Assembly: GCA_045589895.1 (NCBI GenBank) | Contig: JAZNPY010000002.1 | Location: forward strand, 34,546-98,545 | Reading direction: 5' to 3' | DNA from: Candidatus Nanosyncoccus sp. | Lineage (GTDB): Bacteria > Patescibacteriota > Saccharimonadia > Saccharimonadales > Saccharimonadaceae | Length of the DNA: 64,000 nt | Part shown: one piece after another, positions 1 through 64,000 of the stretch | Layout of the letters: every line of letters begins with the position of its first letter | How positions within the stretch are numbered: the first letter of the stretch is position 1 | Position numbers and translations under genes: made by a program | The notes under the pieces: generated by a model | Told to the model about the DNA's origin: nothing | The model's input: only the letters and a program-made list of their open reading frames with translations | Database searches by the model: none

Positions 1-220
1 CGCGCGCGACGATACTATCGGGATGAGAAGTGCCAACAGTAATCATTTTTCTGACATCATTTAAATTGGCACGAGATATAATATCATCCGGCAAAAAATC
101 GGCTTTTTCATGAGGTATCTCTGGGTGGCGGCGCAGAAGTTTCTTCGAGATTTGCTGGCGATTAATCGCAAAATCGTAAGTTTCGCGATCGTGGATATGA
201 CAATGGGAATCTATTAGCAT
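1..220 (-). CDS. tatD: TatD family metallo-DNase, N-terminal part (runs off window start)
   Basis: Not in ORF track. Manual translation from ATG at 220: MLIDSHCHIHDRETYDF...VRKMITVGTS, with the TatD DxHxH start motif. TGC-TATAAT lies 6 nt upstream. Confidence 0.8.
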   Translation of the reverse strand, partial: MLIDSHCHIHDRETYDFAINRQQISKKLLRRHPEIPHEKADFLPDDIISRANLNDVRKMITVGTSHPDSIVAR

Positions 221-238
221 AGACTAATTATAGCACGA

Positions 239-2044
239 CTACTGGCGAGCTTCACGCTTGCGCTTAATCGGGTCGAGCTGGCGTTTCCTGAGCCTTAGGG
301 ATTTAGGTGTAACTTCGAGAAGTTCATCGTCAAGCAGAAAATCAAGACATTGTTCAAGGCTTAACTGAGTGTATGGGGTGAGCTGGATGGCGCCGTCACT
401 AGCATGAGTGCGCATATTTGTAAGCTGTTTTTCGCGACAGACGTTAATATCGAGATCGTCCTTTTTATTCGATAGACCGACGATCATACCTTGGTAAACT
501 GGAACCTGCGGCGGAATATAAAGCACGCCGCGAGCCTGAGCAGCATCTAGAGCATAGGCAGTCGAAACACCAGTTTCGAAGCTAATCAGAGCGCCGTTTC
601 GTTCGGGCTTATATTTACTATCAGCAGGTCGATAGCCATGAGGGATACTAGACATAATCACAGTACCCTTCGTGGCGGTAAGCAGATTATTGCGCAGACC
701 AATCAGGGCGGCAGTGGTGATTTCATAAGTGAAACGAGTAGTGTTCTGACTGGTTAATTCCTGGGATTTTAGCTCGGCTTTTCTGATACCCATTTCCTGA
801 CTGACGGCACCAACAAATTCGGAGTCGACTTCGATAGTTAAATCCTCGACTGGTTCGAGCTTCTGGCCGTTTTCTTCTTTGTAAACGACTTCTGGACGAC
901 CAGCTTCGAGTTCATAGCCCTCGCGGCGCATAGTTTCAATCAAGACGGAAAGATGAAGCTCGCCACGACCGGAAACTTTGTAGCCGAGACCGTCGGGCTG
1001 GATTTTTAAGGCGATATTCGTCTCGAGTTCTTTTTCTAGGCGCTCAGCAATTTGGCGAGAAGTAGTAAATTCGCCTTCCTTACCCTTGAGCGGGCTAGTG
1101 TTCGGGCCGATGTAAATAGATAAGGTTGGCGGCTCAAGCTCGATGGTTGGAAGAGCGGTCGGGTTTTCGCCGGTCGCAATAGTGTCGCCAATATTAGCGT
1201 CTTGGACACCGGTCAACGCAACAATGTCGCCAGCAATAACCTCGTCGGTTTCCTCTTTGCCAAGACCGCGGTAAGTAAAAATCTTATCAATTTTAGCTTG
1301 TTTGTTGTTTGGCAAAACTTTGACGGTTTCGCCTTTTTTGAGCTTGCCACGTGCGATTTTGCCGATAGCGTATTTGCCAAGATAATTATCAGCGGCAAGA
1401 GCGGCAACGAGAAGCTGGGCGCCCTTCTCGGCGTGTTCGTCGATTTTTGGGGCTGGAATATCGTTAATAATAGATTCAAAAATCACATGAAGGTCGTCAT
1501 CGAGATCTGTAGTTTTACCAGCTTTACCCTCGCGGGCAATAGCGTAATAAATTGGGTAGTTCAGCTGAGACTCGTCGGTTGCAAGTTCCAGGAAAAGACT
1601 TTCGATTTCGGATTTCACTTCTTCGATACGAGCAGCAGGCTTATCAATTTTATTTATTATTACAACAGGTTTTAGCTTCAAGTCAAGGGCTTTGCTCAGA
1701 ACGAACTTAGTCTGAGGCATCGGTCCTTCTTGAGCATCAACAATGAGTAGAACACCGTCAGCCATATTCAAAGTTCGTTCAACTTCGCCGGAAAAATCGG
1801 CGTGACCAGGGGTGTCAATAATATTAATCTTATAGTCGTCATAAAACACAGCGGTTTGCTTCGCGGTAATGGTAATTCCCCGCTCGTGTTCCTGATCCAT
1901 AGAGTCCATAATTAAAGTCTGAGACATTTCCGCTTGATTTTCGCGGAAAGTATGGGATTGCTTCAAAAGACCGTCGACGAGAGTAGTTTTACCGTGGTCG
2001 ACATGAGCAATAATAGCAACGTTTCGGATTCTGTCTTTGTTCAT
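239..2044 (-). CDS. typA: Translational GTPase TypA/BipA
   Basis: RNVAIIAHVDHGKTTLVD, ERGITI, DTPGHADF, NKID, GRGELHL and C-terminal LEQCLDFLLDDELLEVTP motifs; 601 aa. Confidence 0.98.
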   Translation of the reverse strand: MNKDRIRNVAIIAHVDHGKTTLVDGLLKQSHTFRENQAEMSQTLIMDSMDQEHERGITITAKQTAVFYDDYKINIIDTPGHADFSGEVERTLNMADGVLLIVDAQEGPMPQTKFVLSKALDLKLKPVVIINKIDKPAARIEEVKSEIESLFLELATDESQLNYPIYYAIAREGKAGKTTDLDDDLHVIFESIINDIPAPKIDEHAEKGAQLLVAALAADNYLGKYAIGKIARGKLKKGETVKVLPNNKQAKIDKIFTYRGLGKEETDEVIAGDIVALTGVQDANIGDTIATGENPTALPTIELEPPTLSIYIGPNTSPLKGKEGEFTTSRQIAERLEKELETNIALKIQPDGLGYKVSGRGELHLSVLIETMRREGYELEAGRPEVVYKEENGQKLEPVEDLTIEVDSEFVGAVSQEMGIRKAELKSQELTSQNTTRFTYEITTAALIGLRNNLLTATKGTVIMSSIPHGYRPADSKYKPERNGALISFETGVSTAYALDAAQARGVLYIPPQVPVYQGMIVGLSNKKDDLDINVCREKQLTNMRTHASDGAIQLTPYTQLSLEQCLDFLLDDELLEVTPKSLRLRKRQLDPIKRKREARQ

Positions 2045-2093
2045 AACTTAGCCATTATATCACAGATTACATATATAGTCAACAGGGGTGTTA

Positions 2094-2122
2094 TTGACAA
2101 AAAGAGAAATCTGTGGTATAAT
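2094..2122 (+). promoter_or_regulatory. Sigma70-type promoter upstream of tRNA-Lys
   Basis: TTGACA-N17-TATAAT. Confidence 0.75.
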
Positions 2123-2189
2123 TAGAGAATATTGTTTGAAATTAAGGGTTTTCAAAATATCCCCGATGTGTTATACTAGGTTAGACCGT

Positions 2190-2266
2190 GGGTCGGTAGC
2201 TCAGCTGGTTAGAGCACGGGCCTTTTAAGCCCGGTGTCGAGGGTTCGAGCCCCTCCCGACTCACCA
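2190..2266 (+). tRNA. tRNA-Lys(UUU)
   Basis: Cloverleaf: acceptor GGGTCGG/CCGACTC, anticodon arm CGGGC-CTTTTAA-GCCCG, T-loop TTCGAGC, encoded CCA. Confidence 0.97.
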
Positions 2267-2444
2267 TTTTTTGTGCTTTAAAAAAAGCTCGAACCCTCGG
2301 AACGTCCCAAGGGGTAAACGAGGGTTCGAGCCCCTCCCGACTCACCAAGATTTCGAGTAAAAAGAGAGCTTGCTCTCTTTTTTGAGAAATCGCAGGTGAG
2401 AAGAGGATGCGGAGCATCCGACTCACCATTTTTTGTGCTTTAAA
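2256..2444 (+). repeat. 162-bp miniature element with duplicated tRNA-Lys 3' end and internal palindromes
   Basis: 27-bp direct repeat CCGACTCACCATTTTTTGTGCTTTAAA at 2256-2282 and 2418-2444. 29-bp copy of the tRNA T-arm/acceptor (2238-2266) at 2319-2347. Inverted T-arm copy at 2287-2299. Confidence 0.9.
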
Positions 2445-2450
2445 TTTATC

Positions 2451-2479
2451 TGGACAAAAGCGCCCAGATTTGATATAAT
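2451..2479 (+). promoter_or_regulatory. Promoter facing the 3' end of the PemK-like gene
   Basis: TGGACA-N17-TATAAT with extended -10 (TGA-TATAAT); no ORF follows on this strand. Confidence 0.65.
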
Positions 2480-2484
2480 GGAGT

Positions 2485-2534
2485 CATATTCGGGAATACC
2501 CGCACCCTAGTTGAAAGACTAGGGGACATTTTTT
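2485..2534 (+). ncRNA. Candidate small two-hairpin RNA convergent with PemK-like toxin gene
   Basis: Follows the promoter. Hairpins CGGG-AATA-CCCG (2491-2502) and CCCTAGT-TGAAAG-ACTAGGG (2505-2524), then a T-run overlapping the toxin stop codon. Confidence 0.45.
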
Positions 2535-2940
2535 ATCTAGAGTATAGTCTATAGAATCCTTCCCAAATTTTATTAAAGTCTGTGGCCGGTAACTGGCCAA
2601 TACGGCTATATAACCTAGACGTGCTGTAAGTTCTGGCTTGAGAGAGCACAGCGGTCTCTAATCTACCTTGGAATTCAAATGGAACATACCATGATCCATC
2701 ATGGATTTGCGAGGTTAGCGGTACCCCCATAAAACCATATCTGCTTAATTTCTTCAAAACTACTACTGGTCGTGAAAAATACTCGCTTTTACCATTAATC
2801 TCTATGCCTACATTTTCACCAATTGCCACCCACCAAACTTCTCCATTGGCGATTTTTTGTAATTTACTTGAATTATGTTTTTTCTCTTTTATGGGAAACC
2901 AGTCAGATAATAGCTGCTGTTTATTATTTTCTTCGTGCAT
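2533..2940 (-). CDS. PemK/MazF-like toxin family protein, no adjacent antitoxin ORF
   Basis: GEVWWVAIGENVGIEINGK..FSRPVVVLKK..GVPLTS..AVLSQARTYSTSRL. Start moved to ATG 2940, which has SD-like AAGGAC. Confidence 0.8.
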   Translation of the reverse strand: MHEENNKQQLLSDWFPIKEKKHNSSKLQKIANGEVWWVAIGENVGIEINGKSEYFSRPVVVLKKLSRYGFMGVPLTSQIHDGSWYVPFEFQGRLETAVLSQARTYSTSRLYSRIGQLPATDFNKIWEGFYRLYSR

Positions 2941-3025
2941 ATTTTTAGTCCTTTTTAATTTTATACGCACGAGTATATATCAAATTTTGAAAAATTTACA
3001 AGCGCTAGCACCTAGACTTCTGAGT

Positions 3026-3787
3026 CTAAATGCAGGTGTAGCCGCCGTCGACTGGGAGGATTACGCCGGTGACGTAGCTAGCCTCTTTGCTCGCTAGGAA
3101 AACTGCAGCAGCGTCGAGTTCACCTGGCTTACCATAGCGTTCCATCGGGACATGGGTTTTTGCAAATTCTTGGAAACGTGGAGTGTCGAGTACTGGCTTT
3201 GTTAATTCGGTTTCGAAATAGCCTGGGCAAATTGCGTTGCAAGTAATTCCGTCGAGAGCCAATTCGGCGGCAACAGCACGGGTAAAGTTCACAACTCCGC
3301 CTTTCGAGGAATGATAGGCGACGGTATGAATTTCGGTGTTGCCGACTAAGCCGTACATGGAAGCGATATTAATAATGCGGCCATAATGGTTTTTCTGCAT
3401 GATTTTTGCGAACGCACGGGTCATCTTGAATACAGAAGTCATATCGGTGGCGATGGTGAAATCCCACTCATCGTCACTCATCTCAACCACACCTTTATCC
3501 TTCGAGGAACCGGCGCAGTTAAGCAAGATGTCGACGTGGCCAAACTCTTTTTCGGCAGCTTTGGCAGCGGCGTCAATATCCTCGGTCGAGGTCACATCAC
3601 ATTTGAGTGGTAAGACCTTAGTGTTGAATTCTTTTTTTAACTTCTCGGCTAGCTCTTCTAGACGTTCGACACGGCGAGCAAGAATCACAAGGCTGGCGCC
3701 CTGACGGGCAAAAGCGGTAGCCATCTGAACGCCGAGACCGGAACTGGCGCCTGTAACAACTGCAACTTTATCTTTTAAATCAAACAT
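3026..3787 (-). CDS. SDR family NAD(P)-dependent oxidoreductase (gluconate 5-dehydrogenase-like)
   Basis: TGASSGLG, NCAG, YHSSKGG catalytic YxxxK, NAICPG, VDGG. Confidence 0.92.
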   Translation of the reverse strand: MFDLKDKVAVVTGASSGLGVQMATAFARQGASLVILARRVERLEELAEKLKKEFNTKVLPLKCDVTSTEDIDAAAKAAEKEFGHVDILLNCAGSSKDKGVVEMSDDEWDFTIATDMTSVFKMTRAFAKIMQKNHYGRIINIASMYGLVGNTEIHTVAYHSSKGGVVNFTRAVAAELALDGITCNAICPGYFETELTKPVLDTPRFQEFAKTHVPMERYGKPGELDAAAVFLASKEASYVTGVILPVDGGYTCI

Positions 3788-3789
3788 TT

Positions 3790-4365
3790 TTACTCCTTTA
3801 CAATTACTGCTTCTTTAATGCTTTTACTGACTTCGTCGATATTATGCTTAATAATAATCGTATCGATCAGGCTTGAAACTCCATAGATAATCATCAGGAC
3901 TCCAGCGAAAGTAACCATGGCGATTTGGCCTTCCCAAGGATTGAGAATGAGCAAGATGCCGCAGATTAGCGATAGGATAGTGGTGACGATGGCGAAAGTG
4001 CCAGAGCTAGTGCCGCGGAGTGCCGCGGAGAAGCGACCAGAGGCGATTGCGCTCACGATGAACCAACAGCCGATGACGCTCGGGAAAATATTCATGACGG
4101 ACGGGCGGACGGCGAAAAGAAAACCGAGTACGAGCAAGACTACACCGACAAATGACGTGCTGAAGAAAGGCAGGATGCGACGACGGAAGTCAGAAACTAC
4201 GAGATAGGTACCGGACGCGAGACAGAAGATTGCGATAATCCAGCGGATAACATCTAGCGAAGTGTCTGGGGCTAATAGGAAAACGAGGCCCAAAACAACT
4301 AGCAGAAGTGCCGAGATTAAGGCAGTATTAATAAAGCCATTGATTTTCTTTTTCATTTCTTTCAT
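3790..4365 (-). CDS. DUF308/HdeD-like multi-pass membrane protein
   Basis: About six hydrophobic helices in two repeats (LGLVFLLAP / CGILLILNP); SD AGGAG upstream. Confidence 0.75.
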   Translation of the reverse strand: MKEMKKKINGFINTALISALLLVVLGLVFLLAPDTSLDVIRWIIAIFCLASGTYLVVSDFRRRILPFFSTSFVGVVLLVLGFLFAVRPSVMNIFPSVIGCWFIVSAIASGRFSAALRGTSSGTFAIVTTILSLICGILLILNPWEGQIAMVTFAGVLMIIYGVSSLIDTIIIKHNIDEVSKSIKEAVIVKE

Positions 4366-4462
4366 AGTAAAAAACTCCTTATGTTTCCTATTATAGCACT
4401 ACCCTATATAAAAAATAGCCTTTATTTTTGGAAAGATATATGATAGAATGATTTTAGGTCGT

Positions 4463-4539
4463 GGGCGGCTAGCTCAGTTGGCTAGAGCGCGTCTTTGACG
4501 TAGACGAGGTCAGGGGTTCGACTCCCTTGTCGCCCACCA
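4463..4539 (+). tRNA. tRNA-Val(GAC)
   Basis: Acceptor GGGCGGC/GTCGCCC, anticodon arm CGTCT-TTGACGT-AGACG, T-loop TTCGACT, CCA. Confidence 0.96.
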
Positions 4540-4547
4540 TTAACACT

Positions 4548-4570
4548 ATATCCCTTATGGGATATTTTTT
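4548..4570 (+). terminator. Intrinsic terminator after tRNA-Val
   Basis: ATATCCC-TTAT-GGGATAT followed by a T-run. Confidence 0.75.
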
Positions 4571-4589
4571 ATGTACTGAGCGCATCATT

Positions 4590-4620
4590 AAAAAGGCGTC
4601 CCACCTCGCATTGGGACGCC
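4590..4620 (-). terminator. Intrinsic terminator of the surface-protein operon
   Basis: GGCGTCCCA...TGGGACGCC hairpin with a T-run on the minus strand. Confidence 0.75.
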
Positions 4621-4670
4621 CAAAAGTTAGCCAAAAACAAACACTATTTTAAAGAGTAGTACCTCTTGAT

Positions 4671-5657
4671 TTACCTCTTATGACCATTCTTTTGCTTACG
4701 CAAGGCAACGAATGCCAAAACGGTAGCAACGGTGAAGATGATTAGGCCAGAAATCAGATAGTCGAATCTCGACATATTGAGTTCGGCAAGGAAGCCACCC
4801 GTCTTTGGGACGTCTGGCGCCACTTCGTCCTGGTCACCATCGGTATCCGGGATATCCGGCGTGTCTGGCTCGTCAGGCGTATCTGGAGTATCTGGTTCGT
4901 CAGGACCATCTGGGGAAACGTAGTTCGCTTCGCTACTCACTATACCAGTAGCCGAAGTTAGAACTTCGCCGGCAGCATTCTTAGCTATTGCAGCAATAGT
5001 GTATTGACCGCTACTAGCATGATTGTCTCTAAACGGCAACGTGATGGTTTGGGTGCCTATGACTCCTGGGTTAGTAATCTGAACGTTGATCGGGCTAGAG
5101 AATACTGGTCTATTCGAAGAATCGTAAGCTTGAAGGTCGACCGAATTGACGGCGGAAGCATATTCAATTTCTACCGTTGGGTCGCCATTCTCTGCATTGG
5201 CAACCGTATTCATCTTTAACGGTATGTAGTAAAATTCTACGCTTGCATAATCCGAGCCATCGTTCACGGAAGAATCAAAGCGATATCTACCAAAACCTAG
5301 TCCGTTGGCATTGAGGTCGATAGGCAGCGCATGTGTGCCGTTGAGCTCGGCCGGCAGATACTCGCCATTCTTGGACCCACCAGTAGTAGTGTTGGCGATA
5401 GTGTAGGAAATCTTAACAGCCTGCGAATAGAAGAGGCCGATTTCCATATTATTGTTTAAAGTAATTGTTCCGTTGGCTGGACTTGTGATGTCTAGGCTAG
5501 CCACACTATCGAAGACATTCACCCTGAGGTTGACTGCTCCGCTGGTGCTACCAACAGCATCAACGTCCGGCGTAGGAACAGCAAAGGCATAGGCGGTCAT
5601 AGCTCCAACTATAGCTAAGCCACCTATGCCAAGTATACGTTTTTTGCTTTTTTGCAT
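4671..5657 (-). CDS. Secreted beta-rich surface protein with Pro/Asp linker and sortase-like VPKTG anchor
   Basis: N-terminal signal peptide; Ig-like Asn/Thr/Ser-rich body; PDEPDTPDTPDEPDTPDIPD linker; VPKTG, then a hydrophobic helix and RKQKNGHKR tail. Confidence 0.8.
   Translation of the reverse strand: MQKSKKRILGIGGLAIVGAMTAYAFAVPTPDVDAVGSTSGAVNLRVNVFDSVASLDITSPANGTITLNNNMEIGLFYSQAVKISYTIANTTTGGSKNGEYLPAELNGTHALPIDLNANGLGFGRYRFDSSVNDGSDYASVEFYYIPLKMNTVANAENGDPTVEIEYASAVNSVDLQAYDSSNRPVFSSPINVQITNPGVIGTQTITLPFRDNHASSGQYTIAAIAKNAAGEVLTSATGIVSSEANYVSPDGPDEPDTPDTPDEPDTPDIPDTDGDQDEVAPDVPKTGGFLAELNMSRFDYLISGLIIFTVATVLAFVALRKQKNGHKR
4840..4915 (-). repeat. Degenerate 9-bp coding repeats (PD[E/T/I])n
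   Basis: CCAGATGAG/CCAGATACT/CCTGACGA-type units encoding the Pro-Asp linker. Confidence 0.7.
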
Positions 5658-5731
5658 ACTCTACACTCTTTCTTTTTATTTTTAGTTTTTGTTTTGGCTT
5701 CGCAGAGTAGCGTACTCGCAATTTTTCAAAT

Positions 5732-6712
5732 CTAGACGAGGAGTCTGGATTTGCGCTCTCTGCGCTTCCTGATTAGGATTATAACCCAGATGATAATCAA
5801 TGTCAAGAGGATTATGCTTAAAATCATTACAAATACTGGCATAATCACGACAATCTTAGTTCTCTCTTCTACTACGGAGTTATTTAAAGCACTCACTTTG
5901 TAATGGACTTTGTAAAAACCGAGTAGTGGAGTCTCTTCCCACTCGGTAGTAACGCGGCGGGCGGTGTCCGGAAGAATATTGTAGGAACTATTCTTCAAGA
6001 AGAGCTGCTTGCCGAAAAGAGATTGGATATCGAGCTCATAGACAGCTTCGAAATCAGTGTTACCATTGTTCTCTACGCGGGAGCTAGCCGAAATTTTACC
6101 GGAAGTCATAAAGGTTTTGAAGCCGAAATCGGTGATTTTTGCTTCATCGATAGTATCACCATCGGTGTGACCATAGACGATTAAGCCGACGCGAGAGACT
6201 GTCTTAATACCGGAGCCAGAAACTTTACCCTCGACTTCGTCAGATTCAGCAAAGATAGTAGCATACTGACCGCCAGCAGGAATGCTATCCGGAACAGAGA
6301 TGCGATAGCGAACGGTTTGTTTCTCGCCTTTTTTCAGCTTGAAGTGGGCATCGCTAGTTAAAGAGCCATCGTCCTTATAGAACTGGATCCAGCGTGAAAT
6401 TTGGGTACGATTAGTTTCGTTACTAAAGCTAACGTTGTAGTCTTCATCACTGACCGAATATGGGGCAGCGTAGACATGATAGCCAAAGTCTTCGGAGCCG
6501 ATGTTCGAAACAGTGAAACTATAATCGCTATCCTCGCCAGGAATCAAAGTTACCTTATTGGATACCGGAGAAATCTGGAGCCAGATAGCAGGCTTAGAAT
6601 CTTCGGAAGAAGAGTCGTCAGTATCCTCAGCGTGGACAGTCGGGACAGCGGCAACGAGCGAGCTCAGCACTACTGCGGCTGCAGCTAGAATACTTACTAA
6701 ACGTTTACTCAT
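5732..6712 (-). CDS. DUF916/DUF3324-like (WxL-partner, PapD-like Ig) membrane-anchored protein 2
   Basis: Signal peptide; ISPVSNKVTLIPGE..FTVSN, PAGGQYATIFA, RVENNGN; C-terminal TM plus RKRRERK. Start moved to ATG 6712 (SD AGGAGG, overlapping the upstream stop). Confidence 0.75.
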   Translation of the reverse strand: MSKRLVSILAAAAVVLSSLVAAVPTVHAEDTDDSSSEDSKPAIWLQISPVSNKVTLIPGEDSDYSFTVSNIGSEDFGYHVYAAPYSVSDEDYNVSFSNETNRTQISRWIQFYKDDGSLTSDAHFKLKKGEKQTVRYRISVPDSIPAGGQYATIFAESDEVEGKVSGSGIKTVSRVGLIVYGHTDGDTIDEAKITDFGFKTFMTSGKISASSRVENNGNTDFEAVYELDIQSLFGKQLFLKNSSYNILPDTARRVTTEWEETPLLGFYKVHYKVSALNNSVVEERTKIVVIMPVFVMILSIILLTLIIIWVIILIRKRRERKSRLLV

Positions 6713-7694
6713 TTTCAGTTTCCTCCTTTTTTTCAGAATCACCTTTCTTTTTGCGAGAAACCTTGCTTTCTTTTCCACTGCGCTTACGAGCGCGGGAGAT
6801 AAGCCAGAAGATCATGAAGAAGATGATGGCAAAGATGATGAATAATAGCCAAATTGGGCAAATAAATACTAACTTTTTGTTTGTAGAAACTTGATCAAGG
6901 AAGCTAACGGTTTGTTCGACCCAGAAGATGCCGAGTCTAGGTGCACCATCCCAACTCATCGTACCAAAGCGCCTGGTCTCTGGCATGACGTCGAGTGAGC
7001 CCTTATTATCTTCGTTGTTATAGATCGTCTCTTTGTCGAAAAGTGGCCAAATCTTAAAAGTATATTCAGCAGTTGCTTCGACGTTGCCGTTATTCTCTAC
7101 GAGCGAGGTAACCGTAAGTGGTGGCTCGAAGACGATGCTAGGGATACTATTACTAACGACCGAGCCTTCTTTACGAGTTTCACCAGCGATCGAAGCATAG
7201 AAGATCATACCGACGCGGGAAATAGTGCGAACGTTATTCGCCTCACTAGAACCGTCACCGGTAGAAGCCATAATCGCAGCATACTGACCACCAGCAGGGG
7301 CGTCTTTCGGAACATTAACGGTAAAGTTAACGTCGGCTGATTCTCCTGCGGCGAGCGTGCCGCTCTTAGCCTTCTCGTCGAACGTAATCCACTCAGCGAT
7401 CCGACTGTATGTTCCAACATTATTGTAATTCTGAGTATAATTTTCGTCGACCACACTATATGGTACCGCTTCGACGGTATAATTAAATTCACCCTCGCCA
7501 ATATTCTGAACCTTCATCGAAGAAGTATAACTTCCACCCGGTTCAATCGAAACCTTCTGTTTCGTAGGTGTAATTTGGATAAAAGCTGGCGGAACTCCTT
7601 CGGCGGCAGCGGTAACTGGCGTCAGAAGCGCGGAGCCAACTGATGCTAGTGCGAAAAGCACAGCGGAAAATAATTTTGTGTATTTTTTAGCCAT
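6705..7694 (-). CDS. DUF916/DUF3324-like (WxL-partner, PapD-like Ig) membrane-anchored protein 1
   Basis: Paralog of the previous gene: ITPTKQKVSIEPGG..KVQN, PAGGQYAAIMA, LVENNGN, C-terminal TM and basic tail. Start moved to ATG 7694 (SD AAGGAGG). Confidence 0.75.
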   Translation of the reverse strand: MAKKYTKLFSAVLFALASVGSALLTPVTAAAEGVPPAFIQITPTKQKVSIEPGGSYTSSMKVQNIGEGEFNYTVEAVPYSVVDENYTQNYNNVGTYSRIAEWITFDEKAKSGTLAAGESADVNFTVNVPKDAPAGGQYAAIMASTGDGSSEANNVRTISRVGMIFYASIAGETRKEGSVVSNSIPSIVFEPPLTVTSLVENNGNVEATAEYTFKIWPLFDKETIYNNEDNKGSLDVMPETRRFGTMSWDGAPRLGIFWVEQTVSFLDQVSTNKKLVFICPIWLLFIIFAIIFFMIFWLISRARKRSGKESKVSRKKKGDSEKKEETENE

Positions 7695-7780
7695 TAACCT
7701 CCTTGTTATACGTTCGATTATACACGAGCACAAAGCGAAAATCAACCACATTTTTTCATAAACTTTTTAGCATAAAGGTC

Positions 7781-7809
7781 TTGCTATTTGGTTTATGCTT
7801 TGGTAGAAT
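7781..7809 (+). promoter_or_regulatory. Promoter of pilin/WxL-like gene A
   Basis: TTGCTA-N17-TAGAAT, followed by a 5' UTR containing AAGGTCACATA and SD CAGGAG. Confidence 0.6.
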
Positions 7810-7854
7810 AAAGCTATACATAAGGTCACATAAATGGACAGGAGTTGTATTCCA

Positions 7855-8529
7855 ATGAAAATGAACACTATTCTAGCAGTATCTGGTATAGTAGCCACTT
7901 CTTGCGTTTCGATGCTGCCTTTGGCTGCGTATGGTACCGTAACCTGCACTAACAACGGTCGCCAATGTGCCGACAGTGTAGATGTCGACATTACCGTGAA
8001 TCCGGTTATCGCGATGCGTATTAAATCTAATGCAGATTTGACTTATGGTTTTATCGGGTACGGTCCTAATGGTTCAGAACCGAGCCCAGACGATTCAACT
8101 TCTGGTAATTCTCAGGCGACTGGTCTAAGTTTGGCCGCGAACCAAGTAGACCTAACAACTCTTAACTCCGAAATTGATGTTCGTTCTAATACTGGTGCAT
8201 TTACCTTGACCTTAAAGGATGCTGACGATAACACAAACTTAAACCTAGCAACTCCTAGTAATACAACTGGCGAATATATCCCAACTGCAAACGGAACACC
8301 GGTCGCAACTACCGCTTCTTGGGCGGTTAAAGGCGGTGATATTGCTAACTGGACGGCTATGCCAGCTTCGAGTGGGTCAGCACTTGTAATCGTCAATAAC
8401 GGTGAAAATGATGTTACCCCAGCAGCCGCTTACAGTGGTGTAACAACAGTAAATTACGGCGTAGCTTCTGGATCGGCTAAGGCTGGTACCTATAGTGATG
8501 TTGTAGTCTATACGGCAACGACAAAATAA
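7855..8529 (+). CDS. Secreted WxL-like / pilin-like protein A
   Basis: Signal peptide; no membrane anchor; ends in GTYSDVVVYTATTK; paralog of 8810-9640. Start at ATG 7855 after SD CAGGAG. Confidence 0.7.
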   Translation: MKMNTILAVSGIVATSCVSMLPLAAYGTVTCTNNGRQCADSVDVDITVNPVIAMRIKSNADLTYGFIGYGPNGSEPSPDDSTSGNSQATGLSLAANQVDLTTLNSEIDVRSNTGAFTLTLKDADDNTNLNLATPSNTTGEYIPTANGTPVATTASWAVKGGDIANWTAMPASSGSALVIVNNGENDVTPAAAYSGVTTVNYGVASGSAKAGTYSDVVVYTATTK

Positions 8530-8550
8530 AATAGTTGGAATATAAATAAT

Positions 8551-8578
8551 AAAGCCACCTGGAGACAGGTGGCTTTTT
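8551..8578 (+). terminator. Intrinsic terminator
   Basis: AAAGCCACCTG-GAGA-CAGGTGGCTTTTT. Confidence 0.85.
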
Positions 8579-8761
8579 ATTGATACTAGTGTTTGTGTGG
8601 AGGAGTATATTACTTTATAATTAGCGATGGCCTTAGTAGAAAAATGAGATTGTACGAGAGCGTGGACTTTATGAGGAGATATAATATGGTGGAATAGACG
8701 CATTAGACTACTGAGTGAGATAATAATGGGAGACGTACTTATTCGAGGTTAATCCGAGTTC

Positions 8762-8795
8762 AAAAAAAAGACCGCCATTTGCGGCGGTCTTTTTT
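8762..8795 (-). terminator. Intrinsic terminator (bidirectional)
   Basis: A-run, GACCGCC-ATTT-GCGGCGGTC, T-run. Confidence 0.8.
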
Positions 8796-8809
8796 AGCTA
8801 CTGGGTTAA

Positions 8810-9640
8810 TTAGTTGTTAGTAGCAGTGTAGACGATAGTATCGCTATAGGTACCAGTCTTGGTAGCACCGGAAGCAACACCGTATGCAACGTGGATGTCA
8901 TCGGAGAAGGCGCCTACGCTGTTGGTGCCAGCAGCGGCGATAGTAGCAGCAGGACTACCGGTAGTAGGAACTTCATTCCAAATATTGCCGCTAGCAGCAG
9001 TAGCGTCAGCAATAGTACCTACGTAATAACCCCAACCAGCAGTGGTGCGGACGAGGCCCTGGTTAGTGCCACTTACGGATGGGATGAAGTTACCTGCAAC
9101 TTCGCTAGCTTCAGCGAGGTCTAGATCGTTAGTAGCATCAGCATCTTGAACGGTAAGAGTGAAGTTACCAGTGTTCGAACGGACGGAAATATTGGAATAT
9201 AGTGTGTCGTAATTAAACTGGTTGCCAGCTAGAGAGAGGCCAGTAGCCTGGGATGGACCAGCGGCAAGAATATCAGTGGCGTTCTGGGTACCATCTGGAT
9301 TTACCTTGAAGACACCGTAGTATGGGCTTAGAGAGTAGTAAGTTTTTTCGTTATCAACTTCCGTGTCTTCTGAAAGGGTATAGGTGTATGATGGTGCTTC
9401 ACCACTGCGCTCATACCAACCTTGGGTGCTTGGATTGCCACTAGGTTCCTGAACTTCAGTGTAAGTATTTTCAGCTGCATCAGCGTTGGAGTGAATGCGC
9501 ATAGCGATAGAATCGGTGATCTGAGCCTGAACGAGGACATTACCCGAAGTAGTAGCAGCATAGGAGCTGAGAGGTAGAGCGGCGACGCCGAGACCAGCGA
9601 CAACACCTAATGCAGCAATAATTTTTGTAGATTTGGACAT
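8810..9640 (-). CDS. Secreted WxL-like / pilin-like protein B
   Basis: Signal peptide; shares IAMRI.SNAD, SQATGLSLA.NQ, VRSNTG.FTLT..DAD and YGVASG...GTYSD..VYTAT with protein A. Confidence 0.75.
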   Translation of the reverse strand: MSKSTKIIAALGVVAGLGVAALPLSSYAATTSGNVLVQAQITDSIAMRIHSNADAAENTYTEVQEPSGNPSTQGWYERSGEAPSYTYTLSEDTEVDNEKTYYSLSPYYGVFKVNPDGTQNATDILAAGPSQATGLSLAGNQFNYDTLYSNISVRSNTGNFTLTVQDADATNDLDLAEASEVAGNFIPSVSGTNQGLVRTTAGWGYYVGTIADATAASGNIWNEVPTTGSPAATIAAAGTNSVGAFSDDIHVAYGVASGATKTGTYSDTIVYTATNN

Positions 9641-9687
9641 TTTTTATTTCCTTTCTATTTTTTATATATGACCTTTTTGTACTTCCT

Positions 9688-9716
9688 ATTTTATATTGCC
9701 AAAAAGCTTGTGTCAA
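9688..9716 (-). promoter_or_regulatory. Promoter of pilin/WxL-like gene B
   Basis: TTGACA-N17-TAAAAT on the minus strand; 5' UTR contains AAGGTCATATA. Confidence 0.7.
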
Positions 9717-9861
9717 TAGTTTTTTAAGCTTTTTTTAACTTTTTTTACATGTGCGTTTTTCCACAATTTTACCCCTGTTGTTTTGTGTCTTTTGTTGGAA
9801 AAAAATAGTAGCTTCCCTGACGTAGATTTAGCAACAAAAAACGTCCCAAGCGGGACTTTTT

Positions 9862-9951
9862 TGGTGCGCCTGACTAGACTCGAACTAGCACAGCCAAAAA
9901 ACGGCCACTACCACCTCAAGGTAGCGTGTCTACCAATTCCACCACAGGCGC
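9862..9951 (-). tRNA. tRNA-Leu(GAG)
   Basis: Reverse complement: acceptor GCGCCTG/CAGGCGC, anticodon arm CTACC-TTGAGGT-GGTAG, long variable arm, CCA; terminator hairpin at 9836-9861. Confidence 0.95.
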
Positions 9952-9984
9952 AAATTTATAAGGTACAAGTTTAGTATAGCACAC

Positions 9985-11472
9985 TTAGTTGATTTTGTAA
10001 ATGCGGATTGCTAGGTCGTAGGCCTTGTTTTGCGGGGAGAAGGCTCTTATTTCTTCCCATTCTTCCCTGGTGTTAACCTCGCCCATAGGATTGCCGCATG
10101 CGTTGAATCTGGCGATGATATATGTCGGGCGATCTTGGAACTCTAGGATGGCCTCGTCTAGCTCATTGTCGTCGACGACCTTAGCTTCGGAGTCCCAAAT
10201 CATATAGTCGAACGGCTTTTTGTCTACTACGTCATAAATCATGCGACCGCCCTCCATAAAAGGAACGAAGCCAATAGCTTGCGTCAGGGTGTCATCGGAT
10301 CCAACTAAGATTACGGCGTTGTCCTCTAGCAAATTGAGGACGTCGGATACTTCTTTAGAGTAGCTATATTGGCTGTCTATATCGTAATAAGCTTCGGAAA
10401 TGGTGTGCGGTACAGAGAGGACAATCGGTACGAAGCAAAAAGTGCCGATTGGAACGTAGTAAGAAATGAGCTTATATAATTCAAGCTTGCCAGTTAGACG
10501 GTCCAAGATGCTGCGTTTTAGACGCTTCTCTGATTTGGTAAGCCAGATGGCTAAGATGATTAGAAGGATAAACATGGCTGGCTTATGTGGCATAATCGTG
10601 GTGTTATAAGTGATGAAGAGTACCGAGAAATAAAAGCCGAAGCCGAAAAGTGAGTAGACGAAAATCTTTGGGTAGCGTGCGAAGAGGTAAATCATGATAA
10701 ATAGGAGACTGAGCTCGGTAATCGGCATAGCTAGACCGAACAGGACCAGATTGAAAGATTGCATGTATTCTGTCAGGCTCATACGGTACTGACCGTTTAA
10801 TGAAGGAGTGATGATTTGGTGGCTGTGGAGGGTGGTGAATACTGCCGGTAGCAAGAGCGCGAGAGCGCCGACGAGAATGAATGCTGGGATAATCATCTGG
10901 GTGAATTTCTTTGCTTTGATGCATTCGACGAAGAAACCAATCGAGAGTAGGGCGACAAATCCGCCGGCTAGTATGTGAGACTGGGAGAGTAAGGCGAGTG
11001 AAAGAATATAACGTATCGGATGTTCGTGACGCCCGGCATAGGTCAGTCCGACTAGGACAACGCCGAGGGCGATGAAGCTATAGTCGCGCGCGAAGACTGA
11101 GTTATAGTAGAAGAAGCCGGCCGATAGGATGATGACGATTTTTTGCCACCATTTGAATGGCGATTTCCAGAGTAGGAGGAATACAGCCAGAGAGACTATC
11201 GCTAAAGATAGGAAGTTTGTAGTGATGAAGGGTAAGCCAGCTTGGGCAAACGGAGCGAGAAAGAGAGGGTAAAGCGGGGAGTGCGGCTCATATTTTGTAA
11301 CCTCGAAAAGGTTCTCGAAGTTGATAATCTTGGCTATTTGCCAAGGATTAGCCTCATCGCACCATGGTTCATGACGGAAAATTAGAAAAACACCAATCGC
11401 CGCAAAGATAATTGTTGTAGCTACTGCAAGCCAAAAATTGGCTTTTTTGTTATCCTTCACTCTACCTCGCAT
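9985..11472 (-). CDS. GT-C fold (PMT/ArnT-like) polytopic membrane glycosyltransferase
   Basis: HEPWCDEANPW and YEPHSPLY in the first loop, ARDYS motif, more than 10 TM segments, soluble C-terminal domain. Confidence 0.75.
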   Translation of the reverse strand: MRGRVKDNKKANFWLAVATTIIFAAIGVFLIFRHEPWCDEANPWQIAKIINFENLFEVTKYEPHSPLYPLFLAPFAQAGLPFITTNFLSLAIVSLAVFLLLWKSPFKWWQKIVIILSAGFFYYNSVFARDYSFIALGVVLVGLTYAGRHEHPIRYILSLALLSQSHILAGGFVALLSIGFFVECIKAKKFTQMIIPAFILVGALALLLPAVFTTLHSHQIITPSLNGQYRMSLTEYMQSFNLVLFGLAMPITELSLLFIMIYLFARYPKIFVYSLFGFGFYFSVLFITYNTTIMPHKPAMFILLIILAIWLTKSEKRLKRSILDRLTGKLELYKLISYYVPIGTFCFVPIVLSVPHTISEAYYDIDSQYSYSKEVSDVLNLLEDNAVILVGSDDTLTQAIGFVPFMEGGRMIYDVVDKKPFDYMIWDSEAKVVDDNELDEAILEFQDRPTYIIARFNACGNPMGEVNTREEWEEIRAFSPQNKAYDLAIRIYKIN

Positions 11473-11498
11473 ATATTATATATTGTAGCACAAAAAGC

Positions 11499-13226
11499 TT
11501 ACGGTGTGCGGTTTTTTATGATTTTCTCTGTGGACCAGTAGGAAATATCATTAAAGCGATCTACTGGCGTAACCAAACGGTCGTCTTCAGAGAAGCTGCG
11601 GACGTTTTTGTTAACGTAATATGACATATTGACCTGATAGATGCCAAGGGCCGGAGCATCGTCAACCCAGAGCTTCAGGAATGCTTCGTATTTGGCGTTT
11701 CTGACTTCGGCGTCCATAGTTCCACGGGCGGCGAGAATGAGGTCGGAGGCGATAGTGTTGTTGTAGTTTGAAAGGTTAAGCCCAGTGGAAGTGGCCTGGG
11801 AAGAGTGGTAGTAGGCGAAAAGATCTGGGTCTGCGCCAAGTTCGATCTCCTGGATTAGGATGTCGTAGTCGCGTGGACGGATGACGGCAAGTAGGAAGTC
11901 TTGGCCAGGTTCATAAACGGTAAGTTCAACCTTAAAACCTAGATTTTCGAGCTGATATTTCAAGTTTTCGGCGACGCTAGATAGGTAACCGGTACTAGTG
12001 GTGACGAGGCGCAACGTGTTTTCAACGTTAGCTTCGCTGACCTTTTCTTTGGCATGTTCTGGGTTATAATCTGGTAGGCTCGGGAAATCTTTAATATCGA
12101 CTTGGGTTTTAAGAAGCGGGTAATCTAGCGGCAGCTCATCACCAATTGGTGCGCGAAGCGAGCGCATATCGACACCTTCCTGGACTGCTTTACGTAAAGT
12201 TTTACTGCTGAAAATATCGCCAGTAGTGTTGAAGAAGGCATAGACGCCGCTAGAGATGGCTGCTTGTTTTTCGTAGATGAGGCCGGAGGCAACTTCTTGA
12301 GAATCGGATGGAAGAAGCTCGGCAGTGGCGGTCACCGATCCATTTTTGACGGCGGCAATAATATCCTCGGTTGTCATATAGGCGTGTACGGCAAAACTGG
12401 CAAGGCGTGGCTCACCGTTATAGTAAGCTGGGTTTGGAGATAGATAAACAATCTTTTCGCCGGCAGTGCCGATGACCTGAGTAGCGTTGTAAGAGAAGGC
12501 GCCAGATGTGACCGGAGAAAGACTAAACGAGTCCTCGAGGAGAAGATCTGGATTGACGTTCTTTAGAATGTGAGCTGGTAAAATCGGGAAGTTCAAAGCA
12601 GAGGAGAAACTGGCGTAGGCGGAAGGTAAGGTGAAGATGACTGCGCCGTCTTCTTCGGAGACTTTGACGTTTGTAAGGTTGGCGGCATACGTAGATTTGA
12701 CCGACGGATGCTGGAGAATTGAGACAGTGTAGAGGACGTCTTCGCTAGTAATCGGTTCCCCGTCTGACCACTTAACGCCTTCGCGGAGTTTTACAGTCCA
12801 AACAAGACCGGATTCATCGGTCTTAATCGAAGATGCGAGTTCTGGGCCAATATGACCTGAGTAATCTGGGGCCGAAAGAGTAGCAAACATGAGTTTAGAG
12901 AGAGTACGTTCGCTGCTGGTCGAAGCAAAAAGTGGGTTTAAGGAGCTGACTTTGCCGAGTGTGGCCTCAGTATAAGTACCGCCCTTACCCCAAGTGGTAA
13001 CGGCATAGGATTCTTTATACCAAAAAGCCTGCGTAATGGCAAGCATGATGAGCGCGGCGATTAATAGCGCCCATTCGAGGATTAGCAGCCGGATTTTGCG
13101 AATATGAGGAAGTTTTTCAACTACATTTTCTTGAATGTGTTCACGGCTATCAGTACTAGCTTTCTTCGAAAAACGAGAAAGATTTCTAACGATTCTCTGC
13201 CCACGCTTTTCCAGAAATTTCTTCAT
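11499..13226 (-). CDS. ABC transporter family 5 (peptide/nickel) substrate-binding protein, membrane anchored
   Basis: SLNPLFA, WTVKLREGVKWSDGEPITSEDVLYT, PVTSGAF, DPDLFAYYHSSQ motifs. Confidence 0.9.
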   Translation of the reverse strand: MKKFLEKRGQRIVRNLSRFSKKASTDSREHIQENVVEKLPHIRKIRLLILEWALLIAALIMLAITQAFWYKESYAVTTWGKGGTYTEATLGKVSSLNPLFASTSSERTLSKLMFATLSAPDYSGHIGPELASSIKTDESGLVWTVKLREGVKWSDGEPITSEDVLYTVSILQHPSVKSTYAANLTNVKVSEEDGAVIFTLPSAYASFSSALNFPILPAHILKNVNPDLLLEDSFSLSPVTSGAFSYNATQVIGTAGEKIVYLSPNPAYYNGEPRLASFAVHAYMTTEDIIAAVKNGSVTATAELLPSDSQEVASGLIYEKQAAISSGVYAFFNTTGDIFSSKTLRKAVQEGVDMRSLRAPIGDELPLDYPLLKTQVDIKDFPSLPDYNPEHAKEKVSEANVENTLRLVTTSTGYLSSVAENLKYQLENLGFKVELTVYEPGQDFLLAVIRPRDYDILIQEIELGADPDLFAYYHSSQATSTGLNLSNYNNTIASDLILAARGTMDAEVRNAKYEAFLKLWVDDAPALGIYQVNMSYYVNKNVRSFSEDDRLVTPVDRFNDISYWSTEKIIKNRTP

Positions 13227-13229
13227 AGG

Positions 13230-13457
13230 CTACGACGGAATTAATAATAGCCCCAAAATAGATAAGATGAAGACAACGACAAATACGACCGTAGCGTTAA
13301 ATAGCGACTTGTCGAGACCACGACGTGTAGTATAGAGTTCGCCGCTCGCGCCGAAACCAGCCCCGAGAGAAGCTCCGCGTTGTTGCAGTAAAATTAACAA
13401 AATCGACAAAATTGCTGAAATTAAAGTTGATGTCCGTAAAATAATATCCATACTCAT
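13230..13457 (-). CDS. secG: Preprotein translocase subunit SecG
   Basis: ILLQQRGASLGAGFG..TRRGLDK with two TM helices. Confidence 0.9.
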   Translation of the reverse strand: MSMDIILRTSTLISAILSILLILLQQRGASLGAGFGASGELYTTRRGLDKSLFNATVVFVVVFILSILGLLLIPS

Positions 13458-13458
13458 A

Positions 13459-13827
13459 CTATCTACTAGTATAAGGCGTAATCCAAAAATTTACAACCCC
13501 ATTTACGACACTCATGACTAGAGAGCTAAGGATGGCGCCAGCGAAGTTCATACCGACATTAGGGGTCAGCCAGATAGCAAGGGTAACCATGGCGGTATTG
13601 ATAATCAAAGTGAAAAGACCCATGGTAAAAATAATTAGCGGTAGAGTTAATGTAGTGGCGAGTGGACGGACGAAAGAGTTGACCAGGGAGAAGAATAGGC
13701 CGGCGAGAATAAAATCGAGTGGATTAGGCTGACCGGAAACTACGCCAAAAAAAGTAATACTGAGCCACATACCAAGCGTGGATAATGCCCAACGAGCAAC
13801 AAAACTAATCGTCCATTTTTTAAACAT
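13459..13827 (-). CDS. Phage-holin-like (YvlD-type) 4-TM membrane protein
   Basis: LVNSFVRPL..LTLPLIIFTMGLFTLIIN motif. Confidence 0.85.
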   Translation of the reverse strand: MFKKWTISFVARWALSTLGMWLSITFFGVVSGQPNPLDFILAGLFFSLVNSFVRPLATTLTLPLIIFTMGLFTLIINTAMVTLAIWLTPNVGMNFAGAILSSLVMSVVNGVVNFWITPYTSR

Positions 13828-13832
13828 ATGGA

Positions 13833-15107
13833 TTATTTTAGCATTTTTTTATTGCGGAGTAAACGGTGATAAGTAACAGCAAAGCGATGAGCCTCCTCGT
13901 CGATGCGTGCAATAAGGCGGGAAATATGATCGTCCGATCTAAGGTGAACAGTACGATACTGACCGTTCTTTTCTGGAACAATAATTTTTACCTCGGCATT
14001 TTTGGCGTGGTCGCCAGATTTATCGCGGCCGATAATTGGTATATTATCAGGGACTATGTCTTTCACCGCTTCAAGTTGAAGTTTGCCGCCATCAAGCACG
14101 ATGAGGTCTGGGTATGTCCATTCTTGATGTTTTAGACGACGCTCTAAGATTTCGCGTAGGTTGGCTAGGTCGTCATTTTTTTGGCGATGGAGCTTGAATT
14201 TTCGATATTCGGCACGGTCTGAGGCGCCATTAACAAAAACTACCATGCTACCGACGACGTCGGTTCCGTGGATATGTGAAATGTCGTAGCCCTCGATGCG
14301 TTTTGGGGGTTGTTTTAGGTCAAGCAAAACTTGGAGTTGGACTAATGCACGGTCAGAGGAAATATCGAGAAACTCTTTATCTGAGAAAACGATTTTCTTT
14401 TTTAGGCCTTTAAGCCCAAAAAGTTGATCGCGAATCCGAGCGGCCTCTTCAAAGTTGCCAATTTTTGCCTCCTCTTTCATGGTTTTTTCGAGATTTTTCA
14501 TAAGGGCGGCACGGTTCCCCTCTAGATAGGAAATTAGGCGCCGGAGTGATTTTTTGTAATCTTCTGATGTCATTTTGCCAATTTCGATACCGGGCGTTAA
14601 ACCGAGATCGGTGTTTAGGGTCTTTTTGCCGGTATACGGGCGATCATAGTATGGGAAAATTCTCCTCAAAATTCGGAGGGCAGACGAGATAGTATTTTTG
14701 GCGTAAAACGGACCAATATATTTCGCGCCATCGTCTAACGGAGTACGAGTAACTGAGACATACGGAACCTCTGATTTTAGGTCGATACGGACGTAGCTGA
14801 CATTTTTATCATCACGGAGTAAAATATTCCATTTCGGTTTGTAACGCTTGATCATCTCGTTTTCGAGAAAGAGGGCGTCCATCTCGGTATCGACTACTGT
14901 CCAATCAGTGTCGGCGATTTCTTCGACTAGGGCTGCAGTTTTCGGGTCTTTTTCAGTGTTTTGGAAATACTGACGAACGCGATTTTTTAAGACTGCGGCT
15001 TTGCCAACGTAAATAATCTTGCCGTTTTTATCCTTATGGAAATAAACCCCTGGACTGCTAGGTAAGGTTTTCAACTTCTCTCGTAATTTTTCGGATTTGT
15101 CGACCAT
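13833..15107 (-). CDS. uvrC: Excinuclease ABC subunit C
   Basis: GIY-YIG domain ([21 protein letters not shown]), [20 protein letters not shown]. Start moved to ATG 15107. Confidence 0.95.
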
Positions 15108-15149
15108 TTTTATTATTATAGCATCTTCTCTTGTGATATAATAATGCTT

Positions 15150-16466
15150 ATGGATAGTCTTATAATTTCGGATATTAAAGCACGGCAAATTTTGGATAGT
15201 CGTGGTAACCCTACGGTGGAGGCGGATGTATTTCTATCGTCTGGCCACGTAGGAAGAGCAGCAGTGCCATCTGGTGCTTCGACTGGTGCAGGCGAGGCAC
15301 TAGAACTGCGAGATGGCGACAAACATTATTATGATGGTAAAAGTGTGCTAAAGGCTGTATGGAACATTAATAATAAAATTCGAGACGTACTAGTCGAAAA
15401 TACCGCAGAACAAAAAACGGTGGATCAACTACTATTGGAGCTTGATGGAACTGAGAATAAATCTAGTCTCGGGGCAAATGCGATTTTGGCTGTGTCGCTA
15501 GCAACAGCAAAAGCAGTAGCAAAAGCGCGCCATATACATTTTTATGAATATATAGCGGAGCTGGCTGGGACAACGGAGCAGATGTCGCTGCCGATGCCGA
15601 TGATGAATGTGATGAATGGCGGCGCACACGCCGATTGGTCAACTGATTTTCAGGAATACATGATTATGCCGCTCGGGGCGGGAACGATGGACGAAGCAGT
15701 AAGGATGGGGGCCGATGTATTCCATACACTAAAGGAAGTACTAAAGGAGCGCGGCTACGCCACAACGGTAGGTGACGAAGGTGGTTATGCGCCACAGCTA
15801 CGTGACGGAGATAACGAACCGCTAGAATGTATTAAGCTGGCGATAGAGCGGGCAAAATATAAGCTTGGGGTCGATTTCTTTATTGCGATGGATATTGCGG
15901 CCTCGGAATTTTACCATGACGACCATTACGAATTAAAGACAAACGGCGACTGGAAGTGGTCTAACAATTTAATTGATTGGTATACCTGGATTCTAGATAA
16001 TTATCCGGTGGCCTCGATTGAGGATGGTCTGTCGGAAAATGATTGGGCGGGATGGAAAGATATGACTGAGAGGCTTAGCGGGCGCACGCAGCTAGTGGGC
16101 GACGACTTATTCGTAACAAATACTAAGCTCTTGAAGCGTGGGATTGATGAACATGTTGGCAATGCGATTTTGATTAAACCAAACCAGATTGGGACACTTT
16201 CGGAGACAATCGATGCGGTACTAATGGCAAAAGCGGCCGGATACAAAACTGTGATTTCACACCGCTCTGGAGAGACCGAAGACACTTCGATTGCACATCT
16301 GGCAGTCGGATTAGGTGCCGGACAGATAAAGACCGGATCGATGTCGAGATCGGAGCGTATCGCGAAGTATAATGAACTAATGCGCATCGAGGAAGGTAAC
16401 TCGAAACTACATTTTGATTTTAATTTGATTGACGATTTGCGTCATTTAAAGTTTGAACGAAATTAG
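15150..16466 (+). CDS. eno: Enolase
   Basis: [48 protein letters not shown]. Start likely the second ATG at 15150. Confidence 0.98.
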
Positions 16467-16665
16467 GTGCTTAGGCCAGATTTTATTAGCATGGAGTGAG
16501 AGATTATTCTGTGTGCTCAATATTTTTTGCAGTTTCCCCCAAGAGAGTTAGGTGTCTTTGGCCACTAATAGACAACTTGCCTAGAATTTTTAGTTCGCAG
16601 AGAGATTAAATTAATTTGCTAATATCTGATCTGGCCCACGCGCGAATTATAGAACAAAAAATTCA

Positions 16666-16722
16666 AAAATTACAAGCATAGGCATGATACTTTTTTAGTA
16701 TGATTTTTTGCTTGTAAGTTTT
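16666..16722. terminator. Long AT-rich hairpin between convergent eno and ligA
   Basis: AAAATTACAAGCA (16666-16678) / TGCTTGTAAGTTTT (16709-16722). Confidence 0.5.
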
Positions 16723-16729
16723 GCGATTT

Positions 16730-19781
<3,052 letters not shown>

Positions 19782-20605
19782 TCGGAGGATGAGTACTGAA
19801 AAGATGGGAAACGGCGGATTTTTTGAGTGGATTATTAATAAAGAGGGCTTCGGTTGCGGAATTTTGACGCTTCATCGGCTGAGCATGGGTGTCGAGTTTT
19901 TTGAGCGCGGCAATCATGCCTTCGGGATAGCGCGTAAGATTGACTGCACTTGCATCGGCGAGATATTCGCGTTCACGAGAAATACCAAGCTGGGCTAAAG
20001 CTGCAGCAATCGGAGCCAAAATCGAAGTAATAACCACGATGACCGTGCCGACTGGGCTACGATCGTCATCATTGCTAAGCCAGAGCATACGAATACCAAG
20101 ATCAGAAACATAGCCAATCAAACAAACTAGTCCAAAGACCAAAGTTGAAACACGAATATCATAATTCTTAACATGCGACATTTCGTGGGCCATGACAGCG
20201 GTGAGTTCCTTATTATCCATAATATCGAGAAGCCCAGTAGTAGCAGCGACGACAGAATGTTCCGGATCGCGACCAGTCGCAAAAGCATTTGGAGCGGGAT
20301 CATCAATAATATAAACCTTCGGCATAGGTAGACCAGCAGTCAAAGCTAGATTTTCGACCGTATTATAAAGCCGAGGGTTATCTTTTTTCTCTATCTCTTT
20401 TGCGCCAGTCATAGCCACAGCGAGGCTACTAGCAGCAAAATACTGAAACAGAGTATAGACAAGAGAAATCAGTGCGAACCAAAGTAATATATAGGTGTTG
20501 CCAAAAAAGTATGAAAACGCAGCACCGATTAGACCAATCACCAAAACGAAACCGATCATAATGATGACCGTGTTTCGTTTGTTAGCGGCGATTTGCTTGT
20601 ACATA

Positions 20606-21166
20606 TTAGAATTTTACTTCGGGAGCCTTGTCAATGCGCTGCTTTTCGGCTTCGTCGACCTCATAGTAATCACGCTTCTTAAAGCCAAAACCGTTGAACA
20701 AATTAATTGGGAAGAGCTTAATCTTAGTATTAATTTCCTTAGCGCCAGCATTATAAAAACGACGGGCAGCAACAATCTTATCCTCAGTATCGGAAAGCTC
20801 GGTCATGAGCTGCTGGAAATTCTTATCAGCCTTAAGCTCTGGATAGGCTTCGGTGACGGCCATAATACGAGAGAGCGCACCCATAAAGGAATTATCAGCC
20901 TCAGCGGTAGCCTTAACTGTGCGGGCACCCATCATCTTTGCGCGGGCTTCGGAAACAGCCTTGATCGCTTCGGTTTCATGTTTCGCGTAACCCTTAACCG
21001 TCTCTAGAAGATTCGGAATCAAATCGGCACGGCGCTTGAGCTGAACCGTAATGTCAGACCAGGCTTCGTTCACACGCTCGTCGAGCTTAACTAAACTATT
21101 ATACGTGCCCCAGATGTAGATAACTACAAGTAGGACAACTACTAAAATCACAATTCCAATGACCAT
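20606..21166 (-). CDS. lemA: LemA family protein
   Basis: EAWSDITVQLKRRADLIPNL, EAYPELKAD, ARRFYN. Confidence 0.97.
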   Translation of the reverse strand: MVIGIVILVVVLLVVIYIWGTYNSLVKLDERVNEAWSDITVQLKRRADLIPNLLETVKGYAKHETEAIKAVSEARAKMMGARTVKATAEADNSFMGALSRIMAVTEAYPELKADKNFQQLMTELSDTEDKIVAARRFYNAGAKEINTKIKLFPINLFNGFGFKKRDYYEVDEAEKQRIDKAPEVKF

Positions 21167-21213
21167 ATTTTCTCCTTAATTTATATATCTATTATAACAC
21201 TTGTCGTTAATTT

Positions 21214-22155
21214 TTAGAAGTCTTCTAATTCTTCAGCTTCATCGGATTTTTCAATATTATCTGGATTAACCTCTGGCTCAAAAATCACTTCGGTAATCTC
21301 GCCTTTCTTCAGCGGATTCAAATACTGGAGTGGTTTCGCCGCACTAAAATGTGTCGCCACAAGGCCAGTATTAATAATAAGTGTCGTATCCGTACTAAGC
21401 ATTTTAGCGCCGCGAGCCGTTTTCGGAAAAGGCTTCAGCTCCGGAGAGATTAAGCCCAGGTTCGAATGAGTAGCGTCTAGAAGTTTATCTAATCCAATCG
21501 GCACGCAGCCGCCATGCGTATGTCCAAAACTGATGACATCAAAATCTTTCAAAGCCTTAATCGACTTCCTAGTCAAATTTGGAGCATGGGCGGCAAACCA
21601 GTTAACCTTATCCGGTTTCGGTTTCAGATCAAGCGACTGTAATTTTTCCTGGAATGGGCGCGAATTATCCTTTCTATGGCCATCCTGGTCCATAACTGTA
21701 TCAGCTTCCTGAAAACAGCCAAAAACACGAATATTCTCAAGCTCAAACCACTCATCCTGCAGAAGCTTTACATCCGTTTCCTCGCAAATCTCACGCCAAA
21801 TTGACACCACGTCGAGTTCAACTCCGGGGTCGGTCGGAGTAATAAAATCATGACCGCCAAGGACAAGAACTGTCGGGGCAGAATCAGAACAAAGTTTCAT
21901 CGTGTCTTTCAGCTTCTTCAACGAATCATGGTCGAAAAGTTCGGTTGGACTATCAATAAGGTCACCCTGAAGGACGATTAAGTCCGGTTCAATCTTGAGT
22001 ATAGTCTGGTAAATCGCATATTTTTGGGACTCGGTAATAATCGGGCTAATATGCCAGTCGCCGGTCACTGCCACTCTGATTTTATCATCAATTTCCGCCT
22101 CTGGATGGACGTAAAAACGTTGGCGCTTATAGATTTTCGTTTCCTTCAGACTCAT
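21214..22155 (-). CDS. Calcineurin-like metallophosphoesterase
   Basis: GDWH, GDLID, GGHD (Asn of GNHD replaced), AH, GHTHGG. Start moved to ATG 22155. Confidence 0.85.
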   Translation of the reverse strand: MSLKETKIYKRQRFYVHPEAEIDDKIRVAVTGDWHISPIITESQKYAIYQTILKIEPDLIVLQGDLIDSPTELFDHDSLKKLKDTMKLCSDSAPTVLVLGGHDFITPTDPGVELDVVSIWREICEETDVKLLQDEWFELENIRVFGCFQEADTVMDQDGHRKDNSRPFQEKLQSLDLKPKPDKVNWFAAHAPNLTRKSIKALKDFDVISFGHTHGGCVPIGLDKLLDATHSNLGLISPELKPFPKTARGAKMLSTDTTLIINTGLVATHFSAAKPLQYLNPLKKGEITEVIFEPEVNPDNIEKSDEAEELEDF

Positions 22156-22241
22156 CAGTTTTATTATAGCAAATTGAGGGGGAAAGTGGGGGAAAAGATG
22201 GCTAGATTTAAAAAATCGCACGTAACGTGCGAATTCTGGTT

Positions 22242-22316
22242 TTTGGAGGCGCCGACTAAAAAAGGCGCTGAACAAAGCAAGGAAAGCTTGCTCTCATTTG
22301 CTTTGGAGGCGCCGAC
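22242..22316 (-). repeat. 60-bp unit with duplicated tRNA-Cys 3' end
   Basis: TTTGGAGGCGCCGAC at 22242-22256 and 22302-22316. Confidence 0.85.
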
Positions 22317-22377
22317 CGGAATTGAACCGGTGTACAAGGTTTTGCAGACCTCTGCGTAACCACTCCGCCACAGCGCC
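22304..22377 (-). tRNA. tRNA-Cys(GCA)
   Basis: Reverse complement: acceptor GGCGCTG/CGGCGCC, anticodon loop CTGCAAA, discriminator U, CCA. Confidence 0.96.
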
Positions 22378-22535
22378 ATGTCTATATTTTACCATAAATG
22401 TCGGTTTTTGGTGAATATTCGGTCGAGGCGCTCGAAAGTTTGACTCTTTTGACTGAAAATGTTAATATTAGGAGCGGAAAGCCAGAGGTTATACTGGTTT
22501 TAGAAACTTAGTGAGTCTGTTTGGAGGTGGTAGCT

Positions 22536-23057
22536 ATGTCAGAAGAGAAGAATAGCTCGGCGCGGACAGAGCTTGAATCGGTCAGAGATCGCCGCATGAC
22601 GATTCCGGAGTGCCAGATTCATACGATGTTACACATTGAAGAGGTTCGCAAGAATATTCGTTGGTTTACCGATAAACTAACGAGCCGTGGCGTGAATCAC
22701 GACAAGTCGAAGTTGAGGTCTCCCGAGGTGGAGGCTTTCGCCGAACATACTCCTAGGCTTGAATACCTGGAGTATGGTTCGGAGGCTTATGAACGTGAGC
22801 TTGAGGAGCTGCAGGCTACCATTGACCATCATTACGCAAAAAATCGCCATCATCCTGAGCATTTTGACAATGGAATCAACGATATGACGTTGGTCGATTT
22901 GGTTGAAATGCTTTGTGATTGGAGGGCGTCCGCGAAACGTAACAAAAATGGTAACTTGCTGAAAAGTATCGAAAAAAATGCGAAACGCTTTCATATCGAT
23001 AGTCAGCTGAAGCAGATTCTCGTAAATACCGCGAAAAGCATTGACGAAGCCGAATGA
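22536..23057 (+). CDS. DUF5662-like HD-type protein
   Basis: HDKSKL..E, HHYAKNRHHPEH, DLVEMLCDW motifs. Start moved to ATG 22536 after SD GGAGGT. Confidence 0.8.
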   Translation: MSEEKNSSARTELESVRDRRMTIPECQIHTMLHIEEVRKNIRWFTDKLTSRGVNHDKSKLRSPEVEAFAEHTPRLEYLEYGSEAYERELEELQATIDHHYAKNRHHPEHFDNGINDMTLVDLVEMLCDWRASAKRNKNGNLLKSIEKNAKRFHIDSQLKQILVNTAKSIDEAE

Positions 23058-23065
23058 CTCCGCCG

Positions 23066-23095
23066 ATCTCCCCTGCTATTTGGGGAGATTTTTTT
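23066..23095 (+). terminator. Intrinsic terminator
   Basis: ATCTCCCC...GGGGAGAT plus T-run. Confidence 0.75.
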
Positions 23096-23195
23096 GACGA
23101 AAAAAGTGGATTTAATAAGGGTTAAATATAAAAACCCCGGTTTTTATAAGGACCGGGGTATAAAAAATACTTCTTCCGAAGTATCAAGTCTATAA

Positions 23196-23272
23196 TGGTG
23201 CGAGCGAAGAGATTCAAACTCTCGACCTCTTCCTTGGCAAGGAAGCGCTCTAATCAGCTGAGCTACGCTCGC
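23196..23272 (-). tRNA. tRNA-Gly(GCC) with non-canonical A19/U56 elbow
   Basis: Reverse complement: acceptor GCGAGCG/CGCTCGC, anticodon arm CTTCC-TTGCCAA-GGAAG, D-loop AGCTGATTA, T-loop TTTGAAT, CCA. Confidence 0.93.
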
Positions 23273-23431
23273 ACGATATAGACATTATAGCACACTCGTA
23301 CGAGAAAATAAAGATTTTAGCTTCACTTTGTGAAGTTTTTTATTTGTTCAATCGGAGTGTTTAAGCGTCATCTAAACGCTCCGTAGAGAAAATTTACAGT
23401 ATAATAAGGGGAAAGATGGTAAACTAAATAT

Positions 23432-23815
23432 ATGAAACGTAAAGGTAAAATTACACCAAACGGTGTTATACTGAAAACACACGAAAATATTACAGTGGTT
23501 TTTCTAACTGAGCAAGGATTCGATATTGAGCTCATTCCAAAAAGTAATATTAAAGGGATTCATACGCCAGATATCATAATGAACAATTTAAAATGGGAAA
23601 TGAAAGCTCCAATAGGTAGTGGAAAATATCTTATAGCAAATACTATCCAGAGAGCAGTTAGACAGTCGCCAAATATTATTATAGACCTTCGCCACACAAA
23701 AAGACATCAAGTAAAGTGCTTGAAAGAGATAGAGAATGAATTTAGAAAATCTAACAGTGTAAAGCGAATAAAAATCATTACGAAAGCCAAGAAGATGCTT
23801 GACTATGAGAAATAG
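23432..23815 (+). CDS. CdiA C-terminal-like PD-(D/E)xK nuclease, stand-alone
   Basis: TPDIIMNNLKWEMKAP, NTIQRAVRQSPNIIIDL; AT-rich; no signal peptide and no adjacent immunity ORF. Confidence 0.7.
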   Translation: MKRKGKITPNGVILKTHENITVVFLTEQGFDIELIPKSNIKGIHTPDIIMNNLKWEMKAPIGSGKYLIANTIQRAVRQSPNIIIDLRHTKRHQVKCLKEIENEFRKSNSVKRIKIITKAKKMLDYEK

Positions 23816-23827
23816 ATAAGTTATAAT
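23799..23827 (+). promoter_or_regulatory. Promoter embedded in the last codons of the nuclease gene
   Basis: TTGACT (23799-23804)-N17-TATAAT (23822-23827). Confidence 0.7.
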
Positions 23828-23833
23828 AGTAGT

Positions 23834-23885
23834 TAACGAGGGCAGGACCTGCATTGGATATATGCGGGACACCGCCCTCAAAATT
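23834..23885 (+). ncRNA. Candidate small hairpin RNA downstream of CdiA-CT-like gene
   Basis: GAGGGC/GCCCTC outer stem enclosing CCTGCAT-TGGATAT-ATGCGGG, a GC-rich patch in AT-rich DNA immediately after a promoter. Confidence 0.5.
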
Positions 23886-23960
23886 TATTTAGAAAAATAC
23901 ACAACTGTCAGAACAATTATACACGCCTGAAACAAAAGTAATTATTTCGATGAAAATGTT

Positions 23961-24776
23961 TCAGATGTTTTTTATACCAGAGAGGAACTTAGTAAGAAAG
24001 AGAACAATGAGGTTAACAAGGACAATGGTAGAACTGGTAGGGGTGGAGTAGAAGTAAGAAATTATAAGTCCGAGGATGAACGAAATGACAGAAATGAAAG
24101 CTCCGGAGATGACGACGGATTTGAAGTTTTTGAAAATTTGCGAGCTGGAGAGAGTTGGAAAAATGATTAGACTGGAGATGAGTAAGGCACCCATAAGTCT
24201 CATGCCGAGTACAACCACAACTGAGCACAGAATTGCAAAGATTGCGTTATAGATCCCAACGCGTACACCGATGGACTGAGCGAATTTTTGATCAAAGGTG
24301 ATAGCGAAAATCTTATGGTAAGATAAGATGTATAGTGCAAGGACAGTGATGGAAAGAATAATGCTAATAATAACATCACTATTGCTAAGCGATAGGATAC
24401 TACCAAAGAGATAACTGTTCAAATCGATGTTGACACCTTTGGTGATGGAAATAGCAAAAGTACCGATGGCAAGGGCACTGGCAGAAACAATGGCGATAGC
24501 GGAGTCACCATGGATTTTGCTGTTTTCACTAAGCCTTAAGATGAAAAATGAGGCCAAAATTACGACTGGAAGAGCAAATTCAACTGGTGCAAATCCGAGT
24601 ACTGTAGCGATAGCAAAAGCGCCGAAAGCAACGTGGGAGAGTCCGTCGCCAATCATGGAATTTTTACGAAGCACAAGCGGTACGCCGATAAGCGCAGAGC
24701 ATAGCGCGATTAGGCCGCCAACGATGAACGCACGAACCATAAAAGAGTACGAAAACATCTCGATTAAACTATTCAT
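23961..24776 (-). CDS. Zn/Mn ABC transporter permease (ZnuB/MntB-like)
   Basis: SMIGDGLSHVAFGA, YLFGSIL, MGALLISSLIIFP. Confidence 0.93.
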   Translation of the reverse strand: MNSLIEMFSYSFMVRAFIVGGLIALCSALIGVPLVLRKNSMIGDGLSHVAFGAFAIATVLGFAPVEFALPVVILASFFILRLSENSKIHGDSAIAIVSASALAIGTFAISITKGVNIDLNSYLFGSILSLSNSDVIISIILSITVLALYILSYHKIFAITFDQKFAQSIGVRVGIYNAIFAILCSVVVVLGMRLMGALLISSLIIFPTLSSSQIFKNFKSVVISGAFISVISFILGLIISYFYSTPTSSTIVLVNLIVLFLTKFLSGIKNI

Positions 24777-25449
24777 GGTGCACCTTCTTATAAAAATCTT
24801 TCACGCTACCGAAGAAAATACTGCCAGGTCTGAGGGATAGGACTTTATTGCCGATAAGAGTATCATGGTCAAGGTCATGCGTAATCATTAAAATCGTAAT
24901 TCCCTGCTTATTGAGGTCGGTTAAGGTCTGATAGAAGCTAGTCTTAGCGTCGCGATCGAGATTATTGGACGGCTCGTCAAGAACTAAGAGTTTTGTCGTG
25001 GCGGCGAGACTGCGGGCGAGCAAAACTTTTTGACGTTGGCCACCGGAGAGGTCGCAAAAATTTTTCCTGGCAAGATGCTCGATTTTTAGGGTTTTAAGAG
25101 CGTTCTTGGCGAGAGTTTTTTCCGATTTTTGATAGAATGGGCGTGCGCCAAGACGATTTAGGGTGCCGGACAATACGATTTCGTAAACTGAAGCTGGGAA
25201 ATTCGCATCAACTTTTGTTTCCTGGGGCATGTAGCCGATAAAATTTTGTTTTAGATTTTTATTATAAATGATTTTACCTTCTTGCGGCTTTAGAAGTTTC
25301 AGAATCCCTTTGACCAGAGTTGATTTACCAGCGCCGTTCGGACCAACAATACAAATAAAGTCGCCTTCATCAATTGCGAAATCAAGTTTCTCTAGAACAG
25401 CTTGGCCGTTATAGCCGAGCGACAAATTTTTGACTTTGATTAAGTTCAC
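24769..25449 (-). CDS. Zn/Mn ABC transporter ATP-binding protein (ZnuC-like)
   Basis: GPNGAGKST, LSGGQRQ, LDEP, ITHD. Real start likely GTG 25449; the longer ORF runs through the tRNA-Leu gene. Confidence 0.92.
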   Translation of the reverse strand: MNLIKVKNLSLGYNGQAVLEKLDFAIDEGDFICIVGPNGAGKSTLVKGILKLLKPQEGKIIYNKNLKQNFIGYMPQETKVDANFPASVYEIVLSGTLNRLGARPFYQKSEKTLAKNALKTLKIEHLARKNFCDLSGGQRQKVLLARSLAATTKLLVLDEPSNNLDRDAKTSFYQTLTDLNKQGITILMITHDLDHDTLIGNKVLSLRPGSIFFGSVKDFYKKVHHE

Positions 25450-25522
25450 CTTATAATTATAGATGGTTTGAGAAGTCGGCGCAAGTGTGGTATAATTGGT
25501 TTGTTCGTGGTTTAACGAGCTG

Positions 25523-25607
25523 GCCCGAGTGGCGGAATTGGTATACGCGTTCGACTTAAAATCGAATGGAGCAATCCATATGGGTTCAAGTCCCATCTCG
25601 GGCACCA
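25523..25607 (+). tRNA. tRNA-Leu(UAA)
   Basis: Acceptor GCCCGAG/CTCGGGC, anticodon arm TTCGA-CTTAAAA-TCGAA, variable arm, CCA; terminator hairpin at 25609-25634. Confidence 0.96.
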
Positions 25608-25632
25608 GAAAGTCCTCTTTAGAGAGGATTTT

Positions 25633-26583
25633 TTATGGGTTAAAGAACTCTGTTAGAATTTTGAGGTTATTTTTCATAATGTCGACATAGGTGATGCCGG
25701 ATTCAAAGTCGGAGACGGAGATGTTATGAGCGGCGTTCAACTCTTTAATTTCTGCGCCGGTGGCTTCGGAGATGGTTCGTGCGAGTTTGTCTGAGGTGAA
25801 TTCGGTTTTGAAAATTGTCTTGAGGTTTTCTGATTTGACTTTGTCGACCAGGAAAGCTACCGTACTACTGCTGGCTTCGGTTTGTTCAGAGCAACCAGGG
25901 AAAGCTGCGAAGTATTCGAGTCCATACTCGTCCACGAAGTAGCGAAAAGGAAAACGATCGGCAAAAATTAAAATTTTATTATTTGTGGTTAAATCGCGGA
26001 AAGATTGGTCAAGTTTAATGATTTCGGCGGCGTATTGGTCAGTGTTTGACTGATATTTTTCAGAGTTTTCCGGATTGTTTTCGGATAGTTTTTGGTGGAT
26101 AACTGCTAATAGCTTTTCGGTGTTTTTTGGGCTAGTCCAGATATGTTCATCGTATTCCGAGCTATCGTTTTCCGATTCATCTGATTCCATGCCCTCGACG
26201 AGTTCCTCAGTTTTTAAGTCAATAAAGTCCATAAGACGTAGGGTTTTTTCGCGCGGGATATTATTATCGGCGAGAAGCCGATCAACCCATGCTTCTGATT
26301 CCCCGCCATTATAAATAAAGAGGTCGGATTTAGAGATATCAATAATATCCTGTGGGGTAGGTTCAAAGCCGTGCATGTCGCCGCCGGGTTTGATCAGCAA
26401 CTTTACGGAATTCGAGTCGCCAGTTATGGCACGAGCGAGGTCATAGCCGATAAAATTCGTAGCAATAATCGATGCCGGCGGATTATCGATTGGTTTAAGC
26501 TTGGAGATTACAAAAAAACCACCGACTATTAATAGGATGCAGAAAATAGTAGTCAATAGTGTCCTGATTGTATTTTTCAACAT
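25633..26583 (-). CDS. Zn/Mn ABC transporter substrate-binding protein (ZnuA/AdcA-like)
   Basis: GGDMHGFEPTP, YNGGESE, YDEHIWTSP, DRFPFRYF. Start moved to ATG 26583. Confidence 0.92.
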   Translation of the reverse strand: MLKNTIRTLLTTIFCILLIVGGFFVISKLKPIDNPPASIIATNFIGYDLARAITGDSNSVKLLIKPGGDMHGFEPTPQDIIDISKSDLFIYNGGESEAWVDRLLADNNIPREKTLRLMDFIDLKTEELVEGMESDESENDSSEYDEHIWTSPKNTEKLLAVIHQKLSENNPENSEKYQSNTDQYAAEIIKLDQSFRDLTTNNKILIFADRFPFRYFVDEYGLEYFAAFPGCSEQTEASSSTVAFLVDKVKSENLKTIFKTEFTSDKLARTISEATGAEIKELNAAHNISVSDFESGITYVDIMKNNLKILTEFFNP

Positions 26584-26599
26584 ATATCTTATTATAGCA

Positions 26600-26718
26600 T
26601 AAAGAAAATGCGCCCGGGTCGAGGACGCATTTTTTTTGATAGTCTTTCTAGGCATATTAGCCAGAAACACTCCTAACTCGGGAGATCGGGCGGCTCTCAA
26701 CTTTCGTCCGATATCCTT
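26600..26718 (-). ncRNA. Candidate structured RNA upstream of the metal-binding protein gene
   Basis: TTGACA-N18-TAAAAT promoter (26754-26725), three predicted hairpins, then a terminator-like hairpin at 26605-26632. Confidence 0.4.
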
Positions 26719-26912
26719 ATTTATATTTTAAGCTATTCAGATAAGGCTTGTCAAGATTGAAATTTGGTTTTTTTCTGTTTTAGCTAAAACGTTTTCCACA
26801 GATTTTTTGTTATGCTATAACAGGGGAAAACCGAACAGTTTATGCTTGACTTTTTCCTGTTTTATGTTTATGTATACTAGACAATTCTGTATGCTTTTGT
26901 TATACTGAGAGC

Positions 26913-27506
26913 ATGACAAGTGGAGGAAAAAAGTCCTGGTTGGACAAGTGGCTAGAAGGCCTAAACCTGGCTTTTACTGGACTAAAATCAGCAATGCGAA
27001 CGCGAAGATTTTGGGTATTCTTCGTACCAACTTTTGTGGTTTTTGGAACGCTATTAAATTTACTAGGTGGCGGAACGGCAGCTTTTAGTCTAATCGCCGT
27101 ATCTAGCTTTGGTGGAAAAATGAAGATTATATTAGATGGTTTTTTGGGGCTATTTGGAGTCGGCCAGTTCTTTTTGGACTGGCTAATAGTTTTTGTGGTA
27201 ACTTTTTTGCAGGCTACTTTAATCGGAGCGATTGGAGTGGCATGGAAACGAAATAAAGATCAGGAGAGCCTGCAAAGTTCTGGGATTGTAGCAGGGCTTG
27301 CGATTCTCGGAAGTGGTTGCCCGACGTGTGGTACGGCTCTAATTACCCCTATCTTGGCGACGGTTTTTTCAACTGGCGGATATGCAATTGCTGGTGTGGT
27401 CTCGCGCATTATTACCTTGTTGTCAGTCGTAGTGGCGTTATTTGCTCTATATAAAGTTGGTAATGGGCTGAACGGATGTAAGCTAAATCTTAAGGAGAAA
27501 AAATGA
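26913..27506 (+). CDS. Membrane protein with CxxC motif (GCPTCG)
   Basis: Four to five TM segments; GSGCPTCG; 4-nt ATGA overlap with the downstream thioredoxin-fold gene. Confidence 0.75.
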   Translation: MTSGGKKSWLDKWLEGLNLAFTGLKSAMRTRRFWVFFVPTFVVFGTLLNLLGGGTAAFSLIAVSSFGGKMKIILDGFLGLFGVGQFFLDWLIVFVVTFLQATLIGAIGVAWKRNKDQESLQSSGIVAGLAILGSGCPTCGTALITPILATVFSTGGYAIAGVVSRIITLLSVVVALFALYKVGNGLNGCKLNLKEKK

Positions 27507-28216
27507 AACAGGCTGGGAAGATTGTACGTATAGTTGGGCTAATAGTAGTAAGCGTAGCGGTTCTAATGCTTATCGTACTCAGCGCAGCGACGAAGCCTTC
27601 TAGCGGAGATAAAGTTTGGGATTCGCGAACTACTATTGGGAGCCTTGATGCAAAAAATTATTATGTGCAATACACTGATCTTGCTTGTCCGTATTGCAGC
27701 GTATTTTCTAGAGAGTTGATGGACAATTTCGAGGAATTTAAACGTGATTATATTGAAGGTAAGGACATTTTATATGAGGTACGCGTGACAGATTTTCTAT
27801 ACGAGTATGGCGAGCATAAGACTGGAATGTCTCGTTGGGGAGCAACTGGTGCGTACTGTGCAACACAAGAGGACAAGTTCTGGGAATATTATCACGCGGC
27901 GTTGAAATCGCTCTGGAAAGATTACCATTCTAAGGGGATAGGCGTATCGAAAGAGTCACCAATGATTGAAGATATGACTAAGGACTATTGGGTAAAAATT
28001 GGCGAAAAAGTAGGGTTTGATAAGGCTGAATTTGCTAGCTGCATGGATAGCGGTGAGACCATTGAAGCGGTGCAGAAAAATACGGCAAAAGCGGCGAAAA
28101 CTGCGGATGGAATGCCGTATTTTGTATTCAACAAGTTTGTTTCTAGTGGATTCGACAATAATTGGGGGTGGGACTATGTGAAGAAATACCTAGACGCTGG
28201 GCTAGAGACTAATTAG
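27503..28216 (+). CDS. DsbA-like thioredoxin-fold protein, membrane anchored
   Basis: N-terminal TM, YTDLACPYCS, cis-Pro motif GMPYF. Confidence 0.85.
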   Translation: MKQAGKIVRIVGLIVVSVAVLMLIVLSAATKPSSGDKVWDSRTTIGSLDAKNYYVQYTDLACPYCSVFSRELMDNFEEFKRDYIEGKDILYEVRVTDFLYEYGEHKTGMSRWGATGAYCATQEDKFWEYYHAALKSLWKDYHSKGIGVSKESPMIEDMTKDYWVKIGEKVGFDKAEFASCMDSGETIEAVQKNTAKAAKTADGMPYFVFNKFVSSGFDNNWGWDYVKKYLDAGLETN

Positions 28217-28756
28217 TTTAGCTTCAAATAGGACCGTAGGGACGGCTGGCGGCGGCGTAAAATCAGTAGGCTTCATAGGATAGCGAATTTTGGTTTGATA
28301 TTTTTGGATGAGCTCTTGACCGAGCTTAGAGGTATAATGCCGGTCGGTGTTAAGAAGCTTAAGTGCGAATTGCTTCTGCAAAATAAGGTAAAAACTTTCT
28401 GGTGGATTTTTGGCTGATAAAAGTTTGTGGACTATTTTTGAGCTAAGATGAAAGGGTGGGTTGGCGAAAATTTTATATGACGTTTCATCAGGGAGGTTAT
28501 AGTCGAGAAAATCCTGTTCGATAACTTCTACATTGTCAAATTTTTTAGTATTTTGACGAAGCTTGGCCGCAGTTTCATGATCTGGCTCAATAGCGATAAC
28601 TTTACGGCAGCGTTTTGCTAGAGCTGACGTAATTACACCGGAACCAGCACCAATATCGATTACCGTATCACGTTTTTTAATATTAGAATGACCAATCAGA
28701 AAAAGTGCTAGTCGTGGGCTGCTTAAGAAATGTTGTGAGAGAAGATGATTTCGCAA
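28202..28756 (-). CDS. Short Erm/KsgA-family rRNA adenine N6-methyltransferase
   Basis: SQHFL, IDIGAGSG, ANPPF, FTPPPAV; 184 aa; TTG start 3 nt after the hisS stop. Confidence 0.82.
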   Translation of the reverse strand: MRNHLLSQHFLSSPRLALFLIGHSNIKKRDTVIDIGAGSGVITSALAKRCRKVIAIEPDHETAAKLRQNTKKFDNVEVIEQDFLDYNLPDETSYKIFANPPFHLSSKIVHKLLSAKNPPESFYLILQKQFALKLLNTDRHYTSKLGQELIQKYQTKIRYPMKPTDFTPPPAVPTVLFEAKLISL

Positions 28757-28759
28757 AAA

Positions 28760-30055
28760 CTATGCTCCAAGTTTAGATTGTTCCCCAGTTTCGAAGTTTT
28801 TCAGAGTTAGATCTCCGGTTTTGACTTCGTCTTCGCCGATAACTATGCCGTACTTTGCGATTCTGGCAGCGTGAGTAAGCTTATCACCAAGCTTTTTGTC
28901 GGTCAAAATAACATCCACCGAGTTATTTTTAGTGCGAAGCTCGCTAGCAACTTTCAAGGCATAGGCTTGCTCATTCTCCGAAATCGGGACAATAGCGATA
29001 TCGATGAGATTATGTTTGATGTCGCTAAGTAGATCGTGCTCGCTAAGGACGTAAAACAGGCGTGTAAGGCCAATCGATCCACCGATGCCTGGGAAGTTTT
29101 GATCTGTATAGTGCCCAGCAAGATTCTCATAGCGGCCACCAGATCCAACCGAGCCGATTTCCCGATATTCGGGGAGAAAAGTCTCGAAAACTGTACCGGT
29201 GTAATAATCTAAGCCACGTACGATCAGCATATCTGCGGAAATCTGAGACTTGAGGCCTTGTAACTCGAGTAGGCTCATAACTTGATTGAGCTCGGATACG
29301 CCCTGCAGGTAGATCTCATCCTCGATATTAAGTGATTTAAGTTTGGCGACAGCCTCTTCCCTTTCACCCTGAATAGCCATAAATTTATTTAAGATATCTA
29401 TTTGACTTCCTGTCAAGTTTATTTCATTAAGGGATTGCTGGGTTTTTTCCGGAGAGACTTTTTCGACATGATCGATGATACTGAAAATTTCCTTCGATTT
29501 TGACTCTAGATTCTGAGAATTTAGGAGACCAGTTAAGAGTTTACGATTAGAGATACGAATCAGCATCTTGGGCTTCAAAAAGGTGCTAAGTGCCTCATGG
29601 AGTGTAGCAATAGCCTCAGCGTCATAAGCAATACTCAAGTTATTCCGGCCAACAATGTCGATATCACACTGATAGAATTCACGAAAGCGGCCTTTCTGGG
29701 CACGTTCGCCACGAAAGTTGCGACCAATTTGAGTAACCTTGAACGGAAAATACAGATCACTCTCATGTTCGACGACATACCTGGCAAGCGGAACAGTATG
29801 ATCAAATCTCAGGGCCTGGTCGGCATCCTGATCTGTTTCGGCGGTTTTAATTACTTTGTAAATTTGTTTTTCGGTATCACCACCAGCTTTTGCAAAAAGA
29901 ACTTCGGTGCGGTCGATGGTCGGGGTCTCGATATTCTGGAAACCGTGTTTTTGATATACCTCGCGGATTCTAGATTTAATCTCGTCAAAAATAGCCTGCT
30001 TCTCAGGTAAAAGTTCCTGTGTACCAGAAATCGGCGTAGTATTCATCTTTTTCAT
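28760..30055 (-). CDS. hisS: Histidine--tRNA ligase
   Basis: LRFDHTVPLARY, FRGERAQKGRFREFYQCD, RGLDYYTG, GGRY. Confidence 0.98.
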   Translation of the reverse strand: MKKMNTTPISGTQELLPEKQAIFDEIKSRIREVYQKHGFQNIETPTIDRTEVLFAKAGGDTEKQIYKVIKTAETDQDADQALRFDHTVPLARYVVEHESDLYFPFKVTQIGRNFRGERAQKGRFREFYQCDIDIVGRNNLSIAYDAEAIATLHEALSTFLKPKMLIRISNRKLLTGLLNSQNLESKSKEIFSIIDHVEKVSPEKTQQSLNEINLTGSQIDILNKFMAIQGEREEAVAKLKSLNIEDEIYLQGVSELNQVMSLLELQGLKSQISADMLIVRGLDYYTGTVFETFLPEYREIGSVGSGGRYENLAGHYTDQNFPGIGGSIGLTRLFYVLSEHDLLSDIKHNLIDIAIVPISENEQAYALKVASELRTKNNSVDVILTDKKLGDKLTHAARIAKYGIVIGEDEVKTGDLTLKNFETGEQSKLGA

Positions 30056-30161
30056 GTCATAATTATACCAAAAAATGAGCCAGAGGTCTATCGCTAGAAC
30101 TAAATATTTGAAGCTATGATTCTTTCATGTTAGAATAAAATCATAGAAAAGGAGCTACGTA

Positions 30162-30473
30162 GTGAAAGTTATCGAACTTGATACTGAAAATTTTGAAAAA
30201 GAGGTCCTGGAATCGGACAAACCCGTACTAGTTGATTTTAATGCAGATTGGTGCGGTCCATGCCAAATGATGCGGCCGATTATTGAAGAATTTGCTGGCG
30301 AATACGAGGAATATAAAGTAGCTTCCCTTAATATAGATGGGGCAGAATCTCTTGCTGAGGAATACGAAATTTCCAGCATTCCATGCCTAGTCGTATTTAA
30401 AAACGGTGAGGAAACTGTTCGTGCTATAGGTATCCAGTCGAAAAGAAAGCTCAAAAAACTAATGGAAAAATAG
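30162..30473 (+). CDS. trxA: Thioredoxin
   Basis: DFNADWCGPC, SIP; GTG start with SD AGGAG. Confidence 0.96.
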   Translation: MKVIELDTENFEKEVLESDKPVLVDFNADWCGPCQMMRPIIEEFAGEYEEYKVASLNIDGAESLAEEYEISSIPCLVVFKNGEETVRAIGIQSKRKLKKLMEK

Positions 30474-30478
30474 CTATT

Positions 30479-31384
30479 ATGTACGATATAATTATCATTG
30501 GCGCTGGCACCGCTGGACTAACTGCTGCAATTTATGCTTGCCGTGCTAATAAAAAAGTTCTTGTTCTTGAATCTGATGTCTATGGCGGTCAAATTACAAA
30601 GACTCTAAGAATAGAAAATTATCCTGCTGCGCCGCATATTTCTGGCGTTGATTTTGCGAAGTCTCTTTATGAACAGGCTACTAATCTCGGTGCAGAAATT
30701 GAATTCGAAGAAGTTGTTAAGATTGAAAACTATGATGATCACAAAGTCGTAGTCACCGCCGATGACGCGTACGAAGCTGCGACTGTTATTATCGCTACTG
30801 GTTCGCACGACAAAAAACTTGGGCTTAGTCGCGAAGATGAGTTATTCGGTCATGGAATTTCCTACTGTGCAACTTGCGACGGTGCACTATATAGCGACAA
30901 GGATGTCGCTATTATTGGTGGAGGCAATACCGCCCTTTATGAAGCGCTTTATCTTTGTGATATCGCAAAAAAGGTTTACCTTATTCATCGCCGCGATGAA
31001 TTTCGTGGCGATCCGGCACTGATTGACAAAGTTCGCAAAAAACCAAACATCGAGTTCATCATGAGTAGTAGTGCTACTGGTTTATTTGGCGACAAAAAAT
31101 TAGATGAGATTGAAATTACCGATACTAATGGAAAAGTTTCTAGACTAAAAATTGCTGGACTTTTTGTGGCCATCGGTCGCGAGCCGTCTACTAGGACATT
31201 TAGAGATATTATCGAGCTTGATTCTAATGGCTATATAAAAACGGATGAAGCTTGTCATACTAATGTTTCTGGTATTTTTGCCGCTGGTGATGTTCGTACA
31301 AAAGATCTTCGTCAGCTCGTTACCGCCACATCGGATGGTGCAATTGCAGCAACTGAGGCCGTGAGATACTTGAATCATAAATAG
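30479..31384 (+). CDS. trxB: Thioredoxin-disulfide reductase
   Basis: GAGTAG, YCATCDG, GGGNTA, HRRD, AAGDV. Confidence 0.96.
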   Translation: MYDIIIIGAGTAGLTAAIYACRANKKVLVLESDVYGGQITKTLRIENYPAAPHISGVDFAKSLYEQATNLGAEIEFEEVVKIENYDDHKVVVTADDAYEAATVIIATGSHDKKLGLSREDELFGHGISYCATCDGALYSDKDVAIIGGGNTALYEALYLCDIAKKVYLIHRRDEFRGDPALIDKVRKKPNIEFIMSSSATGLFGDKKLDEIEITDTNGKVSRLKIAGLFVAIGREPSTRTFRDIIELDSNGYIKTDEACHTNVSGIFAAGDVRTKDLRQLVTATSDGAIAATEAVRYLNHK

Positions 31385-31430
31385 AAGTGTGGTATACTTG
31401 AATTCAGCAGGATAGTTTGTTTCCTCGTTT

Positions 31431-31506
31431 GGCTCTGTAGCTCAGTTGGTAGAGCAGAGGCCTGAAGAGCCTTGTGTCACTGGTTCAAGTCCAGTCGGAG
31501 CCACCA
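31431..31506 (+). tRNA. tRNA-Phe(GAA)
   Basis: Acceptor GGCTCTG/CGGAGCC, anticodon loop CTGAAGA, CCA; hairpin terminator at 31523-31547. Confidence 0.96.
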
Positions 31507-31564
31507 AATTCTTGCAAAAATCAAAATGAGACCTTGTCTCATTTTTTCATGTTATAATGTTCTC

Positions 31565-32743
31565 ATGAATAGAGTACCGCTTGCGGAGCGAATGCGTCCG
31601 CATGAGCTTTCTGAGGTTGTGGGGCAGGACGACATTATTGGGGATGGGAAGATTTTGACGGAGATTGTGAAACGTGGTGAACCGGTGAACCTGATTTTTT
31701 GGGGTCCTCCGGGAACGGGCAAGACTACGCTAGCGCGAATTTTGGCGCGAGAATACAAGGCGGATTTTGTGGAACTTTCGGCAGTGACAGCTGGAAAAAA
31801 AGATATCGAACAGGTCGTAGAGCGGGCGCGACAGAATTGGAACTTGCAGACACGAACGGTTTTATTTGTGGACGAAATTCACCGTTTTAATAAGGCACAG
31901 CAAGATGCATTTTTACCACATGTAGAATCAGGCTTAATAATTTTAATTGGTGCGACGACAGAAAATCCATCGTTCGAAGTAATTTCACCACTTTTGTCAC
32001 GATCACGAGTAGTAATAGTTTCACCGTTATCAAAAGATGATATTATAACGGTTTTGAAACGAGCAGTAAAGGCAGAAAAAGCATCGAAACGAGTTTCTGC
32101 TAAGGCGCTTGATTATTTGGCGGAGCTTTCTGGCGGTGATGCTAGAAGTGCGCTTGGTGATTTGGAGTTGGCGTTAAGCTTGGCGGATAAAGTTGATGTT
32201 GATATCGTGAAGGAAGCAGCTGGGCGGAAAGTACCTGGTTATGATAAATCTGGCGATAGACATTATGATAATATATCGGCGTTTATTAAATCGATGCGCG
32301 GTAGCGATGTTGATGCGACATTATATTATCTTGCGCGAATGGTGGAAGCGGGTGAAGATCCGAAATTTATCGCGCGACGAATGGTAATCTTTGCGTCTGA
32401 AGATATTGGTCTGGCTGGGAATGGAGCTTTACCGATTGCAGTTTCCTGTTTTCAGGCGATTGAACGCGTAGGCATGCCGGAGGGAGGAATTATTCTCGCG
32501 CATTGTGCCTGTGCGCTTGCGAAGTCGAAGAAGAGTCGAGCATCGTATGATGCTTGGACTAGGGCGAAGGATTTAGCTCATAAATCTATGGGGCTGCCAG
32601 TGCCAGTATGGTTGAGAAATGCACCGACTAAATTAATGAAAGATTTAGGGTTTGGTAAAGGCCAGAAATGGGAAGCGGGATTTCATCTCGATAAAAATTA
32701 TTTACCGGATGAAATCGCTGGCCAAAAAATTTTTGAAGATTAA
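31565..32743 (+). CDS. rarA: Replication-associated recombination protein A (RarA/MgsA)
   Basis: PLAERMRP, WGPPGTGKTT, DEIHRFNKAQQD, ATTENP, SAFIKSMRGSD. Start moved to ATG 31565. Confidence 0.95.
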   Translation: MNRVPLAERMRPHELSEVVGQDDIIGDGKILTEIVKRGEPVNLIFWGPPGTGKTTLARILAREYKADFVELSAVTAGKKDIEQVVERARQNWNLQTRTVLFVDEIHRFNKAQQDAFLPHVESGLIILIGATTENPSFEVISPLLSRSRVVIVSPLSKDDIITVLKRAVKAEKASKRVSAKALDYLAELSGGDARSALGDLELALSLADKVDVDIVKEAAGRKVPGYDKSGDRHYDNISAFIKSMRGSDVDATLYYLARMVEAGEDPKFIARRMVIFASEDIGLAGNGALPIAVSCFQAIERVGMPEGGIILAHCACALAKSKKSRASYDAWTRAKDLAHKSMGLPVPVWLRNAPTKLMKDLGFGKGQKWEAGFHLDKNYLPDEIAGQKIFED

Positions 32744-34533
32744 TCTTCGTCTAGGAAACCACCGGATTGACGATTCCAGAGTTTTGCGTAGGCACCTTTT
32801 TTAGCAAGAAGTTCTTTATGCGTACCTTGTTCAACAATTTTGCCGCCGTCAAGAACGACGATGCGGTCGAGGTTTGCAACAGTGGAAAGACGGTGAGCAA
32901 TCACGATAGATGTGCGACCTTTCATGAGTCTAATGAGGGCATCTTGGATCATGGCTTCGGATTCGGAATCAAGTGCAGAAGTAGCTTCGTCGAGTACTAG
33001 AATCGGAGCATCTTTTAGGATTGCGCGAGCGATGGCAACCCGCTGGCGCTGACCACCAGAAAGTTTAATTCCCCGCTCACCGACCATAGTCTCGTAATTG
33101 TCTGGAAGTTTTTCGATGAACTCGTCGGCATTAGCGAGTTTTGCGGCGTGCTCAATCTCGGATTTGGTTGCGTTTAGTTTTCCGTAGGCGATATTTTCGG
33201 AAATGCTGCGGTGGAAAAGTGCGGTTTCCTGTGGAACGTATGCGATATTTTCGCGCAAAGATTTTTGAGTGACGTGCTTAATATCGTTGCCATCGATTGT
33301 AATTGTGCCCTGATCCACATCTGCGAAACGTAGGAGAAGCTTAGTTAGAGTAGTCTTGCCGGATCCAGACACACCAACTAAGCCAATACGCTCACCAGGT
33401 TTTACGTCAAGCGAAAAATCTTCAAAAATCGCATCTTTAGCGTCGCTATGTTTGAAGTAGATATGGTTGAAGAGAATTTCTGAATTTTTGACTTTTAGAG
33501 TTTTAGCGTCTGGCAAATCAACGACATCATCTTTTAGGTCGAGAATTTCAGTCATATTACGAGCATCGCCGAAAATCTTGTTAAATTTGCGCATGATTTG
33601 ACCGAGATTTCGAAGTTGGTCGATAATCTGTCGAGAATAGCTCCAAATCAGAATTAGTACGCCAGCAGAAAAACCAAACCAATGAGAACCGATGAGCATG
33701 AAGAAAATGCAGGCAGCAATATTAACTGAGCCGGTGAGGTCAAAAAGTGTATTACGAGTTAAATAAGAGTTTATCATTTTATACATCACTTTTTTCCAAT
33801 CGCCACAAATTTTAGTATAGCGCTTGATTTCGTAGTCTTCGCGAGCATATGATTTGACCGAAGAAACATTGGAAATTGCATCGGATAGTTGACCGATGGC
33901 TTTCGAGTGGGCAGTAGCTTCAGCTTCATTAATATCGATGATTTTAATTGAGGAACGAATGGCGATGATAGAATAGATAATCGCAAGGACAATCACGATT
34001 ACGGCCACGACTGGAGCGATGATAAAAAGTGCGATAGTACAGGGAATCACTGTGAAAATCATTGGAATGACGCTAAACATTAGCTCGTCGATTAAATTTT
34101 CGTAGGCACCCACAAAGCGACTAGTCTGCGAAACAAGCGAGCCAGAAAAATGGTCAGAATGAAACTGCATCGACTGCGATTCGATAGCGGAAAAACACAT
34201 AATGCCAAGATCGGTCGTGGCCTTTACTTCCATTTTCCAGGAAACATACCAGCGAACTTGATGTAAAATCACCTGGCAAACAATTTGCAGGACGATGACC
34301 ATAATGGCAGGAAAAGTGAGGCGTTGAAAAATCTCGGCTTGGGTCGGATCCTGTGCCACGACATCGATAATTTCGGCGATAAAATATGGAATGACGAGCG
34401 AGTTTGTTAAAATCACAATTGGCGTTAACAAAAAACCAACTGCGTTTGCGGCTTTGTACTTTTTTGTAATCTGCCAGTAGTAGTGCAGAGTGCGGCGAAT
34501 AAGCGACCTCGACTTTTTGCTTGATTTTGTCAT
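32740..34533 (-). CDS. ABC exporter, fused permease/ATP-binding protein
   Basis: TM domain plus GVSGSGKTT, LSGGQRQR, LDEATSALD. Confidence 0.95.
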   Translation of the reverse strand: MTKSSKKSRSLIRRTLHYYWQITKKYKAANAVGFLLTPIVILTNSLVIPYFIAEIIDVVAQDPTQAEIFQRLTFPAIMVIVLQIVCQVILHQVRWYVSWKMEVKATTDLGIMCFSAIESQSMQFHSDHFSGSLVSQTSRFVGAYENLIDELMFSVIPMIFTVIPCTIALFIIAPVVAVIVIVLAIIYSIIAIRSSIKIIDINEAEATAHSKAIGQLSDAISNVSSVKSYAREDYEIKRYTKICGDWKKVMYKMINSYLTRNTLFDLTGSVNIAACIFFMLIGSHWFGFSAGVLILIWSYSRQIIDQLRNLGQIMRKFNKIFGDARNMTEILDLKDDVVDLPDAKTLKVKNSEILFNHIYFKHSDAKDAIFEDFSLDVKPGERIGLVGVSGSGKTTLTKLLLRFADVDQGTITIDGNDIKHVTQKSLRENIAYVPQETALFHRSISENIAYGKLNATKSEIEHAAKLANADEFIEKLPDNYETMVGERGIKLSGGQRQRVAIARAILKDAPILVLDEATSALDSESEAMIQDALIRLMKGRTSIVIAHRLSTVANLDRIVVLDGGKIVEQGTHKELLAKKGAYAKLWNRQSGGFLDED

Positions 34534-34575
34534 AAAATTATTATATCATAAGGGGGTAATTAACGTGGAGAAAAT

Positions 34576-35106
34576 ATGGCAGATTTTAATAAAATCTTAA
34601 AACCAGGCGACTATGAAAACGGCGAAATTAATGTTGTAGTTGAGATTCCGACTGGTTCGAATCATAAAATTGAATGGGATCGCAAAAATGCATGTTTTAT
34701 GCTAGATCGCGTAGAGCCGATGGCGTTTGCAAAGCCTTGCAACTACGGTTTTATTCCGCAGACTTTGGACGAAGATGGTGATGAGTTAGACGTATTACTA
34801 ATTACTGATCAGCCACTCACGACTGGAATTTACACTTCCGCCAAAATTCTTGGCGTGATGAAGTTTGTAGACGATGGTGAAGTTGATGATAAAATCATCT
34901 GCGTGCCAGCAGACGACCGTAATAATGGTGATAAATACCAGACATTAGAAGATTTGCCGAAACGCACGCTCGAACAAATCGAGTTCCACTTCAACCACTA
35001 CAAGGATTTGAAGAAGCCTGGTACAACAAAAGTTGAAAAATTCGGTGACATCGCCGAAGCAAAACAAGTCATCAAAGACGCCATCGAACGTTGGAATAAG
35101 AAATAA
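34576..35106 (+). CDS. ppa: Inorganic pyrophosphatase (family I)
   Basis: EIPTGS, NYGFIPQT, DGDELD, DDK. Confidence 0.96.
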   Translation: MADFNKILKPGDYENGEINVVVEIPTGSNHKIEWDRKNACFMLDRVEPMAFAKPCNYGFIPQTLDEDGDELDVLLITDQPLTTGIYTSAKILGVMKFVDDGEVDDKIICVPADDRNNGDKYQTLEDLPKRTLEQIEFHFNHYKDLKKPGTTKVEKFGDIAEAKQVIKDAIERWNKK

Positions 35107-36177
35107 TTATTTTCTGCGGCGAGCCGCAAGGTAGGATCTGATTAATCGCTTTACAGCATCAGTGACAACCTTGCGGTCTTTTTTTGATACGGAACGATAA
35201 GTTTTTAGTACGGCAGGAAGGCTCTTGGTCCACGTTTCGGCAAATTCGCGTGGGGTGTTGAGATCGTTTTTTGAAAAAAGCCGAAAAATGACGTCTACAA
35301 AAATCTTCTTTTGCTCGATGCTCATGCTTTCGATCCAATCCGTCAAAGTTTTGTCAATAATATCACTGCGTTTTGTAATCTCCGCTCTAACCATTTCGGT
35401 TCCGGATATTTCCCAAGAATAAATATCGTGTTGATAGAAATGCTCGGCATTACTTTTTACGACTTCGAATTTTTCGACATGGTCAAGTAGACGGCCAACA
35501 ATTGAATCTTGAGGAATAAAGCTCTGAATTTTAGGGAGAATGATACTAAGATTGGTATCATCATAGACCTTTTTATGTAGTCCTGGTCCGTCAAAATTAT
35601 AAACTTTCACGATGCGACACTGCAATAATTCTGGAGACATAATCGCAGAATACATGGAAATATTACCGCCTTTAGAATGGCCGCCAATCCAAATTCTCTT
35701 CCAGGGGTATTTTTTAGCAATGCATTTAAGATATTTCAGGGCTTCTTTCTGTGCAGGGACACTTTCCATGAAAGCCATATTAAAATCTTCTTTCCAGCCA
35801 AAAAGATGTTCATCGGTACCCATGAAAGAAACATAAAGATCGCGACGATTGATATGGAGTGTAACTGCGGAAAACTGCTTTGCTATTTCGGGATTATTTT
35901 TTCGAATATAGTCTGTAACTTTTAGTCGACTAAAACGCTGGCTCTTCCCCATGAGTGCAATGAATTTTTGATCGTCTGGCCAAACATAGACACTTATGGG
36001 CAACTTTTCCATTTTTTTGGCAATGCTTGAAACGGTTTCAGTATGACTGACCCTGATATGATTAAACGGCATATAAGAAAAGCGAGCGAGAGCTAAGCCA
36101 TCAACGTCATTGACCGGCTCTTTTCTGCTAATTTTTAAGTCGCCGCGCCAAGTTAGGTAATCGTTAAGATTCGCCAT
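35107..36177 (-). CDS. DUF2974 / Mbeg1-like alpha-beta hydrolase
   Basis: FMGTD, GWKEDF, GGHSKGGN nucleophile elbow, NFDGPG, QHD. Confidence 0.88.
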   Translation of the reverse strand: MANLNDYLTWRGDLKISRKEPVNDVDGLALARFSYMPFNHIRVSHTETVSSIAKKMEKLPISVYVWPDDQKFIALMGKSQRFSRLKVTDYIRKNNPEIAKQFSAVTLHINRRDLYVSFMGTDEHLFGWKEDFNMAFMESVPAQKEALKYLKCIAKKYPWKRIWIGGHSKGGNISMYSAIMSPELLQCRIVKVYNFDGPGLHKKVYDDTNLSIILPKIQSFIPQDSIVGRLLDHVEKFEVVKSNAEHFYQHDIYSWEISGTEMVRAEITKRSDIIDKTLTDWIESMSIEQKKIFVDVIFRLFSKNDLNTPREFAETWTKSLPAVLKTYRSVSKKDRKVVTDAVKRLIRSYLAARRRK

Positions 36178-37497
36178 CTAGAGTTCTTCAATTTTTATAC
36201 GAGTCTGTTTGGCGGTATCGCGATCACGAACCGTGACGGTATCATCTTCTAGCGTATCAAAATCGATAACTACGCATTTTGGCGTACCAATTTCATCTTG
36301 CTTGCGATAGCGTTTGCCGATGTTCCCGGAATCGTCCCAAGTAACATTACCGTATTTTTCGCGTAGTTTAGCGTAGACAGACTTAGCTTTTTCGACCAAC
36401 TCGGATTTATTTTTCAGAAGTGGCGAAACACAAAGACGGAACGGAGCAAGATTTTCTGGTAGACGTAATACGACACGGCGACTACCATCAATTTCGTCTT
36501 CGTCGTAGGCAGCAGATAGGACTGCAAACATCAGACGCTCAACGCCAATCGAAGGCTCAATTACGTGAGGCACAAAAGCTTCTTTGGTATTCTTATCGCG
36601 ATACTCCATATTTTTTCCGGAAGCTTTCATAATATTCTGCAAATCGAAATCAGAACGATAGGCAATACCCATCAACTCTTCACGACCATTCGGATAATCA
36701 AACTCGATATCAACAGTGCGCTTAGAATAGTGTGCGCGATCCTCGGCTGGGACTTCAAGATCATGAAGTTTAGACTTTGGTAATTTCATGATATCCGTGA
36801 GGAAATAGTGAGTTTCGTCTAGCAATTTTTCAAAATTCTCTTCCCAAGTATCCGGGCGTACAAAATATTCTATTTCCATTTGAGAACATTCACGATCGCG
36901 TAAGATAAAATCACGTGGTGAGATTTCATTACGAAAAGCTTTGCCTTGTTGGGCAAGACCGAAAGGAATATCTGGGTAAATACTGTCAACAACGTTTTTG
37001 TAATTGGTGAAAATTCCCTGCGCAGTTTCTGGACGAAGATAAGCAACACTAGTATCATTCTTGACGGCGCCAACATGGGTCTCAAACATCATATTAAATT
37101 GACGGACTTCGCCCCAGTCACATTGACGACAAGTAGGACATTTTGTGGCGGCATCCATGAGTTCTTGTTTTGTGACATGTTCGGAAAAATCACCAAGATG
37201 ATCAGCGCGAAAACGACCATGACAATTGCCGCATTCTACTAGAGGATCGGAAAAAGTGGCAGTGTGACCGGAGGCGACCCAAGTGCGCGGATTCATAAGG
37301 ATGGCAGCGTCAATACCGTACATATCATCGCGTTTTTCAACCCAAAAATTCCACCATTCATCCATGATTTTCTTTTTAATCGCGACGCCAAGCGGTCCGA
37401 AGTCCCAAGTACCAGCCATTCCGCCATAGACATCACTACCCGGAAAAATAATGCCGCGGCGCTTACATAAACTTACAATTTCTTCTGTATTATTCAT
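36178..37497 (-). CDS. glyS: Glycine--tRNA ligase (homodimeric alpha2 type)
   Basis: LRPETAQGIF, GKAFRNEI, IEPSIGVER, IGKRYRKQDEIGTP. Confidence 0.96.
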   Translation of the reverse strand: MNNTEEIVSLCKRRGIIFPGSDVYGGMAGTWDFGPLGVAIKKKIMDEWWNFWVEKRDDMYGIDAAILMNPRTWVASGHTATFSDPLVECGNCHGRFRADHLGDFSEHVTKQELMDAATKCPTCRQCDWGEVRQFNMMFETHVGAVKNDTSVAYLRPETAQGIFTNYKNVVDSIYPDIPFGLAQQGKAFRNEISPRDFILRDRECSQMEIEYFVRPDTWEENFEKLLDETHYFLTDIMKLPKSKLHDLEVPAEDRAHYSKRTVDIEFDYPNGREELMGIAYRSDFDLQNIMKASGKNMEYRDKNTKEAFVPHVIEPSIGVERLMFAVLSAAYDEDEIDGSRRVVLRLPENLAPFRLCVSPLLKNKSELVEKAKSVYAKLREKYGNVTWDDSGNIGKRYRKQDEIGTPKCVVIDFDTLEDDTVTVRDRDTAKQTRIKIEEL

Positions 37498-37506
37498 ATC
37501 TTTATT

Positions 37507-38190
37507 TTACAACTGATTCAGAGATTTCGCAATGTATAAGACTTCCGGTATCATCTCGTTGACATTATTAATACGGCCAACAAGACTAAGTGGGCTGGCT
37601 AAGATGAGTCGCATCAACTTAATCTCGTCGGCATGAATTTTACCTTGGGGCAAAGGTCTTAGAGCTTTATCTGTGCTATCCCAAGCATAATTAGTATTAG
37701 GGTCAAGCTTCATACCAGAAGTATCGGTCGACAAATTGATTTGCTCGCCGTTAATACTAGCGAAGTTAAAATAAAACCAAGCAGTAACCAAATTTGTTGA
37801 TATGTGTGGATTATTTAGACCCTCATGGCATTCTTTGACTAGATTGAAATATTCCTTAGTCTCGACTTGTTCGGCAGCACGACTGATTTTACGAATAATT
37901 TCCGAAGCAAGTTCAAGGCGATCAAGGTCAGACAAAATACGCTGATAGAACTTCAACATTTTTGCAGACGTGAGGATATTTTTTTCGGTCTTTGGATTTT
38001 GGTGGATGGTGATTTCTGATAGACAGAACATTTCGATGCCACCGGCTAGACGAGATTTTTCCCTTCTGACTGAACGAGCAAGAACAGTAACTTTTCCGCC
38101 TGGAGTTAAAAAATCGAGAAGACGATCAGCTTCGCCAATGTTTGTACGGCGAAGTACAAAAGCTTCGGTCTTAAGATCGGTCCCAGCCAC
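37507..38190 (-). CDS. recO: DNA repair protein RecO
   Basis: VLRRTNIGEADRLLDFLT..GKVTVLARSVRREKSRLAG. Confidence 0.92.
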   Translation of the reverse strand: MAGTDLKTEAFVLRRTNIGEADRLLDFLTPGGKVTVLARSVRREKSRLAGGIEMFCLSEITIHQNPKTEKNILTSAKMLKFYQRILSDLDRLELASEIIRKISRAAEQVETKEYFNLVKECHEGLNNPHISTNLVTAWFYFNFASINGEQINLSTDTSGMKLDPNTNYAWDSTDKALRPLPQGKIHADEIKLMRLILASPLSLVGRINNVNEMIPEVLYIAKSLNQL

Positions 38191-38533
38191 TTACATAATC
38201 CTCTGCATATTTTCGAATATCGGCTGGGAGCATCGTGGCCTTATTTAAAATTCCGACCACACCGTATTCTTCAAGGTGACAATCAGCTAATCCTAGTGAA
38301 GATATAATAACAACCGGAATTCTTGACGTGTCACTATAGGAAGCAAGTTCGTTTAGAAAAGTGAAGCCGTCTGGACCATCAAGCATAATGTCTAAGAAAA
38401 TTAGTCCTGGTAGAGTGTCTTCAAGGCTATGAACGGCATCAATGGCGTTCGGGAAAATTTTAGTGGCATAGGGCTTACAGGCGGATTCTATACATTCAGC
38501 CATGATTGGGTCGTCATCTATAATAAAAATCAT
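38171..38533 (-). CDS. Single-domain response regulator (receiver only)
   Basis: IIDDD, FLDIMLDGPDG, IISS, LNK. Confidence 0.9.
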   Translation of the reverse strand: MIFIIDDDPIMAECIESACKPYATKIFPNAIDAVHSLEDTLPGLIFLDIMLDGPDGFTFLNELASYSDTSRIPVVIISSLGLADCHLEEYGVVGILNKATMLPADIRKYAEDYVSGWDRS

Positions 38534-39219
38534 TAGAATAACCTCGCTTGTTTAGACACTTTAAGATCGACGAAAAAACTAGTTCCATCACGATGTCTGA
38601 TAGCCCCAACTTCGGCAGACATATATTGCGAAAATTTCGAAGCGATGTAGAGACCGAGACCGGAACTACCTGGGCGCATAGCGATTGAGGTTGGTTTTTC
38701 AATCCAACCCTTTTTTAGGCTCCTCCAAACATCGGTTGGGAGAGTCGGACCAAAGTCGCGGACAGAGAGACGAACCTTGTCGTAATAATCTTTAACAACG
38801 AGTTCAGAACGGCTTTCTTCGTTAGAATAGTGCATAGCATTCAGACAGAAGTTATAGATAATACTATAGAGTAAATCTCGGTTTGCCACGACTAGGCGAG
38901 AGCGATTAGTGTAGGAGACTTCGAGGTTGCGGTGATTAAAACGAAATAAATTAGCAAGTTCATATGTAACATCATCACAAACTGCGCGCACGGCTACTGG
39001 CTCCATCTGGAATAAGCCATCATCAAGACGGGCAATTTTTGTAAGGTCGTTAACTTGGCGGATGGCACGGTCGGAAACATTAATCATCTGCGACTGGATT
39101 CTCTGACGGTCGGAATCGTCTTTAGCGAGCTCAAGAGAAAAAGCGAGTTGACGCAAAAGGGCTAACGGAGCTTTTAGCTCATGTGCAGCCACCAAAATAC
39201 CATTTACCTCGCTTTCCAT
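38533..39219 (-). CDS. Histidine kinase without input domain
   Basis: AAHELKAPL H-box at residue 13, NAMHYS, RDFGP, SGLGLYI. Confidence 0.88.
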   Translation of the reverse strand: MESEVNGILVAAHELKAPLALLRQLAFSLELAKDDSDRQRIQSQMINVSDRAIRQVNDLTKIARLDDGLFQMEPVAVRAVCDDVTYELANLFRFNHRNLEVSYTNRSRLVVANRDLLYSIIYNFCLNAMHYSNEESRSELVVKDYYDKVRLSVRDFGPTLPTDVWRSLKKGWIEKPTSIAMRPGSSGLGLYIASKFSQYMSAEVGAIRHRDGTSFFVDLKVSKQARLF

Positions 39220-39258
39220 ATTCTTATTTTAGCACAGGAAAAATTTTATGAAAAATGA

Positions 39259-40041
39259 TTATGAATTATAAGAAACAGTATCGAGAAGTTTAAAGAAGTC
39301 TTCTTGGAAAATCATAGCATCGGTCTGGATAATGGCGGCTTTATCGCGAATTTTAATCATGGCGAACATGCCCTGAAGCTTGTTGTCGAGAAGACCAGTG
39401 TAAATATTAACGTTGCCGCCGCCAACTTGACGAACGGAAATAGAAAGCTTGCCATCCTTCACGTTTTTTTCAAAAGATTGAGCGACCGTATCGTAAGATG
39501 AATCATAGATGATGACGCGTAGAGCGTTAATACTATCCTTGCCGACAGGGTTAACTGCAACTGGATTGAAGTAGGCTTCGTAGTCTCCACCAGAAGTAGC
39601 ATCCTTAGCGATATAGAGACTCCAGGTTTTCGGATATTCAAAAGAAAGTTCACCATAGTCGGCCGGGCCAGCGAAAGTCTTGTACGGAGATTTTTCACGC
39701 TCGGCAAAATCCTCTTCGAGTTTAACGGTATTATCATTAACGGCAATCGCAACAGCTTCCTGAACCTGACCATCAACATTGTTCTGGGCTTCGGACCAAC
39801 GCACGTACATCCAGATGAAGAGACCGATGAAAGTCACTGCGGCTAAGGTAGAGACAATAGCTAGTACCATGAGCCAACGTGGAGAGTGGCTTTCGTTGCT
39901 AGTAACCGCGGCGGCAGTAAGGTTATTCGGACTAGTCTGCGGAGGTAGGGCGCTGCCAGCACTAAAAACTGGGGTGGTGGCGTTAGCACTGCTAAATTGG
40001 AAAGTTTGATTGGGCTGGGTCTCCCCAAAATTATTATCCAT
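39259..40041 (-). CDS. Hypothetical single-pass membrane protein (possible PsbP-like domain)
   Basis: Disordered N-terminus, one TM, coiled segment, SFEYPKTW-type domain. Confidence 0.65.
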   Translation of the reverse strand: MDNNFGETQPNQTFQFSSANATTPVFSAGSALPPQTSPNNLTAAAVTSNESHSPRWLMVLAIVSTLAAVTFIGLFIWMYVRWSEAQNNVDGQVQEAVAIAVNDNTVKLEEDFAEREKSPYKTFAGPADYGELSFEYPKTWSLYIAKDATSGGDYEAYFNPVAVNPVGKDSINALRVIIYDSSYDTVAQSFEKNVKDGKLSISVRQVGGGNVNIYTGLLDNKLQGMFAMIKIRDKAAIIQTDAMIFQEDFFKLLDTVSYNS

Positions 40042-40055
40042 GGTTTTATTATAGC

Positions 40056-40262
40056 TTATGCTTCTTCTTTTGAAAAGTCCTGATTTATGACTTCAATTTT
40101 ATTTTTTAGATTTTCAAGATCTTTTTGAATATCTTTCGCAAGCTCAACGGTGAAACGATATTTATCTGGAGCCTTCTCGAGTACAAAGTCTTCACCATAA
40201 AACCATTCGACGGCTTGATTTAAATCTTCAATTTTTTGATTGATGGATTTTTTTTCGGTCAT
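40056..40262 (-). CDS. xseB: Exodeoxyribonuclease VII small subunit
   Basis: 68-aa helical ORF directly after xseA. Confidence 0.8.
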   Translation of the reverse strand: MTEKKSINQKIEDLNQAVEWFYGEDFVLEKAPDKYRFTVELAKDIQKDLENLKNKIEVINQDFSKEEA

Positions 40263-40263
40263 A

Positions 40264-41427
40264 TTATTCCCTTTCTTTAACTGCTTTAATTTCGGCAGTA
40301 ATTTCTTGCTTTTCTGTTGTAATATTTACAACACTTCCAGGACTAATTTTGCCCGATAGGATGGCATAACCGTGAGATAGAACATGCTCTGGATTTAGCC
40401 CATCGAGAATTCTTAGAGTATGTTTGACGTCATTTTCGATTCTTGAAATTTCTTCAGAAATTTTGCGATTAATATCAGAAAGATAGTCGACAATTTTACT
40501 CGATAGGGTTTCGAGGTGACGACGAAAAGTTGCATTGACCGAATGGACCTGCGAATTCAAACGATTCTCCTCGGTTGCGATGCGCTGCACGAGACTAGAA
40601 TGAGTATGAGAAACAAGTTTGCTAAGGTTGGCTATCTCAGCCTTGCGATCCTTAGTCAACATTTCAGCACAGTTGCTAGGTGTGGAGGCGCGAAGGTCGG
40701 CGACGAGATCAGCAAGAGATTCGTCGACTTCATGGCCAATGCCGGTAATGACCGGAATGCGTGAAGCAGCAATACTGCGAGCAAGCAATTCGTCGTTAAA
40801 ACACGAGAGGTCGTCGGCCGAGCCACCGCCACGAATAATGGCAATGACTTGAACTTCAGCGTGTTCATTTAAATAATTTAAGGCTCTGATGATTTGATCC
40901 GGAGCGGCAAGCCCTTGAACCTGAGTATGACAAACTTGAATATCGAGTCCGCCCCACCGGCTATTAATAATTTTACAAAAATCAGCATAGCCGGCAGCAC
41001 CGGTGGATGAAATGACACCAATTTTGGTTAAATCTTTAGGGAGTGAACGTTTTTTAGCTGGGTCGAAGAGGCCTTCTTTTTCGAGCTTTTTCTTTAATAG
41101 CTCGTAACTCTTCTTAATACTACCTTCACCGACTGGCGAAATTTGACGAACAGTAAAAGAAAACTTGCCCCAATTTGTAATTTTTGGTGCACCTTTGACC
41201 ATAACTTTCATACCGTCTTCGAGCTCAATTCGCAAATCCCAAATCGGCATAAAACAGCTGATGCTGCCATCTTCGTCTTTAAGATCAAAAAATACCCATT
41301 TATTCTGGTTGACTTTAAATCCGGAAACTTCGCCCTCGATAATGCAGCTAGAAAAAGAGTACTCAAGTTCCTGGTTGCAGATGGCAATAAACTCGGAGAC
41401 AGAAAGTTTTGTATCCTCGTTAGTCAT
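40264..41427 (-). CDS. xseA: Exodeoxyribonuclease VII large subunit
   Basis: IEGEVSGFK, IGVISS..AAGYAD, RGGGSADDL.CFN, TGIGHEVD, ASTPS. Confidence 0.96.
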   Translation of the reverse strand: MTNEDTKLSVSEFIAICNQELEYSFSSCIIEGEVSGFKVNQNKWVFFDLKDEDGSISCFMPIWDLRIELEDGMKVMVKGAPKITNWGKFSFTVRQISPVGEGSIKKSYELLKKKLEKEGLFDPAKKRSLPKDLTKIGVISSTGAAGYADFCKIINSRWGGLDIQVCHTQVQGLAAPDQIIRALNYLNEHAEVQVIAIIRGGGSADDLSCFNDELLARSIAASRIPVITGIGHEVDESLADLVADLRASTPSNCAEMLTKDRKAEIANLSKLVSHTHSSLVQRIATEENRLNSQVHSVNATFRRHLETLSSKIVDYLSDINRKISEEISRIENDVKHTLRILDGLNPEHVLSHGYAILSGKISPGSVVNITTEKQEITAEIKAVKERE

Positions 41428-42496
41428 AAAAATTCTGCTCGTTTATACGTTCTATCTCGGCTTTGTCTTTGCGACCAATTTTTGAGATAGCGTGTTGGTA
41501 AAAACCATAACCAGAAGTAACAGTGCCAAGCAAAACTACGATACGTGTAGTAATGACGACAGCAGTAGCGAGGCCGGTTTCGACGCCAAGTGCAGACATG
41601 ATAAAGATCATCGCACCCTCGTAACCACCAACGCCCCCAGGAGTTACTAATACTGCACCTACGACAGAGCCAATGGCTTCGGCAACCATGACCTGAGGCA
41701 AGATTTCTGGATGCCCCATACTAATGCCAACAATCCAATAGGTAGCAACTTCGAGAAAGCTATAAATAATACCCCAAACAATCGGCCGGCGAATGATACG
41801 GCGATCTTTTTTTGCTTCGAGGAGATCCTTATGGATATCAAGAAAATACGCATGGACGGTTTCATCTTTAATTACCTGCTTTTTGTGACCGAAAGTAATT
41901 TTTTCAACGAACCAGTTGATAAATCGCGAAGATTTTTTAGCAAAACTATCTATACGTTTGCGACTGCTGGCAATAATTACAAGTGCAACAACAAGTGCAA
42001 TTACGGCGACACAAGTCGCACCGACTATACCAAGCATCCAGATTGCACCCGAAGTAAGTCCGCCCAGGAAGAAGAGTACAACAATTGCGATAATTGTTTG
42101 GATCTGATTAGCAAGAACAGTAATAACATAGCGAAGGAGATACATAAAACTGGTCTGGCCAGGAGTAGCGCCATAAGGTTTTAATCGCCAGGCAATATAA
42201 CCAAGGCCAGAGACGCCGCCGGATGGAACGGCATGGTTGACAAAATTGAGCTCGAGCGAAATGCGCATTAGATCCCATTGGCGAATCTTTTTGGCGTCTT
42301 TTTTTGCTGCCATGTATGAGAAAAACATCTGACCGCAGCAATAGTACATAAATAACTGCTCAGGGATAAGTAATAGAATGACTACGATATTAGTCTGACC
42401 AAGAAAAGTGAAGGCCTGAAAAACTTGGTCACGAACATTCCAAATAACAAAAACTAACAGAATCAAAGTGATGACCGACAGGATTTTCCTAAACAT
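41420..42496 (-). CDS. Lysylphosphatidylglycerol synthase TM-domain / flippase-like protein (UPF0104)
   Basis: NHAVPSGGVSG, TPGGVGGYEG, multi-TM. Confidence 0.85.
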   Translation of the reverse strand: MFRKILSVITLILLVFVIWNVRDQVFQAFTFLGQTNIVVILLLIPEQLFMYYCCGQMFFSYMAAKKDAKKIRQWDLMRISLELNFVNHAVPSGGVSGLGYIAWRLKPYGATPGQTSFMYLLRYVITVLANQIQTIIAIVVLFFLGGLTSGAIWMLGIVGATCVAVIALVVALVIIASSRKRIDSFAKKSSRFINWFVEKITFGHKKQVIKDETVHAYFLDIHKDLLEAKKDRRIIRRPIVWGIIYSFLEVATYWIVGISMGHPEILPQVMVAEAIGSVVGAVLVTPGGVGGYEGAMIFIMSALGVETGLATAVVITTRIVVLLGTVTSGYGFYQHAISKIGRKDKAEIERINEQNFYD

Positions 42497-42531
42497 AAGA
42501 TTATTATAGCATATTCTGGTATAATAATTAC

Positions 42532-43629
42532 ATGGAATATTTAGCAGTTCTAGGTAGGCAGCCAGAAATTTCGCTGGCGGAGCTTCGGGCGCAATTTCGA
42601 AAAGTCTCGCGAGTAAATGATTCTACGGCGACTTTCGAGTCCGACGAGGTACCAGATTTGTCACGTTTTGGCGGCAGTTTAAAGTTTGCTAGCAAATTAA
42701 CTACCTCACCACTAGAATACTTATCACATCTGCCGGAAGGTAAAATTACACTCGGAGTTTCAGACTATTCACGACGCGGATTGGCACGATCGGCTCAGTC
42801 CGAAGCTCTGCGCCTGAAAAAAATTTTGAAACGACATGAGCGGAGCGTAAGAGTTCTGCCAAATACTGCAGCAACGATTTCGACGGCCGCGGCGCATCAT
42901 AATTTCTTGGGCGAAAAGCCCTGTCGAATCGAATTGTTATTGGTGGACGGAAAATGGTTTACGTCGCTCGGTGCACAAAATATTACTGCCTATGCTAAGC
43001 GCGATCAAGCGAGACCTTTCCGCGATGCCAAAGTCGGAATGCTACCGCCAAAGTTGGCGCAGATTCTAATTAATCTTTGTGGCAAATTGCCGGATGAAGC
43101 ACGAATTTTAGATCCGTTCTGTGGGACTGGAGTAGTACTGCAAGAGGCATTATTGATGGGGTACAGGGCTTACGGTACAGATTTAGAGCCACGGATGATT
43201 GAATATACAGAGAAGAACTTGACTTTTCTAGAAAAGTATAGTATAATTAAGAGATGGGATGTCGCTGTGGGGGATGCGACAAAATTTACTTGGGACTCGC
43301 CGATAGATGCGGTAGCCTGCGAAACTTATCTTGGACCACCGATGTCTACGCCGCCAGTGGAGATAAAATTAAAATCGGCAAAACAGGAGTGTGGTGGGAT
43401 TTTGCTTGGGTTTTTGAAAAATGCTTCTAGTCAGCTTTCTTCCGGTACGCCATTAGTACTAGCGATTCCGGCCTGGCTGCGTCCAGACGGGTCATATTCA
43501 CGTCTGAATTTGCTTGACAAAATAGAGGAGCTGGGCTATAATGTAGAAAAGAACTTTGGGTCTGACTTGTTGTATGCGCGAGCGGGACAGGTTGTGGCTC
43601 GAGAAATAATAATATTAAGGAAGAAATAA
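42532..43629 (+). CDS. Trm11/TrmG10-like SAM-dependent RNA methyltransferase
   Basis: MLPPKLAQILIN, LDPFCGTG, GTD, DAT. Confidence 0.8.
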   Translation: MEYLAVLGRQPEISLAELRAQFRKVSRVNDSTATFESDEVPDLSRFGGSLKFASKLTTSPLEYLSHLPEGKITLGVSDYSRRGLARSAQSEALRLKKILKRHERSVRVLPNTAATISTAAAHHNFLGEKPCRIELLLVDGKWFTSLGAQNITAYAKRDQARPFRDAKVGMLPPKLAQILINLCGKLPDEARILDPFCGTGVVLQEALLMGYRAYGTDLEPRMIEYTEKNLTFLEKYSIIKRWDVAVGDATKFTWDSPIDAVACETYLGPPMSTPPVEIKLKSAKQECGGILLGFLKNASSQLSSGTPLVLAIPAWLRPDGSYSRLNLLDKIEELGYNVEKNFGSDLLYARAGQVVAREIIILRKK

Positions 43630-43630
43630 G

Positions 43631-43903
43631 ATGTCACATGTTAAAGCAGGTGGTAGTTCAAAAAACATCCACAATAACGCTGGCCAACGCCTAGGCGTGA
43701 AGCGCTTTGGTGGTCAGAAAGTCCGCAATGGTGAAGTACTCGTGCGTCAGACTGGTAGCACCAAGATTGCTGGTCCTGGTACTTATATGTCTCGTAACTT
43801 TACGATTCATGCTGCAAAAGATGGTATCGTTACTTTTGTAAAGACGAAGAAGACCCATTTTTCAGGCAAGTCTGTTCCTCGCGTACGTGTAGAAGTACGT
43901 TAA
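43631..43903 (+). CDS. rpmA: 50S ribosomal protein L27
   Basis: SHVKAGGSSKN..GQRLGVKRFGGQ, LVRQ. Confidence 0.97.
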   Translation: MSHVKAGGSSKNIHNNAGQRLGVKRFGGQKVRNGEVLVRQTGSTKIAGPGTYMSRNFTIHAAKDGIVTFVKTKKTHFSGKSVPRVRVEVR

Positions 43904-43921
43904 GTAAATATTTTACATTAT

Positions 43922-43954
43922 AAAAAAATAACCCCTTAAAGGGGCTATTTTTTT
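43922..43954. terminator. Bidirectional intrinsic terminator
   Basis: A-run, TAACCCC-TTAAA-GGGGCTA, T-run. Confidence 0.75.
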
Positions 43955-43956
43955 AG

Positions 43957-45762
43957 CTAGGCCTTGAGTGCATCGGTATTGGCGATTAGGCGCTCTTTGA
44001 AAGCGACACGAGCTTTGTCTACATTCTCATTATCACCTTTCCAGGCAAAAAGTGCTGGATCTTGAAGTGCGCGGGCAAACGAGAAAGTAACTGGCCATGG
44101 GAAGGGACCGTTTCTAAGGATCGCACGAAGGTTTTCAGTGGCCTGCTCGACGGTTTGACCGCCAGATAGGAAAACTACGCCAGCCAGAGTTTCTGGCACA
44201 TGCGCCCTGAGAATATCTGCAGTAGCACGACCGACTTCTTCGGTAGTACTTTGGATTGGGTATTGCTTACCAGCAAGAATCATATTACATTTTAAGATGC
44301 AGCCGTCCAGTCTGACATTGGCCTTCGAAAGTTCATCAAAGAGTGCATCGAGAACTTTGCTAGTAACATCAGCGCATTGTTCAATAGTGTAATTACCATC
44401 ATAAACAACTTCCGGTTCGACGATTGGAACAATATTAGCTTGCTGACAAGCTTTAGCGTACTTAGCTAAGATCTCGGCATTCTTGGTAATAGCCATCTCG
44501 CTAGGGGTATCATTCGTGACTTCAAAAGCAGCGCGCCACTTTGCAAAACGCAATCCCTGCTGATAATAATCATCTAGGCGTTTAGCTAGGCCATCTAGCC
44601 CTTCAGTGTATTTTTCATTAGAATCGGCAAAATTTACTAGACCCTGATCAACTTTGACACCAGGTATAATGCCATGAGCAGTGAGATAGGCGACAAAATC
44701 ACGACCATCGTCGGACATTTGTCTAGTGGTCTCGTCAAATAAGATTACACCGTTGATATAACGTTCGAGTTCAGGAGTACCGATAAAGATATTACGGTAA
44801 TCGCGGCGATGCGGTTCGTCGTCTGGGATATTAAGCTGCTCGAATTTTTTATGGATAGAACCGCCAGATTCATCAGCGGCAAGAATACCCTTGCCCGCCG
44901 TCATCAGCTGAGCGGCGACTAGGTTAATGTCGGCTTCTACGTCGTCGTAGTTTTTGGCTAGATTTTCGAGCTTTTCGAGTGAAATTGTACCAGAAAGCGA
45001 GGAATTTTCAACGTTGAGCTTGGCTAGTTTCAGGGCCTCGCGAACAGATTTGCCGTAAAGTAAATAACTAAAGACTGAGGCAGCAATAATAGAATGCGTG
45101 GTGGAACGAGTCATGAGATCGGTACGTTCAACTCGCCAATTTTGAGTAACTTCTCCGAGAACAATCTCGCTATCAGAAATTTCACAGACGGAACCAGGGC
45201 GCTTAATGTCGTGGCCGAGTTTGCCATCTACAAAGAGCATGCTGGCAATATCAAGAAGTGGCTTTTCGGCTTCAGTGAGATTCTCGGAAACATAGGCAGC
45301 CACACGAGTATGTGAAGACATAGAAAGGAAATTTTTGATTTCTCTAACTAGGTCCGGGGTAACGCCGGCAGAATGGTCAACGTAAATCCAGTCGATTGCT
45401 TCGCTAGGGTTTGCCCAGACAGTATCTTCACGATCGTTAGACGTGAGATAGGCGATTTTATTACCGCGGCAAAGAATATAGCGATAGCCAGCAGCAATCT
45501 GGTCGTTCGGAACGACTTCACCACCAACGAAACCAAGACGGGCACCAGCGATATGGGCATCATGACCAAAACGGTTCATAACTTCGAGAGCAACCGCTGC
45601 ACCGCCATAGATAGAAGAGCGGCGAAAGAAATTGTAGTTACTGCCATTAAAAGCGAAATCTAGCCAAGGAGTTCCCTGCTCGTCGATTTCAAAATTGTTT
45701 AGTCTCTCGTCCAACCGAAGGTAGACGTCTTTAAAGATATTCCCAACTATAAGCACATTCAT
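43957..45762 (-). CDS. Fusion: degenerate PfkB-like domain plus class I fructose-bisphosphate aldolase
   Basis: C-terminal about 330 aa: KGILAADES, GVKVD, AKWR, IVPIVEPE, ILKCNM, FLSGGQ, FSFARAL. N-terminal about 270 aa resembles the ribokinase fold. Confidence 0.88.
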   Translation of the reverse strand: MNVLIVGNIFKDVYLRLDERLNNFEIDEQGTPWLDFAFNGSNYNFFRRSSIYGGAAVALEVMNRFGHDAHIAGARLGFVGGEVVPNDQIAAGYRYILCRGNKIAYLTSNDREDTVWANPSEAIDWIYVDHSAGVTPDLVREIKNFLSMSSHTRVAAYVSENLTEAEKPLLDIASMLFVDGKLGHDIKRPGSVCEISDSEIVLGEVTQNWRVERTDLMTRSTTHSIIAASVFSYLLYGKSVREALKLAKLNVENSSLSGTISLEKLENLAKNYDDVEADINLVAAQLMTAGKGILAADESGGSIHKKFEQLNIPDDEPHRRDYRNIFIGTPELERYINGVILFDETTRQMSDDGRDFVAYLTAHGIIPGVKVDQGLVNFADSNEKYTEGLDGLAKRLDDYYQQGLRFAKWRAAFEVTNDTPSEMAITKNAEILAKYAKACQQANIVPIVEPEVVYDGNYTIEQCADVTSKVLDALFDELSKANVRLDGCILKCNMILAGKQYPIQSTTEEVGRATADILRAHVPETLAGVVFLSGGQTVEQATENLRAILRNGPFPWPVTFSFARALQDPALFAWKGDNENVDKARVAFKERLIANTDALKA

Positions 45763-45787
45763 GCTTTGATTATACCATAGTCTGTAT

Positions 45788-45817
45788 AAAAAATATCCCC
45801 TTTCGGGGATATTTTTT
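45788..45817 (-). terminator. Intrinsic terminator after rplY
   Basis: A-run, ATATCCCC-TTTC-GGGGATAT, T-run. Confidence 0.8.
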
Positions 45818-45824
45818 ATTAATC

Positions 45825-46502
45825 CTACTCAGATTTTTCTTCTGGTTTAGAACCATTATCAGCAGGAACATCAGTGGCGTCAGTTTCTCCTTCGGCAGCT
45901 GCCTTAGCATCTTCAGCTTCACGAGCAGCAGCTTCAGCGGCTGGATCGTAGACGATGGCGATAGCCTGGTCAGCGGCAAGCTCCTTATCAGCGAACTCAA
46001 CGCCTTTTGGTAAAACAATGTCGGCGACGGTAATTTTATCTTCTACGGTTGCAAGTTTCGAAGCGTCAATCTCAATCTCTTTTGGAAGATCGGCTGGTTT
46101 TGCTTTAACCTCAATTTCTTCCATAATCTGAGAAAGGACGAAGTGGAACTTTGTAGCCTCAGAATTTTCGTAGCCTACTAGTACGATAGGAGTAGTAGCT
46201 TCGACCGCCTTATTTGCGGAAACTTCTTGAAATTCGATATTGTCGATGCGACGAGTGACCGGATTAAGGTCAATTGCCTTAACGATAGCCATATGACTTT
46301 TACCGTCAACGGTTAAATCGATAGTGGAGTGATAGCCGGCGGCTTTTAAGACTTTTTCAGTCTCATTATAAGCGGATTGTGCAAGCATCGGTTCGCCCTT
46401 ACCACCGTAGATGACCGACGGAATTAGGCCATCAGCACGCAAGCTGGCAGTCTTTTTACCAGAAACAGTGCGCTTTTCTAGAGATAACTTATTTTCAGAC
46501 AC
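45825..46502 (-). CDS. rplY: 50S ribosomal protein L25 / Ctc
   Basis: LRADGLIPSVIYG, Ctc-type C-terminal domain; GTG start. Confidence 0.95.
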   Translation of the reverse strand: MSENKLSLEKRTVSGKKTASLRADGLIPSVIYGGKGEPMLAQSAYNETEKVLKAAGYHSTIDLTVDGKSHMAIVKAIDLNPVTRRIDNIEFQEVSANKAVEATTPIVLVGYENSEATKFHFVLSQIMEEIEVKAKPADLPKEIEIDASKLATVEDKITVADIVLPKGVEFADKELAADQAIAIVYDPAAEAAAREAEDAKAAAEGETDATDVPADNGSKPEEKSE

Positions 46503-46607
46503 AGTAATATAATCCTTGTTATTAGTTATTAACTTACTTCCAACTATTATAGCACAGTTTTTTGTTTTTGGCTAGTACTAATCACAAATTGAACCGAAAG
46601 ATAAAAG

Positions 46608-49484
46608 TTAAGCTTTTAGATATTCTTTGAGATATCTTCCGGTAGGGGTTTCAACATTTTTTGCAAGTTCCTCTGGAGTGCCAGTAGCTATAACGGTACC
46701 ACCATTTTGACCACCTTCTGGCCCCATATCAATAATATAATCAGCAGATTTTATGATATGGAGGTTATGTTCAATAATAATCATAGAATTACCACCATCG
46801 ACAAGTTTATTTAAGATTTGGAGGAGTTTTTTGACATCGGCAGTATGAAGACCAGTAGTCGGCTCATCCAAAATATAAAGGGTTTTACCGGTCGAGCGAC
46901 GGCTGAGTTCGGTGGCGAGTTTAATACGTTGGGCCTCACCACCAGAAAAAGTGGTAGCTGGTTGACCAAGACGGATATAGCCAAGACCGACTTCTTGGAT
47001 GGTTTTAAGCTTTTCAGCAATTTTTGGAATATTTTCGAAGAATTCTACGGCCTCATCGATAGTCATATTGAGAACCTCGGAAATATCTTTGCCTTTATAT
47101 TTAATTTCTAGAGCTTCGCGATTATAGCGTTTACCATGACAAGTTGGACAAGTAACATAGACATCAGGAAGAAAATGCATCTCAATTTTGTTAACGCCGT
47201 CGCCCTGACAGTTTTCACAGCGACCACCCTTAACATTGAAACTAAAACGGCCGGCTTTATAGCCACGAACTTCAGCTTCTGGCTGAGCGGCAAAAAGCTC
47301 GCGGATAGCATTAAAAACGCCAGTATAAGTTGCAGGATTAGAGCGCGGCGTACGACCGATTGGCGATTGGTCAATCACAATACACTTATCAAGATTCTCG
47401 ATACCTTCAATCTCATCATGTGCTCCGGAAACGGTCTGAGCGCGGTGGAGCCGAGCAAGGAGTTCGTTCGCGAGAATATCATTTACGAGTGTCGATTTAC
47501 CAGATCCAGACACGCCAGACACGACCGTCATAACGCCGAGCGGGAATTTTACGTCGATATTTTTTAAATTGTTTTCACGTGCGCCTTTAACAATTAGAGC
47601 TTGGTCCTTTTTCGGTTGGCGACGTTTCTTTGGGGTATCAATTTTAGCTTTACCACTAAGATATTTGCCAGTTAGTGACTCTGGGTTGTTCATGATTTCT
47701 TCTGGCGTACCGGCAGCAACAACTCGACCGCCGTTTATTCCGGCACCGGGACCGATATCGATTATGTAGTCGGACTGAAGCATAGTATCCTCATCGTGCT
47801 CGACAACTAAAACGGTATTTTTGAGATCGCGAAGATGTTTTAAGGTTGCAATAAGTTTGTCGTTATCGCGTTGATGAAGACCGATAGAAGGTTCATCAAG
47901 AACATAAAGAACGCCCTGCAGGCCGGAGCCAATTTGGGTGGCAAGACGAATACGCTGCGCCTCGCCACCAGAAAGTGTGTTTGCAGCACGACCGAGCTCC
48001 ATGTAACCGAGCCCGACGTCCTGCATGAATTTTACGCGCTCTTTGATTTCTTTGATAATCGGTGCGGCAATTTGATTTTCTTCGTCGGTAAATTTTAAAT
48101 CTTGGTTTAGGACCTGCAAAGTTTGATCAACGTCGAAATTGCACATATCAACAATATTTAAATCGTGGACCGTAACTGCGAGAACGACTGGCTTTAGACG
48201 AGCGCCGTGACAAGTTTGACATTCTTTTAGACGCATGAAGCGCTCAATATCTTTTCTAATGAAATCAGAGTCGGTTTCACGATGACGTCGTTCTAGAGTC
48301 GGGATCACACCTTCGTAGGTCGATTCGTAAGTGGCACCTTCAGACCATTTGCCAGTACCTGAAACCTTGACCTGATATTTTTCATCACCAGTGCCGTATA
48401 AAATCAAGTGCTTAGCTTCGGGACTGAGCGCACGAATCGGCTCGTAAACTGAAAAACCATGTTTTTCACCAACGACCTTTAGACGTTTCAGCCACCAAGA
48501 ATCCTGATTAACACGGTTGAATGGACGAATACCGCCTTCGGCAATAGTGAGGTTTTCGTTAAAAACTAGGTCGGGATCGATTTCCATGCGAGTGCCAAGA
48601 CCGGTACAAGTCGGACAAGCACCTTGTGGAGCGTTGAAAGAGAAAAGGCGTGGTTCAAGTTCTGGAATTAATTCATCGGGATGATTTGGGCAGGCATAGC
48701 GCTGGGAAAAAGTGTAGATTTCATTTTTAATCTCCCCTTTTTGATCTACGGCAGTAGAGTTGTCGGTGATTTTTAGAAGCGTGATGATTCCCTGTCCGAG
48801 ATCTAGAGCCTGCTCAACGGAACTAGCAATCCTGGATCTTAGATCGGGACTAAGAATAAAGCGGTCAACGACGATTTCAATATCATGTCTTTCCTGCTTC
48901 TCTAATTCTGGAAATTCATCTAGGGCGTAAACGATACCATCAACGCGAACACGCGAGAAACCTTTGACTATGTACTGGTCCGGGATGTGTTGGAATTCAC
49001 CTTTTTTCTGCTGAACGATTGGAGCAAGCAGCATGAGCTTGGACCCTAGCGGAAGTTTCATAACTTCCTCAACGATATCTTCGGTAGTTCTTCTTGATAC
49101 TTTCGAATGACAAATTGGACAATGTGGCACGCCGACACGAGCAAATAAAAGGCGGAGATAGTCGTAAACTTCGGTTACCGTAGCAACGGTGGAGCGAGGG
49201 TTACGAGAAGTAGATTTTTGATCGATAGAAATTGCAGGACTGAGGCCAGTAATCGTATCAACATCTGGCTTGTCCATTACGCCGAGGAACATACGAGCGT
49301 AGCTACTTAGCGATTCAACATATCTGCGCTGACCTTCGGCGTAAATAGTGTCGAAAGCTAAGCTCGATTTACCAGAGCCAGAAAGTCCGGTTAAAACTAC
49401 GAGCTTATCGCGCGGAATATCAACATCGATATTTTTTAGATTATGTTGACGCGCACCACGAATGCAAATTTTGTTATCGTCCAC
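46608..49484 (-). CDS. uvrA: Excinuclease ABC subunit A
   Basis: [18 protein letters not shown], two ABC cassettes, zinc fingers. Confidence 0.99.
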
Positions 49485-49540
49485 TCTATTTTCCTCTGCT
49501 TTTTAGTTCGATATATTATACATCTTTTCTCGGAAAAAGT

Positions 49541-50701
49541 CTAGGACTTAAGCAGGCGTTCCTGTTCAGAATTAATAGCGGCGGCGATACATTCGGCAGC
49601 GAGGCGAATTTGAGCCTCGTCGTTTAGTGCACCAAATGAAACTCTGAGGCTGCCGGCAATCTCCTCATCAGAGAGACCGATAGCTTTTAAGACGTGAGAT
49701 TTTTCGCCTTTGGAGGCGGCACAGGCGGCTCCAGTGGACAAATAGATTTCTTCGTCTTCGAGTTTATAGATTATTCTTTCGGCGTCAATACCTGAAAAGC
49801 TGACTGGACAAAAGTTGGCGAGCTGATGTTTTTCAGCTTTTTCGCCAAGAAAAATCGGCTGAATTTTTGAATTGGCGCTGAGTGTAGTTTTAAAAATTTT
49901 CTTGAAATTCTCGAAAGTTCGGCGATGACTTTCTAGATGTTTTTTCGCCTCTTCGGCTGCAACGGCGAAAGCCATAGTACCAGGAACATTTTCAGTCCCA
50001 GAACGCAGGCCACGTTCCTGGCCGCCACCAGTAGTGATTGGGCTAAGTTTGATTCGATGCGCAATGTAAAGAGCGCCAACACCTTTCGGGCCATAGATTT
50101 TTGCGGCGTTTAATGTCAGAAGATCAGTTTTTAGTCTGGCAACATTGATATTAACTAGATTCATAGCCTGTGAAGCGTCAGAGTGGAGGTAGAGTGGAAG
50201 TTTGTTATTGTTTTTTAAACGATTTTCTCGAATTTTTTCAATAATTTCTGCAACCTCGTTTAGCGGCTGAATGATACCAAGCTCGTTATTAGCAAGAGAA
50301 ACGGAAATTAAAATCGTATCGTCGGTAATTTTGTTTTTTAAATCATCGAGATTGATTAAACCAGTTTTTTCGTGCACCCTAACAATATCGTGATGAAATT
50401 TTTTAGCGGTATTCAGCACAGAGGCATGCTCGGTTTCAAGAACTAGAACCTGATGCTCGCCGACCACGGTGAAAGCTAAGTTCGTAGCTTCGGTAGCCCC
50501 AGACGTAATAACTAAATCGTTTCCTTTTGCGCCAATAGTATGGGCAATCCTCGACTTTGCATCCTCGTAGGCTTCACGCACACGTTTGGCTGGGAGATAA
50601 GGACTAGACGGGTTGAAAAATTGATCCGAAAGATACGGCTCCATAGCAGCCCTAGCTTTTTCGGATAGTGGCGTAGCGGAAGCGTGGTCGAGATAAATCA
50701 T
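49541..50701 (-). CDS. Cysteine desulfurase (IscS/NifS family)
   Basis: YLDHASATP, HSDASQ, AAKIYGPKG, RSGTENV, STGAACAA. Confidence 0.93.
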   Translation of the reverse strand: MIYLDHASATPLSEKARAAMEPYLSDQFFNPSSPYLPAKRVREAYEDAKSRIAHTIGAKGNDLVITSGATEATNLAFTVVGEHQVLVLETEHASVLNTAKKFHHDIVRVHEKTGLINLDDLKNKITDDTILISVSLANNELGIIQPLNEVAEIIEKIRENRLKNNNKLPLYLHSDASQAMNLVNINVARLKTDLLTLNAAKIYGPKGVGALYIAHRIKLSPITTGGGQERGLRSGTENVPGTMAFAVAAEEAKKHLESHRRTFENFKKIFKTTLSANSKIQPIFLGEKAEKHQLANFCPVSFSGIDAERIIYKLEDEEIYLSTGAACAASKGEKSHVLKAIGLSDEEIAGSLRVSFGALNDEAQIRLAAECIAAAINSEQERLLKS

Positions 50702-50703
50702 AT

Positions 50704-52794
50704 TTAAACCTTATTGATGACTGGAATAACAATTGGGGTATGGCCAGTGGCATCAAAGAGAATATGAGTGACGTCCTCTTTGATTTCATCTTTCAAGACC
50801 CTGAGCTCTGGATCGGTAGAAATTGATTTGTCGGTTTTTTGACGAAGATAGTGACGGATTTTACCGATTAATTCTTCGGAATTATCAAGATAGATAAAAG
50901 CACGAGAAACAATGTCTGGAGTTTTGACAAGATGACCATTCTTCTTCGAGATGGTGAGAATAATGACGAAAATACCTTCACGAGAAATGTGGATACGATC
51001 TTTCACTACTGCTTCATGAACTGGTTGATCGGCATCATCGAAAAGTTTGTTACCGGCGTGGATACGACCGTTTTTACGAATAGTTTTATCTGGCAAAAGT
51101 TCAACAATATCGCCATCATCAGAAAGAATAATACGTTCGCGCGGGATGCCAATCACATTTTCTGCCATCTCGGCATTATGCTCGAGCATGTAAAATTCAC
51201 CATGGTATGGCATGTAGTTCAACGGACGAGTGCGTTCCAAGAAATCAACGTGATCTTCATAGTAAGCATGGCCAGAAAGATGGAGCGGACCAATATTCGT
51301 AAGGTGAGTTTTGCCATTCTGGATAACCTGAGCGCCTTCACGGAGGAGACCATCGACCGTATTCACAACGTGTGGCTCGTTGCCAGGAATCGGGTTCGAG
51401 CTGAAAACAATAGTATCGGTAGATTTAATCTTAATATACTTATGTGCGCCGGTGACCATGCGATTTAGAACTGCATTCAGCTCACCCTGAGAACCAGTAC
51501 AGACGATTGTAACTTTATCGTCTGGAAGTTTGATAATGTCTTCCATTTTCACGATTGTGTCTTTTGGAATTTTAATTTGTTTAGTGCGAAGAGCTACTTC
51601 GACGTTATTAATCATGGAGAAACCAGCAAAAGCGACTTTGCGGCCACGCTTGGCAGCTTCTTTTAGGACGAGCTCGATGCGAGAGATTTGGGACGAGAAA
51701 CATGAAACGATGATACGACCCGTCGCATAGTGATCCATGACCATACCCATACTATCACCGACATCAAATTCGGAATGTGGGTGGTGACCCGGGGAATCAA
51801 TATTGGTTGATTCGTTGAGCATGAGGGTGATTCCCTCGTTCTTCACAATTTCATCAATGCGCTCAAGGTCGGCTGGAGTGCCGATTGGATTAGCTTCGTG
51901 ACGCCAGTCTCCAGAAAGATAGATGACACCGTTCGGAGTACGAATAACAATGGCGGTGCTACCAGGGATAGAGTGGAGAACATGAATAAATTCAACACTA
52001 AAATGCTCGGAAATCTGGAATTTTTCATGTTTCAAAGGATTGACGACCTGATAGTTCAAATCTGGGACCTCGTCTAGTTCGGACATCTGTTTTTTGATCA
52101 TGCCAAGAGTAAAATCAGTGCCGTAAATTGGAGTTAGAGGGTTAAATTTCGGGAGGAGATGGCGACAAGCACCAATGTGATCAAGATGAGCGTGAGTAAA
52201 GAGAATTGCCTTTACTTTGTCACGATTGTCTTCGAGGTATTTGATGTCTGGGATGAGGTAGTTAACACCTGGGTAGTCGTCGCCAGCAAAAAGTACACCC
52301 ATATCGACAACTATCATTTCGGATTTATATTCGATAATCGTCATGTTCTTGCCGATGCCAAATTCGCCAACGCCGCCGATAGGAATGATGCGGACGGCAT
52401 CAGGATTAGGGCGAGCCGCTTTTAGCTGGGCGTTAGTAACTTGTGAACCCTGGTAGCCATTGTAGCGGGATTTGTTGACTGGGACACCGATAATGTGCTG
52501 AGTGGCCTGGGCATTAACATCCTGAGAAAGCATACGTTGATGATGAACCATCTCACCTTTTCTGGTTGAAACGGAAAGATTAACCTTACGCTCATCTGGA
52601 ACGACAGCTTTCTTTTTCGACTTTTTAGCGGCAGGTTTAGCCGTCGATTGCTTTTTTGTCAGCTTAGCATTCTTGACAGTAGGTTTCTGCTTTGAAACCT
52701 TCTGGCGTTCCTCGAACTCCTTTCTAATTTTTGGCAAACGCTCTTTGCTCATTTCTAGCAAACGTGCGCGACGTTCTTGTTCTTGTTGATTCAC
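50704..52794 (-). CDS. rnj: Ribonuclease J with basic N-terminal extension
   Basis: GKNM, THAHLDHIG, ESTN, TGSQGE, HLSGH. Confidence 0.95.
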   Translation of the reverse strand: MNQQEQERRARLLEMSKERLPKIRKEFEERQKVSKQKPTVKNAKLTKKQSTAKPAAKKSKKKAVVPDERKVNLSVSTRKGEMVHHQRMLSQDVNAQATQHIIGVPVNKSRYNGYQGSQVTNAQLKAARPNPDAVRIIPIGGVGEFGIGKNMTIIEYKSEMIVVDMGVLFAGDDYPGVNYLIPDIKYLEDNRDKVKAILFTHAHLDHIGACRHLLPKFNPLTPIYGTDFTLGMIKKQMSELDEVPDLNYQVVNPLKHEKFQISEHFSVEFIHVLHSIPGSTAIVIRTPNGVIYLSGDWRHEANPIGTPADLERIDEIVKNEGITLMLNESTNIDSPGHHPHSEFDVGDSMGMVMDHYATGRIIVSCFSSQISRIELVLKEAAKRGRKVAFAGFSMINNVEVALRTKQIKIPKDTIVKMEDIIKLPDDKVTIVCTGSQGELNAVLNRMVTGAHKYIKIKSTDTIVFSSNPIPGNEPHVVNTVDGLLREGAQVIQNGKTHLTNIGPLHLSGHAYYEDHVDFLERTRPLNYMPYHGEFYMLEHNAEMAENVIGIPRERIILSDDGDIVELLPDKTIRKNGRIHAGNKLFDDADQPVHEAVVKDRIHISREGIFVIILTISKKNGHLVKTPDIVSRAFIYLDNSEELIGKIRHYLRQKTDKSISTDPELRVLKDEIKEDVTHILFDATGHTPIVIPVINKV

Positions 52795-52927
52795 TTTATT
52801 TTCCCTTTTATTGTTAACGATTTTAGATTAACTTGCGTGCCCCCCGCAAATATAATACAAGCAAATATTAGTACTTTAATTTTATCGCTTTAGCCAAGAT
52901 TTGTCAAGAGGCTGAAGGGAAAACTAA

Positions 52928-54688
52928 CTAGTCTTCTTCGACGATTTCGAGGTGTAAATCTTCCAGCTGGTCTTCGTCTACTACGGAAGGCGAGTTCATC
53001 ATCAGATCGATACCAGAGCCATTCTTCGGGAAGGCGACAATATCGCGAATGTTTTTTGCGTCAGTTAAGACCATGAAGATACGCTCAATACCAAAGGCAC
53101 AACCAGCATGAGGTGGAGCTCCGAATTTGAAGGCATTTAACATACCACCAAAGCGTTCCTCAACGTATTTTTTATCATAGCCTAAAATGCCAAATACTTT
53201 GTACATAATGTCTGGATTATGGTTGCGGACGGCACCGGAACAGATCTCGTAACCGTTCATGACCATGTCATATTGGTCGGCGACAATGGCAAGTTTTTCT
53301 TCGTCAGTCTTGGCGGCCTCCAAAGTCTCGAGTCCACCTTTTGGCATAGAGAATGGGTTGTGGCCAAAATCAATCTTCTTTTCGCCGTCATTAAACTCAT
53401 AGAACGGAAAGTCAACGACCCAACAGAGGGCGACTTTATTATCATCTTTAAGATTAAAGTGATCAGCGAAGCTAATGCGTAAAGCACCTAAAACTTTGTT
53501 GACCTTTTCGCGTGTATCGGCGCCGAAGAAAACTGCATCGCCATTTTCAGCTTTTGTTAGCTCTTTGATTTTTGCAAGCTCTTCTGGCTTGAGGAATTTG
53601 GCGATCGGCGATTTTTCAGTGTCGTTTTCATAAATAATGTAAGCGAGGCCGCCAGCACCAAGTTTTCTGGCTTGGTCGGTAAAGCCGTCAATCTGGGAAC
53701 GAGTGAGTGAGGCGCCGCCTTTGACGCAAAGTGCCTTTACGCATGGACTCTGGAAAACTTTGAAATCTGTATCTTTTAAGGCATCAGTTAGCTCAATCAG
53801 TTCCATGTCATAGCGAAGATCAGGTTTATCTGTGCCATATTTTTCCATAGCTTCAACATATGGGATGCGTGGAATATCCTCGGAGACCAACTCTTTGTGT
53901 GCAAAATCTTTAACTAGATTTTTAATTAGAGGCTCAACCTCTCGACGGACGATTTCACCATCGTCAACGAAGGCCATCTCAAGATCAAGCTGATAGAAGT
54001 CACCGTAAAGACGGTCAGCACGTGGATCCTCATCGCGGAAACATGGGGCGATTTGGAAGTAACGTGGCACGCCACCAACCATGAGCAGCTGCTTGAACTG
54101 TTGTGGGGCTTGAGGGAGAGCGTAAAACTTGCCAGGATGGATACGCGAAGGAACTAGAAAATCACGGGCGCCTTCTGGAGACGAGTTAGCAAGAATCGGA
54201 GTAGTAACCTCGATAAACTCGTGATCAAGCATATATTTTCGCATGAATTGGTAGAAATCAGAGCGGCGACGAATCAAGTTCTGCATGCTCGGACGGCGAA
54301 GATCAAGATAGCGGTATTTTAGACGGAGGTCTTCACCGGTCTCTGGACCGTCGTCGTGAGTGTTAACTGGAAGGGTTTCAGACTTATTCAAAAGCTCGAG
54401 AGTATCTACAACGAGTTCAATATCGCCCGTTTCGATATTTGGATTCTTTAGTTCTGGAGCACGCTCGCGAATTTTGCCGGTCGCAGTAATTACAAATTCG
54501 TCACGTAGACTCTCCGCAAGCCTAAAAGCGTCTTTAGTATCAGGGGTAATGACGAGCTGGATAAGGCCTTTGTGGTCGCGAAGATCAATGAAGATTAGTC
54601 CACCATGGTCACGTCGAGAGTTGACCCAGCCGGCTACGGTTACATTCTTACCAAGATAGTTTTTTAACTCTGTAGATAGTGTTCTCAT
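52928..54688 (-). CDS. aspS: Aspartate--tRNA ligase
   Basis: RDHGGLIFIDLRD, RYRYLDLRR-like, PEGARDF, ALPQAPQ, GAPPHAG. Confidence 0.98.
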   Translation of the reverse strand: MRTLSTELKNYLGKNVTVAGWVNSRRDHGGLIFIDLRDHKGLIQLVITPDTKDAFRLAESLRDEFVITATGKIRERAPELKNPNIETGDIELVVDTLELLNKSETLPVNTHDDGPETGEDLRLKYRYLDLRRPSMQNLIRRRSDFYQFMRKYMLDHEFIEVTTPILANSSPEGARDFLVPSRIHPGKFYALPQAPQQFKQLLMVGGVPRYFQIAPCFRDEDPRADRLYGDFYQLDLEMAFVDDGEIVRREVEPLIKNLVKDFAHKELVSEDIPRIPYVEAMEKYGTDKPDLRYDMELIELTDALKDTDFKVFQSPCVKALCVKGGASLTRSQIDGFTDQARKLGAGGLAYIIYENDTEKSPIAKFLKPEELAKIKELTKAENGDAVFFGADTREKVNKVLGALRISFADHFNLKDDNKVALCWVVDFPFYEFNDGEKKIDFGHNPFSMPKGGLETLEAAKTDEEKLAIVADQYDMVMNGYEICSGAVRNHNPDIMYKVFGILGYDKKYVEERFGGMLNAFKFGAPPHAGCAFGIERIFMVLTDAKNIRDIVAFPKNGSGIDLMMNSPSVVDEDQLEDLHLEIVEED

Positions 54689-54709
54689 ATCTATAAATTA
54701 TATTACATC

Positions 54710-54738
54710 TTGACAAATTTGTAAATGTTTGATACAAT
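54710..54738 (+). promoter_or_regulatory. Promoter divergent from aspS
   Basis: TTGACA-N17-TACAAT. Confidence 0.8.
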
Positions 54739-54816
54739 AGATAGGTCGTCTTTTGCGGAACGTCATTTTTGTAGATGGCACGGTCGGTCGTAAAGACGAT
54801 GCAATTAAACAGGAGT

Positions 54817-54921
54817 ATGAACTTTAATATGCGTATCGGACTTAAGCGAGCTTACGCTCGTAAAAAGTTACAGATTCCTCCTGCCCCATGGCAAGAGTTT
54901 ATCGAAACGAAAATTGCATAA
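54817..54921 (+). CDS. Unannotated 34-aa small protein MNFNMRIGLKRAYARKKLQIPPAPWQEFIETKIA
   Basis: Own promoter, SD CAGGAG 6-7 nt upstream, and stop immediately before a terminator; below the ORF-track size cutoff. Confidence 0.6.
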   Translation: MNFNMRIGLKRAYARKKLQIPPAPWQEFIETKIA

Positions 54922-54949
54922 AAAATACCACCCTTCGGGGTGGTATTTT
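54922..54949. terminator. Bidirectional intrinsic terminator
   Basis: AAAATACCACCC-TTCG-GGGTGGTATTTT. Confidence 0.9.
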
Positions 54950-54950
54950 G

Positions 54951-55682
54951 CTATTCCTGAGCCTTTAGCTTGGCATCGATTTTTTTGCGCATAGTGTTAT
55001 AAAAATCTTCTTCGGTCTTACCGCTAGAAAGATCGATATATTCACCGTCAAGATAGAAGGCTGGGGTGCCAGGAAGATCGACTTTTTTGCCAATACCCAT
55101 GTCGAAACTGATTTTTTTCGAGACTTCTTTGGATTTCATGTCGGCTTTAAATTTATCAACATCACCCTGACCGTCTGAGACTCCCTCAAATAAGCTGGAG
55201 AAGGTCATTTCCCTTTCGTCGGCATCAATGTCCTCCCAGTTTGACTGATTAGCAAAGAGCATATCAGTATACTCTTTCCAGTAGCCTTGCAAGCCAGCAG
55301 CTTCGGCAGCAGAGGCGGCCGCAGTGCCATTCTGATGATAGGACAACAGATAGTTACGATAGACGACGGCAAGCTTACCCTTGTATTCTTCGACGAGTTT
55401 ATTTACGCGTGGATTAACAGAAGCACAACCTGGACACTGAAAGTCAGCATACTCAACTATAATAACTGGGGCGTTCTTGTCGCCTTTCACATGGTCGCCG
55501 ATTCCACCGTTGTCATCGTTGCCAGAGATAATGCTGTTGAAATCATATTTGCTGTAGTCAACTTCGTTCGCTTTTTTATCCATCAAACTCCAAGTGGCAA
55601 GGCCGATCAAAACGGCTAGTGCTAGGACAGCAGCAATAACCCCAAGTACCGAAAACCCAGATTTCGAGAAACTTCTTTTCAT
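54951..55682 (-). CDS. DsbA family thioredoxin-fold protein
   Basis: N-terminal TM, EYADFQCPGC, GTPAF. Confidence 0.92.
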   Translation of the reverse strand: MKRSFSKSGFSVLGVIAAVLALAVLIGLATWSLMDKKANEVDYSKYDFNSIISGNDDNGGIGDHVKGDKNAPVIIVEYADFQCPGCASVNPRVNKLVEEYKGKLAVVYRNYLLSYHQNGTAAASAAEAAGLQGYWKEYTDMLFANQSNWEDIDADEREMTFSSLFEGVSDGQGDVDKFKADMKSKEVSKKISFDMGIGKKVDLPGTPAFYLDGEYIDLSSGKTEEDFYNTMRKKIDAKLKAQE

Positions 55683-55735
55683 CTTACTCCTAATTTATGC
55701 TATACTAATTAATATAATACCATAAAAAATGGCAG

Positions 55736-56455
55736 GTGACTATGCAAGAATTTATGAAAAAACTTGTGAAAAACCTCGATCCAAAGTTGGAACGCTATCG
55801 CGAAACTGGTAGCCAAAAGGATGAGGACAAACTGCCGACTTATAGTCCAAAAACGCTTGAGGCTTTTCTGCAGATTATCAAAAATACGCCGTTCTCGGTA
55901 TTGTCGAGAGAGGATCGAACGACGATTGCTTCGGCAATTAGTTTTCGCGACCGCAAAGTCAGCAGTATAATGCTACCAAAAAATAAAATTACTTTTGTGT
56001 TTGAACATGATTTTCTGGGGCCGCTAATGTTAGATCGTTTATATCAGTCTGGATATTCGAGATTTCCGGTGCTGAGCTCGGACGGGCGGCAAGTGGTAGG
56101 CGTGATTGAAACTAAAAAGTTGAATTCGCTAGAAATCCGTGCGAATGATCGAGCTTCGAGCTATATGAGCAAAACAGTATATTACTTGCGAGATGATTAT
56201 ACTCTCAAGCAGGCTTTTGCGGCGTTTTTGAGGACAAATTCATTCTTTTATATCGTAGTAAATGATCAGGGCCAGGTGGTGGGGCTTTTGACTTATAAAA
56301 TGCTTGTCACGCAACTTTTGGGATATGAACCGGAAGATGATTTTTCGAGCGATAGTAATCTAGCGGCGGTGATGAAGCGTGGGCGGACTAAAGAAGTAGC
56401 TGAAAAACCAGAACAATCCCAGCCAGAACCAAGCGATAATAACCAAACGTCCTAA
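55736..56455 (+). CDS. CBS-domain protein (CorC/HlyC-like cytoplasmic part)
   Basis: SIMLPK, SGYSRFPV, second CBS domain with IVVNDQGQVVGLLT. Confidence 0.8.
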   Translation: MTMQEFMKKLVKNLDPKLERYRETGSQKDEDKLPTYSPKTLEAFLQIIKNTPFSVLSREDRTTIASAISFRDRKVSSIMLPKNKITFVFEHDFLGPLMLDRLYQSGYSRFPVLSSDGRQVVGVIETKKLNSLEIRANDRASSYMSKTVYYLRDDYTLKQAFAAFLRTNSFFYIVVNDQGQVVGLLTYKMLVTQLLGYEPEDDFSSDSNLAAVMKRGRTKEVAEKPEQSQPEPSDNNQTS

Positions 56456-57194
56456 GACTGCCAGGGCGCTTGAGGTATTTTAAGACAAAACTAATTGCAA
56501 AAAGACCAGCAATAAGAGCAACCAGATTCGATGCCGCAAGCGTCGCAAAATTGGCAAAGAGATACTCACGTGCAGATGAGCTAATAAGTGTCTTTAGGCA
56601 AACAGCGGTCATGAGAGGGATTGAAACCAGAAAGGAATAATCGGCGGCAGACTCGGAATCTAGCCCAGCAATACGGCCAGCGACGATGGTGGAGCCAGAG
56701 CGCGAAACACCAGGAATGAGCGCTAAAGTCTGAGCGAGACCAATACCAAGAGCGCGAGACTTAGTCAGTTCGTTTTCGTTTTTGAGTTTCGAAAAATGTG
56801 GAAGCTTGTCCGCAATTATCATCAAAAAGCCGATAATACCCATAGCGATAGCAATAGTCGTGAGTGATGAGAAAAATGAAGCATTTTCAATAAGGTCGCC
56901 GAGGAGTAGTCCAGCGAGTCCTGCTGGGATACAAGTGATAATGATATTGATTGCGAGTTTAAAATTCCGCTTTTTAAATATGTCCGCTAAGATTGCGACG
57001 ATTTTTTGACGATAATAAGTAATCAATGCGAGAAGGGTACCAAAATTAATCAGCTCGAGAAAGTAGTGAAAGTCGTCGGGACGAGTGCTGCTTAGGATAT
57101 GCTGGATAATTTCAAGATGTCCAGAGGAAGATACTGGAATAAATTCGGTAAGGCCCTGAACGAGGCCAAGAATAATAGCAATAAATAAACTCAT
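56388..57194 (-). CDS. uppP: Undecaprenyl-diphosphate phosphatase
   Basis: GLVQGLTEFIPVSSSGH, PGVSRSG. Confidence 0.96.
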   Translation of the reverse strand: MSLFIAIILGLVQGLTEFIPVSSSGHLEIIQHILSSTRPDDFHYFLELINFGTLLALITYYRQKIVAILADIFKKRNFKLAINIIITCIPAGLAGLLLGDLIENASFFSSLTTIAIAMGIIGFLMIIADKLPHFSKLKNENELTKSRALGIGLAQTLALIPGVSRSGSTIVAGRIAGLDSESAADYSFLVSIPLMTAVCLKTLISSSAREYLFANFATLAASNLVALIAGLFAISFVLKYLKRPGSLRTFGYYRLVLAGIVLVFQLLL

Positions 57195-57212
57195 GGTTTA
57201 ATTATAACACGG

Positions 57213-57914
57213 CTAGGCCATATTAGTGTGAACGGCGACCACATCATCAAGATCGTCAACGGCGTCGAGGAGCTTTTCGGCTTTTTCGGCATCGTCACCT
57301 TCGAGCGTAACGTTATTGCTGGCGACATATTTTAGCTCGGCAGATTGGATATCCATACCAGAATCCACAAGTGCCTGACGAACCTTGGCAAGATCGGAAG
57401 GAGCGGTAATGATTTCAATACCGTCATCTTCCTCAGTCGCATCTTCAGCACCAGCATCGAGAGCAGTCATGAGTGCATCTTCGCCTTTATTACTAATGAA
57501 AATCACACCTTTACGCTCGAACTGGAACATAACGCTGCCCGGATCGGCCATGCGACCACCATTTTTCTGAAGAGTGTTTCTAACTTCTGGCATAGTACGA
57601 TTTTTATTGTCGGTAGCAACTTCGATAATTACGCCGATACCGCCAGGGCCGTAAGCCTCATAAGTTTCCTCAATCAAAGCTGCACCCTCTTTCGAGCTAG
57701 CACGAGCAATAGCACGTTCAATATTTGCCTTAGGCATATTTGCATGACGTGCTTTTTCAAGCACCATGGCGAGACTTGGGTTCATGGCTGGGTCTGCGCC
57801 AGCGCGAGCAGCAATTGCAATCTGATTACCAATCTTAGTGAAAAGTGCGCCACGCTTTGCGTCGACGACGGCTTTCTGGCGCTTAGTGGTTTCCCATTTA
57901 CTGTGTCCTGACAT
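57213..57914 (-). CDS. yebC: YebC/PmpR family protein
   Basis: MSGHSKW, EAYGPGG, TDNKNRT. Confidence 0.96.
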   Translation of the reverse strand: MSGHSKWETTKRQKAVVDAKRGALFTKIGNQIAIAARAGADPAMNPSLAMVLEKARHANMPKANIERAIARASSKEGAALIEETYEAYGPGGIGVIIEVATDNKNRTMPEVRNTLQKNGGRMADPGSVMFQFERKGVIFISNKGEDALMTALDAGAEDATEEDDGIEIITAPSDLAKVRQALVDSGMDIQSAELKYVASNNVTLEGDDAEKAEKLLDAVDDLDDVVAVHTNMA

Positions 57915-57990
57915 TTTAGCTCCTTAGTTATTGTTGAAATACTTACATTTATTATAACATAATTCTAGGTTTTGTGATATAATTATAGAT

Positions 57991-58076
57991 GGAAAGGTGG
58001 CCGAGTGGTTGAAGGCACTGGTCTTGAAAACCAGAGATGGAAACATCCGCAGGTTCGAATCCTGTCCTTTCCGCCA
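57991..58076 (+). tRNA. tRNA-Ser(UGA)
   Basis: Acceptor GGAAAGG/CCTTTCC, anticodon arm CTGGT-CTTGAAA-ACCAG, variable arm, discriminator G, CCA. Confidence 0.96.
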
Positions 58077-58098
58077 AGTCGAATAAAAAACTATTCGA

Positions 58099-58815
58099 TT
58101 ATTTTGTTTTACAGTTATTCGTTAAGACTTCCTGCATTTTATCTTTTTCGGCTTGTCTAACCGATAGGTTGTAAAAATTTTTAATTTCTATCTGCTGAAT
58201 TATATATTTACACCAATATTCTGTATTTTCTGGTAGCCAATCGGCAGCATCTTTACTACCTTTGCTTCGATTTGCAGAATCGGAAGTAGCTATTAAAACT
58301 CTGTCTTCATCATTAACGTAACTTATCCAAGTTTCTTGGTTCCATAAATACCCACCGCTATCCCAAGCGTTTTTCTTGGCAACAATGTGGTCTATGTCAA
58401 TTCCATCTTTAAGGGAAATAGTTTTTCCGGTATAGTAGTCAAAGAGTTCGCCGGATTGAATCTCGCAACTATCATTTATCATATTTTCTAAAGAATTTAG
58501 TAAAATATCAGAACGAGTTTTACAACCACTATTATTTATGTTAGTCCAATCAGTAGGAACATTGCCGTTGGAATTGTATTTTATAGGTGCATTGTCAGTT
58601 GTTCTAACTTTTAGAATAGTAAGAGTATTTTTAGCTTTGTGCAACCCATAATAGGTAACCGTATAAATTGAACCTGGCGGACTAACAATCTCGTTGTAGA
58701 CATAACCAGTGCCACCCGCTACGACGGCTAGACCAATCGTACCAGCAACGATTTTTGTTTTGCCATTTGTGGTTGATTTGACTTTACTGCTAGCGTTGGT
58801 TTTTTTGGTTGCCAT
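58099..58815 (-). CDS. Membrane-anchored HNH nuclease (DUF1524 / GmrSD C-terminal-like)
   Basis: N-terminal TM; CKTRSDIL, IDIDHIV..NAWDSG, SANRSKG..DAADWLP, CKY. Start likely ATG 58815. Confidence 0.85.
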   Translation of the reverse strand: MATKKTNASSKVKSTTNGKTKIVAGTIGLAVVAGGTGYVYNEIVSPPGSIYTVTYYGLHKAKNTLTILKVRTTDNAPIKYNSNGNVPTDWTNINNSGCKTRSDILLNSLENMINDSCEIQSGELFDYYTGKTISLKDGIDIDHIVAKKNAWDSGGYLWNQETWISYVNDEDRVLIATSDSANRSKGSKDAADWLPENTEYWCKYIIQQIEIKNFYNLSVRQAEKDKMQEVLTNNCKTK

Positions 58816-58862
58816 AACCATATTATAGCACAGTTAGGATGAAAGATCTTATGCCTTAACAG

Positions 58863-58928
58863 TGTCCGGATAATGTCCGGATAATTTTATTCTACAGGGG
58901 TAGTTTTGTCCGGATAATGTCCGGATAG
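58863..58928. repeat. Four 11-bp repeats TGTCCGGATA(A/G) in two tandem pairs
   Basis: Copies at 58863, 58874, 58907 and 58918. Confidence 0.95.
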
Positions 58929-60344
58929 GATATATTTTGTTCCGGGGCCAACACCAATAACCGAAATAAGCTTATTGTTAACGAGTTCATTTAATTCTCT
59001 TCTCGCGCGACGGTCGTCATTTCGTTCATTCATATGATTTATTTCACAATATTGTTTATTAGAAATTGACCCGGTATTTTTTATATATACTAACGCGTTT
59101 TTCTGAGTATCTTTGAGATGAAATTTCTTGGAGATATTTTCAATCCAAAGCCTATCACCACTAGTGTGCGGGGAAGAGAAGAACAAAGTCGCTTTAAAAC
59201 ATCCAGATATATTTTCAAATTTAGGGGCAAGAAGACCGCGGTTCCTGGCGGCTTGATAAATAGTAGGAATACCACGAGCGGTTTTGTCGGTAATATTGCA
59301 AACTTTCAAAAATTCCATTAGATTAGGATTTCTTGATTTTGATGAGGCTTTTTCTAGGTCTTTTATGGCAACCAGACTTTCGCCAGGATTAGATAGCTCA
59401 ATTCTATCTGAGAAGAGATCAATATTTATGCAAGAGCTTTGGATTAGATAGTCTCTGTGAGCTATAGCATTGGCAAGAGCTTCGCGAATTGCTTCTTCTG
59501 GAATTATATATCTGTTTTCTCGTAGTCCAGTGCTACTATTTAGCACCGCCTCAATAGGTAATTTCGTTTTGATATATTCAAAGGCAAGTAAAAACTGAGT
59601 TTTGACATCGCCGTGAAATTCTTTTCTATCTAAGTATATCACCTCTGGGTTATCTGGCAAGGCTTTACTTGTTCCTGGAAAGACTCTAAAGTCAATGTAG
59701 ACATTATTTAGTTTTTCGTCGATCTTTTCTGGCTTCCCAAACGCAATGAGACCGAATATAGTTAAGCCTTGATCATTCTGAGCTTTAATTTTAAATAATT
59801 TAGCTTTAGTATCTTTAATGCCTACTGAATTTAGACCAGTTTTTGAGATATATTCATCGACTTTTGTTTCGTCTATTAATTCTATTGTGCTACCAGTTAC
59901 TGGCTGGTTTTCTCCACCACCAGCCGCTCCAGCAAATAGACTACGCATTTCTTCATCTGAGGCTCGTACGTTGGTAGAACCTTGGCGTATCCAAATTTGT
60001 TTTGGTCCAATTTTTTTACTATATATAGGCTTATTATAAAATTCTGATTCCGCAATCAACACCTCGATATAACCATTATGTGTACACATGGTTACTTTAG
60101 GCTTATTATTAAAAAAATTATTAGATAGCAGCGTGGATAAATCCTTCTGAAGTTTATCCATGTCAGTGGTAGGAAGATTTAATATGGATCCATCGTCCTC
60201 AATGCCAAGGAAAATTCTACCGCCATGAGAATTGGCGAAGGCTGCAATACTCTGCCACAGATCACTCGGTAATTTTGCTTTTTTCACGCCGCGACAGTCC
60301 TTAAACTCTACCTGTTCACTTTCATTAAGATTAAATTTCTTCAT
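58887..60344 (-). CDS. Schlafen/AlbA_2 domain + HATPase_c_4-like + wHTH protein (RecG C-terminal-like family)
   Basis: EQVEFK..AAFANSHGGRIFLGIEDDG; REALANAIAHRDY, SNPG, SRNPNL; C-terminal wHTH ending GPGTKY. Confidence 0.88.
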   Translation of the reverse strand: MKKFNLNESEQVEFKDCRGVKKAKLPSDLWQSIAAFANSHGGRIFLGIEDDGSILNLPTTDMDKLQKDLSTLLSNNFFNNKPKVTMCTHNGYIEVLIAESEFYNKPIYSKKIGPKQIWIRQGSTNVRASDEEMRSLFAGAAGGGENQPVTGSTIELIDETKVDEYISKTGLNSVGIKDTKAKLFKIKAQNDQGLTIFGLIAFGKPEKIDEKLNNVYIDFRVFPGTSKALPDNPEVIYLDRKEFHGDVKTQFLLAFEYIKTKLPIEAVLNSSTGLRENRYIIPEEAIREALANAIAHRDYLIQSSCINIDLFSDRIELSNPGESLVAIKDLEKASSKSRNPNLMEFLKVCNITDKTARGIPTIYQAARNRGLLAPKFENISGCFKATLFFSSPHTSGDRLWIENISKKFHLKDTQKNALVYIKNTGSISNKQYCEINHMNERNDDRRARRELNELVNNKLISVIGVGPGTKYILSGHYPDKTTPVE

Positions 60345-60411
60345 GGTGTAATTTTAGCATGTTTTTCGGGGGGTTTTCAAGATGAGAGCGTTATGATATA
60401 ATTGGTGAAGT

Positions 60412-60488
60412 GGCACGGTAGCTCAGTTGGTTAGAGCGTGGGACTCATAAGCCCAAGGTCACTGGTTCAATCCCAGTCCGTGCTACCA
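60412..60488 (+). tRNA. tRNA with CAU anticodon (elongator Met or Ile2)
   Basis: Acceptor GGCACGG/CCGTGCT (paired 1:72, so not initiator), loop CTCATAA, CCA. Confidence 0.9.
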
Positions 60489-60515
60489 TTTTTTATTTTG
60501 TGATATAATTAGATT

Positions 60516-60908
60516 ATGAGAAAAAGCAAAACTGGTTTTACGATTTTGGAACTTGTAATAGTGATTATGTTTGCATCGCTAGCGGTAGTATTATTCTTTG
60601 TGCAGAAAGCAAATGTCGATGCGATGGATCGCGACGACGATAGGAAAACCGCCATAAACGCTATGTATTATGCATTAGAGGAAGGTTTCTATACCGAGAA
60701 TGGCTATTATCCAGAAACGATTTCAGAGAAGAATTTAACTGTAATTGACCCAGCACTGTTTACAGACCCGTCCGGAATTAATCTTGGCGAAGAAGGGTGT
60801 TCTTATACTTATGATCCAGCGAACTGCGAAGATGGAAAGTGTAAGGAATATGTCCTGCGGGCAACGCTGGAAAAAGAAGAAGTCTACGTAAAGAAAAACC
60901 GAAGCTAA
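60516..60908 (+). CDS. Type IV pilin / pseudopilin-like protein
   Basis: Class III signal MRKSKTG|FTILELVIVI; C-terminal Cys pairs. Confidence 0.88.
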   Translation: MRKSKTGFTILELVIVIMFASLAVVLFFVQKANVDAMDRDDDRKTAINAMYYALEEGFYTENGYYPETISEKNLTVIDPALFTDPSGINLGEEGCSYTYDPANCEDGKCKEYVLRATLEKEEVYVKKNRS

Positions 60909-60911
60909 AAA

Positions 60912-61496
60912 CTATTTTTTCTTATTTTCCTTAGCAACATGAACTAGATGCGTGATAGCGTCTAGTTCTTTTTTCGGGATAGCGGCATATTTAAAAGTAT
61001 ACGTCGTTTCCTCGCCGACAGTAGATAGACGAATCGTGCCGATATGAAAGATATGGTCGATAAGGCCAACTTGGCGGTAGCTCACATCCTCAATGGAGGA
61101 AAGATCGATAACATTGGTCGAGCGTGAAAATAGCGAGAGTGCCTGATAATGGAAGAGGCGGTTGTTCGATACGACAAGGCGGTTGCTGCGATAGACATAC
61201 TGCGCAATAAAGGCTGCCATAACACTTACGCCAAGCAAAATGAAGATGATCAAATAGAGATATGCAACAGCGGTAGAATTCAGACCAAGTGTAGCCGAAG
61301 TATTAGCATCGGTCCACATCAAAGTAAGACATAGCGAGAGTATAAAAATCGCCAAAAATGCTAATCCCCAAATCAAGGTTAAACCAATCGGTGCACGATG
61401 AATATCAAATTCAACATATTCCCCCTCTTCAAGGTTCAAGCCAGGAAAATCTTTCTGGCTGCGGGCGTGATGAAGTTTTATCAAATCTTCTTTCAT
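60912..61496 (-). CDS. Bacterial PH-domain membrane protein
   Basis: Two TM helices followed by IDLSSIEDVSYRQ.G...IFHIGTI. Confidence 0.8.
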   Translation of the reverse strand: MKEDLIKLHHARSQKDFPGLNLEEGEYVEFDIHRAPIGLTLIWGLAFLAIFILSLCLTLMWTDANTSATLGLNSTAVAYLYLIIFILLGVSVMAAFIAQYVYRSNRLVVSNNRLFHYQALSLFSRSTNVIDLSSIEDVSYRQVGLIDHIFHIGTIRLSTVGEETTYTFKYAAIPKKELDAITHLVHVAKENKKK

Positions 61497-61561
61497 AGCC
61501 TACTCCTGCTTTTTCTAATTATATCACAAGTTGCAAAAAAAGAAAATGGTATCGTCTTAAA

Positions 61562-62596
61562 TTATTGAGATATCTGCTTGGTCTTTTCGAGATGTCTTTC
61601 GGCTTTTTTGGTGACGCGACGGCCGCGCGGAGTGCGTTCGATGAGGCCAAGTTGGAGAAGGTATGGCTCATAATAATCCTCAACGGTCGAAGCTTCGTCT
61701 CCAGTAAGGGCGGCAATAGTAGTAAGACCAACTGGGCGGTCGCCGTAATTTTCAAGCATGAGGCTCAGCATATTACGGTCGGCCGGATCAAGACCAAGAT
61801 CGTCGATTTCCATAAGGGCGAGAGATTTTTCGGCAATTTTTTGATCGATGATGCCGTCACCATTGACATCGGCATAGTCACGGACTCTTCTAACCAGGCG
61901 ATTGGCGATGCGTGGAGTGCGACGAGAGCGTGTGGCGAGGAGGTTGACTGCTTCGGGTTGAATTTTGGTATCAAGAATCGAAGATGTGCGCTCGATGATT
62001 TTTTCGATCTCGTTTTCACGATAGTACTCAAGACGATGAAGCATACCAAAACGATCACGAAGCGGACCAGCCAATGAGCCGGTTCTAGTCGTAGCACCAA
62101 TAACCGTAAAATGCGGAAGGTCAAGTCGAACACTGCGGGCGGCAGGACCTTTACCAATAACGATATCGAGTTTATAGTCTTCCATCGCAGAGTATAAGAC
62201 CTCTTCAACGGCACGGCGCAAACGATGAATTTCGTCGATAAAAAGTACATCGCCTTCTTGGAGATTGGTAAGAATACTAGCAAGATCGCCAGCACGTTCG
62301 ATTGCTGGGCCAGAGGTAACTCTTAAGTTTGCGCCAAGTTCATGAGCAATGACGTTAGCCATAGTAGTCTTACCGAGACCGGGAGGGCCATATAATAAAA
62401 TATGGTCGAGGGCGGCAGTTTTATCGTCTTTTAATCTACGTTTTTTAACAGCATCAATAGCGAGCTTGAGGTTGCTTTTCATACGTTCCTGACCAATGTA
62501 GTCCTCAAAATTCAGCGGCCTAAGGGATTTCTCGATAATTTCCTCTGTTTGGTCGTCTTCATGAATCGTAGTATCAATAACACGCTCAATTCCCAT
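61562..62596 (-). CDS. ruvB: Holliday junction DNA helicase RuvB
   Basis: LRP..FEDYIGQ, GPPGLGKTT, FIDEIHR, GATTR, RTPRGR. Confidence 0.98.
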   Translation of the reverse strand: MGIERVIDTTIHEDDQTEEIIEKSLRPLNFEDYIGQERMKSNLKLAIDAVKKRRLKDDKTAALDHILLYGPPGLGKTTMANVIAHELGANLRVTSGPAIERAGDLASILTNLQEGDVLFIDEIHRLRRAVEEVLYSAMEDYKLDIVIGKGPAARSVRLDLPHFTVIGATTRTGSLAGPLRDRFGMLHRLEYYRENEIEKIIERTSSILDTKIQPEAVNLLATRSRRTPRIANRLVRRVRDYADVNGDGIIDQKIAEKSLALMEIDDLGLDPADRNMLSLMLENYGDRPVGLTTIAALTGDEASTVEDYYEPYLLQLGLIERTPRGRRVTKKAERHLEKTKQISQ

Positions 62597-62671
62597 TTGT
62601 CTTATTATAGCTTAGCTTGATAATTTTGTCCAAGATGCTTGGGAGTGTTGATGAGGAGGTAATTTTTATGC

Positions 62672-62728
62672 TTGACAACGCTTGACTAGCTAGATATAAT
62701 AGTAGTAAGACCGACCCGGAAGGGCCGG
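62672..62728 (+). promoter_or_regulatory. nusA promoter and leader hairpin
   Basis: TTGACA-N17-TATAAT, then CCG-A-CCC-GGAA-GGG-C-CGG. Confidence 0.7.
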
Positions 62729-62753
62729 CGATTTTAATATGAAAGGATTTTAA

Positions 62754-63923
62754 ATGGAAGGTTTAGACCTGAAACAAATGGCGACGATGGTAAAAGTTAT
62801 CGCCGATGAAAAAGATTTGCCAGAAGAGACCGTGCTAGAGGTGATTGAGACTGCAATTGCAGCGGCTTGGCGACGTGATAATGGCGACCGCGACATGAAT
62901 GTGCGTGCTGAGTTGAATACGAAAACTGGCGAAGCGACGGTTTACGTCTCCCGCGAAGTAATCGAAGATGGTTTGGCTTATAATCCAGCAACTGAAATTC
63001 CTGAGGGTGAAGCTGGTGGTAAAAAAGTCGGTGAGACTGTAGAGGAAGCTTTCAAGGTTACCTCGTTTGGGCGCGTGGCCAGCATGACCGCAAAGCAAGT
63101 TGTGGTCCAGAGATTGCGCGAGGCAGAACGCGATGCCGTGCTTGCGGCGTTCGAAGATAAGGTTGGGACTGTTGTAACTGGCATGATTGCGCGTGTAGAG
63201 CCAAAACTTGTACGTATTGATATTGGTAAGGCTTCCGGTATTATGCCGAAGTCTGAACAAATCGAAGGCGAATATTATTCCGTTGGTTCGCGTATCAAGG
63301 TGATGATTAAAGAGATTGAGCGTAATGACCGCGGTGCACAGTTAATTTTGACTCGTGGCTCGGCTGAGTTTGTTGAATACCTATTCCGCCAGGAAGTACC
63401 AGAAGTTGAAAATGGAACCGTAGAAATTCGAGCAATTGCTCGTGAAGCTGGAAAGCGTACTAAGATTGCTGTGATGTCGACCGTACCAGGCGTGGATCCA
63501 GTTGGAACCTTCGTGGGTGGTCGCGGTGTACGTGTTCAGGCCGTAATGAACGAAATTGGCGATCGTGAAAAAATTGACGTAATAAACTGGAGTGACAATG
63601 CTTCTGAATATATCCGCGAGGCACTGTCTCCAGCTGAGATTTCGAAGGTTGAAATTGATGGTAAGAAGGCCAAAGTTTACGTAACTGAAGACCAGCAATC
63701 GATTGCTATTGGTCGTCAGGGGCAAAACGTCCGACTTGCCTCTAAGTTAACTGGCTACGATTTAGATATTGAGTTAGCTGAGACGCCAAAGAAAAAGAAG
63801 CGTGCAAACGTGGAAGATTCCCTGCTTTCGGCGCTTGAAGATGCGGAAGGCGAGAATGAAATTTCTGAGGATGCGGCTGAAGCTAAGGCTGAAGCGGCAG
63901 AGACCTCTGAAGAAACTAAGTAG
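62754..63923 (+). CDS. nusA: Transcription factor NusA
   Basis: FGRVASMTAKQ, S1 domain, AREAGKRTK, VGGRGVRV, AIGRQGQNVRLA. Confidence 0.98.
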   Translation: MEGLDLKQMATMVKVIADEKDLPEETVLEVIETAIAAAWRRDNGDRDMNVRAELNTKTGEATVYVSREVIEDGLAYNPATEIPEGEAGGKKVGETVEEAFKVTSFGRVASMTAKQVVVQRLREAERDAVLAAFEDKVGTVVTGMIARVEPKLVRIDIGKASGIMPKSEQIEGEYYSVGSRIKVMIKEIERNDRGAQLILTRGSAEFVEYLFRQEVPEVENGTVEIRAIAREAGKRTKIAVMSTVPGVDPVGTFVGGRGVRVQAVMNEIGDREKIDVINWSDNASEYIREALSPAEISKVEIDGKKAKVYVTEDQQSIAIGRQGQNVRLASKLTGYDLDIELAETPKKKKRANVEDSLLSALEDAEGENEISEDAAEAKAEAAETSEETK

Positions 63924-63936
63924 TAAAGCTTGTGGC

Positions 63937-63995
63937 TGTCGCTCATTTGTGATACAATTATAAGTATAAGAGTTATATATAACAGATGAGCGACA
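63937..63995 (+). repeat. 14-bp inverted repeat covering the next start codon
   Basis: TGTCGCTCATTTGT (63937-63950) / ACAGATGAGCGACA (63982-63995), 13 of 14 complementary. Confidence 0.8.
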
Positions 63996-64000
63996 AGACG

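Follow-up and report, generated by a model that had tools for sequence, protein, structure and literature searches.

A predicted PfkB-derived pseudokinase domain fused to the class I fructose-bisphosphate aldolase of a gut Saccharibacterium

Introduction

Fusions of a PfkB kinase to an aldolase of the same pathway are covered by two protein family models, NF047869 (5-dehydro-2-deoxygluconokinase/aldolase) and NF041633 (KHG/KDPG aldolase/sugar kinase fusion), and in both of them the two halves are active. PfkB-type proteins in another role are known from plants, where FLN1 and FLN2 belong to the plastid RNA polymerase complex and their catalytic role is described as unknown (PMC3409070). A sugar-kinase homologue outside the PfkB family, yeast Gal3p, is according to the summary given in the same article a galactokinase-like protein that works as a sensor, binding sugar and ATP but catalysing no reaction. 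The Saccharibacteria live as obligate episymbionts and have genomes of 0.6-1.1 Mb. Their sugar metabolism was only recently shown experimentally, in TM7x, and the phosphofructokinase (PFK) step of that organism was called 'missing or ambiguously annotated' (PMC12815258).

In this study we analysed a gene from a tiny gut Saccharibacteria genome, located in a stretch of DNA of 64,000 nucleotides (the window). The product, P0001, consists of a predicted PfkB-derived pseudokinase domain, a connecting helix and a class I fructose-1,6-bisphosphate (FBP) aldolase. Over its whole length the N-terminal domain has the same fold as the PfkB/ribokinase kinases (PF00294; E. coli ribokinase 1RKA/1RKD, ketohexokinase 2HQQ/9P6Q), with which it has the N-terminal G-x4-D strand, the GG hinge, the beta-sheet lid and the C-terminal helix pair in common. 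It differs from them in having no PF00294 match, no intact GAG anion hole, no catalytic Asp and no NxxE, and the identity is 10-16%. NF047869 and NF041633 concern other aldolase families and pathways, and the window protein matches neither model; both give weak matches to PfkB kinases of this group. FLN1 and FLN2 resemble the N-terminal domain as read here in being PfkB-type with an established role as complex subunit rather than as sugar kinase, but they are eukaryotic, are not fused to a metabolic enzyme, act in transcription and have no evolutionary link to it beyond the superfamily. As summarised in that article, Gal3p offers a mechanistic analogy for a sensor, being a sugar-kinase homologue minus catalysis that works by ligand binding; it differs in its GHMP-family fold, in still binding ATP and in acting on a transcription regulator. 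In the literature we found no description of a PfkB-FBP aldolase fusion or of a bacterial PfkB pseudokinase.

Results

Gene and locus

A search returned about 140 fused homologues of P0001, each of about 600 aa, and the N-terminal domain was present in all 20 genomes of the window's own genus; the reading frame is therefore not a chance or one-off ORF. Judged by the -10 consensus, the gene is predicted to have its own promoter, and its mRNA is probably leaderless (Table 1). The terminator hairpin of the upstream L25 gene separates that gene from the aldolase gene. The GC hairpin at the other end is the likely shared terminator of the aldolase and L27 genes.

Table 1. Features of the fusion gene and its flanks in the window.
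Feature	Residues	Position	Strand	Basis or remark
Whole gene, P0001, 601 aa		43957..45762	(-)	ORF list and translation
N-terminal domain, P0002, ribokinase/PfkB fold without kinase motifs	1-275	44938..45762	(-)	
Connecting helix, single and long	262-286	44905..44979	(-)	Secondary structure of full-length AF2 model
Class I FBP aldolase domain	282-599	43966..44919	(-)	Pfam, NCBIfam, motifs
GNIFKDVYLRLD, first strand and lid strand	7-18	45709..45744	(-)	Alignment A2, mapping onto type A
GGA, counterpart of PfkB GG hinge/lid motif	53-55	45598..45606	(-)	Alignments
FVDGK, position of kinase NxxE (LNREEA in type A)	177-181	45219..45233	(-)	Alignments
RTDLMTRSTTHSII, former xRTGAGDAF loop	213-226	45085..45126	(-)	hhalign, multiple alignment, position table
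Schiff-base lysine K491 in ILKCNM	489-494	44281..44298	(-)	Alignment
Extended -10 box TGGTATAAT		45769..45777	(-)	6 nt upstream of fusion ATG; sequence reading
Hairpin and T-run terminator of upstream L25 gene		45787..45812	(-)	ATATCCCC-GAAA-GGGGATAT, then T's
GC hairpin between convergent aldolase and L27 genes		43932..43944	(.)	Sequence reading

Fold of the N-terminal domain

An earlier note on this DNA had described the N-terminal ~270 aa as PfkB/ribokinase-like, and the strings on which it relied were all found in the translation: IVGNIFKDVYL (5-15), YGGAAV (52-57), DWIYVD (124-129), TRSTTHSII (218-226), GKSVREALKLA (237-247) and ILKCNM (489-494). Residues 1-275 gave no match in Pfam, NCBIfam or PDB sequences with profile searches, phmmer or a hmmsearch profile against the PDB. 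The only apparent match in these searches was Asp1 with an E-value of 0.26, and PF00294 did not match even at E ≤ 1. The AF2 model of the domain (pLDDT 87.7, pTM 0.87) was matched by Foldseek to PfkB/ribokinase-family kinases only, with E-values of 1e-11 to 1e-9 and a probability of 1.00. Superposition on ketohexokinase and E. coli ribokinase with VIA-align gave a Z-score of 19.5 and an rmsd of 3.2-3.6 Å over 235-250 residues spanning residues 1-275, and the ribokinase alpha/beta/alpha core as well as the beta-sheet lid were recognised by both programs. A domain without the ribokinase fold, which the note had named as the outcome that would speak against it, is contradicted by the Foldseek probability and the Z-score. 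The proposed kinship was further supported by hhalign at a probability of 98-99%. The family of the domain was thus revealed by structure and profile-profile methods only, not by direct sequence searches; when the domain was compared with a single canonical PfkB sequence, hhalign aligned the last helix alone and a profile was required.

The full-length AF2 model reached a pTM of 0.59, in which the relative orientation of the domains is not fixed. Since no confident interdomain packing was predicted, the model gives no structural hint of regulation in cis.

Descent from type A PfkB and distribution

The PfkB-like genes of Saccharibacteria were sorted into three groups, called type B, type A and the dead descendant of type A, the last of which is hidden by automatic annotation inside 'fructose-bisphosphate aldolase class I'. 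Type B adjoins a class II FBP aldolase (FBA) in a pentose-phosphate/glycolysis operon, an arrangement matching the reported 'ribokinase next to FBA' of TM7x_02415. Type A is another kinase, which was joined by gene fusion to an unrelated class I aldolase. In hhalign the N-terminal domain matched the type A profile with probabilities of 98.2/99.2% (E 5e-14 / 2e-18), against 3.6% for type B. The A2 profile, built on the dead-domain family, matched PF00294-positive proteins at E-values of 1e-12 to 1e-4, and the strings ETDEQG and YxYxL are common to the domain and type A. By these comparisons the domain descends from type A, a PfkB lineage of Saccharibacteria, and not from type B. An origin from the TM7x 'ribokinase next to FBA' gene was considered and rejected, as that gene is a type B kinase beside a class II FBA and no canonical PfkB was found within 6 kb at any of 21 fused loci.

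In sister genera an intact type A kinase is fused to the same aldolase (P0240, 669 aa; G173; G031). These proteins match both PF00294 (E 2e-31) and PF00274, and on the type A model intact fusions reach 450-526 bits; G341 is a diverged member. They have the domain order, the aldolase lineage and, as ancestor, the kinase lineage of the window protein, but differ from it in keeping DRTGAGDAF and NKEE. No publication on the intact type A fusions was found either. In a maximum-likelihood tree of the aldolase domain all dead forms make up one clade (99/98) with g20 as its sister (85/92), and the intact forms make up the neighbouring group. This topology indicates that the kinase was inactivated once.

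At least five genera still carry the dead domain, and in three of them, with genomes of 0.6-1.1 Mb, it was retained in 20/20, 5/5 and 11/12 genomes (36/37). Unfused genes, active fusions, dead fusions, orphaned dead domains and proteins with both halves dead are all alive among the sister genera. The domain shrinks in g166, both halves decay in g173 and g198, and fast divergence follows the loss of the aldolase in G263. The G263-type orphan (291 aa) had been a candidate for a large ESM Atlas subfamily; this was rejected, as it is a narrow but abundant lineage of five 90% clusters, the three largest being 96-97% identical. Another candidate, the 'split' gene of L047 with separate ORFs for the N-terminal domain and the aldolase (1-nt overlap), is most likely an assembly frameshift. 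The frame switches at an A-run on a contig of 2.9x coverage, and homologous linker sequence extends the aldolase frame upstream.

Kinase motifs lost and kept

The claim that the GAGD position reads RSTTHSII was confirmed by profile-profile alignment, in which TTHS aligns with the PfkB GAGD and S224 with the catalytic Asp. The alignment with orthologues suggested in the earlier note was carried out (alignment A2 and the multiple alignment), and both GAGD and NxxE are missing across the whole dead-domain family, where the former position reads (S/T)-x-(Y/H)-S. In the window protein an insertion of six residues splits G-AGD, and D215 and T218 are newly conserved. At the NxxE site the N is replaced by D/E at residue 179, the second E is deleted and a segment of about 25 residues following it is deleted as well. 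Altogether, substitution or deletion has affected five nucleotide or catalytic elements, namely NxxE, the helix behind it, TDGxG, GAGD and part of the adenine loop. The deletions on the ATP side amount to about 25 plus 5 residues.

On the sugar side, G7 is retained together with D12, the PfkB sugar-binding Asp position, and K11, Y14 and D18 vary little or not at all across the dead-domain family. D12 and G54 show no variation, and G53 is conserved in at least 90% of the family; the Asn that follows GG in the kinases is lost. Among the positions conserved in type A, 22 of 48 were kept on the lid/sugar side and 8 of 45 on the ATP side, which has lost 14 by deletion. Several type A residues with a likely part in sugar or phosphate binding differ as well (N to G54, R to I103). 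From this loss of motifs we infer that the N-terminal domain is kinase-dead. Retained kinase activity is unlikely because all five nucleotide/catalytic elements are lost.

Selection and conserved residues

Comparison of the window with L071 gave a dN/dS of 0.018 for the N-terminal domain and 0.020 for the FBA, and a second pair gave 0.03. Purifying selection acts on the domain as strongly as on the aldolase. In two standalone copies without a fused aldolase, L048 and L049, 21 and 19 of the 23 family-conserved positions were kept. The set of invariant polar residues comprises K11, D12, R94, D129, S131, D215, T218, N250 and E252, which persist across 30-40% identity in the A2 alignment. At former catalytic positions, D129 stands in place of the type A residue S, D215 in place of G, S224 in place of D and E252 in place of M. 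Aromatic residues of the lid strands are also well conserved (W33, F38, Y95, Y105, W116, W125).

With its homology to PfkB, motif loss, purifying selection and retention in 36/37 genomes, the domain appears to be a pseudoenzyme in the operational sense. In a genome this reduced, the maintenance of 270 non-catalytic residues at a dN/dS of about 0.02 points to a real function; conserved as tightly as the aldolase although its catalytic motifs are lost, the domain must do another job.

Aldolase and sugar metabolism

The aldolase half matched PF00274 at E 6e-112 with 374 bits against a cut-off of 22.2 (residues 282-599), and P0001 scored 411 bits on the NCBIfam equivalog NF033379, whose cut-off is 250. 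All of the motifs AADES, GVKVDQG, FAKWR, IVEPEV, ILKCNM, FLSGGQ and SFARALQ are intact in the translation and alignment. From what is known of muscle aldolase, we take the Asp of AADES, the Lys of VKVD, the Lys and Arg of AKWR, the Glu of VEPE, the Ser of LSGG and the Arg of ARAL to have active-site roles. L490 and K491 are invariant in an alignment of 34 homologues; the Schiff-base Lys has given way to Gln in the degenerate g173 relatives alone, in which both halves are dead. The remaining active-site motifs are also conserved across the aldolase alignment (A5). The earlier note was thus right to describe a class I aldolase with the Schiff-base Lys preserved in LKCNM, and a catalytically competent enzyme is predicted.

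No class II FBA, transketolase or PfkA was found in this genome, in which the fusion protein is the only FBP aldolase. Phosphoglucose isomerase (PGI), TIM and one canonical PfkB of type B are present, the last with an intact DTTGAGD and 148 bits on PF00294; its best NCBIfam match is ribokinase, below the cut-off. Type B is likely the PFK that supplies FBP, an assignment that is itself a prediction (PMC12815258). It occurs in 116/121 genomes of the family, among them every genome that carries the dead fusion, and the idea that it was acquired to replace the dead kinase was rejected on account of its near-universal presence. In the genomes with intact fusions, class II FBA, transketolase and type B PfkB are all present as well. 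The channelling of FBP by a kinase-aldolase fusion, as proposed in the earlier note, could apply to those intact fusions of sister genera (P0240) but not to the window protein. In metabolic reconstructions the dead domain should not be counted as a PFK.

Discussion

We favour, with a probability of roughly 0.6, the explanation that the pseudokinase has been kept as a non-catalytic, probably ligand-binding module on the sole and catalytically competent aldolase, for which type B supplies FBP. In the ancestor an active type A sugar(-phosphate) kinase was fused to this class I aldolase. The catalytic Asp, the GAG anion hole, NxxE and the TDG-x-G strand have since disappeared from the kinase along with part of the adenine loop, and it would no longer transfer phosphate. 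A rigid helix joins the pseudokinase to the aldolase. Since it is the lid/sugar side that is better kept, and since invariant polar residues line the former active-site cleft, the domain has most likely remained able to bind a small ligand, probably a sugar phosphate. It may then serve the aldolase as a non-catalytic sensor or assembly module; FBP would come from the separate type B kinase. The allosteric sugar-phosphate sensor suggested in the earlier note is plausible. Standalone copies exist without an aldolase in cis, and an autonomous function therefore fits better than a purely allosteric appendage.

PfkB kinases dimerise through the lid, and the N-terminal domain could use this 'beta-clasp' as a docking or assembly module, either for an aldolase homodimer or for a heterodimer with type B PfkB; the latter option would rebuild non-covalently the ancestral covalent kinase-aldolase pair. 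The lid strands and aromatics are among the best-conserved parts, the ancestor was a kinase-aldolase fusion, and type B is kept in every genome with a dead fusion. This co-occurrence is however uninformative because type B is near-universal (116/121), and an interface does not explain the cleft charges D12, D129, D215 and E252, so that we regard docking as unlikely. The same acidic and polar residues at former catalytic positions (D129, D215, S224, E252), kept in standalone copies under very strong purifying selection, might instead belong to a new active site with a sugar phosphate as substrate, such as that of a phosphatase or of some other enzyme converting FBP/F6P. Neither GlpX-type nor class I FBPase was found in the five genomes searched, which would fit such an enzyme. 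Yet the structural neighbours are all kinases with no known ribokinase-fold phosphatase among them, a gluconeogenic FBPase has no obvious use for a fermentative episymbiont, and the argument is drawn from conservation alone; we think a new enzyme quite improbable.

To our knowledge, every kinase of the ribokinase superfamily keeps the GxG anion hole, which is broken here. This, together with the substitution or deletion of all five nucleotide/catalytic elements, makes it very improbable that the domain is still a kinase which relies on non-canonical catalytic residues and is the PFK 'missing' from Saccharibacteria. The absence of PfkA from the genome, the missing or ambiguous PFK of TM7x (PMC12815258), the sensible fusion to the next enzyme of the pathway and the strong constraint on the domain would fit an active PFK, but the genome has an intact canonical PfkB, and relatives with intact motifs show what the active version looks like. 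That the domain is a functionless relic heading for deletion we consider hardly credible: it is derived from an inactivated enzyme, and shrinkage (g166), decay of both halves (g173/g198) and fast divergence in the aldolase-less G263 do occur, but the selection analysis contradicts it with dN/dS values of 0.018-0.03, equal to the aldolase, and neither the retention in 20/20, 5/5 and 11/12 genomes of 0.6-1.1 Mb nor the polar residues invariant across 30-40% identity would be expected of a relic.

Besides the preferred ligand-binding module we tentatively put forward a bolder and less likely proposal, that the former kinase cleft was rebuilt as a new functional site. It could carry out a new reaction on a sugar phosphate, or sense a metabolite and gate the sole aldolase, or dock type B and so re-form a PFK-aldolase metabolon. 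If this were true, an enzyme domain would have died and then been re-employed under extreme genome reduction, with the intermediates still alive in sister genera; these living intermediates offer a tractable model for the origin and re-use of pseudoenzymes. On this proposal, K11, R94, D129, S131, D215, T218 and E252 would be the new invariant residues of the rebuilt site, grouped about D12, G54 and N250, which were retained.

Fold of the N-terminal domain and loss of the kinase motifs

Residues 1–275 of the fused protein gave no match in Pfam, NCBIfam or the PDB sequences, also when a 21-sequence profile was used. An AlphaFold2 model of the domain, computed from a 34-sequence alignment, reached a pLDDT of 87.7 and a pTM of 0.87. 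Foldseek against the PDB matched this model to PfkB-family kinases only (HldA, ribokinase, ketohexokinase, acarbose kinase; E 1e-11 to 1e-9, prob 1.00, identity 10–15%), and VIA-align covered the entire domain (Z 19.5, rmsd 3.2–3.6 Å, 235–250 residues). In the ESM Atlas, PfkB clusters ranked directly after the protein's own kin. Judged from the model, the domain is a ribokinase fold, in agreement with the earlier note, which had described the N-terminal ~270 aa as PfkB-like. The full-length prediction (pLDDT 87.1) showed both domains well folded and linked by a single long helix, residues 262–286; since its pTM was only 0.59, the interdomain interface is not fixed in this prediction.

The same note had claimed the loss of GAGD and a preserved Schiff-base Lys, and both were found. 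In the alignment with type A PfkB, one of two kinds of canonical PfkB in this family of Saccharibacteria, the first Gly of GAGD is replaced by D215, followed by a 6-residue insertion, and A-G-D reads T-H-S224 (family consensus x-Y-S). The NREE of type A is D/E179 in the dead family, and the ~25 residues after it are missing; the ITDGPxG strand can no longer be recognised, and a deletion has shortened the adenine loop by five residues. Of the type A positions with a conservation of 90% or more, 22 of 48 on the lid/sugar side were kept or conservatively replaced and 2 deleted, and just 8 of 45 on the ATP/catalytic side were kept and 14 deleted. Inherited residues are G7, D12 (the sugar-binding Asp position), D27, F38, Y95 and N250; K11, R94, D129, S131, D215, T218 and E252 are newly fixed. 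Of the defining features of PF00294, the domain has the fold and the descent but lacks a sufficient profile score, GAGD and NxxE.

The class I fructose-bisphosphate aldolase (FBA) spans residues 282–599 (PF00274, E 6e-112; NCBIfam equivalog NF033379, 411 bits vs a cut-off of 250). All classical class I motifs were found, including the Schiff-base Lys K491 (ILKCNM).

Descent from type A PfkB

Canonical PfkB proteins of the family are of two kinds. Type B (motif KDTTGAGDAFGSGF) is present in almost every genome, and type A (motif ERTGAGDAFAST) in about half of the genera, mostly as ~505-aa proteins with an N-terminal extension. This extension comprises ~170–185 aa in frames of many genera and has no Pfam match (e.g. 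residues 1–185 of P0239). In profile-profile comparison the N-domain alignment matched type A with a probability of 98.2% (E 5e-14) locally and 99.2% (E 2e-18) globally, vs only 3.6% for type B. An HMM run exhaustively against 1.84 billion representatives matched just 131 proteins at E ≤ 1e-3, the PF00294-positive ones being exclusively type A kinases. One of these kinases, P0240 (669 aa), retains both DRTGAGDAF and NKEE intact and is joined to this same class I aldolase; the architecture recurs in genomes G173 and G031. By these comparisons the N-domain descends from one kinase lineage, type A.

From separate enzymes to a dead fusion

Class I FBA has a patchy distribution: 25 of 121 genomes and 12 of 73 genera of the family have it, nearly always within a 550–710-aa frame. 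Present-day genomes contain unfused FBA with separate type A (genus g174), fusions in which the kinase looks active (g12, g183), dead kinases with the ATP-side helix still present (g20, locus L021) or with more deletions (g1, which includes the window, g27, g168, g166), proteins with both halves degenerate and Gln in place of the Schiff-base Lys (g173, g198), and orphan dead domains without aldolase (G263, L048, L049). In a maximum-likelihood tree of the aldolase domain, midpoint-rooted and with the both-dead sequences on very long branches, the dead-kinase fusions all fell into a single clade (99/98), to which g20 was sister (85/92); next to it the intact fusions grouped together (86/91), with the unfused g174 proteins outside. 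The tree is consistent with a single fusion and, after it, a single inactivation of the kinase.

The both-dead ORFs are intact (550–620 aa), read ILQTNL/LLQTNL, have lost AADES and score just 58–82 bits for FBA; if expressed, the product would be a double pseudoenzyme. A fused gene apparently split into two ORFs with a 1-nt overlap (L047), at an A-run on a 2.9x-coverage contig, is most likely an assembly frameshift.

Coordinates of the features
Feature	Position	Strand	Basis
Fused gene, 601-aa ORF	43957..45762 of window	minus	ORF list and translation
Extended -10 box, TGGTATAAT	within 45763-45777 of window, 6 nt upstream of aldolase gene ATG		consensus match only
Divergent PGI, window's genome	G000:C15:79458-80069		PF00342
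Operon ORFs, relative G334	L066 (G334:C1:467000-479000): 4844-6328, 7063-8031, 8031-8942, 8951-10839, 10811-11455, 11458-11910	minus	
Both-dead ORFs	L069 2316-4181; L081 1457-3301; L077 1356-3008	minus	
Split fused gene	L047 4780-4815		
Orphan N-domain neighbourhood	L048 2426-4819		
Orphan N-domain of G263	L068 3526-4401 (G263:C1)	plus	
FBA/CobW-like frame	L076 2353-4131 (G330:C1)	plus	

Gene context and metabolic setting

The protein is publicly annotated as 'fructose-bisphosphate aldolase class I', nothing more. Its gene has ribosomal L25 upstream on the same strand and L27 convergent on the other side. Read from the sequence, the L25 gene ends in a clean hairpin terminator, and a Shine-Dalgarno sequence is absent before the aldolase start codon. 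Because the aldolase gene is preceded by an extended -10 box of its own so close to the ATG, its mRNA is probably leaderless, and a monocistronic transcript is suggested.

PfkA, class II FBA, transketolase and GlpX/class I FBPase were not found in the window's genome (692 kb, 96.9% complete). It has TIM, one type B PfkB (intact DTTGAGD) adjoining Rpe, and a PGI that is very divergent, as PF00342 scored just 58 bits over profile positions 99–310 of a 433-aa frame; PGI was not found in 3 of 4 related genomes searched. In the typical complete relative G334 the operon order is RpiB-Rpe-Tkt-Tkt-class II FBA-type B PfkB, transketolase being encoded as N and C parts and the type B start overlapping the FBA stop; type A, with its extension, and a SLOG/LOG-like gene follow downstream. 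This order agrees with TM7x, where a 'ribokinase' in the aldolase operon was predicted to be a pfkB-type PFK (PMC12815258). From the enzymes present and absent, the fused enzyme is the sole aldolase of the organism, and type B is its only credible PFK, as a prediction, since the top NCBIfam match of type B was ribokinase, below cut-off. Since the G334 operon contains transketolase and no transaldolase, FBA and PfkB might also act in a sedoheptulose-bisphosphate bypass.

Constraint and possible function of the dead domain

All 20 genomes of the window's genus, all 5 of g27 and 11 of the 12 from g20 had strong N-domain matches. Between the window gene and its closest relative, L071, Nei-Gojobori dN/dS was 0.018 in the N-domain (dN 0.018, dS 0.97), vs 0.020 in the aldolase; another pair gave 0.03. 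At larger distances dS was saturated, but N-domain dN was only ~1.3–1.4 times that of the aldolase. The standalone genes of L048 and L049 keep 21/23 and 19/23 conserved family positions. G263, a 99% complete genome of the same genus, no longer encodes FBA of either class, transketolase or PGI and has kept TIM; its orphan is an intact 291-aa domain with lid changes D12N, W33H and R94Q, retaining D129, T218, N250 and E252. Conservation, dN/dS and orphan copies argue that the dead domain is functional, and persistence as a relic is scarcely credible.

We regard the fused pseudokinase-aldolase as a real feature, and the N-domain is predicted to work like a pseudokinase: phosphotransfer would have been lost and a ligand-binding cleft retained or newly formed. 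A non-catalytic ligand-binding or regulatory module is our tentative reading (probability about 0.4; about 0.6 jointly with the established framework of fold, ancestry, motif loss, single origin, constraint and sole-aldolase status). A role in assembly or docking is unlikely, a new enzymatic activity more doubtful still, and a cryptic kinase, for a domain that has lost GAGD and NxxE, very improbable. As analogies to the pseudokinase, the pfkB-type proteins FLN1/2 of plants and the sensor Gal3p come closest (PMC3409070). Kinase-aldolase fusion is already a known theme (NCBIfam NF047869, NF041633); our literature search turned up no description of PfkB fused to class I FBA, or of a dead derivative of such a fusion.

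The L048 orphan lies 2 bp behind a HAD/PMM-like sugar phosphatase gene, near TIM, and a convergent L25 gene comes 11 bp after it; the TIM-HAD-N-domain neighbourhood recurs in L047. Upstream of the G263 orphan are genes for a histidine kinase, a response regulator and a pseudouridine synthase, and near-identical copies of it occur in very large numbers in ENA metagenomes (clusters with 692 and 757 members).

Variants of the fused frame

P0082, P0092, P0113 and relatives (607–612 aa; up to 125 contigs) form a very abundant dead-kinase fusion clade on a long branch. Their aldolase phosphate-binding motif is AADEDDQT vs AADESGGS, with IESD for VEPE and the Schiff-base Lys retained; substrate specificity may be altered. 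A 593-aa frame in L076, joining a class I FBA cut at the C-terminus to a CobW-like GTPase cut at the N-terminus, is probably a deletion or misassembly.

Follow-up and report, generated by a model that had tools for sequence, protein, structure and literature searches.

Organization of the locus

A gap of 262 nt separates aspS (52928-54688, − strand) from a DsbA-like gene in the 64,000-nucleotide stretch of Candidatus Nanosyncoccus DNA analyzed here, hereafter called the window, and contains a complete unit on the + strand. The promoter of this unit (54710-54738) is composed of a −35 element TTGACA (54710-54715), a 17-nt spacer and an extended −10 element TGaTACAAT (54730-54738), in which a TG precedes the TACAAT at 54733-54738. 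It agrees with the consensus at 11 of 12 positions, is the top + strand site in the 2 kb scanned, and stands back-to-back with the promoter of aspS (− strand, 54725-54697). In genomes of the same genus the promoter occupies an unchanged position and conforms to the consensus ATGCTTGCA-N17-TTTGCTAGAAT. Downstream are found a leader stem-loop (54745-54800), a Shine-Dalgarno sequence CAGGAG (54810-54815) located 13 nt ahead of the conserved start codon, and a short coding sequence. Among relatives, the Shine-Dalgarno context is AUUAA(G/C)GAG, with a similar spacing of 10-13 nt.

The unit is closed by an intrinsic, bidirectional terminator that is readable on both strands (54925-54949; AUACCACCC-UUCG-GGGUGGUAU, flanked by an A run on its 5′ side and a U run on its 3′ side), in which the stem 54925-54933 / 54938-54946 encloses a TTCG loop and is trailed by a T run. 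This terminator is common to the short gene and to the convergent DsbA-like gene, ending 1 base short of the stop codon of the latter (54951-54953). A simple terminator scan did not list it because only four T follow the stem where the rule needs five. The convergent gene (54951-55682, − strand) codes for a membrane-anchored protein with a CPGC motif, assigned by Pfam to DsbA/Thioredoxin_4. An RNase J-like gene, identified by eye from its HxHxDH motif, is located at 50704-52794 of the window.

The initial annotation had described a self-contained transcription unit with a near-perfect promoter and a strong terminator behind the ORF, and our analysis bears out this description: promoter, leader, Shine-Dalgarno sequence, ORF and terminator are all present, and each of the sequence words that it quoted lies where it had been placed. 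The predicted 206-nt transcript folds at −65.5 kcal/mol (z = −3.9), which beats 200 of 200 dinucleotide shuffles. Rfam matches in the window are tRNAs alone, with weak terminator-like hairpin matches in the region of the unit.

The short ORF is a conserved coding sequence

The ORF had been proposed to encode 34 residues from an ATG at 54817 (MNFN). That codon lies 1 base after the Shine-Dalgarno sequence and is absent from relatives, all of which start at the equivalent of ATG 54829, four codons downstream; the product is therefore the 30-residue protein MRIGLKRAYARKKLQIPPAPWQEFIETKIA (P0001; MRIGLKR...), encoded on the + strand at 54829-54921 including the TAA stop codon (54919-54921). Public gene calls yield the identical product.

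DNA searches of relatives revealed that the conserved part of the locus is the ORF. When translated, every match from the genus reads MRI[GRK]LKR, followed by a variable basic linker and by KI[PA]PAxWQEFIE(I* or TKIx*), and the indels that distinguish these relatives are exclusively in-frame and located in the basic linker. Neither frameshifts nor premature stops were found in more than 190 copies from the genus and more than 300 copies from across the order. In a set of 43 unique 90-nt coding sequences from other genera, entropies at the three codon positions are 0.71, 0.47 and 1.32, variation thus falling mostly on third positions, and pN/pS is 0.37; the coding frame is open in 43/43, and the two alternative frames contain stops in 33/43 and 24/43. 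Codon-level conservation in relatives, which had been suggested as a check, is clear on all these counts. The option of a regulated microprotein is thereby upheld as far as the existence of a real, conserved coding sequence is concerned, while the option of a purely non-coding RNA is contradicted by the intact frames and the third-position bias. The unit is a protein gene, and neither a non-coding RNA nor a type I toxin. A hairpin internal to the coding sequence (UGCC-N4-GGCA) was also considered and dropped; the Ala codon varies across the order (entropy of 1.1).

Distribution across Saccharibacteria

The gene belongs to an unnamed family; of the genera sampled from the Saccharibacteria order (GTDB: Saccharimonadales), about 80% have a member. 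Using a profile of the peptide, exactly one intact copy was detected in 191 of 201 genomes of the genus (128 of the 134 high-quality ones). This first profile yielded almost no matches beyond the genus. Relatives across the order were traced by inspecting, in 28 further genera of this family, what lies convergently downstream of the DsbA orthologue; most of them carry a 30-codon ORF, MPIA[IV]EFVS[ST]RRKKIAVDVVPAEWQLYIAH, convergent with DsbA; intermediates such as MSISIEVAPARRQKIKVEILPAKWQEFIEI and MPVKVKIVATRRSRVEVRVRPAEWQEFLTY join this ORF to the form found in the window. A broader profile matched 129 of 301 genomes of the order, and the best profile 310 of 397 high-quality genomes representing 202 of 249 genera. 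Matches to the best profile are nearly always single and cover profile positions 1-30, with the 30-residue consensus MPIAIEFVSSRRKKIAVDVVPAEWQLYIAH. Because the divergent genus to which the window belongs was left out of the best profile, 310 of 397 is a lower bound.

When 401 genomes sampled across the phylum were searched, 19/19 matches belonged to the order, and about 375 other Patescibacteria gave none. Searching 1.84 billion representative proteins exhaustively with a profile returned 91 cluster representatives of 26-90 residues each, the longer ones being mostly over-extended start calls and a few carrying short C-terminal tails; no fusion to another or larger domain was observed among the 91. 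Public sources label members only as “hypothetical protein”, and our literature search found no description of the gene, nor of a Saccharibacteria ribosome structure.

Features of the 30-residue protein

Members of the family share the pattern M-P-[IV]-x-[IV]-x-x-[VA]; x-[ST]-[RK]-x-x-[KR]; [IV]-x-V-x-[IV]-x-P-A-x-W-Q-x-[YF]-[IL]. This pattern reads as two strand-like stretches separated by a basic turn (SRxK) and followed, at the C-terminus, by an amphipathic helix whose Trp is invariant (PAxWQxYI). The strand-like stretches follow Met-Pro and alternate hydrophobic and charged residues. The genus of the window carries a derived, more basic version (MRIxLKR...PAPWQEFIE). AF2 predicted only the C-terminal helix, both for the window peptide (residues 22-29, pLDDT 72) and for a typical family member (residues 23-27, pLDDT 61), the two models being otherwise low-confidence coils. 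Since the helix alone is predicted, folding of the peptide probably requires a partner or oligomerization.

No hydrophobic segment is present, the top 11-residue Kyte-Doolittle score being −0.24 in the window peptide and no higher than 0.89 in the other members computed. The initial characterization of the peptide as basic holds only for the genus of the window (net charge of +5), the other members computed ranging from +1 to +5. The peptide is devoid of cysteines and hence would have no role in thiol exchange.

Sequence searches of Pfam, NCBIfam, PHROGs and the PDB with single peptides and profiles returned nothing significant, and the family and PDB searches gave no similarity to a ribosomal protein family or PDB chain. 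Several candidate relationships were tried and rejected. A CsrA-like mini-protein (CsrA/RsmA) was considered on account of MLILTRR-like and IGIDAP-like stretches and a GGA hairpin, and hhalign gave a probability of 0.03%. A reduced bS21, suggested by an MPVxKV start, gave a null hhalign result, S21 being encoded elsewhere in the genome. Half of an AbrB/SpoVT/MazE N-domain reached a probability of 1.5% over 4 columns, its strand-turn-strand-Pro-helix likeness being apparent by eye only. A 316-residue ORF with a similar motif (L031) has no Pfam match and its resemblance is probably due to chance. Finally, because L34, L36, L35, L33, L31, L28, S20 and S21 are encoded elsewhere, the peptide would not replace any of these small ribosomal proteins.

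A covarying 5′ leader with a conserved GGUCG motif

The leader was initially reported to close on itself, which is confirmed by our analysis and supported by covariation. Its outer stem, P1, is formed by 54745-54753 and 54792-54800, with the core words TCGTCTTT (54746-54753) and AAAGACGA (54792-54799) pairing with each other. P1 encloses a variable interior hairpin (54762-54779), in which GTCAT (54762-54766) pairs with ATGGC (54775-54779). Directly 5′ of the 3′ strand of P1 lies an unpaired, conserved GGUCGU (54786-54791), overlapped by a second GGUCG at 54782-54786. The arrangement of GGUCG, 0-5 nt and the 3′ strand of P1 recurs in about 30 of 39 leaders of the genus and in most leaders of the family, where the motif takes the form GGUCGAA. 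In its fullest form within the genus, the leader comprises the 5′ strand of P1 (e.g. AUCGCUC), AUUUCCCAA, the hairpin and UUUGCGAGGUGGG, and on the 3′ side GGUCGU, 1-4 bases, the 3′ strand of P1, AAACAUUAAGGAG, about 12 nt and AUGCGUAUC.

Compensatory variants of P1 occur in the genus (UCGCUC/GAGCGA, GUCGCCU/AGGCGAU, UUGCUC/GAGCAA, ACCGCUC/GAGCGGU, GCACUCU/AGAGUGU and UUGGCUCG/UGAGCCAA, besides the window's own GUCGUCUUU/AAAGACGAU). In genera of the family other than this one, P1 spans 9-11 bp and GGUCGAA comes directly after it; across 18 such sequences 97.9% of cells are paired, double-sided changes occur in 5 pairs (17 cells), and the covariation score is 0.39 vs 0.27 in shuffles, with 0 of 500 reaching 0.39 and slid partners giving at most 0.17. 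More distant families again have a 5′ stem-loop with a different interior: P1 recurs between families, and the cores differ, being of the GGUCGAA, GGUCGU, GGUCCG or GGCCAG type.

Structure and sequence constraint extend to the ribosome-binding region. In other genera the Shine-Dalgarno sequence sits in the loop of a GUAC-AAGGA-GUAC hairpin, and many relatives within the genus have a small hairpin (GAUAC-AUGC-GUAUC) around the start codon, which a weaker GUAUG/CGUAU pairing could likewise enclose in the window. Within the genus ATGCGTATC is invariant, and codons 2-3 are fixed at synonymous sites.

A first covariance model (R1), built on one leader subtype, was too narrow and missed the window's own leader. 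A model of the family leader (R2) gave one strong match per genome, the remainder being noise, with no sign of a regulon, and its matches always adjoin dsbA where coordinates are comparable. A second copy of the genus-type leader was not found in the window's own genome. The leader thus exhibits one property expected of an autoregulatory element of the ribosomal-protein type: a conserved, covarying structure beside the Shine-Dalgarno sequence of its own mRNA, in one copy per genome. The RNA-family scan that had been recommended, run with Rfam 15 at both gathering and permissive cutoffs and covering the window plus 38 related loci, gave no match to the leader, only weak terminator-like matches being returned. 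A riboswitch in general was rejected, as the interior and GGUCG vary between families and no aptamer core is conserved across distant lineages. The leader has been lost from three species of the genus, in which the −10 box stands 8-9 nt ahead of the ATG; the leader is therefore dispensable.

Long-range pairings

The initial annotation further proposed that the RNA can fold end-to-end and hide its Shine-Dalgarno sequence. The complementary words on which this proposal was based exist, namely CTCCTG (54878-54883) in the ORF, and ATGCAATT (54799-54806) vs AATTGCAT (54912-54919). The end-to-end fold is nevertheless not supported on comparison, for the ATGCAATT/AATTGCAT pairing needs the TKIA tail of this species and is absent from close relatives. 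Occlusion of the Shine-Dalgarno sequence by CUCCUG is predicted in the window (P of 0.72), but it reaches P ≥ 0.5 in only 9 of 38 homologues from the genus, and the CUCC word is absent from the corresponding part of the ORF in other genera. Some of these genera have instead a CCUCC inside a hairpin of the 3′ UTR.

On the − strand of the gap, the promoter scan found a single promoter-like site (54725-54697), which is directed toward aspS. The transcription that converges on the unit is that of dsbA, predicted to end at the common terminator. We also rejected a leader or arrest peptide (attenuation; SecM/MifM-like): the strong terminator begins within 3 nt of the ORF, and what follows is mostly a convergent gene.

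Genomic neighborhood

No adjacency is more constant than that of the peptide gene and DsbA, which is retained through local inversions. A DsbA-like gene adjoins the microprotein gene in 38 of 44 loci of the genus, and the first comparison showed it in one locus of another family too. Of 49 loci drawn from further genera and families, 46 have DsbA in convergent orientation. In these 49 loci, the gene upstream of the peptide gene codes for CorA (21), MgtE (3) or an MFS protein (10), CorA or MgtE being directly upstream and co-oriented in 24 of 49. A CBS-domain gene lies beyond DsbA in 38 of 49, often with aspS next. In the genus of the window the upstream neighbor varies (aspS, uppP, murJ-like and others). 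A link to DsbA or to Mg2+ transport is a lead only, because gene order is generally conserved, the spacer is a mere terminator and the genes form separate transcription units.

Proposed function and alternatives

We consider it highly probable that the locus codes for an independently transcribed, probably highly expressed, soluble protein of 30 residues, whose leader would determine how stable its own mRNA is and how well it is translated, possibly through feedback. High expression is suggested by the near-consensus promoter with its extended −10 element and by the strong terminator. The mRNA would open with a dedicated cis-acting stem-loop made of P1 and the unpaired GGUCG, followed by the Shine-Dalgarno/start-codon hairpin. 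Such a leader would guard the tiny mRNA at its 5′ end and set its rate of translation, and feedback by the protein itself would be the most likely input. Our best guess is that the microprotein is cytoplasmic.

Several observations sit uneasily with this model. RNA binding by the protein is putative, and the net charge of some members is as low as +1, which sets them apart from ribosomal and arginine-rich RNA-binding peptides. The leaderless species of the genus show that the leader is dispensable. The sequence of the leader outside P1 differs between families, which would fit a fast-evolving protein site or a plain stabilizer equally well. The conserved neighbors, DsbA, CorA/MgtE and CBS, are left unexplained.

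A simpler account of the leader, credible though on balance rather unlikely, is that the 5′ stem-loop and the terminator only shield a short mRNA from RNase J and 3′ exonucleases, without sensing or feedback, the loop bases serving as a landing pad for the ribosome or S1. Consistent with this account, the distance from the predicted 5′ end to P1 is 5-8 nt in every lineage, whereas the interior varies freely, the loop is A/U-rich in other genera, leaderless variants exist, and the window contains an RNase J-like gene. However, a plain stabilizer would have no need for a GGUCG at a fixed place beside P1 or for recurrent hairpins at the Shine-Dalgarno sequence and start codon, nor would it call for synonymous sites of codons 2-3 to be frozen within the genus.

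The protein could alternatively be a lineage-specific ribosome- or RNA-associated protein whose leader mimics, through P1 and GGUCG, its binding site on a stable RNA of the cell, rRNA or another, so that excess peptide represses its own translation. We regard this as unlikely in this specific form, even though a tiny, single-copy protein that is widespread in the order and endowed with strong expression signals, and with a covarying leader of its own that lies a few nucleotides before the Shine-Dalgarno sequence, would be well suited to such a role. The basic turn of all members and the strongly basic N-terminus in the genus of the window point in the same direction, as does the precedent of tiny lineage-specific ribosomal proteins elsewhere. 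Against it stand our searches, in which no ribosomal protein family or PDB chain resembled the peptide, the presence elsewhere of genes for bS21, bL34, bL36, bL35, bL33, bL31 and bL28, the null comparison with the S21 profile, and the nearly neutral charge of some members. No 16S or 23S gene was recognizable in this MAG assembly.

It is improbable, in our view, that the microprotein is a Mg2+- or envelope-linked regulator that modulates CorA/MgtE, the CNNM-like CBS protein or the membrane DsbA, with a leader sensing Mg2+ or another ion. The case for this idea is the order-wide neighborhood described above, together with the persistence of the DsbA adjacency through local inversions and the existence of small regulators of Mg2+ transporters in enterobacteria, MgtS and MgtR. 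These regulators are, however, membrane helices, whereas the peptide lacks any hydrophobic segment as well as cysteines. The neighboring genes are separate transcription units in mixed orientations, the upstream one changes within the genus of the window, and conserved gene order is general, so that adjacency may be inherited and not selected. The leader itself is small, its core is not conserved between families as riboswitch aptamers are, and it matches neither the M-box nor any other Rfam family.

We find it extremely improbable that the unit is a type I toxin-like mRNA, a purely non-coding RNA or a dual-function RNA: the unusual stability of the transcript and the predicted pairing of the window's Shine-Dalgarno sequence would fit such a role, but these are outweighed by clear protein-level selection, by the single copy per genome in about 80% of the order's genera, by the lack of a hydrophobic segment, by the orientation of the only − strand promoter-like site of the gap toward aspS and away from the ORF, and by the poor conservation of both long-range pairings. 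Nucleotide-level conservation of parts of the coding sequence and 3′ UTR within the family would fit an added role of the mRNA at the RNA level.

Significance

Saccharibacteria genomes measure about 0.7-1 Mb. That one copy of the gene has been kept in about four-fifths of the order's genera despite such small genomes suggests that it is important. The gene has been missed or left as a “hypothetical protein”; Pfam, NCBIfam, PHROGs and the PDB contain no relative of it, and Rfam has no family for its leader. Our results indicate that genes of 30 codons can be called confidently in Saccharibacteria genomes from comparative data alone. Now that Saccharibacteria are amenable to cultivation and genetic manipulation on laboratory hosts, the unit offers a compact target of about 200 nt that may expose lineage-specific machinery of translation, RNA metabolism or ion homeostasis. 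Our most far-reaching proposal, which we put forward as a speculation with doubtful prospects, is that of a hitherto unrecognized core strand-turn-strand-helix microprotein of Saccharibacteria that is assembled onto an RNA of the cell, perhaps the ribosome, represses its own mRNA through P1/GGUCG, and is possibly tied to Mg2+ homeostasis through the CorA/MgtE/CBS neighborhood. If true, this would pair a new protein family with a new class of cis-regulatory RNA.

Comparison with known systems

The unit recalls the autoregulated leaders of S15, L20 and S8, where a small, abundant protein (abundance being presumed here from the expression signals) is likewise preceded by a covarying stem-loop beside the Shine-Dalgarno sequence, with one leader per genome. 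Unlike those systems, the present one has no match to a ribosomal family or to Rfam, some members are not basic, and mimicry of rRNA is putative. Tiny lineage-specific ribosomal proteins, such as bS22 and bL37 of mycobacteria and Thx of Thermus, resemble the family in their size (24-33 residues), their restriction to one lineage, their single copy and the fact that they are overlooked or unnamed in annotations. Those proteins are uniformly rich in arginine and lysine, whereas the members described here have acidic residues, a strand-like alternation and a Trp-containing helix, and their association with the ribosome is putative. MgtS and MgtR, small enterobacterial proteins that regulate Mg2+ transporters, are also about 30 residues long, and in about half of the loci the gene lies beside Mg2+ transporter genes; they are, however, single-pass membrane helices of unrelated sequence, whereas this peptide is predicted to be soluble, with no transmembrane segment.

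At the level of gene organization, the type I toxin mRNAs txpA/RatA, bsrG/SR4 and fst/RNAII of Gram-positive bacteria share with this unit a short ORF, a highly folded mRNA, convergence at a bidirectional terminator and possible occlusion of the Shine-Dalgarno sequence. The initial annotation had drawn this analogy to type I toxins, and it breaks down in several respects: the product is not a hydrophobic toxin, the sequence scan found no antisense RNA gene, the convergent partner is a gene for a 243-residue DsbA protein, and, whereas type I toxins are patchy and multi-copy, this gene is single-copy and widely kept in about four-fifths of the order's genera. Finally, the aprE and ermC leaders, stabilizers of Bacillus mRNAs, similarly place a stem-loop a few nucleotides from the 5′ end in an RNase J-encoding organism, but here conservation extends beyond the stem-loop to the GGUCG motif and to the hairpins at the Shine-Dalgarno sequence and start codon.

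Leaderless loci and the promoter overlap with aspS

The peptide gene occurs without the folded leader in three species of the window's genus (loci L015, L018 and L044), where the encoded peptide is unchanged. At each of these loci a −10 box lies 8-9 nt upstream of the peptide ATG, and the mRNA is therefore leaderless. In the window, the peptide promoter (+ strand) overlaps back-to-back with the aspS promoter (TTTACA-17-TATAAT, − strand) within positions 54697-54738, which makes competition for RNA polymerase between the two units possible. The window also contains a 696-aa RNase J-like ORF of the metallo-beta-lactamase/beta-CASP type (50704-52794, − strand; HxHxDH motif identified by eye), which bears on 5′-end-dependent decay of short mRNAs. 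Scanning the window's own assembly (15 contigs, 0.69 Mb) with universal-primer words revealed no recognisable 16S or 23S rRNA genes; a weak bS21 gene is located on contig C8 (8621-8749).

Related sequences and order-wide neighbourhood

A few genomes, including G342, G377, G378, G401, G1105 and G1117, each contain two matches to the peptide profile; these may reflect either paralogy or a duplication in the assembly. At locus L031, a 316-aa ORF (1459-2409, + strand) without a Pfam match has a start (...VPPLTWQEFIETHP) resembling the peptide's C-terminal motif, a likeness that is probably due to chance.

Across the order (loci L070-L123), a recurrent gene block runs from corA or mgtE through the peptide gene and dsbA to a CBS-domain (CNNM/CorC-like) gene, often followed by aspS. 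The peptide gene-dsbA pair is flanked by two to three Mg2+-transport-type genes.

Terminator and 3′ UTR in other genera

At L070, L073, L085, L093 and other loci, a hairpin (AACUCUC...GAGAGUU) lies in the 3′ UTR between the peptide-gene stop codon and the terminator, and carries an anti-SD-like CCUCC. For genera lacking CUCC within the peptide ORF, this CCUCC is a possible pairing partner of the SD. Elsewhere in the family of the window's genus (L070-L102), the 30-codon peptide ORF and dsbA share a downstream terminator whose sequence, ACACCCCAAGGCACCGGGGUGU, is kept in more than 15 genera, loop AAGGCAC included. Such sequence-level conservation is atypical of intrinsic terminators.
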